A stretch of 59,283 bases of DNA from Dicyema japonicum (GCA_011109175.1 RDEW01000054.1:1-59283), one strand, 5' to 3'; counted from the stretch's first letter, positions 1 through 59,283 are shown. Program-made: numbers and translations. The notes: generated by a model not told the origin, from the letters alone.

Positions 1-267
1 TTTTGGAATACTCTCGCGTCAAACTGACTCCCATTGAGCTTCTTTGCTTTCGCAATGTGGACGATGTTCTCTAATTGAAATTTCTTATAATATTTTAAAG
101 ACTTTTCTAGCTGTTCTCTCACTTGATCAGAACTCCAAAATTCAGGTCGTTAGGACAGCTAGTTTTTCTTACTATTAATCCACAAACTCATCTTCTCAGC
201 TAGTTTTTCTTACTAATAATCCACAAAGTTTTCCAAACTTCGGATGTTGACCGGTTACGATTTAATT

Positions 268-1900
268 ATTATTACTATTTAAACCTAAGAAACACCGTCT
301 TAACCACTAACTAATATTCAGGTGATCCCGGCAATCTCTCAATAATCATCTTTTCTCGATGCTCTGACCGTGACCCCACACATTTTCCATACGGACGGGG
401 TTTTTTCCCTCATCTTCTGAAATTGCCTTTTGTTGCCTCTATGATAGACTCGAGTGTTTTGGGGGCAATTTCTTTATCTGTATATTTTACCAGTAACCTT
501 ATTGTTCTTGACTGGATCTCTTGAATTTTTATTAGGTTCGTTGGCAATAGGTTAGATTCCCACGCAGCACATGCATAGCCTATTGTTGGCTCGATATACT
601 GCTTTTAGAGGGTCCCGATACCTGGTGGATAAATTCCTCCACAGTTCCAAAGGAAGGCTTTTACAAAATTGATCTTCTTTGCACAGGTTGATATGATGGA
701 TTCCTCATGAGCTGTTAAGCAGAGGAAAGTATCAAAAGTTATTCCCAGTATCTTCTGCGATTTATTTTGTGGTATAGGCACTCCATTTAACGTTCTATCA
801 ATTGTTTGCGTTCCCATTTTTCTATTCTTAGTGAATAAAGTGACTGCTGACTTTCCGGAACATGCATTTAATCGATTTTCGTACAATCATCCATATATGT
901 TATTTAGTATTCCTTGTAGTCATTCTTTAGCATGTTCGACATTTACGTTCATAGATGCGACAACTATGTCATCGGCATATGAAAGTAGCAGGTCATTATT
1001 ATTCATAGGTATGGGGAGATCATTCAGAATCAAATTAAATAGGATTGGAGACAATGGAGATCCGTGGGGTTATTATTATTCATAAGTATGGGAGATCATT
1101 CAGAATCAAATTAAATAGGATTGGAGACAATGGAGATCCGTGGGGTACACCATTGAGTAACAATCTCGATCTGGAATGACGTAAGGATCTAAAAATATTA
1201 ATAATTTCCTCTGAGAAAGTCCATCAAGATACTCTCTCGAAGCCATCCAGTCTCACATATATTCTTGGTGACCCTTTTAATGAAATAGAATGAAAAAATT
1301 CCATAAAACCACGGTAACATAGCAAAAAATTGATTTCATTCCTGTGAAAAGTAATAACACCAGTATACCTGAGGATAAGTCGATAAATCATTTTAAACCG
1401 ACAATCTGATGATCTTGAATTAATGCGTAGAGTCGTCATTGGCCTATTATATATAGAAGAGAAATAATAATTCGGAAAATTGTTACTTCAGGGTTTATAA
1501 ATCAGAAATTTAAAGCTGACTGAAAGTAGTTTCAGATATAGTCAGTGATATCTCCGTAAGGGATTCCATTCCAAATTATCCTCCTCTAAAACGTCATAGG
1601 CCGTTGACTAACTCCTCGATTCTACAGTAATTTTCTTATCGACCCAATTTTCAGTCATCTGGAAGGACACAGAAGCGTGTTGCATGATAATGAAGACGGG
1701 TAAAATTGCAAGGAAATGTCCACTACAGAGGTTAAGCGGATGCCCACAAATCTGACAGATAAGAATGATTGTATCAATCCGAAATTGAATTTGTGATATC
1801 TTCAATAGTCTTGAAATAAGTTTATTAAATTCTCCACGTATCCTACAAAGTCCAGATTACAAATCTCTAAATTATTATTAAAAAAATAAACTTTTAAAGT
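268..1900 (-). mobile_element. Ingi/Vingi-like (I-group) LINE remnant, RT to 3' end
   Basis: Minus-strand GVPHGSPLSPILFNLILNDLP...SYADD and the thumb motif KILGITFD. The 3' end (ccgggatcacctgaatattagttagtggttaagacggtgttt plus a (taa)n tail) is shared with 48215-48414. Frameshifted. Confidence 0.75.
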
Positions 1901-2699
1901 TCCAATCAACCATATGAGCACGTGGGCATGTCTCTATGTTAGAAGTCAAAAATAGCAATTATCATAAGGATCATTGATTGAAACTAAAAGTTAAATTTAA
2001 AAGAATTTTTATGATAATTTTAATTGATTTATTGTGGTTATAAGAACACAACATAAATCTGTCACAAACGTGGTTAGTTGCTCGGAAGGTTTAGGTGATA
2101 AGGAACCTCCATTGTACTTAACTGTCCATTTTGCTTCATTATGGCTAAACCCACTGACTTTTTTCTTTTCGTGATTATTGGTGTGGTGACCGACTCTGGA
2201 AACATTGGAACCGAAGAAAGTGTAGGATGTCAAACTAATTATAAGTACACTAGTCGTTTATACGTATTCGAATGTCACCAATACTGTTACTCACGTTTCA
2301 ATTGGGAGCCTATATTGCTCTGAATCACTTAGATTAGTATATTTCTTTTGGTTCTCGTAGAGACTACATGCAACATCATATCTCTAGTTTATCACAAGGT
2401 TTCCTCCTTGACCATGCCTATGGTATACATCTAATAATAGATTAAGACCCTTTAGGGGGAGATATACATTTTTCTCAATCAAGAAAAAGACATTTCACCA
2501 TCTTGGCAAAAAAGTTTTGTAATTTCTTTGAGGAAATACTATTCAATGAGAACAGTTAGCGAAACTTAAATGTACCCTCAAACACATTATGAATTTCCTT
2601 CCACCGAATATAACTTTTTTAAAAGGGAGATTGGTATTTTTCTTTAAAAAGGACATTGGTATCCATGAGCATTTTTTTTGATTATCTAGTTTTCTTACA

Positions 2700-3000
2700 G
2701 ACATTTTTTCTATAGCCATGAAATCAGGCTCAAATCCACCAGAAAGAAAGTCATTCCGCTTCTTTCAAAGATATAACATAGCGGAGACACAGACCCAATT
2801 TTCAGTCATTTTTTGCCATTTGCTAAAAGGCAATCCTGAAAGTTCGTGTCCAATATCTGAAAATAATCGGAAAATCGTCCTCATCGCATCCAAGTTCTGC
2901 ACTGTATCAAATACATCTGACAGATATCTGGGAGCGTCTATTTTTGGCAGTGATGTTTTTTTAGCCACTGGTTTCCTTCACTTGAAGGGGCTAGGGGTAA
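2700..3000 (-). mobile_element. Degenerate LINE fragment
   Basis: The KMTENW motif (cccaattttcagtcat) is shared with 1640-1660. Weak. Confidence 0.35.
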
Positions 3001-3139
3001 GAACCGGGGGTGAATATTTTTAAATATCTCACCTAATTTCGTCAAAATGATCAACTGAAAGTTGGACCTAGGAAGGATAAGTGTAAAGTAAACAATCAGC
3101 ATTTGGAGAACATAAAAAATAAAATAATTTAACACGTGT

Positions 3140-5110
3140 TAGCACTTAAAATAACTTGATTTCCAAATAAATCAACTTAAATGGAAGAAATACTAAGGGT
3201 TTTTCGATCGTTAAAGTTCCATGCGATTGATTCAAGATAACTGGCTCAATAAGAAAAAGTCCTTGTCCCTCTTTAATAATTTTATTAAACGTCTAGTCAC
3301 ACTCACATACTTTAAGCTAAATGGCTCTTCCGGTTGATCTATAAGTTATTGGCTATTTGATTATGTTATTTCACGTAAAAGTTACGCAACATTCAATCTA
3401 TAGCTCACTTTCCAGTGAACGATCGCTTATCGCTAACCTCAATTTTTAATTTTTTTAAACATCACACGAAACAGAAATCAATCAATATGAAGATTATTCT
3501 TTAAACATATTCGAACGTAAATAAGACATTTCAAAACTATTCACAAACATATTTACAATCCACTAAATAAAGCCTCCTCAATGACACATGTCATGAATAT
3601 TCTAGGATTCAGTGATGAAGCATTTATCACTTGTATATTAAGCATATCAATATCCCTGGTTTGTGAAACATAATCGAGATGTTACGTAGCATTTCGATAA
3701 TATTAATGACCCAATAACTCACTTAATATTCTACAATAGAAAAATTAAAAGATCATCGATCCACTATTACGACCAAGATCCAACATCACACAAGTCTATC
3801 CAGAAAATACATAAAAGGCAGAAGACGTCCATTCCTTGGAACCCCTTCGTAAAATAAATTTTTACGTAATTATATCTATTTATCTCGAAAGTCTTTTTGC
3901 CATATTTTGGGATCTCCAAAAATTAGCTCACTCAAACTAATTTTTTGGACATACAAATACACAATTTAGCACAACCGATTATTTTCTACAATCAAACAAC
4001 ACAAGAAAATATAAGCCAAATTACTTAGTAAAGTACGTCTGTGAGTAGTGTCAATAACTATTAGTTCATGTGTTTGAAGTAATAGTGATAAATTCATAGG
4101 ATTATTATGATTGAAGTTAATAATAATATCGCCATTTGGAGAAATAGATCATCTCAAGTTTTGTGAGTTAACTACAAAATTAGTTAAAGTACTACTCAGT
4201 TAATCCATTTCTATATTATAATTGTTATGGTAGAACTTACTTGTCTATATATTGACGCTTGTTGATACTTCCATGTCAAAAATACATATCCCTCAAATTC
4301 AAGTATATGTATAGTATCTTAACCGTTCTTCATTTCTTGGTTTATTTTAAGAATTAACTGATATTCATTAATATTCAACCTCCCCGTCTTCCTTGTAATT
4401 TTAAAAATTACTAAGATAGTTTCTGAGCAATAGATTTCTAACTAATGGTTTAGTTTGTCACTTAACTCATGGCAAAATGTAGTATTGCCTCATTGAGTCC
4501 CACATCCCCGTTCTTCTAGAGTACTAAACAACGTCGAAGTCTTCTTTACGTCAATCCAAAGAGAAAATAGATATACTCATTTGCTTTATATATTTCTATA
4601 TTGACTTATTTGTTTCTCCGCATATTGACACATTCTCTAAGTTTGTACTTCGTCATTAGCTTTTACAGTGAGGGCAGGTTATTGTTCGTAATTCCTTAGG
4701 TGATTTCGGGTATTCAAATTTTGGTATCAGATAGATAACTCACATATAAACTAATCACCAGGGACACTTCCTCCAATCTATGACTCTGATCATTTGGTTA
4801 AGAGTACTTAATGAAGGACGTTAATTTCTTTAAAAAAATAACTCCATCAATCACATCCTGGAGACTTCCAATAAGGTAAATATTCAATGGTCACATCAAA
4901 TAGGTGTTTTGGTAATTCAACTGGTATATCTTCCAATCCAGTCACTCTTTTCATCATCCCAATACTCTGAAAAACTAACTTTTTTTTTCTTCCAGATATC
5001 CTTCCAAAAATTTCCACATCTAAGAATATCCATTACAACCATTGCCATCTCATCCTCTGACTGAGCCATCTTATATATGAGTTCACTCAGTTTCTCATTC
5101 TTGTAACTCT
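3140..5110 (-). mobile_element. R4/Dong-type non-LTR RT remnant
   Basis: Minus-strand motifs PKSPKELRTITC, SLWIDVKK, GFQG and WIDDLLIF in RT order, with many stops. Confidence 0.55.
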
Positions 5111-5974
5111 TATAATTTGTCCCATCAACTTCCAGTAGTTGTCGCGCTTAAAGTGAGATTAGCTTATACCAGTCGGGTACCTGCAGTTGATACCTGTTCA
5201 ATACCGTCCCCACAAAGTGACGTCACGGACACCCAAAAGCCGTCAAATAATCTTCCAGTACTACGATACTGTGGTTTGCGCATTGCACACAGCGTCGTAG
5301 AACGAGCTGATCCCACTGAAAGGCAATGTAGTCCCTAAGATCCCCGACTTTTGAAAATTATATGAATTCAGCCATAACGGGTCCAGCAACCTTAAAGTCG
5401 TCAATGATAGCAGTAATATCATCAATGAGGGAACTATCATTATTTCTTATGAAGTTCAGCTGTCGGGACCTCATATTGGGGAGAGTTTGCTGGAAAAGAA
5501 TAAACAGGCCCCAGTATTCTCCATCCCAGAGAAGACATTATAAAGGTCGGCTTTGCATTTTCTGGACCGCTCATCCTCGTCAAAGAAGATGGCCCTGTTT
5601 TCGGAGCCCGTTTATTGCCCCCATATTGATGGATTCTATGTCACCCCAAAAACTACCTAGAGAAAAGACTCTCCTAGTCGGGAAGAGGTGATAAGATAGA
5701 ATAGTCTGTTGGAGGAATGAAATTTTGCTCGACTACGGAGTCAGCCTGTCATTGATCACCGTAGAATAGCACGAGGAAATACATAACCATGTGCAGAGCA
5801 GTCTCCTTCCTGAAATGAGTCAAATGGAACACCAAAGGAAGTTTTACACTGATTAAAGACACAGAAAAGCGTATTATTTCCACGTGGGCAGATTATCCTA
5901 AAATTGTCATATTCATAAATATACCCATTTTGGTTCATGCTGTAATATTTGCTTGTACATATTAGTCCGCAAGA

Positions 5975-6350
5975 TCGGCTCAATGTTCCAAAAGGCCACC
6001 AAAAAAAAGGAAGTATGACTTGCTTACAAACGAGATGGGGTAGATGCTTGGTTGCAAGGTCCTCGTTATTCCTATAGTAATGACGTGGGAAGGAATTGCA
6101 ACAAAGTACCTGAATGGTTATTTGAAGCAGTTGGGGTAGATAGGAAGCTCCAGGCCTATCTACAGTCCACTTTATTAAAGCGGACCATTGAGTGCCTGAC
6201 ACTGGAGTATAGGAGGCAGTGCCCGGAAATGCCTTATGGGCAGAGGGTTCAATTGGACAAGGCGCTCTCGGAGTTGTTTCAGTAACCAGAATCGAACCTG
6301 CCTGAGGAGGCTGTCGAACAGGCAGGCGAGGAAGGTTGTTGATTCTTAAA
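5975..6350 (+). mobile_element. R4/Dong-type RLE retrotransposon C-terminus and 3' end
   Basis: KKRKYDLLTNEMG*MLGCKVLVIPIVMTWEG, then after a frameshift VDRKLQAYLQSTLLKRTIE. The tail is repeated at 21095-21200. Confidence 0.7.
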
Positions 6351-7299
6351 TATTAACTTTTTATTGTTGGTTTAATAAAGTGGGAATCGATACATTTGTT
6401 ACAAATAAAGAAATAATTTGTATAAAAATCTTTCGAGCAAAGATCGCTTGAGGTTCCTGTAATCTATATAATACAAAGTATTACAGAAATGAAATAGACA
6501 GTGAATTGTGAGCAAATAAAGCTTTTATTCTAATAATGGGTAGATTGATCCCATGTCCCAAAATGGATGGTCAACATTAGTGAATATTATAAATCCAGAT
6601 ATGAGTGTGTGTATCTCCCAATATCAATGTCTTATTTTCCCAAAAATTTAAAAATAATTTTCACTTCTAAGTTGACATTACCACGAAAGAATAAGCTGGT
6701 CAGGGGGAGGTTTGGGAGATAAAAGTAACCCTCAAAACAAATAGAAATCTTAAAAAAGTATGTCTCATCACACATGGCGGCACGTGGCGAAAGTATCAAA
6801 ACATATTTAGTGTTCTTTGACATGAAAGTAAATCAAAGACGTTTTATGTTAATTAATTGATTATGATGAAAAAATTTAATAATAATACCAAAGACCGCGG
6901 TTACACCTAACCAACTAATCGCGTGATCCCATCACGGTCTAGGAGAGACATCAACATGGCTCCGAATCACTGAATTTTGTATTCACGACGGAACGTTCCA
7001 CGGTTCATCCGTATCATGGATTCTAGAGGTATTTGACACTAAGACTTTCCAGAAGTCTATCATACCATAATTTGAAGGCTCTTTATCGCCTAGCTTCTAT
7101 CTTCAAAATATTTTCTTAAGAAATTAATGGAGTCAAAGGACTCTCGAAAGCATGCTAATTGAACACAAACATGTGATGAAGGTTTCTGACGAAGAGTACA
7201 TCTCTGCTACCTCTCGACTTGTGGAACTGGCATGGCCTGAGGACATTCTACTGAACTCTAACAGAGATATTTTAACTAACTCTGATATGAAGATGTGGA

Positions 7300-7725
7300 A
7301 TAAGAGGGAGTTGGTGGAACACTCATCTTCTATTAGAAGTAGAGGGATACCAGCGATCTGTGTTAAAATCTACTTAATTATATACTTTTTTGCTACTCTT
7401 TTGTTGAGTTTAATCGTAATAAAGCCGTTGTAGTATTACACTTTAATAAAATTACGATTTTTTCAGATTTGTTAGTGTGACCCGCTTGTACACTCAATTT
7501 ATCTTATGCGTCACTGAAGTATTTGAGTTTTGACATGCCTGAAGTAAATCATCTTCGGAGAATCATTAGTTTTTCCTTCTTCCTGTTGAGACGTTAAGAA
7601 TCCTTGGCCCACAAACAGACGACCAAGTCCATCGGATCGGAATAAGAGGGAGTTGGTGGTACACTCTTTTAAGAGAAAAGGATTATCAGCGATCTTGATT
7701 AAAATGCACTTAATTATATAATTTA
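7300..7725 (+). repeat. Two diverged copies of a probable LINE 3' end
   Basis: aataagagggagttggtgg...cagcgatct...acttaattata occurs at ~7300-7385 and ~7640-7722. Confidence 0.4.
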
Positions 7726-9559
7726 CTCGTTTACTTTATACCCACTGTATAATTTAACATTTAAAAAAAAATTAAAAATTAATTCCAAAGACGACTGTTA
7801 AAACGAAAAAACTAAATGATCCAGACGAATTGAATAATGGCTCTCATCTTCCTTTTTTGGAATTGGTGTCCTTTTTTGTTTTTTTGCAATTAGTGTCTCC
7901 AAGAGCGTCAGTGATTTGATATTTTCCACTGTATACCATCTTTCAGTTAGTTGAAGGCCCTTTTCGGGTTGCGGAGATTTTCTGAATGTTCGTATAAGAG
8001 GCCAATAATCTTCATGAAGCACACGCATATGAAATGCTAATTCGATGTACTGTGAGTAGAGCGTTTTATAGCATTTATAAGTCAGAAAATAAATTAAAAA
8101 TTAAATTTTTGAATTATTCAGATTAAACTATGATTTAAATATTTGTAACATTTTTCTGGTTTAACAAATTTAAATTTAGAAATAGCATTTAAAAGCCTTA
8201 ATAATAATATAGTTGGTACTAACACCTGAGCATGACTGACAGGTATTTCTTGAAATACGTGGAGGAATCCATCGTAGAAGGTCTGCTTATTAATCATGTC
8301 AAGAAATCGACGAGAGACGAGTAAAGCTCAACAACTGGATGAAAATGAAAGCTAACACCAAGACTTATCGACCAAAACCATTTCTAGTCTGTGCGCGGCC
8401 AGAAAAAAAGAACCTCGAGACGAGACAAACTTTCAATCCTCCCGTTAAAAGCTTCCCCAAGCCCGTGCACAAATTTACTTTAGCAAGTTTTACCATAACC
8501 TTCAGTTTTAGCACACTCAGAGTTATCATCCGTGAGACTGACTAAGGGTGCGGAGTTGAGGATGAAGGCTCTTGCTGCCAAAATCAATAGGTCTCCCAAA
8601 GGTGACAAAAACAGGTAATAGTATGAATGATTCAAGGGCTTCAAGAAAAAAGCTTATGCTTAAACATTTTGATGACACCAAAGTTGTTGAAAAGGGTGTC
8701 TCTGCACATAAGGCAACACAACCCCCTAGAGAGTATTTTAATTCGCTCCACCGTGAAGGAAATGATTCCCCGCCGAAAATTGGTTTTATTTATTTTTATA
8801 TTTTTAAATTTATTTTTATTTATTAATATTATTTTTGTAGAAAATGATGAAGGAAACATTGATGACTCTAAACTCGATGTATTTGTTTTTATGATTTATA
8901 GGTTTCTCTAAGCCATCTATCCGTATTTATTGGAACTAATTTAGATCTCATATCTGAATAAAAAAAGACGATCGATTAGACTAATGAAAAAAGGTGCTGA
9001 ATCAGGTGCTGTTTGCATATCCATAGTAGATATTGAGACACCTCCATAACTTGTGCTGCCAAATCCTGATCCTGTAGGGGATGATAGTGATATAGCCAAT
9101 GTGAGTATGAGTTTTATTAGGGGTATGGTTTGTTGTGATTGCAGGCATCGTGTGTAGTGGTCTTTTAGGATCAGTCAACGTACATACATCCAAACCGGTT
9201 TTATGGGTTATTATTTTACAGCAAAGTATACTAAAGACTAAGAAGAATACCAATCGCAATAAAAAAACTGTTATTTTTGATGACTCTGTTAATAAATAGT
9301 CTTGCTTACTCTCGCTACCTTCGAGTGAAAGAAACCTGGTGACTACCTAATGTCGCAGTCAAGAACTGACGCTCCATTTATATAATGAACTACATTATTA
9401 AGTTTATCCTGACCGTCTCTTATTCGTATTAACTATTAGGGTTTTTAATTTTTTAAGGTTTTACTAAGTTGTGGAGACAACGAATCTCTTACAATATTCA
9501 CGATTCAATTTACACATTTTAATCCTTTCCCTGTTGAAATTTAGATTAAATTTTTATTG

Positions 9560-10860
9560 GCTTATAAGGCTCTTTACATACGTTGGAGGCCAGAACAACC
9601 CAAAACATGACAGATAAACCCATTATCCAGTGAATTGTAAGCTTTCTTTACATCAATCCAAGAAGCGAATGAGCTGTTTCCATAATCACTGTTTATGTAT
9701 TGGTTTATTAAAGCTTTATCTTTCGCCCTCACACATCCTCTTCGCCCGCAATTGGTTCCCAAAATATGTCGAACGCTTAAATAATTAGTAGGTTTTGAAT
9801 TGACACAATTAGTAACCACTTTGTACAAATTGGGCATAGATATGATGGGACGTAAATCATTATACGACAAGGATCACTCTTGGACAGTAAATAGGTCACT
9901 CCTATGTAGAACCACGTGATTATTTACCATTAACAAACTTGATGATTGCTTCACATAAATAATCGTGGAGAGTCTAGAAATTCTTAACTAAGAAACAATA
10001 TAAACCGTCACACCAACAGGATTTCCAATTGGCGAACAATTTATATATTTTTAATAAGCTCTGGGGATATATCCACGGGAAAGTCTTCTACTCTAGCGAT
10101 AAGTCTTCCAATCATATTGAACCACTTTAGATTTTCATCCATTCCCACACATTCGTCATTACCAAATAAACACACAGTACCCTGGCCCTCATTGGTAATG
10201 CTTATATAGAATATCCTGTGGTTTACTTGAAAAAGCATAATTATCATTCCTGAATGCCTTTCTCGCTTCATAACTCCGACTCTTTTCTCCCACATCCTGA
10301 TTCTCAACTTAATAACAATAACAATTCGTAAACTCCATTTCTTTGAATTCTATACTTATATGGTTGTAAAATTCATCATTCTCTTCTTTTCTCCTTGATT
10401 ACTAAAAGTATTGAGAAGGATAAGGTTATCCCAATGAACCATAAATTTTATTTTCCACAAACTTGTTGATATCCTGAAGTTAGATTATTATATTCACGCT
10501 GCCCAGCATAAATTATGTTGTCACCTCGTTATGATCAGCAAAGGGATGAAAGGCAGTATAGTTATCTATCGCAGCTATCAATTTATTAAGCACATCAGCT
10601 TTGACTGTTTTGAACGGGACCTTAATATAAGAACCCATGAATTCCAGAGCGTACCTCATTGATTTGCACATTCAAAGCTTTTCCATGTCTAAAAATTCTG
10701 CCCACGAAGCTTTTCGACAATTTTTAGGATTGCCAATCTTGTACATTCGCCCTGATATTCTCTTCATAAAGCAGTTCTTGACATTGGATACGTCCTTATC
10801 CGGAGAAGTGGAAATTGAGGAAAAATTTGTTTTTGTGTGTTACAAAAACTGAAATGTACC
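9560..10860 (-). mobile_element. R4/Dong-type non-LTR RT remnant
   Basis: ORF 9574-9870: DLRPIISMPNLYKVVT...AKDKALIN...WIDVKKAYNSLD. The upstream extent is uncertain. Confidence 0.65.
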
Positions 10861-11244
10861 ACGTGAAATTCAAATTATTTAATTTATAACAAAAAAGCAC
10901 TCATACTTCTAAGCAAGCCGAGGATGATAAAAGAAGGAAGCACCGAAGCATTTTGTTTGTCCCATTTGCTTTTGAGATGTCAGGAATACTGTCTCCACAA
11001 GTAGTGCTTGACGTCTTTACAAGTCTCTGACGTTCACCTAGTTTCCGGGCAGGAGAAGGTTTCTTGTAAAATCAATGATTATTTGTCCGGTGAAGGAAGC
11101 CTAGAGCCCGATTCGTTTTTTAGGAGGAAGTATCCAGAACTAATTGTGCTGGGTTCCTCCTTGTTTTTCTGTCAAGGGTAGTCTCCGAATCATCCATTGA
11201 AGAGGAGGGCCGTCCAGAATTAAACTAGTCTTAGAATTACTTTG

Positions 11245-11480
11245 GTAGAGATGTGGCTATGTTTGACTAATGCTCAGAAATTTGCGGATTCACAAAAAAA
11301 GGTTTTTGGGATGACAGAGAAGTGGTCTACACAAAAAGAGCATGATTTTGACATTCTTGGAGATCTTGATTCAAAGGAATAATTGAGGAAACCTGATCCA
11401 ACGTGATCAGTAGACAATCTGACCCCAAAGAGCTTGTATTGGATCAAGGATGGAGCATCCAGCCAAGCTGATGATACGAT
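11245..11480 (+). pseudogene. Degenerate copy of an unidentified repeated exon
   Basis: GFWDDREVVY..EHDFDILGDLD...GASSQADD is homologous to 47370-47539. It is preceded by a GT..CTAAT..CAG 33-nt intron-like segment. Confidence 0.35.
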
Positions 11481-12639
11481 AAATGATTTTTAAAATATTA
11501 TATATCAATATTCCCCCCAAGTGGCAAAATATACTTTTCTATCGAAAATATTTACTGATAACTCATCCCTATCCCTGCGTGTTAAAAAAACTGGTGTTAT
11601 CGAGCACTTCCCAGAGGTTCTGTCAGTAAATGACTTTTAGTGCTGTAATCGAGGATCTTAATTCCACCAATGCCACTTTATCTGAGCACGTGGCTAAGGT
11701 ATCTGTCAACATTATTGTAGCTAAGTCGTGATTACAGGATAAGTAAGAGAAGCTTAGGAATGAAAGTGAGACAGAGAATGTGAAAAGAGAGTATCTGTAT
11801 TCTACCCACGTGCTGATTTGTAGGACGCAGTGACTGAATGTGAGGAAAGGCCTTTAAATGTGGAATTTATAAATAGTCAGAATTCACTTTTAAAGAAGAA
11901 ATATTCTTCTAAAAATGCCGCTAAAATTTTGAAGGTGAATTGGCGGGAATTTTTGTAGAAAAACAGTCTGAACTCCTCACACTTTTGGAGGACAAGCAGT
12001 GTCGCATCAACATCTTGGAGCTTTCTGTTTGGTCCTTACTTATTTAGGTAACCGACATGCCCTGAGTAATCGTGCTACGAGGGGATTCCTGAACTCAGAC
12101 TCTTCCAGTGGTGGGAATCAGACTTACCTGAGAAAGGACTGTGGAAGTGGATAAGGAATTAGTAAATTTGTAATTAATACTGCAGTGATGATAATCCATA
12201 CTATCGAAGAACTAAAGATGATTCCTGAGGTTGTGAGGAGGGAGGAGAAGAACTCGACTATGAACCTTCTGAGGGAGGTTTGCCTCTGGTGACGTTTTAG
12301 ATCTTCCATGTTGTGAAGAAGTAATCGTATTTGATAGTGTGGTTTGTGGTGTCACTGATTTGTAGTGGGACAATGACATATCCAGAATATGAGGGGAAGC
12401 ACTCACTGAGAAGTTGATTAACCCCGAAAGAGGTAGGCAGGTATTTATGCTATTAGAGTAAGGAATCTGTGTTGACTGTGTCGACGTGGAAAGTTTTGGT
12501 GATTTTTTGATTTGTAGTATCAAAGCAAAGGATGTTCATATGTTTGTGGATCAAAGTGATAAGCCGTCTTTGAAGAAGGAGCGACGTTTGAAGATCTTGC
12601 TAACTTGCAGCTTTGAGGATGCCTCCGCAAAATTGGAGA

Positions 12640-12735
12640 AGGGAGAAAGGATCGTATCGGACGTATACCTGCGATACAGATGCCGTTGTGGAGGGTACGT
12701 TGATACCAAAGGTCTACATCCTCTGTATTCCCTCA
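12640..12735 (+). mobile_element. CRE-clade zinc-knuckle fragment
   Basis: YRCRCGGYVDTKGLHPL matches the CRE C.CG..VD..GLH.L.C motif, also seen at ~40570-40630. Confidence 0.5.
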
Positions 12736-12894
12736 CCACGCTGCTCTTTTTTAAATAAATATCTCCAGGGTAAGTTGCCTCTCAACAAAGACAAACAATT
12801 TATAAACTATAAAGCTAGGAGTTATCTGAAGATACTTTTATTTAAAAAAAAATTTAGACGATTACATAAGAAATATTCTCGTTCTTCTCAGTAA

Positions 12895-13500
12895 ATGTAT
12901 GTGTATAGACTGCTTCTTCACAGCCTCCGCGAGTGCCGCTCCCTATTAAAGTTGGTTGTAGCTAAGTTACAAGCGCGGGCAGGATTGCTCTGCATATGAG
13001 CTTTGAGGCAAACCGACGAAAAACCAGCCAACAGCAATATGACGTATTTCTCCCAGTTTATCGAATGTAATTAACTTTGCGGAGAACATGAAGTGTCGAA
13101 TCTCTTCTTGTAGTGTCCCTTAAGCATCTTGTTCAATAGTTTGTTGATGGCAGACACAATACGGACGCCAGAGTTATTCGTGTTCTGAGCAATGAGATCT
13201 TTAAGGTCCCCCGGACGGAGCCCATCAAATCCTCCACTGCTGCTCGACGAAAGAGAATCCCATCTTTTATGTACTCTTAGAAACAAGAAGATTAGGTAAT
13301 TGTCCTGGACAAAGTGGGATCCGATTGTCGTTTGGGGGTCGCTTAACAAGTGCTGCGTAAGACTGTTCAGATGGCTCAATTATACGGTTCTGATATTTAA
13401 GAACCCTCACGGCAACACGGATTCTACCTGCAGAAAACTTTCGACGTATTGCACTTGTAATCATTGTTTGACGAGACATTTTCTCGAATCCTCCAATTCC
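12895..13500 (-). mobile_element. CRE-clade RT N-terminal fragment
   Basis: SAIRRKFSAGRIRVAVRVL, SSSSGGFDGLRPGDLKDLI and GGCEEAV. Paralogous to 45630-46222. Confidence 0.75.
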
Positions 13501-14094
13501 AGTAATTCATTGTCGACGGCATTTAATTGTTCTAATTCATTTTCTTTAATTTTGATAAGATATTCAATTCAACATAAAAATGTTAGATGGAATTTATTTG
13601 TGGGCTATGGATCGTATTATTATAGTCGTAAATGATGTCATGTATATCACAAGATCTTCCAAAGCAATTATCTATATAGCTTTTAAATGATTTCCATTTT
13701 AATGATTTTATTTAATCTAAATTAGTAATAACAAGTTTTAACAAAACCGTTCAACCTGTCTTTGTATCCACGGAGGTCTCGGTCTTCCACAAATATGGTG
13801 CCCCGAATTATTGGCATATCTCCTCCATATATCTGTTACAGAATTCCTTTCCGTTCTCTGTATGTAAAACAATGGAGGGCCGACACGTCTGAACACAATT
13901 TGAAATAATTTGGCTATCTCTTTAGCACATTTTGAATAAGACAGTTCAACGATTAACGCACTGGGACTTGATCGAGATGGTCACGGAAAGGAGTCTCTAG
14001 CTAACAACCATAAGAATCAACATTAGTTCTTTTTGGGAAGTATTCACATCCCCAGTTGTCCCATGGCTTCTAACTGTACGAGGAAGACACGTGA

Positions 14095-14385
14095 TCATAA
14101 CGAAGAAGTCAAAGTGCTCCGTCTCAAGTGAACTGTCCGGTCGAAGTTAATCGAAAGTTGCACCCGCGCAGCCATCAGGGCGCTTTCCTCGAATGGACCA
14201 CGAAAACCGACTCCAGACGCCTACAATATTTACTGAAGAAGTATCCACTTCCACCCCAAAACATACGCTAAGTCACTTCCCCATCCGGAGTGAGTCCCCT
14301 GATTGCATCAAACGATGAAGTTCTCCACGCAATACGGAATTTTGCCCCTAGTAGCAGTGGCGGGCTGGACGGAATGAGACCTGAC
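14095..14385 (+). mobile_element. CRE-clade fragment
   Basis: RAAIRAL...AIRNFAPSSSGGLDGMRP. Confidence 0.55.
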
Positions 14386-14389
14386 TAGT

Positions 14390-14950
14390 AGATTTTATGT
14401 CTAGTCTCCGTTGGGAAATTAGCCTTAACCATCTTGTGGTCACTGACAGTCGTCGAGCCTTTATATGAACGTGCGTTTATTAGAAGTTGTTTGTCTTTAG
14501 CCATGCATATGACATAGTCTATTTGGTTATATATTGGGACCAGCTTTCCCTCTGAATTCCTTCTCTTCCCCACTCACGTAGTTTTAATGCAGTATGCGTA
14601 AATGCAGTATTACATAGGAAAAGGTTGATTGCAATACAACAGTGACCAGTATTGTCCCGGGTAGGTTTCTTATTCCACGTCCATGTTCTCCTAAGAAAAC
14701 ATTATCAGATTTATTCTTCATCTTAATTTTCGCGTTCAAATCCCCAGCAATGAGTATTAGTGATGACGACTGATATTCGTTGTACGTCTGTAGCAGTGTT
14801 TAATAGAAGTCGTCTAGTTCTGTTGGATCTTTCGCTACTCTCCGCAGTGTGGCGCCTGAACATTTATAATTGTCAGAAAGCTCTTGAAGGAGGTAAGTCG
14901 TGAAAACGGATTTGTACAACACAGATACTGTCTGAGCTCTGTCTTGTTTG
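14390..14950 (-). mobile_element. RTE-type APE endonuclease fragment
   Basis: IAGDLNAK, NLFLCNTAF, YNQIDYVIC and SDHKMV. Confidence 0.7.
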
Positions 14951-16519
14951 AATTATGAGGGAATACAATCTTGAAAAGTCTAAATCGTAGAGAAACTTAT
15001 TCGATGGAAGTGCCAATAGACAAAATACATAAATAGCCATTTATCGAACACTCAGCTTACTAATGCGTCCTTTATATAGATAGTGGATTTCCAAGCATAT
15101 GTGAAAAAGGCAGTCCTTAGATGCAAAGTGGACTCCACTTATGTGTGAATCATTACTTTGAATAAAGTGACCAAAGGAAGTAAAATAATTGATGGGTGAC
15201 TCTATACAAGGAGAAATGTCAGAGGATACGTCATTTTTATTCAAACCAGCCTTTGTTACTAGAGTAGTTGGAACCCATCTAGTAATATCTTAATAATCGA
15301 AACCAGTTAACGTGGCCACGAAGACGCGATATTGAGTTGACGAGAGTTGCTAATATTTGGCCTGGACTTACGTTAATCAATACAATGAATTCATAAAAAT
15401 GTACTTCCTCAATTCATTCGCGACACCTGAGGTTGTTGTCGTTATGGGTAAAATGGCGATGAAATTTCATTCTGGATTTACGAGAATAGACGGTCAATCT
15501 TCAAAAGTCTGACGATGAATAGAACCCATCAGGCTGTCAGTTTGTTCTCCGAATGACTTGGTCTGTGTTCGTTAAAATAACCGCATCAGTGTGAAACTGA
15601 CGAGTTATTTTTGAAAATGGCTATAGATTCTTTTAAGAATTCAAAAGTTTTGGTACAGTGTTTAGTTGAGAGATGAAGTAATTCATTGGCTTCTTTTAGA
15701 GATTTCACCATTAACTAAATGCAATTTTATTAGTGAAAGACCGGCTTTTTTTGCATCCTTTGAAGGCGCCCTTGTTTTATTAATTTATTGATTTTGAGTG
15801 GTAAGAAACGGTCAACTATGTGAGTGTGTCCACTTGGGATTTGCAGTCGCAATGACAGAGGTCAAAGAGTTTGACTACTATGTCAAGGGATTTGTAATTC
15901 GATATGGAAAAAGAGAGAAATCATCTACGGTCTCTTGTCACAAGTCATCACATATGGGATGTTAAAGTTTTTATAGGCCTCTTTGTTGGCGGATTTGATG
16001 GTAGATCATAATAGAACCGTTGAGTCTAGAACAGAAAGTGATACTAGGACATGCGATGAAGTACAAAAGTTGTCAGTCAACTTTTTAAAGTGAACCTTAG
16101 AGAGCCTTACATTGGAGTAAAGAACGTAGAGCTGGGAATGCCATATGAGAGAAAATTCCCTATTCATACTACGTCGAATTCGGTGTAGTTATGTCTCTTC
16201 TCCACGTGAATTAGGCAAAATAGCTGTTTAAATTGTTTCAACGGTTCCCATTTCCATTTTTCCCGCCTATATTTTTAGGACTGTTGTTCGGATATCCTTG
16301 CCAAAGTCTGTTTCTGGATGAAAAATCGTCCACAATTATTTTTTCGTTTAAAAAATATACTTTTGTCTATTTTTACAATCATTCCTTCAGCACTTATCGT
16401 TATTTAATATATTAAAAAATTAGAAAAATTGAATATTAGACTAAATTAATTCAATTATTTTCTTTTGGTTGAGGTGGTGACGTCCCTCTCGAAAAAGTAT
16501 GTCTGAAAAACACGAAAAT

Positions 16520-17640
16520 TGCAACCTAAATGACTTCTCTCTTTTAACGTTCAATGTTAGAGGACTCTCTAGTGCATAGAAAAGAAAAGAACTTTGTGAA
16601 GACCTTTCAAAATACAAGATATCAGTCGGATGTATCCAAGAAACAAAAATATCGAAGGAGTTTGAAGAACAACACGGAAAGTTTCAGTTAATCTTTCTCT
16701 CTGGAGGATCAAAACATTACGGACTCAGATTTGCTGTAAGAAAGGACCTACTCCGGCGCACATACCGTTATTGGACAATCAATTAAAGGATTGGGATTTT
16801 ACAAATAATCATTATGCTCCACATAGTGGATAGATCAATAAGAAACCCGAGGAAATTGACGACTTTTATGCAAATCTGTCTGATGTTTATTCCAATTATG
16901 CAATTCCACATTAATATTGATTGCCGGTGATCTTAATGCAAAAGTTGGAAGTCGAATCACTATACCATTCATTGGAAGACATGGAAAGGGGAAAAGGAAC
17001 ATTGCAGGAACCTTGTTAGCTAGTTTTTGTCAAGCAAATAATCTATTCCTTTGTAACACGGCCTTTATGCACTCAGCAAGACACAGGACAACTTGGTCAG
17101 GCAATAGAACTAAGTCTGACGGAAGCATTGCGAAAATCTACAGTCAAATAGACTACATTATTTGCAGACAAAAAGACCGCAGTATTGTCACTGATGCCCG
17201 TGCTTATTGAGGGTCTATAATTGACAGCGATCACAAGATGGTTATTGCCAAAATGTCCATAAAGAAACTTATGGGTTTGCAAAGGATGAAAAGAAAGTGC
17301 AATGGACATACGGAACTGCGGGTGAAGGGATACGTTTTAGACCATCTAAAGAACAATACTATCCAGGGAGATGAATTCAGAAAATACCTGGATGAGGGAT
17401 TGGAAGAAATATCAGTAGAGTTGGCACCGCAAATTGCGTGGACCTTGGTCAAACAGAAGATCATGATTGCTGCGGATATATACCTGAAAGAAGACTACGT
17501 AACTAATACACTCACTTAAGAAGTAACCGCTTATGGATACAATGTCTAAGTACAGATGACAAAAATACGAAACATCGGCTACAAAAGGAAAAAACTGTCA
17601 TCAAAAAGAAAATAAAACCATTTAATCAACTCCACTGTAT
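16520..17640 (+). mobile_element. RTE-type LINE, APE domain (RT missing)
   Basis: LLTFNVRGL, CIQETK, YAPH, IAGDLNAKVG, SQIDYIIC and DSDHKMV. Several frameshifts. Confidence 0.85.
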
Positions 17641-17689
17641 TACTTTTTGAAAGGATCTTCACACTACAGCTTTCTATTTAGTTAGTTAG

Positions 17690-18110
17690 TTAAAGCACAT
17701 TTGCGTTGCCAGTGAACATTGTTATGGTTTCGTTTGTGCCATGCTTTTTGAATATCCTATCCATTAGTCTTCTCCATCTTTTTCGTTGTCGTGCTCTTTT
17801 CCTGATTTCGTCCAGATCGTCTGCATCTAGAAGTCGCCCCTCGATCATTGCGTAAACTTCCGCGAGTGACCTTGAAAGACAACTTCTTGGACATTCTCTG
17901 AATGCAGGAGATACAGTATGGCCGAAAAAATCTTACATGGCAGCATTGAATGGCATCTGTTCATCCATCTGTAGTCCAAAAAGACGCCAGCGTGCTTAAC
18001 TACTTTTAGACTTATTGGTCCACAATCAGTCAGTTTTATATAATTTATTGTTTGAGATTTTCTTTGGACAACTGTATCTAAGGAGTTTTCTTGTTAGCCT
18101 CTGTGAAATG
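17690..18110 (-). mobile_element. RTE-type LINE 3' fragment
   Basis: ARWRLFG...DADDLDEIRKRARQRKRW is homologous to the C-terminus of ORF 55424-57205. Confidence 0.65.
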
Positions 18111-19539
18111 AGTCAAGCTTTCTATTTCCTTATTTTATAAAAATTTTTATATGTAAATTACTTTTTTTAATATAATAACCCGTTTCAGAGATATCGAAAG
18201 ATTTGTGGATCTAATAAATTTGTTGATAAACATATTGAAGTAAATGAACCAGACATTTTGTTACACATGAGTTGTCTTTTCATAGATATCATCCATAAGT
18301 TGATTAAGTTCTACGTGGATTGAAATAAAATGAAAAATTCCATAGACCTAACTAACTACTGGTCTCCATACGCACCAGCAGAGACTTCATCTTGGTCCAA
18401 TATTCCTCCCTCGAACCTATACAATACAGTATCAGTCAAATAATCTGGATATACCACTCGGTTCTTACAGATTATAAATCCCAGAAGCATTGGAAAGGGG
18501 GCATTCCCATAAGTCCTTCGCTCTATAACTTCGATTGCTTTTTCTTGTCTCGCTTTGATTCTCAAGTATCCAGGAAATTAATGGACCTGATAAGATACAT
18601 ACGTAAGAAATGCATTATTATTATTAATAGCACTTTCGAAGAACCAAAAATGTAATTTATTTAATTAAGGTTCCGCTTGTGCCGTATATTTTTTTTCAGG
18701 TTATTTTTTTCCACAATTCTCTTGACCAACTTCCTCCATGCTCGCGGTTACAGGCAGAGCAGGCAGTTATTCCGAGCGTAAAGAAATGCATGACTCAATA
18801 TTATGCTAGTAGATAGTTCCCAGGAGAGGATTATTTACGATATTAATTATCCCGAAACACGTTAAGAAGGGGGTTCTTTGGAAACGTTCTCAGAATGGAC
18901 CTGGAACCCCCAGCTAACGTGGCATGGAGTCATCTTCGGCTAAACGCTCTCCGATTCTGTGGACCACGAAGTACTATCTTTCCAATGGTCCTCAACAAGA
19001 GTTCTGAAAGATTGACAGCCGCTTCAGAGAGGGAGAGGATCTGGATGGACTACAAGAGCTTGGGTGTGCCAGGGACAAGTGAAGAAAAATGACTTTGTTA
19101 AAAGTTTCTCGAGTTGTATATGCTCCACAAAAGTTAAAAGGAAAATACGGTATTCTCCAAAGTCCAACAACGAACTTCTTGCAGTGGTTAACCATCATAA
19201 ATCCTCGGAGTCGAGTTTGACTCGTCAATCTCTCTAACAACTACTTTGAACAACTTTCCACTAAAGCAAAGCGAAAATCAAATATGCTTCCAGCAGTGAC
19301 TGGTCATTCGAACGAAGACAAAAGAGTGTTTAACTATGCTCTCCAAACTGGTGTATATATAATTCTCCCTAATACAAAAGCTTCAACAGGTCCAGAATTC
19401 AGTACTGCGAGTTATAATGGGTTGTTTAAAACGATACTCGTTGGCACTTACACTGGACTAGAAGATCATGCTTTTTGGTGGCCCATTTAAAATGAGGTGC
19501 GTGCGATATCTCAGAAAATCGTTTGACCCAAATAACCCG

Positions 19540-19790
19540 ACCTTTCAATTATTTAAATCTACTAACTGCATACACATATGGAGAATATTCACTTATCTCC
19601 AAAGAACACACAGGAAAATCCAAACACCGACGAAAACCTAACCTGGCTGAAAAATGCAGAGTGAATACAAACCCTGGAAGAGAACAAGATACAGAAACGC
19701 AAACCTCTTGAGATTAGAGTATCAGAACAACTTCTTCAGAAGACAAAGTTACGCGAAATTATGTATTTAAAATCGATAATTAACTTAGTT
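19540..19790 (+). mobile_element. Possible Penelope-like GIY-YIG remnant
   Basis: YGE...SKEH...LAE, followed by NNFFRR/KLREIMYLK across frameshifts. Weak. Confidence 0.35.
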
Positions 19791-20049
19791 GAAATGGATT
19801 AAGTTGTTAACTCAGTTTATAAGAAGAGATGCTTATATTTGATTCTGACGGTCGATATGCCTATATCCTTACATTTCGGAAGAATTTGATGAGTTATTAA
19901 GTGCGCATAATGAGAACTCAACATCTGATTATGAAAATACAAGAAGTCTGTTACCTTCTACAGTTTTGATTCAGACGTAATGTACTAACGTTAATAATTA
20001 TGTAGTCAATGGATCTTAGTTATATTAAATAATTAATTTAATATATTAA

Positions 20050-20672
20050 CTTTTTTTTTCTTTTTTTTTTATTTTGAATTCATAATTTAAACAATAGAAG
20101 TCAGGTAGTTGCCGCCCTCACCGCGTGGCTGTTCCCTCTCAAAATTGCGAGCGAAATTCGCTAAAATAGCCAGCGCGTTCGCGGAGATCTCCAGTGCATG
20201 AGGTGATCCGGTTTCCAAGACGTCCGAAAAACTCGAGTGTAGAGGGGGAGTAGGATCCGGAAGTCTCCATAGCAAGGGGAACAAATTTGACATCATCGGG
20301 AAGGTCGGCGTATTTAACGAGTTTGGCCTTCTCCGCCTTTACGGATGCTGAACAGGCCCTTGTAGCACTCTCGTGAAGATTTTCTGGCGAACGTGTCTGT
20401 ACATGTCACATCCCAAACCAGTGGTTTCCCGGCCTCAAATGGAAATATGGTCATCCCGTCGGTCGTTTCCCGTCACTTCTGCATAACCCGACCGGTTCAA
20501 GAATGGCCGAGTATCCAGCAGCATCCATAGCTCGCCTGACAATTTCATTCAGAGCCTTGTGCCTTGGGGATCTGCAGCGCTTCCTCCTGCAGGCGAGAGG
20601 GTGCAGGCCATAGCAGTCTATCAGGATGCCACATCGGCACGGGTGAGGTACACATTACTTTTAGTCCCAGCA
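20050..20672 (-). mobile_element. 5'-truncated CRE-clade element with poly(A) tail
   Basis: Near-identical to 40555-41145 ([25 protein letters not shown]...AILRGNSH). A-rich tail at 20050-20072. Confidence 0.9.
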
Positions 20673-20679
20673 GATAGAC

Positions 20680-20990
20680 CATATATTAACCCAGGATAGA
20701 CCGAGAAAGTAGTTTAAGTAAACAATTAATTAAGTGTATTAGGTCACTTCTACAGAATCCATCAGGAATCAGAATAAAAGGAAAAAGACGTCTATACTTG
20801 CAGTTGTGGTAACCCTCCAGTAGAGTGGGGGAGAACAAATGATCCTTTTTTGTGTCGGCCAGGGACTGGGCGCCACCTAGACAGGTGGATCACATGACGT
20901 CATTCTAATAGGACTGGAAAATAAAAAACAGACAAAACAATCAAAAAACTTTAACAATTAGCCACGTAGCACCACATGGACCACGTGGAG
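20680..20990 (-). mobile_element. Non-autonomous family A (leader plus HDV-like fold), copy 3
   Basis: Collinear over ~310 nt with 32943-33255. Structured core at 20840-20901. Confidence 0.85.
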
Positions 20991-21094
20991 AACTCGATCT
21001 TATGTTATAATATATTTTATTTAGGTAAAAAAGTTAAAAAACAGTATATTTTGTAATAAAATTATTACACTTTATTTAACAAACAATAAAAAAG

Positions 21095-21200
21095 TTAATA
21101 TATTTAATAATCAACAACCTTCCTCGCCTGCCTGTTCGCCAGCCTCCTCAGGCAGGTTCGATTTGGTTGCTGAAACAACTCCGAGAGCGCCTTGTCCAAT
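21095..21200 (-). mobile_element. R4/Dong-type 3' terminal fragment
   Basis: Near-identical reverse complement of 6253-6350. Confidence 0.75.
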
Positions 21201-21249
21201 TTTTTCGGATATATTCTGTGACTGGACCTAGTGATACAAATTATCGACG

Positions 21250-22240
21250 ACGAATGGCTGATTGTCTACATATTGAGGAATATATCTATTTAATTCACTG
21301 ATTTTGTGATAAAGTCTCCACATTTTTTTATTCTAGAACAGTCGACTTTGATGGATAATTCCTGCTCATTGAGGCTGCATGTTATTCCCAGGTGGTTGGA
21401 CCCTGAAAATGCCGACAATCGGGTATTCTATTCACTAACCGAAGGTTTTCTTCTCAACTGATGGACTCCACATACTCGACCTTTCCTTTGATTTCCGATA
21501 TTTTAAGGTTGTTAAAATAGTCCACAGCAATCAAAATACACATGCGTCCTCCAAAGTCCAGGATGCCGTTCTTTCGAGGATTAACAAGTAGTTTGCTAAT
21601 ATTTAGTAGATTTCCCGATAAACTTGATAGCAACAAACATTATAGCACATTTTTGTTTCTTCAACCCTCGTATTGCTTCTCTGTCGAGATCCACAACTCT
21701 TATCCGTCTTTATGCGCAATTTTGTGCAGAGACATCCTTCATCTTACAAACGTATATCGAATATCACTAAAACAGGCAATGACATGTATTACCGAACGAT
21801 TTCCACCTGAAACGAGAATTATGCACAGAGTTGGGTAGGATTTTACCTTAGATTTGCTTTTCCTGCCATCTATTTGCCAGATTGTCACAGGAAAGATTCT
21901 TCCCTCCCACCAGGTCGAGTTGGCTAACATCTTTCCTCAGTAAACTACCCCAATTGAGCTCGGTTAAAGCTAGTGTCTCTCGTTGGTTGAATTAAGACAC
22001 TTGGGGTTGCTTTTCGAGTCCTCAGGCACTGGTTTCTAGAAAAAACATGCGTTTTTTGATTTCTTCAATAAATCTGGATATTTTCCGGTTATGACTAATG
22101 ATTATTGAAGGGAGATACATTCACTGTGACCTGAAACGTACTGCTGAAAGTTCTATGCGATTACCTGCTAGGATAAATTTAAGATATTGTCCTCCAATTT
22201 TTAGATTATTTCTCTGGTTGTAACTTAAATTTTAAAGGTT
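21250..22240 (-). mobile_element. Ty3/gypsy pol remnant (RNase H to integrase)
   Basis: Integrase-like ILIAVDYF, preceded by an H-x3-H-like zinc-binding segment (LHKIAHKDG). Heavily decayed. Confidence 0.45.
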
Positions 22241-22489
22241 TGAGTCATTTATATGACGTTAGTGATGTGGGAAAGGACAAATGTGAGGACTGGATGAAGA
22301 TAGACCCTGAGAAATTTGACGAAATCCTGAGGTCTTCTTCTGGTAAGAACGTGGTCCCCAATATAATGGACGGCTTTGTTGCCGCTGAGTTAGAGTGTGA
22401 TGGAGTGGTCGCTTTAGATGAATTGGTAGTTTGTTTACTTGTAGTCTTTGGGAGTTGATGTTGACCAGTTGGAGAATTTGCTTTCCAAA

Positions 22490-22860
22490 TTTTATTTATT
22501 TTCTAGAAAGGATTCTCGTCCTATGGCAATTCGCCTCATGATTTCCAAGCCTCCGTCACCATTCCCGATTAATTAGACATCCCAGAAAGACAACATTATC
22601 GCCACTCTCTATTTTCTCATTCCCAATTTTTAGTTCCATTATTAGCAGTCGTCATAATTTTGGTTCTTTTGATATTTAGCAATAAACCAAAGACGGCGCT
22701 CTCTTCTCTGAATCTTAGAATCAACTCCATGAAACCATCCTCTGTTTCAGCCAGTAAGGTTGTATCTTCAACATAGCGCAAATGTTCCTGCCTCCAATTT
22801 TAATCCCGTTATTTGATACAGCATCCAATTTAGTCATGATCTAAATTTGTAAGGGATATA
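22490..22860 (-). mobile_element. RTE/BovB-type RT fragment
   Basis: Close paralog of 52070-52420. Confidence 0.8.
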
Positions 22861-22877
22861 ATGGTTTCCATTATTAT

Positions 22878-23659
22878 CAGGTTAAACTTTGCTGCTACAA
22901 CACTCCAACTGAAATCCACGGAATCAATGACCTTATCTCTTTCGACTTTATGGACCCTTGCCTTTTGCAATACCTCGTGTCTGCGCTTGAGCAGCAACAC
23001 GCGTTGAACGATGAGAGACTTTTGACTTCTATAGGGGGTAGGGTAGTTTTCCTGCTGATTGAATAGATGGCCGAGTTTCCGTTGGAGCCAATGCTCTCCA
23101 ATGTTTTAATTATGCCCGTAGATCGTGTCGATGCTGTCTGTTCAGAACTTGTTTTTTCAGACCCAAAGAGAACGCTGATAACGATGACCAGAAGATTGCA
23201 AACTTCTACCAGTCAGATGGTAACCATCTAACTCTTTGGAAATTTACAATACCTGGACTAAGAATGGGTGTTCAGAAAAACTGGGCTCGCAGTAATTTCC
23301 TAAACAAAGAGTATTGAAAAGGTGTCTGGACATTAGAAAGCAGATGATAAACATCATTGACAGGTAAATTGGTTGTCTTATTCAAGCATAAATTGAATGT
23401 CGTCCATTTGTGTGAAAAACATGTCATCTGCCCCTAAGATACTCGTTAGCTGGTTTTAGGAAGTGTATCAGACGAACATCGATCAGCAAACAGTGTACAT
23501 CCACCCATTCAGTGCTTTCATTAATTGTCAACCTGAATGGTAGGGATAGTGGCTTATTTCCGGGTTGTTTAGCATGAGTTGATGTTAACTTCAAAAGAAT
23601 ACATGCATGGAGCTAGCGCTATTGATCCTCAATGGCTAGTGAAGTTTGCTCCAAAGTGA
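22878..23659 (+). pseudogene. DHX8: Unprocessed fragment of the DEAH-box splicing helicase PRP22/DHX8
   Basis: GINDLISFDFMDP, LLTSIGGR|MAEFPLEPML, DIRKQMINIIDR|HKL, IDQQTVYIHP and QPEW|VV*HELMLTSKEYM...IDPQWLVKFAP. Introns at 23043-23066, 23364-23386 and 23540-23562 (last acceptor mutated). In-frame TAG at 23570-23572, plus frameshifts and deletions. Confidence 0.85.
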
Positions 23660-24409
23660 AGATATTTGTTGACAGGATTTTCAATCTGAGTTGGGCGTCA
23701 AACAACCAGAGCTTAGCAACTACTGGATCTAAGGGATCTCTCATATTAGACAGCATAGTTAGGAATGGATGGAGATCATTTTATAGTTATTACAAGACCT
23801 AATAAGTATCCATCTTAAGTATCTATCATCGATCTAACTTACATTTTTCGACATCATTCATTCGTGTTCATAATTGTGACTTTGATGTGTTGATACTAAA
23901 TTAAGAACTTCGTTAATTTATAATTGATTTGATTATTGTCGAAATCACCAATTGTTCCATTGCCGACCATATTAAGAATATATCATCGATCTGAATGTCA
24001 TGAATTATAAACAACGTTTGTCTACAATGACAAGACTTACCAATCTATGGTTCGACCGGCATTTACTGCGTCTTATTTAATAGCTGCACGGCTCCTACAA
24101 GTTTGTGAGGCTGTGGTTACTTAATTAACCATATTATCATGTATTTGACGATTAGAAAGCCGCTTTTGTCGCTTTTGCTAACAAAAAAGTGACAGACAAT
24201 CAGGGATAATCGATATTTTCAAATTCTCTTAATAAGTATAAGTTATTTGGATATTATTTATCCGAATTATCCTATTTTTGTCTCACTGACAAGCAAGTTA
24301 ATGGTTTTCTGTTGAATGTTTTCGATAAAAGATTAATTCTTATATTCCTTCCTTTGAGATTAAAAAAATTCGATTAAGCAAATGATTGAAACCTTTGCTA
24401 TGGTTGCTA

Positions 24410-24600
24410 CTTTGTCGACCTCCTTTGCCCCTTCAACATTGTCGGAGCATGGTACACTGTTTAAGCGGGAATGCGCTTCATTTCCTAAGGAAATTTGGAC
24501 GCCTTGCTACACTAAAAAGCCACGACGCACGTGAGACTGGAAGGTTCTCCAGTTGATCTCTGCTGTGATCGCGAGAGGCAACTCAACATCGATTATGTAG
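24410..24600 (+). mobile_element. CRE-clade 3' fragment
   Basis: PF..GAW...LQLISAVIARGNSTSI resembles the RISLAI.RGN terminus. Confidence 0.5.
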
Positions 24601-24651
24601 GCGGGGATCGTTTTTGATTGATTTTTGTGTTTTTGAGCAAATTAATTGTAC

Positions 24652-24950
24652 CAAAAAACACCGTGATCAGACGAAAAAATTCACGTGATCTCGACCTCCT
24701 CAGCAAATCTTCGCATACTAGAACATACAGGAAGTGCCGTCCAGAGAGAACTCCACTCCATTATTGACTAATGGTCCTTTTTGGATATAATTTAGGATTA
24801 TATCTTACGCCACCAGAGATGGTGAACCACGTGAAGCCACGTTAGCAATTCAACATCTACTGGAGCCAAAAGGTTAGAGAAAGAACAGAAGAAACAAACA
24901 AAAAAAATTTCAATTCAAGTAGCCTGTGACGCCACACTAACAATTCAACC
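24652..24950 (-). mobile_element. Non-autonomous family B (leader plus HDV-like fold plus LINE 3' end), copy 2
   Basis: Collinear with 37980-38283. Structured core at 24772-24838. Confidence 0.75.
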
Positions 24951-25490
24951 CTGTATAATTCATTGGACCGATCATTAACTATGACTGCGCTACATGGGAA
25001 TAAACCTCTCATGGACGAACTGTCTGAAATCGAAGCCTGTCTACGCCAGGCGGCTACGTCAATAAAACACTTGGCATAACTGGAAGAATTATCTAACTCG
25101 ACTCTCGACCATCTTATCCGCGAAAATTGAAAAGGTCTCGTAACTCTTCGAAAACTGAAGTGCCTATCACAGAAAGACCAGTCCACCCCTAAAAGCAGAA
25201 ATAAATAATACATCACGCCGGAGGAATATATATGGGAAACACTGCCTCCCGCCCGATCCGTAGCTACGCTGGATCGAAAGTCCAATATCGGAAAAAGTTG
25301 AGAGCTTCTTTGAAGTTTTTCTCCGATAGATTGGAACATCAATCTCATCAAGACTGAAAGATTCTAGGGAATGCTGTTTGGTTTCTAGAGCATCTTCAAT
25401 CTTTCGTGGCAATTCATATTGTCTTTGCAGCTTTTGGAACCTAATAACATCACTACTGAAGAGAATGACCATTAAGATCTTTTCCACCAT
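24950..25490 (-). CDS. Possible lineage-specific gene
   Basis: Two overlapping minus-strand ORFs can be joined by a 28-nt GT..TTTTAG intron near 25172-25199, and the N-terminus is hydrophobic. No homology recognised. Confidence 0.2.
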
Positions 25491-26309
25491 CTGCCCAAAA
25501 TTTATTACCCAATATTAATTTAAACACGTACATCTTAGTAAATTCCCATTTCTCATTCTTTCTTGCATGAGCAATTAACAATCAAGGAAGTAGCCAAATT
25601 TCTACTCTATAACTCTCGAAAACTCATAAGGCTTCCAACCAGTCTCTCCACTAAATGCTACTCAGATATCTTGAAACCACAGAAAATATAGATGATATGA
25701 CCGATGGAAGAGCAGTGAAAAATACCTTCTCTGTTAATATCGACCACCCTTTTATTTCCTTTTAATCGAGTGGGCAATAAAAACAAATAATACTGTTAAA
25801 GACAAGATCATCATCTCCTTATTCTGCATAAACTGATTATAAAAGTGAATCTTTTATAATTTATTAATGTTTATGGAATATTAAGTCAATGTATAATATG
25901 TGTTATGTCATTTTAATTCACTGTTCTTTACTTAAATAAAGTGTGTGTCCTGCCTATGCGGAGCTATAAAATACTATGGCTCTTGTGAAAAGGCTTTATT
26001 ATTATTATTTTGTATATGTAGAGTTGGTGGTTTAATAATTACTTACCAAATTAGTCCTTATTAATTTCCAAAATAAGATTACATTGATTATTACTTTTAA
26101 GTACTATAATGCTCGAATTTTTTTCATTTTATTATCATTTCTTAATTACGTTTTCAACACGGGGCGAGAATGACATATTCATGTCAAAAGTCACCCCAAG
26201 GGTCCTTTGAGATTTTCTGAAAGGAATAGCTTCATTGTTTGCCTTTCAGTTCGACCATCCGTCTTCCCACTCTCTTGTCTAAAGTAAATAGGGTTGTGAC
26301 GGACTTCTC

Positions 26310-26850
26310 TAGAAGTTATGCAATTCTTCTATAGCCATTCGTCAAGACGGTCCAGGTTGTCTTGTCCGGGAGGAAATTTTTGATTTTCACAAGAACCAGC
26401 CTTTCCAGAATTTTAGACAGCGAACACAATAACGCGACCGGTCTGTATGAAGCTGGGTCCTTTTTTACTTTACCGGGTTTCAAAATTGGACGTAAGTGTG
26501 CAAGCTTCCATAAGGCTGGAATATAATTTTTGTGGAAAGGTTGAATGTCTTTGTTAATCAGCGATTCCATAGTCTCCCAGATTTTTTAGGAGGATCATTG
26601 GGATCTTCCCGGTCCGTTATAATAGGTTTGTTCTAATGGCTTTCAATGCATATCTCACGTCGTTTTCAGTGAAGTGAATCGTTTCCGGTTCCTTTTTCTG
26701 TTTACTGAAATATTTCGGGGATATATACGACTTCTTATAATCTTTATGGGATATTTTTACATATTATTTTATTAGATTGTATAACTTCTTTTAACTGTAA
26801 TCCACAACGGACGATCTTTCATTCTCTCTTGAGGCGTCTATACCACACTA
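26310..26850 (-). mobile_element. I-group LINE RT N-terminal fragment
   Basis: WKLAHLRPILKPGK..KDPASYRPVALLCSLSKILERL. Confidence 0.75.
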
Positions 26851-27206
26851 GTTTAAATTCTCTCATGCAAAAGAAAAAGAGTTCAATGTTAAGAAAAGCT
26901 AGAAGAACAGTCTCTGAATTCAAAGATGAATCTTGAGTTATTGACGATGAGAATCTATTTTGTCTGCTTTTTATATTTATAGTCAACTGTTTTATAAAAA
27001 TTTTGATTGATTCTCACCGTTCAACCCCAAAACATTAAACGAATTTAATTCAATAATTTTGAACAAATTGTACAAATTGTTAACGTATTTAAATCTATCA
27101 ATCACCAACTATAACTCAAATATCTATTTATCCCCAAACTCTACTTATAAGACTGACAACTCGAAGGCCGTTAAAATGTGACTCATTTGATTCAACTATG
27201 GGTGGA

Positions 27207-27280
27207 AATTTTCGATGTGGTGCACCTTCACGTGGAGAAAATTGGATACCAGTTTCAATATGGCAACTAAAGGAACCACA
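27207..27280 (+). ncRNA. Candidate HDV-like self-cleaving ribozyme at a LINE 5' end
   Basis: P1 AATTTTC/GAAAATT; P2 TGTGGTGC/GAACCACA (1 mismatch); P3 ACC/GGA (1 mismatch); L3 TTCACGT; GG for P1.1; P4 hairpin; J4/2 CTAAAG with C at 27267. Confidence 0.7.
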
Positions 27281-27940
27281 ATTATTCCTTTCTCAACCTT
27301 TTCAACGACCTCTGGAAAGTCGGACTGGATGAGCGGGCGCATAGCTTTTGTTCCCAATGATCGAATTGGGTACTACTAATTATTTCTGTGGACATCGAAC
27401 AGAACCCCGGACTCCACGAAAATAGGAAATTCCTCAATATCATTCAATTCAACATAAATGGCCTTTCACACAAATCAACTGAACTTTTTGTATTTCAAAC
27501 TTCTCACAAAATTAATATTGCCATGCTACAAGAAACGAAACAATCCAGAAAGTCATTGCTTCCACACTACAGAGACTACTATATTTTCCGCCGTGGTCGA
27601 CCGGATTCAAACAAGGAGAAGGTGTTCTCACAAATCTATTCCATCCTCTGATACTTCCTCTCAGATACAAGCTCTGTTTGAAGATGATGATCACATCGAA
27701 CTAACTTCCGTCTTGGAGAAAATAAACCAAACTAGGTACATATTTGTGAATCTTCACATCCACCACCAAGTCCCAGTATAAAACATTACTTCTCAAAACT
27801 AACTGAATTGCAAAAGATTAAAAATGTAATAATCTGCGGAGACCTAAATGCAAAAAATCCGCTTTGGTTATTCGGGCAAAAGAGTAATGAGAGGGGTTTT
27901 CAGGTCCTCTCTCAACTAGATTTTTTGACTTTATTAGTCG
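27207..27940 (+). mobile_element. Ingi/Vingi-like LINE 5' part (ribozyme, 2A-like motif, APE)
   Basis: DIEQNPGL at 27391-27414, then IIQFNINGL, AMLQET and IICGDLNAK. Confidence 0.8.
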
Positions 27941-28179
27941 GAAATTTTGACCTTTTTTGACTTTATGATAAATTTATCTACAAAAAATTTTTTAATGTAA
28001 AAATACTCCGAGGGAACTCGTTCGTAATCCACGCAGCAGGCTTCTTCAACTGACATTTGTTTAATTGTTAAAAAAATATATATAAAAAACTAATCAAAAT
28101 ATTTATTAAAATACAAAATATAATTCGAAACGTTTTCGGGTTTAAAATTCTGGTTTTTATATTAGTAATTTTCCTAATA

Positions 28180-29130
28180 AAGAACAACTCTCAACAGAAT
28201 AATGATGTGGAAGGACACTTTTTAAAAAAGTTGTATACATATGGAGAAATATGTTGTTTTTCCATTTTTGAAATAGAAAGCACTTGATTTACAGATAATC
28301 TTGATTCTAGATACTTCCTGATTCCACATAAATCGTCCCTGAAATGCAATTTCTTAATGTCTTCAACAGCGTTTTCTATAGTGAAATAGGTTTCTTCTGC
28401 CTTCCTTATAGTTTCACATATTTCGTCATTTTGGCATAATATTGATGATAAATTTGTTTTGACAAACCGCTTGCAAACATCTTTTGACTAAAATCCCTTT
28501 TCCATCGAAACTTTCAATTATTTTATTTATTTCTGTGTAATCTTTGCAATAATAGCGGGCTGCTTCCATCCAACTCTCCCATCTTTTAGAATAACTTCAG
28601 GTGGATACCCAATTTTAGCAAATTTTTCTCTTCGTGTCTTGTTTTTGACAGTCGCGGCCTTTACCGATGAAATTAAAAAAATCAACATTCTTAAAATATC
28701 CTCTTATTTTAAGGCAACAGTTATGAAGATGAAGATTACATGATGCAAATTCGTGTATAAAACCTTCAATACCTGTGCGGCAGCTGCATCAGATACCAGT
28801 AATACAAAATTATCGCGATCTATCGCAAAATCCCTTAGCACATCGTCAATTATCTGACAGACAGTCGACGAGTTAGCTGAAAAAAACAATGGTGGACAAG
28901 ATATTAAAAATATTTTCTCTGGATCAGAAATTCTACCAATAAGTGTGTTGACATATTCTGTCCCGGATATCAGTTTCATCAATCGAAACAAAAATTTTTC
29001 AGATCTATAATAAATGCAAATAAAACCTCAAAATAGATTAATTCTGTCAAGCTGCTCCTGTCAAAAATTATTTACACATTTTTCGGCAAGCGTAAGCAAG
29101 AAGAAGATTATGTCCAATACTCTCAAACAA
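28180..29130 (-). mobile_element. hAT-like (CGGBP1-related) transposase remnant
   Basis: NSSTVCQIIDDVL...FVLLVSDAA...LKVLYTNLHHV resembles the hAT/CGGBP DDE core. Ends not found. Confidence 0.55.
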
Positions 29131-29239
29131 GTCTCGTAAGCTTTTACTGTTTAGCTTATGCAAAGAAATATCGGATTCGACTTAAACCTTAGTGACTTTA
29201 TCGACCCATGTGTCGTCAGATGGGACGAGAAATCAGTTG

Positions 29240-30736
29240 ATCTTAATGCAAAAGTTAGAAATCGAATCACTATAAAAGAAGTATTCATTGGAAGACATGG
29301 AAGGGGAAAAAGGAACATTGCAGGAACCTTGCTAGCTAGCTTTTGTCGAGCAAATAACATATTCCTTTGTAACACGGCCTATATGCACTCAGCAAGACAA
29401 GGAGCCACTTTGCCACTTGGAGAAGGACTATTGATAGCAGTACAGAAGCCAAACTAAAAATTGGGGAAAGTTGAGAACCTAAGACCAGTGATCTTAACCA
29501 ACAAATTACGGAAGATACTAGCCAATATTACGCATCAAAAAATTGAGGGACGCCTAGACTCGTACCTGTCGGCTTATCAAAGTGGCTTCCGCAAAGGGAG
29601 AGCAACGTCAGATGTTATATGGAGCCACAAATGGAGATATGCGACTGTTCAAAAATTTTAAATAACGACAACCATTCTGGGGATTGACATGTCAAAGGCC
29701 TTTGATTCCATCAACAGGAACAAGCTGCTGCAAATAATGGAGCACTTCTTGAAGGGCTTAACGATCAGGAAGGTCAGACACTTTTGACAAACACGAGTTT
29801 GATTGTCAGAACTGGGAAAGCTTTATTGAGGAAATTTGAAACGACAATTGGTACCCTTCAAGGAGATTCATTATCCCGATTTTGTTTATCATTTTCTTAG
29901 AGGCAGCTCTACGAGACTTGAAGCCTCATATCGGAGAAGGAACGAGCATAATAGCATATGCGGATGACGTGGACTTTATTTCGAATAACAAAGAAGAGTT
30001 AATTGCACTTTTGGAGAAAATGCCTGATAAAATGGCTGAATGGTCATTAAAAGTAAATACAAACAAAACCGAAATCACGGAGCTAAAAAGAAGTGAGGAA
30101 AGGACCGAGGAGCACTGGCGTAGATCAAAAAAACTAGGATCCCTTCTCGGTGACACCGAAGATATAACACGAAGGAAGACACTAACTAATGTCGCTTTCA
30201 ACAAAATGAAGAAAACCTGGCTTCTGCACAAAGGGTTTGACCCTAAAACTCGAATGAGACTATACAATGCCCTAGTGAGGCCAATCCTATTATATAATGC
30301 CGGTACATGGGCATGTACAGAGCAGGAACTCGAAAAGTTGAATTCTTTTCACAGAAATCATCTCCGAGCACTCCTTTCTTTCCGAAGCTTTTTCAAAATG
30401 CCGTCCGAAATCTTATACAAGAGAACAGGAACTGAGCCAATATCATGTGATTTTACTGATTCAAGATGGAGGCTGTTTGGACAAATACTTCGCCACAATA
30501 TAGGGACCTCTGCCAACACAGCAATGGAGGAGTATTTTATCTTAGAGGCTTCGCGTTTCCACGTCCGGCCAAGGACAACACTGCCAGTATCCCTAGATGA
30601 AGATCTCAGAAGGATTGGAAAGTGTTTTAAAGACGGGGATGATCTAGATATGCTACGGAACATGGCAACGGATCGAAAAAGATGGGGGATATTAATTAGA
30701 TTGTTAACTTTTCGTGTTGCACATGCTTTGTCATGA
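29240..30736 (+). mobile_element. RTE-type LINE, internally deleted (APE stub fused to RT)
   Basis: The APE piece is nearly identical to 16940-17085. It is followed by LRPVILTN, QSGFRKGR, GIDMSKAFDS, QGDSLS, AYADDVD and SRWRLFG. Confidence 0.9.
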
Positions 30737-31208
30737 TCTTGGCATTGCGTACCTTCCTTGCCTTCCTTCAGGAGGTTGGACTCTTCCCGAAAGAAATGCC
30801 TTAAAAGACATTTGATGACTTTTCTCCATCAGCGGGAGAATAAAACATGAGTGTGCGATAAAAGCGGGGGTCGAATTTATAGTTTTGTCAGAAACGGTAT
30901 AATAAGAGAGTACTTATAATAAGAGAGTATTCTTTGAAATAGGTTATTCAACACTAGATCTTAATGCTTTTGCCTATGTGCACCTCAAAAGTAATCACAG
31001 GTTTATCAAAATTCGTTTATAAATTTGCAGACGAAATTTTGTAGACCCGAGGACAGGTGCACATACGCAGACTGTTGAGAGGTTCAGATAAAAATTAAAT
31101 AGGAAAATTTAAAATGTGAGGAAGCGCAAAATGCCGCAAGAAAAGACAAAGAGGAACCGAGCGTCATTTCATGGGTTCACATTTTGCAGGTATTAAATAC
31201 TCGAGTTA

Positions 31209-31758
31209 CACTCAATCCATAAATGATGACCCAATTCCCATAAATGTTGACCCAATTCCCATAAATGATGTCCAAGTTATATATATAAATAATACACAAG
31301 TAAATCTATATTTTAAAATTTTAATTTTTTAGATTTGTTATCAACTAATACAGATATGAGAAGTCGCAAGGTTTTTATGAACGAAAGTCTATTTATCACT
31401 TCGATCAGTAAAAAGAGTTTGAATAGGTGTATACAAAAGTGTTACAACATTTTATTTACCCCCTTATTCAACTGACTTGAACCCAATTGAAAACTTTTTT
31501 TATTGTGTGAAATCTCGCCTAAATGTAATTAGACCAAGAGTAACTGTAAGAGGAGAATTGCTAACAACTATCGGATTTCGTATGAGTGGTCTCGAAACCG
31601 AGAATTTGTCCTCATATTACAGTTTTTGGGAAAGGGTAAATGGAATTAATAACAGATTAATTGAATAAAATACTTTTTTCCTAAATTATTTATTAGTATA
31701 ATATATATAACTTGGACATCATTTATGGGAATTGGGTCAACATTTATGGGATTCAGTG
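31209..31758 (+). mobile_element. Internally deleted Tc1/IS630-type DNA transposon
   Basis: TA at both ends. TIRs CACT(C/G)AATCC.. are built of ATAAATG(A/T)TGACCCAATTCCC subrepeats. Internal FTPYSTDLNPIENFF. Confidence 0.85.
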
Positions 31759-32942
31759 TATTATGTAGAATCACGCTGCGTTGCGTAGAAACAATGACTT
31801 ATTTTTGTAATAATGATTTTTTTCCGCTAAGGGAATGATTATAAGCATCTATATGAAGCGCATAACGGTTTCTTCTTAGGTAGAGGGGTCGTTAATAGCT
31901 CACCATTGACTTTGTCGGTGTCGTATTAACACCACTAAGTCGTAAAGATTTAGCAATTTATTTTAAAAATTTTATAATAATATTACAAATTCGGCATTGT
32001 TCAATTTTTTTATTTTCATTAATTCATTTAGAGCCTTTCGTGAAGCATGTATTGCAAAAGTACCTAATTATTTTATAAATTATTATATATTTATTTATAT
32101 TTGGCTAACCTTGTTAAATTAAGTTTAATTTTAAATATTTTAATAAATTCAGCATTTAATCTTTTTGTCGATATTTATCCATACAAAAATCACAGGAAGT
32201 TGTAGTGATAAAGAAATGAACCATCTTAAAGACCTGTAGTAGTTATATTAATCATATCACAGAGACGTTATTCCATTACGCCAGTTCCTTCATGTATCCC
32301 ATTGAGGAAATGAATTGATACCCATTTTCTAAGCATTATTGAGAAAATTACGGTCGTTTACAGGATCCATCCACTTCTGTGCAATTTCTATGGCGTCTTA
32401 GTTGAGTCCACGTCCACTCTTTTCCTTTTGATTTAGCTCCCGTCGTTCCTTCTGCAGAGAACTCTGTAACATCGACGCCTGGTGAGAAATCCATCAGGAT
32501 TCTAGAAATATAAGCTAGTCACAACTTTATTATCTGAATTATAGATAGATTGCTTTGGGAAGTCTTCGAAAAGTACTGAGGAATTGGACGCTGTTGACTT
32601 GCTCAATCTCGACTTCATCGTCTAATCTAATATACATAGGGTACCTTGTGAAAAATTGTCGTAGGCATTCTGATCGAGGTCTATTAGCGCTGTAAGAAGT
32701 TTCCTCATTTTATAAAGAATTCCCGGTCCTGTGGTGTATTCCCTTCATCATAAGCGAGATCTTCTCAACGTTCTTTATTTCAACGACTCTAACTTTCACG
32801 CTTTGCTCGATCTTTCACAGCGTCTCTCACACTTCCTCTTTAATCTAAGTCTTAATTGTAGATACATTGAAATATGCAAATTTATCAATTTCCTCATTTA
32901 CTTTCGATATTATCGATAATCCTTTTAACTATTGAAACTCAT

Positions 32943-33255
32943 CCCGTGGCGCCATGTGGTGCTGCGTGGTTAATTGGTATAAGTTTTCTGCTTGCTTGTC
33001 TGTTCCTCCTCTCTCTTCCTATTAGAGTGGCGTCATGTGATCCACCTGTCTAGGTGCCGCCCAGTGCCCGGCCGGCATGAAAAAGGATCATTTGCTCTCC
33101 CCCACTCCACTGGAGGGGTTTTCACAACTGCATGTAATGGACGTCTTACCCTTTATGCTGATTCCGGATGGACTCTGTTTCTGTAGAAGTGGAAACTGTA
33201 TACACTTAATTAGTTGTTTACTTTAACTTCTTTCTCGGTGTGTCCGGGGTTATAA
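32943..33255 (+). mobile_element. Non-autonomous family A, copy 1
   Basis: Three copies in the window (also 20680-20990 and 49500-49739). Structured core at 33029-33090. Confidence 0.85.
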
Positions 33256-33399
33256 ATTAAATTCTCGCCACTAAGAAATTCATACGTAGCCACCAAAACG
33301 ACCGCTATTTTATTCTAAATAATTTATTCTATTTAATAATTATCTAATATATTATTACACTACAAAAGGATATACAAATTAAAAATAACAAACTTGATA

Positions 33400-34145
33400 T
33401 TTTCGCTGCAAGAGAGGTAAATCTCCTTCCATGGCTGTAGCAACTGTTCAGACACACCTAAACCGAATTTGTGACTGCCTTCTGCAAATATGTTATGTGT
33501 ATCAGCATCCAAGTCTCAATTCACATTATTCACTACGGACAGATGGTTCAAAGGTGGGCTTGAAATATCCATTGGAAACATCCCCATCCCTTCCAAGCGG
33601 ACCCAGAAGATCCTTTATGTAGTTTGCGACTCTCTGTTGACTTTCTCGAGTCACGTGGAAGAGGTGCTTGCCAAGGGTCTTCGGAAATGGAACATTCTGA
33701 ATGCGATGATAAAGAAGAGTCCTTCCCCCCCTTCCCGGCTGCTTGCGTCAGCAAGGTCTATCAACAAGTCATCGTATCTAACATTGAATATGCCTGCTCC
33801 GCCTGGAGGTTTGCGATTCCCTCTTCGAGAGTGGACTGTTTAAACTCTCTCAAGCGGAGAATTATGCACCACACGGACATCCCCATTGGCGACTTCGTTT
33901 CTGATGAGGCGACATTGAAAAATGACAGGGTTTCCTACGTTTCTGCAAGGAACTGGGAAACCCACTCAAGGAAAACGTGGCCCATGAAGAGGAATTTCGG
34001 TCGGTAATAAAAAAAGTGAATGCCGATTGAATTCCTTTGCAGAAGGAAAGAGAAGACGCTTCCGGAGTGCGGTTGGATCATCAGAAGACCAAATGAAGAG
34101 AATTCGGATGTTGTTGAAGGCTAGGATCACCTAATTAGTTAGTTT
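33400..34145 (+). mobile_element. I-group LINE RT thumb and 3' end fragment
   Basis: SKSQFTLF, LLTFSSHV and IEYACSAW. Ends in ggatcacctaattagttag, which resembles the Ingi-like 3' end. Confidence 0.7.
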
Positions 34146-34212
34146 TGGCTTATCTTTCTTGGTGGTCTTAAGGGTTAAATAAATAAAATAAATATTTTCG
34201 TACACAATAAAT

Positions 34213-34352
34213 GGGTGGCATAGTGGTTAGATGTCGGACTAAAGTGACTTAGGTTACGGGTTCGATTCTCGCTGCTGTTCACCTGGTGGAAGGTTCCACG
34301 CATCTACGATGCTAAAAGGGTTTTGACGAATGTCGCCGTCATCAGTGGATAC
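34213..34352 (+). mobile_element. tRNA-derived SINE-like element
   Basis: A-box TGGCATAGTGG with a D-stem and B-box GGTTCGATTC, but no acceptor or anticodon stem. A second copy lies at 38360-38500 on the minus strand. Confidence 0.6.
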
Positions 34353-35519
34353 TTAAATATTTAAAATTAATTCAAATTTTATTATTTAAATAAAAATGTC
34401 GTTCAATATTGGTCTTCATTGTAAGCAAGTTCCTTGATCTCGTCGTCTCTGCCTGTGATGTTTATAGACTTATGTGTGGTACAGAGTAAGCAAGGTGGAC
34501 AAAATCTGAAATCCATAATTTCGGCAATCTGAAAGTAGTGACGTCACCAGTTACCAAAATCGAAATAGCCGACAGTTGACCCATATTCAAGATTCGACTT
34601 TTCTTTGTGTTCCTTTCTGTAATAGCAACCAAAGGGATGCTCTCACTTTAAAGGAAAAGGTCAGGTCTTCTTTCAGCGACAGATGTTGCACTTCCTATAT
34701 ATTTTCCTTTAAATGCTTAAAGTTACTTCTTTAGGGTTGAGATCTTGCGTAACTCATCAGATCTCCGTTCGACTAGTCCATATCTGAACCCCTGACTTTG
34801 TGGAAGAGAATCGGCTTTGAATTGTGGGATAATGTTTCCTGAAAGTCTTCCTTTAACGAGCTGAAGAAAGCCAGCACCTCATTACTTGTCTTTGGACGAC
34901 ATGCACTGAGAACAGCGGATGCTGACTCAGCCCACTACCGAGCGTGGGGACATTGGTGGAAACGTGTCCCCATAGGTTTTGGTTTTCGTTTCGTGTTCTC
35001 CGTAACAACAGATACACTTAATGAAATCTGGGAGAGTCCGCTTTTGTAGTTAGTTTTCTGTTATTCACTGATTTCGTTCACTTGAAAGGACGGGGGTAAA
35101 TGAATAATAAAAAAGAGGTGGGAACGAGGGGTTCAGATAAGGTGATACTTACAAAAGATGCTTAACACGAATTAATATGAGATATCGGGGATAAGGTCAT
35201 GAATTGCAGAGCTAACTGTTTTTTTTGAAAAGTCGTGATTCTCGGAGACCAAATATCACTGTCAAAAATTTCCTTGTGATGGTATTAAGGGGAACATGTA
35301 AGACAGAGTTAGGGGAAATGATCATAAAACATTGCGTAGAGCGGATAATGTTTCGAATTTGATACGAAAACTAATAAAAATAATATTTTTTTGCTAAAAG
35401 TTAAATCAGGGTCATCGTTTTTTTCCTACGTTAATAGCAGAAATGGAGGAGCAAAAAAGAAAAGGCTGATTGAGCGCATTTCCATACGAGGGAATCACAA
35501 AAGCTTTTTATTAAAAATT

Positions 35520-35878
35520 AAATAAAATTGAACATTTGATGATTATTGGGAACGAAGTGGTGACCCCAGAACTCTTCAAACAAGACGATACTCGTATAAT
35601 AATGATGGGTAATTGTCAATGTAATGAGTGCATGCAACCTTAGGAAGTATGATGTGGCCATCGGTGATTCCAGCTTTTACTAGTATCGCCCCTTTCCATT
35701 CAACACGCTTTAGATATACGTGGAATTTTCCGAGCTATGAAGCGACACGCAATCTTCCAACAGGAACTACGAGATAGTTGTCTAGTCACAAAGCTTGTGT
35801 ATTACTTAGCGACTTTTATTAAACATCAGGAATTTCAAATAGGTTTCAGAAAAGTGGCAAACGAGAACCAAAATTAAT
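35520..35878 (+). CDS. Possible host gene exon(s), weak Mediator MED1-like motif
   Basis: Open frame LLVSPLSIQHALDIRGIFRAMKRHAIFQQELRDSCLV. Resemblance judged by eye only; exon structure unresolved. Confidence 0.25.
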
Positions 35879-35959
35879 GACTGAAACTTAATAAACATTC
35901 TTGTTTAAACACTAAAATAACATTTAAAAATTAAATAAATTAAAAATAAATAGCGGGCA

Positions 35960-36648
35960 ATGTCTTGTTTGTATTGTGATACATTTGGTAATGATCCAAA
36001 ATGTACTCATGACCAGTCAGAAGTTCTCATAAGAATAAAAAACGACTGGGAACTTCGTGAGGCAGTCCGAATAACCAAAAAATTGTACTTTTCCCAATAA
36101 ACATAGAACTCTCAAAAAAGCCCTGGATAGATACTACGGCAATGATCCCCTCGCAATCTGGCTTAGGTTATCGATATACTTATTATTAGTTACTTGGAAG
36201 AAGTTAAGGGTTTCCTCACTCCAAATGAAATCTTCGATGAGTTGAGAGATTGCATAACAGACTTCATGCGCTATTCTGAGTGGTTGAGGGACACTAGATT
36301 TATCGATTTGTGCATTTCCTACGTTTCTTGTTATTTCTATTTCAGGCCACCAGAGAGAGACACTTGTTTGTACTCAACAGACTCGGTGTAGGCACGGACA
36401 GCGGTAAGTTTTATATTTGTTGGGCCCGATTGTGCGAGGCTGAGAAAAAGACTGAAATGGCGGAGATTGTTTTCAGACAGGGCTTGAATTCCATGGATCG
36501 GCCAATAAAGGAATTAAAGGACGAATTTAACGAGTTTCTGGCTAGAAAAAGGGCTCAGAATGTGCACACCAAAACCGCAAAGCTACAATTTGACCTGAAG
36601 TTGACCAAGAAATTCAACACCGATTGTTTTGAAGAATTAATTACATAA
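35960..36648 (+). CDS. BUB1: MAD3/BUB1-family spindle checkpoint protein (Mad3_BUB1_I/TPR domain), 4 exons, 206 aa
   Basis: Exons 35960-36084, 36107-36166, 36190-36322 and 36346-36648 join in frame via 22/23/23-nt GT-AG introns. They give YYGNDPLAIWLSYL...D.RFIDLCISY...LGVGTDSGKFYICWARL.E...A..VFRQGL. BUB1 versus BUBR1/MAD3 is not resolved. Confidence 0.85.
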
Positions 36649-36696
36649 TGAACTTCAAATCTTCTGTCCCCCATAGTATAGGGCGCTTAAAGTCTG

Positions 36697-37780
36697 TTAA
36701 AATTCAGAAAAACTGTTTTGACGTCTTATTTTTGCGTGATAATACCTCAATTGAAGAGAACGCATCAATTCATCACATTGATCATAATTTTGATTATATT
36801 TTCGCAGTTTTCGTTTAAAGTTGAATTTCAGGTTACCAAAGGAATGCGTCCGGCGACGTGGTGGCCTTTCAAAAACGGGGAATACCGGTTTGTGAAAACT
36901 ATCATGTGTGATCCCCTTTTTTTCAAAGTGGAGTCTGCTAATGGTCACGTGGGTTCTGCTGTGGTGAGCTGTTGGTTGTATTGGCAGATTTTTTTTGAAA
37001 AGAGTTTGTTGAAGCAGTTCAGAATCACAGAGAATAAAGGCTGAGTTGGGGGAGAATAACTTGTTTCAGAGCTTCCACAGTGTCTTCGCCTTGAAGAACG
37101 CTTATTTTCTGGTGGGGGATGACGTGAACTATTGGGGAAGACTGTCGGTTTTGTTTGTCTTCATTCCAGGACTTGGTGGTTAGACTGCAACTGGTTAATG
37201 AGCCCGCCATAAGCGTGTTTCTGGCTTCCCATCTGATCAGACTGGTAGTGACATTGCATTCAGTTGGGGTTGTTCACGGAAATATCCACGTGGGATGTTT
37301 TTTTATCTCTACCCTGTTAGGCTGATGTCTTATTAAAGGCCAGTGTCTGTTGACGGTTTCAACTTTGACTCCCAAATACTGAAACTGTGTGACTTTAGAG
37401 GAACTGTGGACGACGGACATGGGGATTTTAAGGTAGACGGGTTGTCTTATTATGGTGGACTACCGAGGAGTGATGACTGTGATTAGGTCTCTGTTCGGAG
37501 CTGGGGATGGAAGATTTAGAGAGTTGTTGCTATTTGGTAGTTTAGTGTTGGCTTGAATCTTGGGTGGATAGATGATATTTTTGAGGAAATGGAATGTGGG
37601 GTTCCAGATGTGGTTGAGAAGACCTTGAATGTGTGGGAACGCAGTTTTATGGTTTTATTCAGTGAAAAGTACCGTTGTTCCCTCTTGTCTGAGATTGGGA
37701 AGATTGTAATGACTATTAATAATTAATTTTGTTGTTGTATTTGAGGTCATTGTTGTGAGGTTAATGATTAAGCAAGGATT
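36697..37780 (-). CDS. Probable host gene, low-complexity S/Q/H/P-rich, convergent with BUB1
   Basis: A long open frame ends at 36697 and extends upstream through a 20-nt GT-AG intron (gttattctcccccaactcag). The 5' exons are unresolved. Confidence 0.3.
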
Positions 37781-37979
37781 AAATAGGTGCTGAATGTAAA
37801 ATAAGGAAACATTTGTAATAATCCTATTTTATTTATGAATTGAATGTGGGTAGAGAAGAGAGGGAATAAGGACTGGCTGGAAGTTAACTTTTCTAAGAGG
37901 AGAATGGCTAACAGTTAGGATATTTGAATCTAGTTAATAATACTGCACTTTACGAAGGGACATATCATTATCTATCGTG

Positions 37980-38283
37980 CCACGTGGCACTAATGTTAGT
38001 GTGGTGCTATGTGACTACTTGAAGATTATTTGTATGCTTCTTCTGTTCCTTCTCTTCCCATTTGACTCTAAAGAGCTTGAATTGTTAGTGTGCGTCATGT
38101 GGTTCACCATCTCTGGTGGCGCCAGATATAATATAAATTATATCCACAAAGGACCATTAGTCAACAACCATCCAGAGGAGTTCCCCTGGACGGCACTTTC
38201 TTCAAGTTTGAGCATGCGAAGACTGCTGAGTGAGGCCGGGATCACCTGATTCTCTTCATTCTGACAATGACGGTGTTTTTTTG
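37980..38283 (+). mobile_element. Non-autonomous family B, copy 1
   Basis: CCACGTGG leader, structured core at 38090-38156, then ccgggatcacctga...acggtgttt matching the LINE 3' end. Confidence 0.75.
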
Positions 38284-38359
38284 ATTCAATAAATTTAATT
38301 TAAATTTAACAATTATCATCACTAATCGACGAGGAAGAACTAAGGAATGCTTTTCACTT

Positions 38360-38500
38360 TTTTTTCTATTTGTTGGGTGTGGGTCCTTTTTAGACGACCG
38401 GTTCCGCAGTTAGATGTTCACTGATGACGGCATTATTCGTCAAGATGCGTGTAACCTTCAGCTGAAATGTACAGCAGCGAGATTTGAACAATAGACCATC
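38360..38500 (-). mobile_element. tRNA-derived SINE-like element, copy 2
   Basis: gttcaaatctcgctgctg...gaaggtt.cacgcatct...tgacgaa...gccgtcatcagtg is collinear with 34258-34348. Confidence 0.6.
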
Positions 38501-38599
38501 AGGTTTTTTCTGCAAATTAAGTTTCACATTTCCTGGCAAAAATGTCAAAACAATAATCGAATACAAAAAACGTTTAAGAATTTATTAAATCGATATTTT

Positions 38600-39100
38600 C
38601 AACATCATCGATAATTATTTCCATTTCATCGGAAACATCGTCATATTAATTCTCTAATTCAACATATGCGACATTCCCCTTTTCAGATTTTTCTGCTAAA
38701 ATTGCCTTGAATGCAAAAAAGAGAACTTATTTGGTGTAATTCCGCAGCATTCGAAACTTTTAATTATTGACATTGGTGTTATTTTATTTATTGAAAAAAA
38801 TGTCATTTGCAAAACAAATTCCCAGCTTATTCGATAACCCTTGGGTGTAAATTCTTTGACATCTTCAGAAATCCACTTATCCCATTAAATATTTTTTGGA
38901 ATTTTACATTTAGGAATTTTTTATACCTTTCTAAATAATAAGACTCTAAACAATCTTTCCTGCTTCATACCACAGAGAATCGGATTTTCCCGTGTCCTGT
39001 TCCATATGCTTCAACATTTTTCATTAATAAACGAAATTGTCCAGAATTCAATCATATCAAATAAACTGGAGTCTCTATTAAATAAAGTTTCTGGTTCATA
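38600..39100 (-). mobile_element. pogo/Tigger-type DDE remnant
   Basis: ILDNF, W.KW...FTPKG and SFECCGIT motifs among many stops. Confidence 0.4.
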
Positions 39101-39409
39101 GTCTTAAGTTACTAACTTTGATACGAGCAAATAATCAGCAATTCCTTTTTTCTAAGTCAGCTTTTTTTGTGGTCGAACATGTTGGAATATTCCAACGGTC
39201 AGAAGGGCAACAGTAGAAGCTTCTACTCAGACAGAAGAACCTGTGAAGGGAAAGAAAGAAGAAATCTCAACACAGGTCAATGATGGTGAATGTCAACTTG
39301 ATTATTCACAAACTTTGGAAAAATTAGAGAAAAGCATTATAGAAGTAACGAAAACAAAAAAGGATACGAAGCATTTATTGGATTTGGTGGCTGATCCTAC
39401 CTCTTAGGA

Positions 39410-41150
39410 GGCACATTATGGTAAAACTGGACATCAAGAACGCTTTTAACAGCTTAAGAAGAGACTGCATTCTGGAGGCCTGCAAGGAGAGATGTCCGTA
39501 CATATTTGAACTGGTCAATTATTCATACGGAAAACCTTCATCACTATTACACGGGGATTTCATAGTTCGATCGTCCTCAGGTGTTCAACAGGGCGACCCC
39601 CTTGGACCACTGCTGTTCTCCCTCGGCATTGAGAAAATCACGAAGCTCTCTAGATGCCCACTCAACATCTGGTACCTCGATGACGCTGTCTTAGGAGGTC
39701 CCCCGGAAACGGTCTTCCAGGACTTAGAAGTACTCACCCCCGCGCTGTCCGAGGTGGGTCTTCAGTTGAATATAAAGAAATGTGAAATAACAAACTGTGG
39801 TCTTGCTGACGATGACTTCTCTTCAATTGTTCAAAAATTTTACTCCTTGTTTCCCGATGGGATTGAAAATGAATTGATTTTTCTTGGTTCCCCGATCACT
39901 AGTAATGTGATGAAGCATGTCCTCCTTGACAAAAAAAACGACTCCTATGCGATTCGCTGGAAAGATTACAGCTGCTGGATTTCACACAGCACTATTCCTA
40001 TTGAAAAGAAGTCTCAACATCCAGAGAATCTCCTATCTATAAGGACAGCTCCATATTATTCTCAACTGGAGCTGCTAGAGAATTTTGATTTGTCTCTCCT
40101 CAGCTCGACGGAGCAAATATTTAATGTCCGATTCGTCGATGATACATGGATGCAGGCTACACTCCCAGTTAGATTCGGGGGTCTTGGAATCCGTCGAACT
40201 TTGGACGTCTCACTTCCCGCTCATTTATCATCACTCACGGCCTGAGAACCTTTGGTCAGGAGGATTCTACACTCCCCACCCGAATTCTCAACTGACCAAG
40301 AGATAATCCACGCACGAGAAGCCTGGAATGCCACCAACCTCCCCCTGCCTCCTTCCCAAGATCGCCAGCGAAACCTGGACAACTTATTATGCTGGAAATC
40401 GTTTAGACTCCTACTAGAATCTGCCAATCAGCACCGACGCGCTTGTTTGCTTTCGGGGGCTTCCCCTGAGAGCGGAGCTTGGCTAAACGCCATCCCCAAT
40501 GGAGCTTTGGGCACTTTTCTGGATGATGAATGCGTTAGAACTGGTATCTCTCTGCGGCTGGACTAAAAGTATGTGTACCTCACCCGTGCCGATGTGGCAT
40601 CCTGATAGACTGCTATGGCCTGCACCCTCTCACCTGCAGGAGGAGCGCTGGCAGATCCCCAAGGCACAAGGCTCTGAATGAAATTGTCAGGCGAGCTATG
40701 GATGCTGCTGGATACTCGGCCATTCTTGAACCGGTCGGGTTATGCAGAAGTGACGGAAAACGACCGGACGGGATGACCATATTTCCATTTGAGGCCGGGA
40801 AACCACTGGTTTGGGATGTGACATGTACAGACACGTTCGCCCAGAAAAATCTTCACGAGAGTGCTACAAGGGCCTGTTCAGCATCCGTAAAGGCGGAGAA
40901 GGCCAAACTCGTTAAATACGTCGACCTTCCCGATGATGTCAAATTTGTTCCCCTTGCTATGGAGACTTCCGGATCCTACTCCCCCTCTACACTCAAGTTT
41001 TTAGGACGTCTTGGAAACCGGATCACCTCATGCACTGGAGATCTCCGCGAACGCCGCTGGCTATTTGAGAGAATTTCGCTCGCAATTTTGAGAGGGAACA
41101 GCCACGCGGTGAGGGCGGCAACTACCTGACTTCTATTGTTTAAATTTTTT
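39410..41150 (+). mobile_element. CRE-clade non-LTR retrotransposon (RT plus RLE), 5'-truncated
   Basis: KLDIKNAFNSL, GVQQGDPLGPLLF, WYLDD, AWLNAIP, RPDGMT...WDVTCTDT and ERISLAILRGN. Confidence 0.9.
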
Positions 41151-41299
41151 GATTTGTAAAAAAATTGATATTTTCAAAAAAAACTTCGATTTATTATAAA
41201 TCTAATTTGAATACGAAGAGACCAAGAATTATTGAAGAAGATGTATGTGAACTAGTCAGTGTGCAAATACAAACAAATATTGGATAGATAACAGTTGGA

Positions 41300-43620
41300 G
41301 GAATTTATTCTAAAAGCTTACGTGAGTACCCTTGGATCATTGCGAAATTTTTTAACGAAAACGTGAATCCGATTTTGGTTGGGGACATGGACGCAAAGCA
41401 TGTTGATTATGGATGTGTTACAACAAATCAGGATGGAAAATGTCTTATAAAGTGGATGGAATCAGGAGAATTAAAATTTTGACGTCAGCAGAAATAAATC
41501 ACTATGCAACTTATAGTGGTGATAAACTTGGATTGTTCATAATGCCTCTGACGATGAGTGAAATGTGTGATCCTCCATATATCGAAAATGACATAGGAAG
41601 TGATCACATCCCACAAACGATTGAATTAAAAACTGGTCCGGTTTACACACGACATTTATTCATTGGATATGATGTCAGCAAAATTGATTGGAATCACTTC
41701 AATTTCTACATCAGGCTGAAAATTGGTAATGTTTGTGATTTGGGGATTTCGAAACCGGAGATATCGACATTCTGGATAACAAAATAAGATCTTTGTTGTT
41801 AAGTTATCTGGAAAATTATGGAAAAAGAAAAAATCTGTTGCCGCAGGAGAATATGATAATAGGAGTAGAAGAACGCTCTTTGCGTCAGGAGAAGAATAAG
41901 TTAGAAAATAAATTAAAGAGGTGTTGGGATATCTTCGACTCTCAAGAACTTAAAATGCAGATCAAGTTAGTGAAGAAGAAAATAATGGATGTTGTAAAGA
42001 AGAATGAAGAAAAATTATGGAAAAGAGAATGTTCAAAGTTACGTCGACAGAACCCAAAATTTTGGAAACTATATGCAAGAATGAATTCTCCCAGTAATAA
42101 GAATGAAGAAATATCTCTCAAGTCAGATGATGGTCTCACTATTCCAAAAGAAGAAATTCCAAATGTTTTACGTCGACAATTGTCCAAAATTCAAGAGATA
42201 GATCCGGCATTTTTATTCCGATAGAAGTACAAGATACAAGAAGTAGTTATAAAGAAAAGTCGAAACTGAGTGGTCCCTTGTGTCATCCTATAACGCTGGA
42301 AGAAATAAATGCTGAATTAAGGGTTGCAAAAATAAAGCACCAGGGTGTGATTTTATCCCAATGAGTATTTTCAAGAACGCAGGCCCAATTTTAATTGAGT
42401 GCCTAAAAATATTATATAATTCTTCTTGGAGTTTTGGTCATGTTCCAGCTTATTGGAAACGAACAATTGTACGCATGGTTGTGAAAAAAGGAAAGCCAAG
42501 GTCAAAAGCAGATAGTTATAGGCCAATTAGCCTAGTCTGCTCAATATCGAAAGTTATGGAAAAAATTGTTTTCAATCGTCTATCAAGCATGTTGAGGATA
42601 ATAATTTTCTCTCTGATAATCAACTGGGATTTCGGCATAAAAAAGGGACTGGAGATTGCTTTAAAGAGCTAAGATCTGCAATCGAAATTTCACGAAATAA
42701 AAAGGAATTTCTTACAATAGCATGTTTGGATATAACAAAAGCGTTTGACAGTGTTTGGCACTGGACTTGTTGATACGTTGTCAAAAGCAGAAATTGGGAA
42801 AACTGCGTTATTATGGATAGAAAACTTTCTTTCAAAAAGAAAGTCATATATACGTGTTGGAAATTTAATTTCAAAGTAAATTGAATTGCGAAGAGGAGTT
42901 CCACAGGGTTCAATTCTCAGCCCGCTACTCTTCAATTGCGTAATGAGAGATTTGCCGAAAACAGAGAGCGTAAATAGTCAAATGATTATTTATGCTGATG
43001 ACATTCTTGTGCTTGATTCAAGCATGAATAAACAAATTTCATGGAAAAGGGTGGAATCCCATATTACTAAGATTGGAAAGTGGTGCCAAAACAATGGGTT
43101 GATTTTATCGAGGGAAAAAACAACAGTCACTTGGATTGCAAGTAAAAGAAAAAATATTAATCAATGTGTGAATACTGGGGATATAAAAATCTCTGAAGCA
43201 TTGAAGTATCTCGGATTGTTGATAGACCGACGAGGATCTTTCAAGGAACATATTAAAACACGAAGAAAGAAAGATACAGAAATGTTGAAATCTTTAATTC
43301 GATTTCATTTGGAGCCTGAAACTTTTCTTTTTGTGTATTCGGCGTGTGTTGAACCTTTCTTAATAAATGTTTATCAAGGATGGTTTAGAACAAAAGAAAT
43401 GATGTATTTGTCAAAAATTTGGAAAAGTCCAGAAGATTTGCGATTAAATTGGCATATGGACTGGACTTAAAATCTAATACCGAAGAAGATTACGACCTGA
43501 AAGTCAGAAAGATAGAAAAATTATTACATCACTTATGGAAAATGTTATGTAATTTTTGGGGTCCAAACGAAGTAGAGACATGTGGTGTCTCATAAAATGA
43601 CGCTACACAATAAATACAAA
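41300..43620 (+). mobile_element. I/Jockey-group LINE (APE C-terminus plus RT)
   Basis: GSDHIP, KAPG, DSYRPISLVCSISKVMEK, LDITKAFDSVWH, GVPQGSILSPLLF, YADD and KYLGL. Confidence 0.85.
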
Positions 43621-43811
43621 CCCACTTAATTAGTTTTGGTTCAGGTTTTGGTTTCTTAACAGTAATTAGTTTTGGGGTTTGTTAGAAAATAAAATTTGTC
43701 TTGTCTTGTCTACTGAGTTCGACTTGTGAGTGTCATAGGACTAATCGTTTAATTTAGAGGAAAAAAATCGATATTGCAAGTAGCGCATAGTTGCAGGTAG
43801 CGCTCGCGACA
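43620..43811 (-). mobile_element. Orphan end of the TGT..ACA element family
   Basis: Reverse complement of 48415-48530 (TIR plus gacactcacaagtcgaac). Confidence 0.75.
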
Positions 43812-43816
43812 TAATA

Positions 43817-45598
43817 CAGTAGGACCCCCCCACTCAAACCCCGGCCCTGGGCACCCTCTGTATTTGGGGCGATTTTTTAAATAAATATAATTATAAATGA
43901 TCTTTTACATTTTTTCACATTTTTCGTTCAATAAATTCAAAATAAAAACCCCGCTTTTTGGGGCACTTTCTCTATAGAAAATTTAAAAATCTATTATTTA
44001 GTTTTTATCTTTAATTTATTAATTTTCAAATAATTGTCAGCATGCCTGCGAAGCTTAGTCGTCATTTGAAACAACAGATTTTCGATTCTTTAATAAATCA
44101 AAATATGTCAGAAAGAAAAATTTGTCGATTATACAAGATTGGAAAGGAACTGTTTCTCGAATTAAAAAAGAAATTGGAAGGAAAATATTTCGTTAAACAA
44201 AGAAGTATTTTTTGAGGAAGTTTCATGCAAGAAGTTTGAATCCGACCTTTCATTCAAATTGATCGACTAGTATTCGAAGTCTTCAACAATTTGAGAAAGG
44301 ATGGGATTTCAGTATCTGGATGTCTCCTCAAAAATATTGCAAAAAAGATTGCTGACAAATTTGAGTTTAATGATTTCAAGGCATCAAATGGATGGCTTGA
44401 TCGATTTAAAAAGCGACATGAATTACTATTCGACATGAAAAAAACTCATCCGACAAAAAAAACTTAGAGTTTTTTAACAATTACGACAGTTTATTTGAGG
44501 AATACGATAAAAAAGATATTTTTAACTGCGACGAAACTTCTCTTTTTATTAAAAAAAATTCATGTAGATCATTTGTCTCTTCAAATGATGATTGTTTTGG
44601 TAAAACGAAAAGTAAAGAACGAGTTTCAGTTCTTTTATGCTGCAGCCGTGAAGGCGAGAAATTAAAACCCCTTGTTATCGGGAAATTCAAATCCCCAAGA
44701 TGCTTAAAAAACATAAATACAGAAGATTATGGGGTATATTGTGTTAATTTTAGGTTCTATATACAGCTTCAAAAAATGCATGGATGACGATGGATATTTT
44801 TGATACATGGCTACAAAAAATAAACTTCGAAATGGTTCAAAAAAACAGGAAAATTTTGATTATTATGGATAATGCACGTTGTCAGAAATGTCAGGAATAT
44901 TCAAACTTATCTTTTCTTAAACTTCCTAAAAACACAACAGCACTTTTTCAACCTTTAGATATGGGGATCATAAACTCATTCAAATCATGTTATAAGAATG
45001 TTCTTTATGAAATGATATGTTTTGACGATGCTAATGAATACTATGATGCCCTGTTGAAGATCAATATGAGACAAGTAGTCGCATTTGTGGGAGAAGCATG
45101 GACTCGTGTAACAAAAACTACAATATTGAATTGTTGGAAAAAGATAAATGAGCAAAGAACATTTGTCCATGAAACAAATTCAAAAAAAGAATCCGAATTA
45201 ATTGATGAACATATTTAACAGAACTTGAAATAAATGGAATAGAAGACAATGAGGCTTTGTATTATGGAAATAATGAGATGGATGGGCTATATTTAAAAAA
45301 TACAATAAAAATTATGAATAATCTTGAATCTTCATTATTTAACATTTGTCCTGAAGGGCTTAAAGAATACTATGAATTTAGGATTAAAATTTCAAAAATG
45401 CTAAGAAACAAATATTCCATTGGGAACAAAATAACTGATTATTTTTCATAAATAAATTGATTCCTTTTTGTAATATGAAGCAAAACATTGTATTGTAAAA
45501 ATAATTATTTAAAAATACGAATAGAGAGGTTAAAAATGTAATAATTTAGTATACTCTCTATATTTGGGGCACTTTTCTATTGGGGCGGGGTCCTACTG
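43817..45598 (+). mobile_element. Tigger/pogo DNA transposon, full length, transposase frameshifted
   Basis: TA-flanked TIR CAGTAGGACCCC/GGGGTCCTACTG. CENP-B HTH motif FKASNGWLDRFKKRH, then IFNCDETSL, KERVSVLLC, AWMT, IIMDNA and QPLDMGII. Confidence 0.9.
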
Positions 45599-45629
45599 TA
45601 ATATTATAATTATTGTCAGGAAATACTTG

Positions 45630-46222
45630 AATTGACCTCCAACCTGACACACACACTTAGACTCCTGATTAGGATCCCCAAAGCTGTATATCTGTCGCGG
45701 ACTGCCTATGTGAGTGTATTGAAAGAGCAGTTTCTTCGGACGACTCTGATGATTGGGTACGATTATTTTGCTCCATTCACACTATGCATACCCCATAAAA
45801 GGGGGAAAGAAGAGAAATCACTTACGTCATTAGTAAAGGAGAATGTCCACACATTCTTCTCAAAGAACCTATTGGCAGACTCAGAAAAGCTCACCTACAA
45901 ATTTCAAAACCATGAGAAGCCAACATCGACTATCTCGGACACTCAGAGATTAAGAAGCGCGATCCGTCGAAAACTTTCGGAAGGTGGTATCCGTGCTGCG
46001 GTGAGGATCCTTGCAGATCAACAATGTATAATTGAGCCGTCTGAACAGTCCTACGCATCACTTGTTGAGCGACACCAAAGTCTCCCCAACGACCACCGGG
46101 TTCCCCCTTGCCCATGACAATTACCCAATCTACTTGTCTCTGAAGAGGACGTAAAAGATGGGATCCTCTCTTTCGTCCCGAGTAGCAGTGGAGGACTAGA
46201 TGGGCTCCGTCCGGGTCATTTA
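45630..46222 (+). mobile_element. CRE-clade N-terminal fragment
   Basis: SAIRRKLSEGGIRAAVRIL...SSSGGLDGLRPGH, ending abruptly at CCACGTGG. Confidence 0.75.
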
Positions 46223-47323
46223 CCACGTGGCTGGTAAATATTCTGTTATGACACTTTTAGAAATAGTTCCCTTTTTTCTCAAGATTATTGATTTGTTAAG
46301 ATTCCAGATTTGACCTGGTTGCCGTTTTTTGGTAATCAATTTAACAGATCATGTTAACCATCACGAGGCTTCAAATGGTACCTTCGAATCCTTTCGATTT
46401 TATATTACTAAAGGTTCGAATCACGAAACTATTAGCAAAGTTATCTCTCTCTAATTGTCCTGTCACCACTGCTGAATTTTTGGAAAGGAGTAAGTATCAC
46501 GACCCTTCGTTTTTAGGCAATTTCCGTTGAGATTTCTGGCATTATTGTTCCGGGCACGTCTAAGTTTATCAGGTCAATCGGAAGGTTTACGGGGAAGCGG
46601 GAGGGTGAAACTAGAATGACAGAACATTGGGCTCGCGATTATGAGAGGTAGCTCCAATCACGTGAACAATGCCTGCAGACCATAATGGAGATCTGTCTTA
46701 CAACTTTACTGTGATAGTTATTAGCAAAATTTATTTAAAAACCGTCATGTGGCTCGCCGACGACGTGATGGAATTTGGAAGAAAAGATCCACACTTTTTG
46801 CTATCTTCACCAAAGGGACTCACTTTTATCCGACATGCTGAGAACAAAGTAACTTCTAAAGAAAATGAGAATTTTAAAAGTGCTCTCAAAAACACTCAAG
46901 ACCAAATTGGGACCCTTGCCACGGTTTATGAACAATTTATCCACGACAACGTATGAAGTCCTTCGTGGGCAATGCAGATTTCATGCTCCTCGTCATTGAA
47001 CTATCCGCAATCCAAGAGACTGCAGTTGATTGGACCAAACACAAGATCAACCTACTAAAAGTCTTCTAATTGAATTCAACGAAAATTCTCTTAGTCGGCC
47101 AGTAAACCGAGCTGCCCCCAATTTCATATACTATCGAAGTATCTACAAACATGTCAAAAGTTTGAGCCAAAAAGAAAAGCAGTACAGGATTCTCGACCCC
47201 ACCGAAGTTGTCCTTTCCTTGTCGGTCTTGGATATAAATTATTTTAATACAAAACTAGACCATTTGCACAGTGTCGAATATGTGAATTAAAATTAAAATT
47301 GATGGAAAACATAACCACTTAAA

Positions 47324-47539
47324 ATGGAAAAATCATGGGAGTGAGCTTCGATACATATTTCTATTTCAGAAAATAGCCGCCATACAAGAGGGGGATTATG
47401 GGATGACGGAGAAATGGTCTACGGACAAAAAGAACATGATACAGACGCCCTTGAAGATACTAATCCGAATGAACAACGGAGGAGGCCTAATCGTAGTATC
47501 GAGGGAGGAGCATCGAGCCAAGCTGAGAGCCTAGATTAA
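47324..47539 (+). CDS. Unidentified short ORF or terminal exon of a repeated gene family
   Basis: Removing a 29-nt GTGAG..TTTCAG intron (47341-47369) gives MEKSWENSRHTRGGLWDDGEMVYGQKEHDTDALED...GASSQAESLD*. Paralog at 11245-11480. Confidence 0.3.
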
Positions 47540-47599
47540 ATTTGTCGGGATCACTTAGTTTTTTAGTCAAGTTTTTTGATGTGTCGCAAGAATTTATTT

Positions 47600-47900
47600 A
47601 TTCTAGCTCAGGTCTACTGATTGCTCTAGTTTTCGTTTTATGTTTTAAAAAGAGGAACAATTTTTGTAGCATTCTCGAGACTTTCTGAAAAAGTGGCTCA
47701 AGGTTGTTTTGTCGTGTAATATAGTCAATATTGTCTGCATACGATATTTCGGAGATTGCGTTTTCATCATAATTTCTCTGACTACAAAGAGCAATGGTGA
47801 TAGAGAGTAGCCTCGAGGTGTTCTCACACTGGTTTTTGTATATCCGGGAAGTCTCGTACTATCATCCCTTGTCAGCTAAATCTTGGTAAAAAAATTACAA
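47600..47900 (-). mobile_element. R4/Dong-type RT fragment
   Basis: GYSLSPLLFV...TTLSHFF. Confidence 0.45.
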
Positions 47901-49009
47901 TAAGTTTTTAAGGGTGGATAGTGTGACATGTTTATACTAATTATTGCTGTGGCGAATCTTTTCACAGATAGCTGTGGCGACCATATGTGGGACTATACTT
48001 GCATTTTATTAATCTTCCAGTTCTGAACATTGGAACGGAAAAAAGTATGGATCCGTTTAAAGGAAATCAGTTATAGAGTTTTCAGATGACTATTGACTCT
48101 CGATCATATGGAGGAGTTACCACGGAGTCTTGTCAGGCTTTTGTTATCCATTCCCAGCGGTATGTGGAGCTCATAGTGAACATTCAGTATGTTTGCTATT
48201 GTAGTAAGATGTTATCTTATTATTATTTAAGCCAAAGAAACACCCTCTTAACCAATAACTAATATTCAGGTGATCCAACTTTTCAATGCTCTGACCGTGA
48301 CACCACACATTTTCTATACGGACGGGGGTCTTTTTCCCCTCCTCTTCTGAAATTGCCTCCAGTTGCATCTATGATAGAGTCAAGTGTTCTGGGAGCAATT
48401 TCTTTATCCGTATATGTCGCGAGCGCTACTTGGAACTATGCGCTACTTGCAATATCGATTTTTTTTTGCTCGAAATTAAACGAGTAGTATTAAGACACTC
48501 ACAAGTCGAACCATTTTAAAGAAACCAGTTTTACTCAAAAAAACATGAAACTAAAATTATATGTAGATTTATGTTATGCTTTAAAAAATATAAAATTGAA
48601 TTTATTTTTTAAATTCTTAAATTATCTTACTATTAATAATACTGATAAGCATTATAAATAATTTAAAAATTAATTTCAACAATAAAACTCTTAATTTTTC
48701 AATATTTTAAACTATTAAAAATTCCGGGTTATACGATTGTATTCATTTAAGTTTCAATTAAGACAAAAAATTCAAAAAAAAATATTTTATTTATAAGAAA
48801 AGGTAAGTCACTTCTTTTTAAGCTTTTTAACGCGACTCATGTGGAAGATCTAGCTATGTCCCTCATTTGATTGAAGTGTCATTCGCTTGTTAGACAATAT
48901 ATCTACGACTTTCACTTTTTCACTGTAGGGAAATTCAAATTTCCCTAACTTTAGCGAGGGATTTGTCCCATGGTCTTTTTTTACGCAAACCTATATAGTT
49001 AATTTAGTT

Positions 49010-49260
49010 AGTTAAGAGCTCTTTCGCGTGGCCCTAAAAGGGGTTCGCTTGAGCCATGATTTGCAGCCATCCTCCTCGCCCACGCCATCTTGTTCCTGGC
49101 CCTCATTCGAACATCATCCAGATCGTCCGCTGTCACCAATTTACGACTATTTTGTTCGTAGTCATCTTTTAAGCAGGTTGGAAGTGTGTTTCTTGGTCTT
49201 TTTGGTTGAAGTGGTGACGTGCTTCTGTTTTTCTTCTCTAGAAAATTCATGTCTTTATCA
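49010..49260 (-). mobile_element. RTE-type 3' fragment nested in the TIR element
   Basis: RPRNTLPTCLKDD...ADDLDDVRMRARNKMAW. Confidence 0.6.
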
Positions 49261-49499
49261 TGTCTAAATGCAAACCTATTAAACTCTATTTGATGAATCC
49301 ACTAATATATTAATGAAGAAAATGTAAGACAATACAAAAATAATATGGAATAAGCATTAGCACAAACGAAGCACCACAACAACGTGGGAGAAGCGTGACA
49401 TAACAATTCAAATTAGAATTAATAGTTTATATTAATTTTATACATTAAAATTAATATTTTATATTACTAAAAATTAGAATTTTAATCCATTTTCGATTT

Positions 49500-49739
49500 G
49501 CCGCGTGGCGCCATGTGGTGCTGCGTGGTTAATTGGTTTAATTTTTCTGCTTGCTTGTCTGTTCCTCCTCTCTCTTCCTAATAGAGTGGCGTCATGTGAT
49601 CCACCTGTCTAGGTGACGCCCAGTGCCAGGCCGGCATGAAAAAGGATCATTTGCTCTTCCCCACTCTACTGGAGGGGTTACCACAACTGCATGCAATGGA
49701 CGTCTTACCCTTTATGCTTATTCCGGATGGACTCTGTTT
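49500..49739 (+). mobile_element. Non-autonomous family A, copy 2 (3'-truncated)
   Basis: Near-identical to 32943-33180. Core at 49588-49649 with a perfect P1 GGCGTC/GACGCC. Confidence 0.85.
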
Positions 49740-51391
49740 AACAACGTGGGAGAGAGCGTGACATAACAATTCAAATTAGAATTAATAGTTTATATTAATT
49801 TTATACATTAAAATTAATATTTTTATATTACTAAAAATTAGAATTTTAATCCAAAAAAACAATTTTCATAGATTCAAAAAATTCAAAAAATTCAAAAAAT
49901 CGATATTGCAAGTAGCGCATAGTTGCAAGTAGCGCTCGCGACAGTATATTTTTCCAGTAACTTTGTTGCTTTTGACTGGAATTTTTATTAGGTTCGTTGC
50001 CGCCAAATTAGATCCCCACGCAGCACATGCATAGCTTATTATTAGCTCGATATACTGCTTCAGAGGGTCCCGATACCTGGCGGATAAAACGGTAAGAGCC
50101 GGGACCGTTCTTCAGTATTCCCGGTTTCAATATTGGACGAATTTTTGATAGTTTCCATAAAGTATTTATGTTTAGCGATGTGTTGTAGATGATTGTCATT
50201 TATTGATGCTGGGCCCAATTGTTTCAGCAGAATAAGAGGAATTCCGTCTGGGCCACATGAGTTTGTTTTTTTGATTTGATATTGCTTTGGATACATCTTT
50301 AGGAAGGAAATAAGTCAGCGGAGCCATGTTGGATGACTTTCTCTTTATTTTCGTTTGTCTTTTAATCTTTTTATTAGGAATGTGACTGATTCAGATACAA
50401 TGTTTCATAAATTTATTGATTGAGCATTGTTCTTTGTTATCTTCGTATTCTGGGTTTTCAGACGCCTCAACATCTCCCACATTTTGGAAATTGAGGTCTG
50501 ATTAATCATGGCAACACAGATTCGCATGAGTTTCTTCCTTCGGGTGTTGTTCGTGCTTTTTGTGATCAGAATGTGACCTGATTCGATTAATGACATCTCG
50601 TGATCGATGTGTCAAGGTTATTTCTTTCCATAATTATTTTCTTTGAGTCGTATTTTAATTTTTCGTTTTTAATATATGCTTTTCTGACAAAAATGTTTCT
50701 CCCGTCAATGATTATTTGTTTAAACAGTATACAGCTCTATGGAGCAGAAATTTTTCAGTTTTGAATCAACAAAATTTGTAAGTCCGATTTGCATTTTTGT
50801 AATCATGGAAATGAATAGGCTTCGGTACAAAACGTGGCTCGCAGTTCAGCTTCATTATCATTGAATGGTGGTCGAAGGTCATAACGGACCGTCCAATTAA
50901 TGATCGGGGAAAGACTGATGTCACCATGTCCTTCGTGTTGTATGGTGTCCTAGTGTTCTTTTTCGGATTGCTGATGATTATTAAGTTTTGCATTTGGGAT
51001 AATAGCAGGTTTCCTCTGTTATCAGCGGCCTGGTAGCGGAACCAAGAAGGGTGCTTCGCATTCAGGTCTCCACATAAAAGCAAGTTCTCCAGTTTGTTCA
51101 AAGTCGATAGGTCAAAGCAGAAATTTTTCTTGCAGGAGCCCCGGGGGAGGAACATAAACATTCGCAATTTCAATTTTTCCAATGGAAGTTACAACAAAAT
51201 TCCAATTAGCTCCGTGTTCGAGTTTTCCATTAGGCTCTTTTAAGGAGAAGGGTTCTCGAGGTATTTTATTCCTTTCTCACAAGAGTCAGTAGACCCCCTC
51301 CTTGGCCAGATGAACGGTCGGATCTTATTGTGTTGTCGGCAATCTTTTCTCTGATCCCGTTTATGTTTACGCTCTGGATTGTTAACTTCTT

Positions 51392-51415
51392 TGGGCCTGG
51401 ATTTTGTTCCACGTC
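51392..51415 (-). other. 2A-like ribosomal skipping motif (DVEQNPG|P)
   Basis: LRLLTSGDVEQNPGP lies immediately before the APE domain and matches the D(V/I)ExNPGP consensus. Confidence 0.85.
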
Positions 51416-51565
51416 TCCTGAGGTCAACAGTCTCAATCGATAGAATGTTCCAACATTAAGAGAATGCCGTCCGTGGGAAGTCCTCTGGTTGGTAGGGAGC
51501 AAATGGTTCTTTTTAGATATACTTTGGGACTATATCCGACGCCACCAGAATCGGTGAACCACATG

Positions 51566-53697
51566 TTATGTTATGTTGTCCAATTAAGTCGTGTCCGAAC
51601 CTTGGAGATCTCATGAACGAGTTTCCTCCACTCTCCCCGATCCTTTGCAATTTGGAGTAGCCTTGATATAGGCATTCCCGTGAACTCTTTTACCGTGGAT
51701 AGCTACCGAGTCCTCGGTCGACCAGGTCTTTTCTTCCCAGTAATATTGCTCAGCATAATGGTTCTTTCCAGTGAATCAGAGCGGACAACATGCCTAAATA
51801 ACGCCAATCTGTGTTTTACGATTCTTCCCTCTAGCGAAATGTCAGTCTCTACCCGTTTGATTACATTGATGGTTGTTATTTTGGAGGTCCAAGGGATTCT
51901 TAGTAACCTCCTCCAGCACCACAGCTCAAAAGCATTAATTCTTCGCCTATCCCTTTTTCAATGTCCATGATTCTGCGCCGTATAAAAAAACCGGGAACAC
52001 GATTGCATTAACTAGTCTGCATTTGGTCCTTAAGCAAATATCTTTGTTTTCCAAACTCTATTCATTCTCTGGTAGGTCGTCCATGGCAATTTGCCTCTTG
52101 ATTTCCAGGCCTCCGTCACCATTCCGATTAATTAGACATCCCAGAAAGACAACATTATCGCAACTCTCTATTTTCTCATTCCCAATTTTTAATTCCATTA
52201 TTAGCAGTCGTCATAATTTTGGTCTTTTTGATATTTAGCATTAAACCAAAGACGGCGCTCTCGGTCTCTGAATCTTAGAATCACTTCCGTGAAACCATCC
52301 TCTGTTTCAGCCAGTATCGTCAGCATAGCGCAAATTATTGATGTTCCTTCCTCCAACTTTAATCCCGTTATTTGATACAGTATCCAATTTAGTCATGATC
52401 ATTTCGGCATAAATATTGAATAGGATGGGAGATAATAAGCATCCTTGTCTTACTCCTTTACAAATTTTGAATCGATCGACATCTCCATACACTGTTTAAT
52501 AATAGCTTCTTGGTCCTATAAAGAGATTTGATAAGCAATATCACAGCTTGTCATGTATAACGGAATCAAAAGCCTTCCGATAGTCAATAAAGCACATGTA
52601 TACACTCTTTTGGGATTCATGGGCTTTCTCCATAATCCACCGGACATTTGCTATATGGTCACGTGTGCATCGTCCCTTCCTGAATCCTGCTTGGACATCT
52701 GGTAGAATCATTCGGCATTAGACGATGTTGTATTATCTTTAGAAGTATTTTGCTGACGTGGGGAATTAAGGCTATTGTACGATAGTTTTAACAGTCCTTG
52801 CTATCCCCTTTTTTCGGTATTGGAATAAATATAGATCTTTTCCACTCACGTGGCCAAATACCAGTTTCCCAAATTTTTTGACATAGACTGGTGATAGCTG
52901 TCACCGGTATAGCCTTCAACAATTCGCTGTTGTAAATCCCCGTTGCCTTGTTCCCCGTAAATTGCCGTGTAGCCCACACGCATTCCTCCTCAAGGATTTT
53001 ATCCCCTTCACCCAACGTAATCTTTTTAGTTGTAAATACGCATTCCTAGTGTGACCTCTCTTATAGTCATCTTCCATTTTTTGCAGTGTAACCTCCAGTA
53101 GTCTTCTTTATCCTTCCTGGCTGCCTTTTTGAATTCAGAGTTAAGTTTTCTTGTCTCGTCTATATTCCCAGAAACTTTAGCAGCTTTATGAGCCTCAGCA
53201 ATGTTTAGGGTGTTGGCAGAGAGCCACTCAGACACTTGGCCGGCGTTTTGTATTTGACATGTTGTATTTCAGCCTTCCTGATAACCAACTGCATATCATT
53301 CCATAATTCATCAGGCCATCCTTCCGTTCAAATCCAGTAATCCAATATTTTGCTTAACTTCCATTGCCTATGCTGATGGTATGTTTGAGACATCGAATTT
53401 CTTTACTCGGGGGTATTCCAAGTGTTCTGAATTTCGTCCTAATTTTTGCAACAAGTAGCTGATGGTCTGTTCCACAGTCTGCCCCTGGATATGTTTTGAC
53501 GGCTGTTATAGAGCTTTTCCAACGTTTGGCGCACAAAATATAGTCAATCTGGTTACTAGACATTCCATTAGGCGACGTCCAAGTGTATAATCGTCGTTTG
53601 TGCTGTTTGAACCATGTGTTAGTTATCTGAAATCCATTTTCCTGACAGAATTGGACCAGTCGATCCCCAGAATCATTTCTTTAAAAAAAGAAAGAAA
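51566..53697 (-). mobile_element. RTE/BovB-type LINE, 5'-truncated, 11-bp TSD
   Basis: QIDYILC, GADCGTDH, WPREWKRS, GVRQGCLLSP, RYADDT and AFELWCWRRLLRIPWT. (TAACA)n tail. TGAACCACATG at 51555-51565 and 53698-53708. Confidence 0.9.
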
Positions 53698-53960
53698 TGA
53701 ACCACATGACGCACGGTAAATAAAATTTGTCATATTTCAGCAGTTCTGGACAGATTAAGTCAGGTCCCGCAAAAGGCCAACTTCAATTTTGCTGCTTTCC
53801 CCAACTCAAACAAAGTACACATAATGAATCAATTTATTTATTTAGAAGAAAACCGCACCGGAATCATCAGTACGAACTCTGTGGGATCAAACAAAACAGG
53901 CAATCTCCAAGTCGGCCAAAATATGCCTTGGAGTCCGAAATCATCACGCCCTAAAATTGG

Positions 53961-55283
53961 GGAGTGCGGAAAAAAAGTCAAGTGGAAAAAAGGTCAAGCG
54001 GAAAAAAAGTCAAGTCCGTAAGCGGAAAAAAAGTCAAGCGGAAAAAAAGTCAAGTTGTCTTTTTTTAGTTTATATCGCATTTTTGTGATACTACTAGCAT
54101 CTTTTAATTTTTAAAAATTTTTTCAATACTTGACTTTTTTTCCGCTTGACTTTTTTTCCATTTTTGAAAATTTTTCCCTTATAAATTTTCGAAATTTAGC
54201 GCAAAATGGAAAAAAAGTCAAGTCCGCTAACGAAATCACGGACTTGACTTTTTTTCCGTTTATAAATTAAGATTTTTATTCATGATCGTTTCATTTAAAA
54301 GTAAGCGAGTTTAGAATAACAAATTATTTAATAGTTAATTTTGGCTAATGTTAATGAATTAAAATGTTCCGCCACAACTAAAACTACACGTGGTGCAAAT
54401 AAATTCTAAAAATAATTTTTTCTACTTTTAAAATTTTTTTTTAAATGTTATAAACATATGATTTTTATTTAACGTGAATCAAGGGATTATTTAATGTGAA
54501 TCAAAAGAATATTTAATATTCCATGCAATTGCTTTTAGGGCTTCTCCTACTGTTTTTTTCCGTCCTGGCGATCCAGACATATATTTAAAAGTTTTTTTTT
54601 GTCTATCAATCTTTTTTTATTTGTTCTTGTTGAAATTTTTTTTCCAAAGGAATTAAAATCCGTATATTGATTAAGTCAAAAAGATTAAACCAAAGCGAAA
54701 AAAGTCAAGGTCAAAAAGATTAAACCAAAGCGAAAAAAGTTAAGTCAATTTTATTATATTAGGAATCCTTGGCCCCCAAGCAGATGAGTTGGTTCGTAAG
54801 ATCGGTTCCATGATTCAAGCTGTGACCAAGGATCCGCAAGAGACTGGTTGGTTCCGAGAACGTATCTCGTTGGCTATTGTTAGGGGAAATAGCATGGCCA
54901 TTCAGATGCCTTAATTTAATTTTTATTCATTTGATAATAAAAAAAATCTTTATTATTACCTTGAAATTCTTAAATTGATTTAGTCAAAGCGATTATACCA
55001 AAGCGGAAAAAAAGTCAAGTCCGTGATTTCGTTAGCGGACTTGATTTTTTTCCATTTTGCGCTAAATTTCGAAAATTTATAAGGGAAAAATTTTCAAAAA
55101 TGGAAAAAAAGTCAAGCGGAAAAAAAGTCAAATATTGAAAAAATTTTTAAAAATTAAAAGATGCTAGCAGTACACAAAAATGCGATATAAACTAAAAAAA
55201 GACAACTTGACTTTTTTTCCGCTTACGGACTTGACTTTTTTTCCGCTTGACTTTTTTTCCACTTGACTTTTTTTCCTACAACC
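53961..55283. mobile_element. Foldback/MITE-type element with ~300-bp repetitive TIRs and an 8-bp TSD (Merlin-like by inference)
   Basis: GG..CC termini; AAAATTGG at 53953-53960 and 55284-55291. The arms are built of GCGGAAAAAAAGTCAAG units in both orientations. Confidence 0.9.
54755..54915 (+). mobile_element. CRE-clade 3' end inside the MITE
   Basis: LGILGPQADELVRKIG...WFRERISLAIVRGNSMAI*. Confidence 0.7.
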
Positions 55284-55423
55284 AAAATTGGATCACCACC
55301 CGAACGTGCCAAATATGGCAAAGCATTGCAGAGAGCTACGACTAAAAGCGGCAAACACGTCAGACGAGAGTAAAAAAAGAGCTTAATATCCAACAAAGGG
55401 AACTAAAGTGGAAAATCAAAAAG

Positions 55424-57205
55424 ATGAACAGAAAACATTCACGGGAAATTATTACATCCCTATTAAAAGATGTGGAATGTCTAAAAGACAATTCAAGGAT
55501 GTATGCGGCTTTGCGGCTGCTGCGGACAAAGAAAGGACAAAACATCCTTCACATCAAAGACAAAGATGGAAAATTCGTGGGTAACCCGAAAGAAAAAGCA
55601 GAATTGATTGCACGACACTTCGAAACACTGTTGAATAAAGAAAATAATGACTTTCCCCCTTTCCAAGGAAAAGCAAAGGCGCTAAAAATCCCAATCACAG
55701 TGGAAGAGGTGGAATTAGCGATAAATAAACTGAAGAACAACAAGAGTGCTGGGCCGGACAACATAAGCCCTGAGCTCCTAAAATATGGGCCAAAAAAACT
55801 TAGCGACACAATTGCAAAAACCCTAAATGCCGTCTTTGAAACTAATACCGATCTAGGACTTGGAAATGGATTATTAATACCCATACAAAAACCGAACAAA
55901 TCAAAAGGACCAGTAGAAAATCTCCGCCCGATAATACTTCTGAATTCGATACGCAAGGTGCTGGCAAACATTGCACTAAGCCGGATAAAGGGTATGGCGA
56001 ATCTATACCTACCAGCAAGTCAAAGTGGGTTCCGAGAAGGGAGGTCTACGGCAGACATTGTATGGAGCCACAGATGGCGCTGCGCAACGCACCAAAGATT
56101 CAAGAGCGCAACAACCGTGTTGGGAATAGATCTCTCCAGAGCTTTCGACTCAATAAACAGACAGAAACTGATGAATGTGCTTGAGCAAATATTGGATGAA
56201 TCGTCGGTTAGGATAATCAGACTACTACTTGCGAACACAAGACTATCTGTGAGGACAGAAGGAGCAACTTCCCGCAGTTTCAAAACAACGATTGGGACAC
56301 CCCAGGGTGATTCCCTCTCCCCTTTACTATTCACCATATACCTTGAATCTGCACTCCGCGACCTCCGTAAATGCTATATAGGAGACATAGAAGAGACATC
56401 TTATGCGGATGATGTGGATTTTGTATCACGGGATGTGACCGCACTCCAACACCTGCTAGAAAATGCACCTGCGGAGCTTGAGAAATGGTTTCTCAGCGTA
56501 AATGTTAACAAAACTGAAATTACGGAAATCAAAAGAGAAGACGATATTACTCAAGAAAGATGGAGACGTACTAATAAGCTCGGCTCTCTACTAGGAGACG
56601 CTGAAGATGTACTGAGGAGGAAAACACTGGCAAATGCGGCAATGGCTAAACTGAAGAAAGGATGGCTAAGGGCCAAAGGACTTGGAATTGACATCAGATG
56701 CAGGCTTTACAACGCGTTTGTGAAACCGATCCTACTGTATAACGCTGGGACATGGGGAAGTTCCTTCAACGAACTATTGAAACTGGATTCGTTCCATAGA
56801 AGGCAACTAAGAAGCTTACTCGGAATGGAGTGGCCACGTAGAATATCAACCACTGGTATCTACAACAAGTGTATGTGTTCCTACATCAGCAAGGATGTGA
56901 TAGATGCCCGGTGGAGGCTATTTGGGCATGTACTAAAAATGAACCCGGACGCACCCGCTAACAAAGCGATGGAAGATTACTTTGACAGATGCGAAAAACC
57001 CTTCCGCGGACGACCTAGATCGACACTTCCGACAGCCCTAAACAAAGACTTAAATCGTGTGAGAAAAAATTTAAAGACGGGAGACGACCTGGACGAATTG
57101 AGATCACTCGCATTCGACAGAGGAAAATGGAAAAGACTAACTATAAATATTGTTTCTTTGAGTGTTGCACGCTATAATCATTATGGCTTTCGTGAAAGTG
57201 CTTAA
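55424..57205 (+). CDS. Uninterrupted RTE-type reverse transcriptase ORF (593 aa, endonuclease absent)
   Basis: KSAGPD, LRPIILL, QSGFREGRST, DLSRAFDS, GTPQGDSLSPLLF, YADD, KLGS and ARWRLFGHV. Confidence 0.9.
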   Translation: MNRKHSREIITSLLKDVECLKDNSRMYAALRLLRTKKGQNILHIKDKDGKFVGNPKEKAELIARHFETLLNKENNDFPPFQGKAKALKIPITVEEVELAINKLKNNKSAGPDNISPELLKYGPKKLSDTIAKTLNAVFETNTDLGLGNGLLIPIQKPNKSKGPVENLRPIILLNSIRKVLANIALSRIKGMANLYLPASQSGFREGRSTADIVWSHRWRCATHQRFKSATTVLGIDLSRAFDSINRQKLMNVLEQILDESSVRIIRLLLANTRLSVRTEGATSRSFKTTIGTPQGDSLSPLLFTIYLESALRDLRKCYIGDIEETSYADDVDFVSRDVTALQHLLENAPAELEKWFLSVNVNKTEITEIKREDDITQERWRRTNKLGSLLGDAEDVLRRKTLANAAMAKLKKGWLRAKGLGIDIRCRLYNAFVKPILLYNAGTWGSSFNELLKLDSFHRRQLRSLLGMEWPRRISTTGIYNKCMCSYISKDVIDARWRLFGHVLKMNPDAPANKAMEDYFDRCEKPFRGRPRSTLPTALNKDLNRVRKNLKTGDDLDELRSLAFDRGKWKRLTINIVSLSVARYNHYGFRESA

Positions 57206-57299
57206 TAATATAATGCTGCACGGTCCACAGTTTACTACTATCATATACTCCTTGACTCAAAATAAATTTTTTAAATTATTTTTTATTATAATTTACAAA

Positions 57300-58930
57300 A
57301 ACAACGTGGTGGTCTAGTGGTAACTAGTTGTATCATCATGGAGCGTCGTTCATATAATGGAGCAACACAAATTACGCCCAAGAGACATCGGTTATGCTAA
57401 TGCACGCAAATATGGACATTTCTGCTCGTCTTGCGGTGACTTTTTCCACCTTGGATGCATAAAGATGTCTCAGCGGGTTGCGTGCTCGCTCTGCCTGTGG
57501 AACTGCAGTGTCTGCATGGGCACTGGTCGGAAAACTCAGAGGATCATTCCAAACGAGCACGTCGAACCAAATGAGCCTCTAGAATTCAATGATATGGACA
57601 ACCTCTTGCTCTTCTTGTCGGATCTAAGGAAAGCCAGGAAGATCCCAATCAGGATCCCATGACCCGTCCGGATCCCCACGGCTACATGCCTGGCCTCTGC
57701 AATTGAGGATGCTTTCACGTCCGACGACTTGGAGGCCTGGCTAAAACTCAGTTTTGCTCCGATGGCCCTTGGAATTCCATTTATCGACTCAAAAGGAGAT
57801 CAACGGATTAGAGAAAGCACGACACTTGGCAACTCCCTTTCCTAAAAAATGAAGAAGAACATCCAGGTTTTCTATTTGTATTCTCTCACCAAGACGGAAG
57901 TCAAGAAATCAAGACATTCTGATTCCAATCCTCCGGTTTATTTGAATGGCCCGGAGATACTTGGAGAGAGGGTGAACCGCAAACTATTCGAAGGCGACGT
58001 CCGAAGCTGTTATGGCTGCGACGCCTGAGGTGCAGGATCTAATCAGACACAACATCCATGTGCTCCGGCAGATTAGCGCCCATTCGTGCTTCCGGGAGAT
58101 TTGTCAAAGATGACCGTCACCGAAAGCGAAGTGCGACGCGGCATTTCGTCGTTTGCGGCGAGTAGCAGTGGAGGTATCGATGGCTTGCCGCCGGGTCACA
58201 TCAAGGATCTTACGACGGAGGCTACTGCAGAAGCTGGCTGCAATCTTGTCAAATCAATTACAAAACTGGTTATGCGTATTTTGAACGGAGATATTCCTCC
58301 CCACGCAAGGGAGCTTCTTTTCAGTGCACATCTACTGGCCTTCAAAAAACCTGAAGGTGGAGTCCGCCCCATCGCGGTCGGCAACTATTTCAGAAGACTG
58401 ACAGCGAAATCGCATGCAGCATTGTCTGTCCGAAAATATCTGAAGAATTTTTTTTCCTTTCAACTGGGGGTTGGTGTAAGGAACAAATGCGAGGCGGCAG
58501 TGCATGCTGCGAGGTGTTTTTTGGACAGAAATACGAACAAAACCCACACATTGGGGTCAAGCTGGACATCTGCAATGTCTTCAATTCACTGAGGAGGGAT
58601 CAAAATTTCGAAACTACAAGCAGACGAGCCCCGGAACTTATTCCACTTGTCTTCCTCGCTTACGGAACCAATTCCTCACTGGTTTTCGGGGACAAGATTA
58701 TCTGTTCGGAGACCGGAGTTCAACAAGGTGACCCACTTGGTCCACTACTATTCGCTCTGGCCATCGATGAAGTTGTCCGCTCTATAAACACATAACTAAA
58801 CTTCTGGTATCTCGATGACGTCACAATTGGAGGACCGTGGAGGGACAGTTCACGACGTTCTGTCATATGCCGGCACTTCGAAACCTTGGACTTAAACATA
58901 AAGAAATCGGAGCTAATAAATGTCGTATAG
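57300..58930 (+). mobile_element. CRE-clade retrotransposon 5' half with an N-terminal PHD-like finger
   Basis: CSSC..FHLGC...WNCSVC, then SSSGGIDGL.PGH, RPIAVGNYFRRL, GVQQGDPLGPLLFAL and WYLDD. Frameshifted. Confidence 0.85.
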
Positions 58931-59283
58931 TATCACGTCCGGGCTGATAAGTCTAATTTATCATTCCAAAACAAATGGTTACCAGACTCTTTTGGGAGTA
59001 AAAACGAAATTTTTAATTTTGTCCAAAAACATGTTCGACGTAGTATGGACAAAAAAGACCTTGACATCGGTTCCTGAATTTTAAAGGAAAAACGAAATTT
59101 TTAATTTTGTTCAAAACCTCGATTGCGGATAGTTTCAATGAGAAAGAAATTTTATTGATCTGTTAATCTATTGAATTGTAAAAATTTTATTGATCTGTTA
59201 ATCTATTGATTGTAAATTCTTCAAAAAACAAACTAATCAACAATAGTTAAAATATAATTTTGAAAATATGGTATTTTAACAAT

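Follow-up and report, generated by a model that had tools for sequence, protein, structure and literature searches.

A known role of HDV-like ribozymes is to process the 5′ ends of LINEs. In one of the closest described systems, that of Trypanosoma cruzi, the first 77 nt of the Ingi-clade element L1Tc contain an active HDV-like ribozyme, which it shares with its short partner NARTc (PMC3185411). In the Ingi/L1Tc arrangement a 2A sequence immediately precedes the endonuclease, an order also found in an Ingi element of a mollusc, Aplysia (PMC3708506). For R2 elements, folds in which the L3 G or the catalytic C is missing have been found not to cleave (PMC3774820, PMC3414825). LINE 5′ sequences also occur within SINEs, as 5′ parts of Vingi and RTE LINEs form SINE middle bodies, a position in which a ribozyme would truncate the SINE (Kojima 2018, PMC5786205); that study contains no report of an embedded LINE part keeping an HDV-type fold, nor of the state of its catalytic positions.

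We analysed a stretch of 59,283 nt of Dicyema japonicum DNA (GCA_011109175.1 RDEW01000054.1:1-59283), hereafter the window, which holds copies of a short repeat, family A, with an HDV-type fold behind a leader. Family A is comparable to L1TcRz/Pr77 and NARTc in that the HDV-type head of a single-ORF 2A LINE is shared by short derivatives (PMC3185411, PMC3708506). However, the L1Tc/NARTc fold is the exact 5′ end of the element and cleaves at +1, whereas that of family A lies 88 nt inside; moreover, the L3 of family A is atypical, the catalytic C is missing in a third of the family, and the LINE in question is likened to L1Tc by its 2A/endonuclease arrangement. In its succession of head, LINE 5′ part and tail, family A resembles SINE2-1_ACar, SINE2-1_AMi and the Ceph-SINEs (PMC5786205), but those have tRNA or 5S heads and the family A leader is without Pol III boxes. 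The LP-SINEs of gastropods and bivalves likewise contain a LINE 5′ domain, of ~70 bp, and are probably not Pol III elements (Matetovici et al. 2016, PMC4758252); there the LINE domain is the head, whereas in family A it is internal, behind a hairpin and pyrimidine tract whose start duplicates the P1 region. With R2 5′ ribozymes and R2-derived elements family A shares a variable P4, a P1 of 6-7 bp and possibly distant P1 strands (PMC3774820, PMC3414825), but R2 is site-specific and relies on cleavage from the 28S co-transcript, while family A is dispersed and keeps its upstream bases. The presence of a LINE 5′ part inside a SINE body is thus already known from the literature. New in the present case are the letter frequencies across the family (a majority with C and a U subfamily of about one third), an A/G variant in P1 that leaves pairing intact, the lack of Pol III signals in the leader, and a duplicated P1 segment with a hairpin at the 5′ end.

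Repeat copies and LINE ends in the window

The three family A copies with 62-nt cores reported in a preliminary description of this DNA were all recovered. By BLAST inside the window, 32945-33180 of the full-length copy A1 and 49504-49739 of copy A2 are 95% identical, and copy A3 (20979-20687, minus strand) is 81% identical to A1 across 305 nt; A2 is without the last ~72 nt of the family. The copies and the parts of A1 are as follows.

32941-33252, plus strand: family A copy A1, full length, with leader, core, LINE-5′UTR-like stretch and tail (within-window BLAST and contig edges)
49500-49739, plus strand: family A copy A2, core 49588-49649, with every helix perfect and a T as the catalytic-position letter
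20990-20687, minus strand: family A copy A3, core 20901-20840, J4/2 CAAAAAA
49378-49489, plus strand: left arm of the direct repeat flanking A2, with the right arm at 49740-49853 (112/114 nt, near-perfect)
32943-32969, plus strand: 5′-terminal hairpin of A1, 11-13 bp with several G.U pairs (leader folding of A1, A2 and A3)
32970-33028, plus strand: remainder of the leader, pyrimidine-rich, with a T4-T6 run (at 32984-32987 in A1)
33029-33034, plus strand: P1 5′ strand GGCGTC, with the expected cleavage site 5′ of 33029; no family variant at 5% or above
33035-33037, plus strand: J1/2 ATG, preceding the P2 5′ strand
33038-33043, plus strand: P2 5′ strand TGATCC, covarying with family B and the LINE
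33044-33055, plus strand: P3 ACC, L3 TGTCTA and P3 GGT; P3 invariant, L3 of 6 nt
33056-33061, plus strand: P1 3′ strand, GCCGCC in A1 and GACGCC (45%) or GGCGCC (51%) in the family
33062-33064, plus strand: CAG linker, whose AG could pair with CU of L3 as a 2-bp P1.1
33065-33077, plus strand: P4 hairpin TGCC-loop-GGCA (folding); loop letter 33069 is A in 92% of the family
33078-33084, plus strand: J4/2, TGAAAAA in A1 and CGAAAAA in the family majority; 33078 is the catalytic-C position
33085-33090, plus strand: P2 3′ strand GGATCA
33091-33252, plus strand: LINE-5′UTR-like stretch (TTTGCTC...), then family-specific tail, ending before an A-rich/TAAAT repeat (alignments)

A second repeat family, B, and two LINE 5′ ends were identified as well.

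37994-38290, plus strand: family B copy B1, core 38091-38156
24653-24942, minus strand: family B copy B2, core 24838-24772
51390-51564, minus strand: decayed 2A-LINE 5′ end (LINE1), core 51564-51504 without the P1 5′ strand
27215-27420, plus strand: second, diverged 2A-LINE 5′ end (LINE2), with a 2A variant NPGL at 27391 and a degraded fold

In a search for target-site duplications, the flanks of A1, A3, B1 and B2 gave no repeat above chance, and only that of A2, at 112 nt, is clear. Ten extra bases, TTTTCGATTT, separate its left arm from A2, which sits antisense within the decayed 2A-LINE. The long direct repeat, the extra bases and the missing 3′ ~72 nt make an arrangement atypical for target-primed insertion; it may represent filler DNA where a duplication was joined, or a target-site duplication of unusual length. 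The two B copies end in a T6-T7 run (ACGGTGTTTTTT), at 38276-38283 and at 24665-24660 (minus strand), which would suit a Pol III terminator, unlike the leader with its lack of Pol III boxes. Directly after the T run of B2 there is a possible flank repeat of 13 nt, with 11/13 positions identical, which is not significant.

Abundance and edges of family A

Public assembled contigs from four runs of one organism were aligned to 32750-33450 at a minimum of 80% identity, and 26,790 contigs aligned in the largest run. The summed word depth reaches 1.1-4.8 million across 32942-33253 as against ~130 in unique flank, and the copy number of family A is, as a rough estimate, ~10^4. The edges of the family are sharp, with the depth stepping from ~130-1000 to over 1 million; they lie at ~32941-32945 and at 33252, and beyond the latter the consensus is A-rich. 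At the other end, contig sequences running past 32945 terminate in ...AGCCG next to the element; the rest of these loose ends is AT-rich and unrelated. The dominant 5′ edge, at 32945, was seen in 82 contigs of the largest run, and none of the loose ends listed for that run, all with at least 26 contigs, placed a 5′ edge at P1 (33029), which leaves room for a minor class of copies that start there. The flanking direct repeat of A2 also encloses the leader. Given this enclosure and the sharp 5′ edge upstream of the leader, the 88-nt leader belongs to the mobile unit. The preliminary description had noted ~85 conserved nt upstream of P1 in all copies, and indeed 84-88 nt are common to all A copies and lie inside the family edge. 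Within the family, variants are few and mostly transitions. Since family A is young, conservation within it is uninformative on selection.

The core fold, its covariation and the role of chance

The 62-nt core runs in the order P1, J1/2, P2, P3, L3, P3′, P1′, CAG, P4, J4/2 and P2′, which is the HDV nested double pseudoknot topology. In A2 all helices are perfect (P1 GGCGTC/GACGCC, P2 TGATCC/GGATCA, P3 ACC/GGT and P4 TGCC/GGCA). A1 has a single mismatch in P1, a private C at 33057 where the family has A or G, and A3 has one mismatch and one G.U pair, both in P1. The J4/2 reads TGAAAAA in A1 and A2 and CAAAAAA in A3. At 33057 the A and G alleles make up 45% and 51% of the family, and either of them pairs with U33033; this is the only high-frequency variant within a helix.

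Across six copies (A1-A3, B1, B2 and LINE1), 93% of the cells are paired, as compared with 27-52% after sliding of the 3′ partners. The pseudoknot helix P2 is paired throughout (100%) and contains two covarying pairs, one changing from A-U to G-C and the other from C-G through U.G to U-A, the helix being TGGTTC/GGACCA in family B and TGGTTC/GAACCA in the LINE. P4 is a wholly different, unrelated helix in the two groups, an AU-rich 8-bp hairpin in B and the LINE and a GC-rich 4-bp stem in A. The claims of the preliminary description that P2 covaries between family A, family B and the LINE, and that P4 differs in sequence yet still pairs, hold on both counts. The covariation score was reached by 16 of 500 shuffles, with only three independent lineages contributing; covariation in P2 is real, but statistically modest at that number of lineages.

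The HDV-type topology, likewise proposed earlier, stands by three measures: the pairing just described, a structural descriptor, and the strength of the helices. The descriptor (P1 of 6 bp, P2 of 6 bp, P3 of 3 bp and P4 of at least 4 bp, with no mismatch) matches A2 alone in the real window, as against ~1.3-1.9 matches in each shuffled window. The pair score of P1, P2 and P3 of A2, which are G+C-rich helices, is 40, against a maximum of 36 among 99 shuffled windows. The bare HDV topology is not rare in such AT-rich sequence, and it is the quality of the helices that is unusual. With a covariance model constructed on the six cores, each of them scores at E<1e-17; in the window it found no further copy, and among its other, faint matches are the beginnings of both B leaders. 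When the cores were folded as nested MFE structures, the z-scores were weak, from -0.3 to -1.7. None of the Rfam HDV-family models reached its gathering score in the window, and the HDV, CPEB3 and drz models had no match at E<=10 on A1, A2, A3 or B1, which is weak evidence as these models are narrow.

It could be that the likeness to HDV is coincidental and that the core is a structured retroposon domain unrelated to HDV-type ribozymes. One to two descriptor matches per shuffled window would be in line with this, as would the Rfam results and the weak z-scores of the MFE folds. We nevertheless regard coincidence as very improbable, because helix quality exceeds that of the shuffles, P2 is fully paired with its two covarying pairs, C-G-A-A follows P4 as in HDV, and the module stands at the head of a LINE, just ahead of the 2A and endonuclease, as HDV-like ribozymes do in other LINE clades (PMC3185411, PMC5786205).

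Relationship to a 2A-LINE

The core of LINE1 is followed, ~70 nt on, by the 2A motif DVEQNPGP and then by the beginning of an endonuclease. By BLAST, B1 and the LINE1 5′ end are 76% identical over 121 nt, and the family A core with the TTTGCTC that follows it also aligns to LINE1, the shared stretch running ~60 nt past the core. The fold thus derives from a LINE 5′ end, in which core and ~60 nt downstream head a 2A/endonuclease LINE. By analogy of its 2A-before-endonuclease arrangement, this LINE may be called Ingi-like. The fold similarity of LINE2 (27215-27290) is marginal and was missed by the six-core covariance model. None of the LINE 3′ ends within the window is similar to the tail of A or B.

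The LINE1 head, which lacks the P1 5′ strand, adjoins the 3′ end of another LINE at 51565-51750 (minus strand); the ORF tail of the latter reads ...AKDRGEWRKLVHEISK..., followed by an (ACATAAC)2 repeat. The junction represents either an insertion into the tail of this older element or a 6-nt 5′ truncation.

With this origin, one could suppose that the fold has no role in the retroposon, being a recently acquired piece of LINE 5′ UTR that has not yet decayed, with helices that reflect selection on the LINE only. The few, mostly transitional variants within family A are what a young family would be expected to show, the covariation arises solely between the families and the LINE, and A1 and A3 already have helix mismatches. 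On the other hand, A and B, whose flanking parts are ~77-81% diverged, both keep all helices, and they differ from each other by compensating P2 changes and the complete swap of P4. The sole in-helix variant of high frequency, that at 33057, moreover pairs either way. A fold without any role therefore appears doubtful, and we would assign it a small probability.

The catalytic position, L3 and P1.1

At 33078, C holds 61%, 66%, 73% and 63% of the depth in the four runs. The T allele, to which A1 and A2 belong, takes 27-39%; a C is present at the start of J4/2 in A3, B1, B2 and LINE1. At 33079 the majority letter is G, with G>A at ~6%. The preliminary description had read the TG and CA forms of J4/2 as decay products of an ancestral CG, and the majority letters at both positions bear out that ancestral CG. 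As to the T, ten other CpGs were counted by reading in the element, of which nine are unlisted at the 5% threshold and one, at 33073, stands at 9%. T at 33078 is far commoner than changes at these other CpGs, which argues that it is a subfamily marker rather than scattered decay. From the allele frequencies, the situation is best read as the amplification of a large subfamily that lacks the catalytic C and includes A1 and A2.

In the HDV and CPEB3 ribozymes, the J4/2 that follows P4 is C-G-A-A. The family-majority J4/2, CGAA(AAA), is the same as this junction. C-to-U at the catalytic position abolishes cleavage in HDV-type ribozymes (PMC13635239, PMC3774820).

L3 reads TGTCTA in all three A copies, ATCTCT in B and GATTCT in LINE1, with no G near its 3′ end, and has no family variant at 5% or above. 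That L3 of family A is only 6 nt long and lacks the conserved G was thus correctly described, and family B and the LINE likewise have no G in the 3′ part of this loop. The term "rewired core" used in that description fits L3, which is atypical, but not J4/2, for which the family majority is CGAAAAA. The G in question, G25, which pairs with U20 close to the metal site, matters elsewhere: G25A abolishes cleavage in the C. briggsae ribozyme (PMC13635239), and among R2 elements a fold without the L3 G did not cleave, while the effect of a G-to-A change in the jewel-wasp R2 ribozyme bore out how important this base is (PMC3774820). Between CU of L3 and AG (A and B) or GG (LINE1) one can draw a 2-bp P1.1; this candidate uses the 3′ half of L3, unlike HDV, in which the 5′ half is used. 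Much variation in the core is tolerated by known HDV-like ribozymes, as that of L1Tc is active with a 1-bp P1.1 and that of the jewel-wasp R2 with an odd L3 spacing (PMC3185411, PMC3774820). Together, the family-majority C-GAA in J4/2, the intact P1-P4 and the possible P1.1 make family A compatible with a slow ribozyme.

From that, one could propose that the fold is an active self-cleaving variant of the HDV type, slow or regulated, with a 6-nt L3 lacking G25 and a P1.1 formed through the 3′ half of L3, and that sufficient uncut RNA would remain for copying. C-G-A-A in the majority J4/2 and perfect P1-P4 helices would be expected of it, a CU/AG or CU/GG P1.1 is drawable in all three lineages, and upstream sequence is known to modulate HDV-like cleavage (PMC3185411). 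We consider such a variant unlikely, as the U-bearing subfamily (27-39%) has been amplified, the leader is kept as the dominant 5′ edge, and the B repeats also keep, and duplicate, ~15 nt upstream of P1. No Rfam HDV model matched, and mutation of the G that L3 lacks has abolished detectable cleavage or cut its rate ~1000-fold (PMC13635239). A rather low probability also attaches to the proposal that the ribozyme is active with a reorganised L3 and that its cleavage is restrained by the leader, so that it would be a 5′ processor in the LINE and a non-cutting scaffold in the ~10^4 repeats.

The leader

The A and B leaders are homologous. The hairpin at the start of the leader includes the sequence GGCGCC-ATG-TGG, which nearly repeats P1-J1/2 together with the first bases of P2: in A1 and A2, 12 of 13 nt are identical between leader start and inner P1, a match reached by 3 of 1000 shuffles. 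In family B, the first 24 nt of B2 repeat the 24 nt around its own P1, with 20/24 nt identical, including 15 nt upstream of P1, which none of 1000 shuffles reached. A 10-nt duplication in family A turns the leader start into a stable hairpin of 11-13 bp with several G.U pairs. This hairpin (32943-32969, 49502-49529 and, on the minus strand, 20988-20962) has a GTGG motif with a 10-nt period, is strand-specific by its G.U pairs, and is absent from family B; in A3, two G-to-A changes convert G.U pairs to A-U.

The repetition raises the question of whether the true P1 5′ strand could be the GGCGCC of the leader (32948-32953), in which case the leader would be a long J1/2, comparable to those of R2 and mosquito HDV-like ribozymes, and the cut would remove only ~7-9 nt. 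Beyond the repetition itself, which covers P1-J1/2 and the start of P2, the leader GGCGCC would form a perfect helix with the P1 3′ strand where this reads GGCGCC (51% of the family), and the leader motif of B1 gives better pairing than does its inner P1. Partners of P1 can be separated by 23 to >700 nt in R2 (PMC3774820), and long inserts in J1/2 have been described (PMC4908430). However, the consensus extends ~7-9 nt upstream of the motif (...AGCCG before 32945), and this would be lost by such a cut; in family A the motif is locked in the stable 5′ hairpin, and the argument from the subfamily with U in place of the catalytic C applies here too. A P1 formed with the leader is accordingly highly unlikely.

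An upstream promoter in the leader, as suggested in the preliminary description, is not supported by our searches. No Pol III B box with up to 2 mismatches is present in any A or B leader, and A-box matches occur at chance level. The T4-T6 run inside the A leaders, and a T8 run in B2, would hinder Pol III, and the leader had no Rfam small-RNA match at E<=10. ARAGORN detected no tRNA in the leader. A possible 10-nt identity to the 5′ end of tRNA-Arg is a lead only, and a tRNA head was rejected on the negative ARAGORN and box searches. In these respects family A resembles a non-autonomous LINE derivative or an LP-SINE (PMC4758252) more than a classical SINE.

An attenuator helix between leader and core was also considered, as full-length MFE folding pairs the U-rich tract of the leader with P4, J4/2 and the P2 3′ strand. 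It was rejected, as the leader-core duplex energy does not improve on that of shuffled leaders, with a z of ~0 in A1 and A2, -1.6 in B1 and +1.5 in B2.

A probable LINE-derived pseudoknot within a retroposon

Taken from the sequence data, our preferred reading, held with moderate confidence, is that family A contains a LINE-derived HDV-type pseudoknot within a high-copy, LINE-dependent, non-autonomous retroposon, in which self-cleavage is absent, weak or dispensable. The body of the retroposon holds the first ~120 nt of an Ingi-like 2A LINE, including the HDV-type nested double pseudoknot. In the LINE lineage the fold is maintained through compensating changes and, to judge from other LINE clades, presumably serves to trim transcripts at their 5′ end. 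Within the retroposon it lies 88 nt inside the element, behind the 5′ hairpin and the pyrimidine-rich tract, and the RNAs that were reverse-transcribed into new copies would have been uncut at P1. A large subfamily would have spread with U replacing the catalytic C. It is these two points, uncut copies bearing the leader and the U subfamily, that suggest that self-cleavage is absent, weak or at least dispensable here. The preliminary description had offered two alternatives, a new catalytic variant and a ribozyme scaffold that lost cleavage. Nothing speaks for the new catalytic variant as such, and a scaffold that has lost cleavage, or does not need it, fits better because the leader is part of the mobile unit, no large class of copies starting at P1 is seen among the listed loose ends, and the U subfamily has been amplified.

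The anatomy, the homology to the head of the LINE, the P2 covariation, the abundance, the keeping of the leader and the frequency of the U allele are all observed. As to why the fold persists, it may serve as a mimic of the LINE 5′ RNA module for LINE proteins, or the module may simply be young. The 5′ RNA pseudoknot of R2 binds the R2 protein. Under the preferred reading, family A would be a concrete and very abundant case of the conflict posed by a ribozyme in a SINE body, resolved toward not cutting. It would, if true, provide a natural example of a ribozyme scaffold outliving the loss of catalysis, as well as a means of learning which feature at the RNA 5′ end is recognised by the LINE machinery. 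For annotation, structure-based ribozyme searches in cephalopods would return thousands of these copies, which should not be counted as active.

Other searches and nearby features

Two metagenome pattern scans yielded nothing related; of their 62 pattern matches, none had a covariance-model match. In the metagenome Ga0209536, seven contigs (L006, L007, L013, L020, L026, L044 and L057) share a repeat of ~120 nt containing CATGTGATTCACC......GGTGACG. This repeat was rejected as a relative of the fold, as it has no P1/P2 partners and no covariance-model match. A homologue search with a 67-aa 2A/endonuclease piece found nothing.

The window also contains an intact reverse-transcriptase ORF of 593 aa at 55424-57205 on the plus strand (RVT_1, E 5e-33). 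A protein look-up of this ORF gave no record. Its relatives are at most 50% identical, several of them also have a LINE exo/endonuclease domain, and those named include no octopus sequences. Inverted repeats lie just upstream of the ORF (53968-54216 / 55045-55276).

A perfect Pol III A box (TGGCATAGTGG) is found 43 nt before a B box with one mismatch (GGTTCGATTCT) at 34216-34269 on the plus strand, and this segment probably heads another SINE, one of tRNA origin. A second A box without mismatch lies at 29405-29415 on the minus strand. Finally, a sequence of ~570 nt is present twice in inverted orientation, 20 kb apart (20084-20655 and 40571-41146, with 96-100% complementarity), and one arm of this pair is located directly 3′ of A3.
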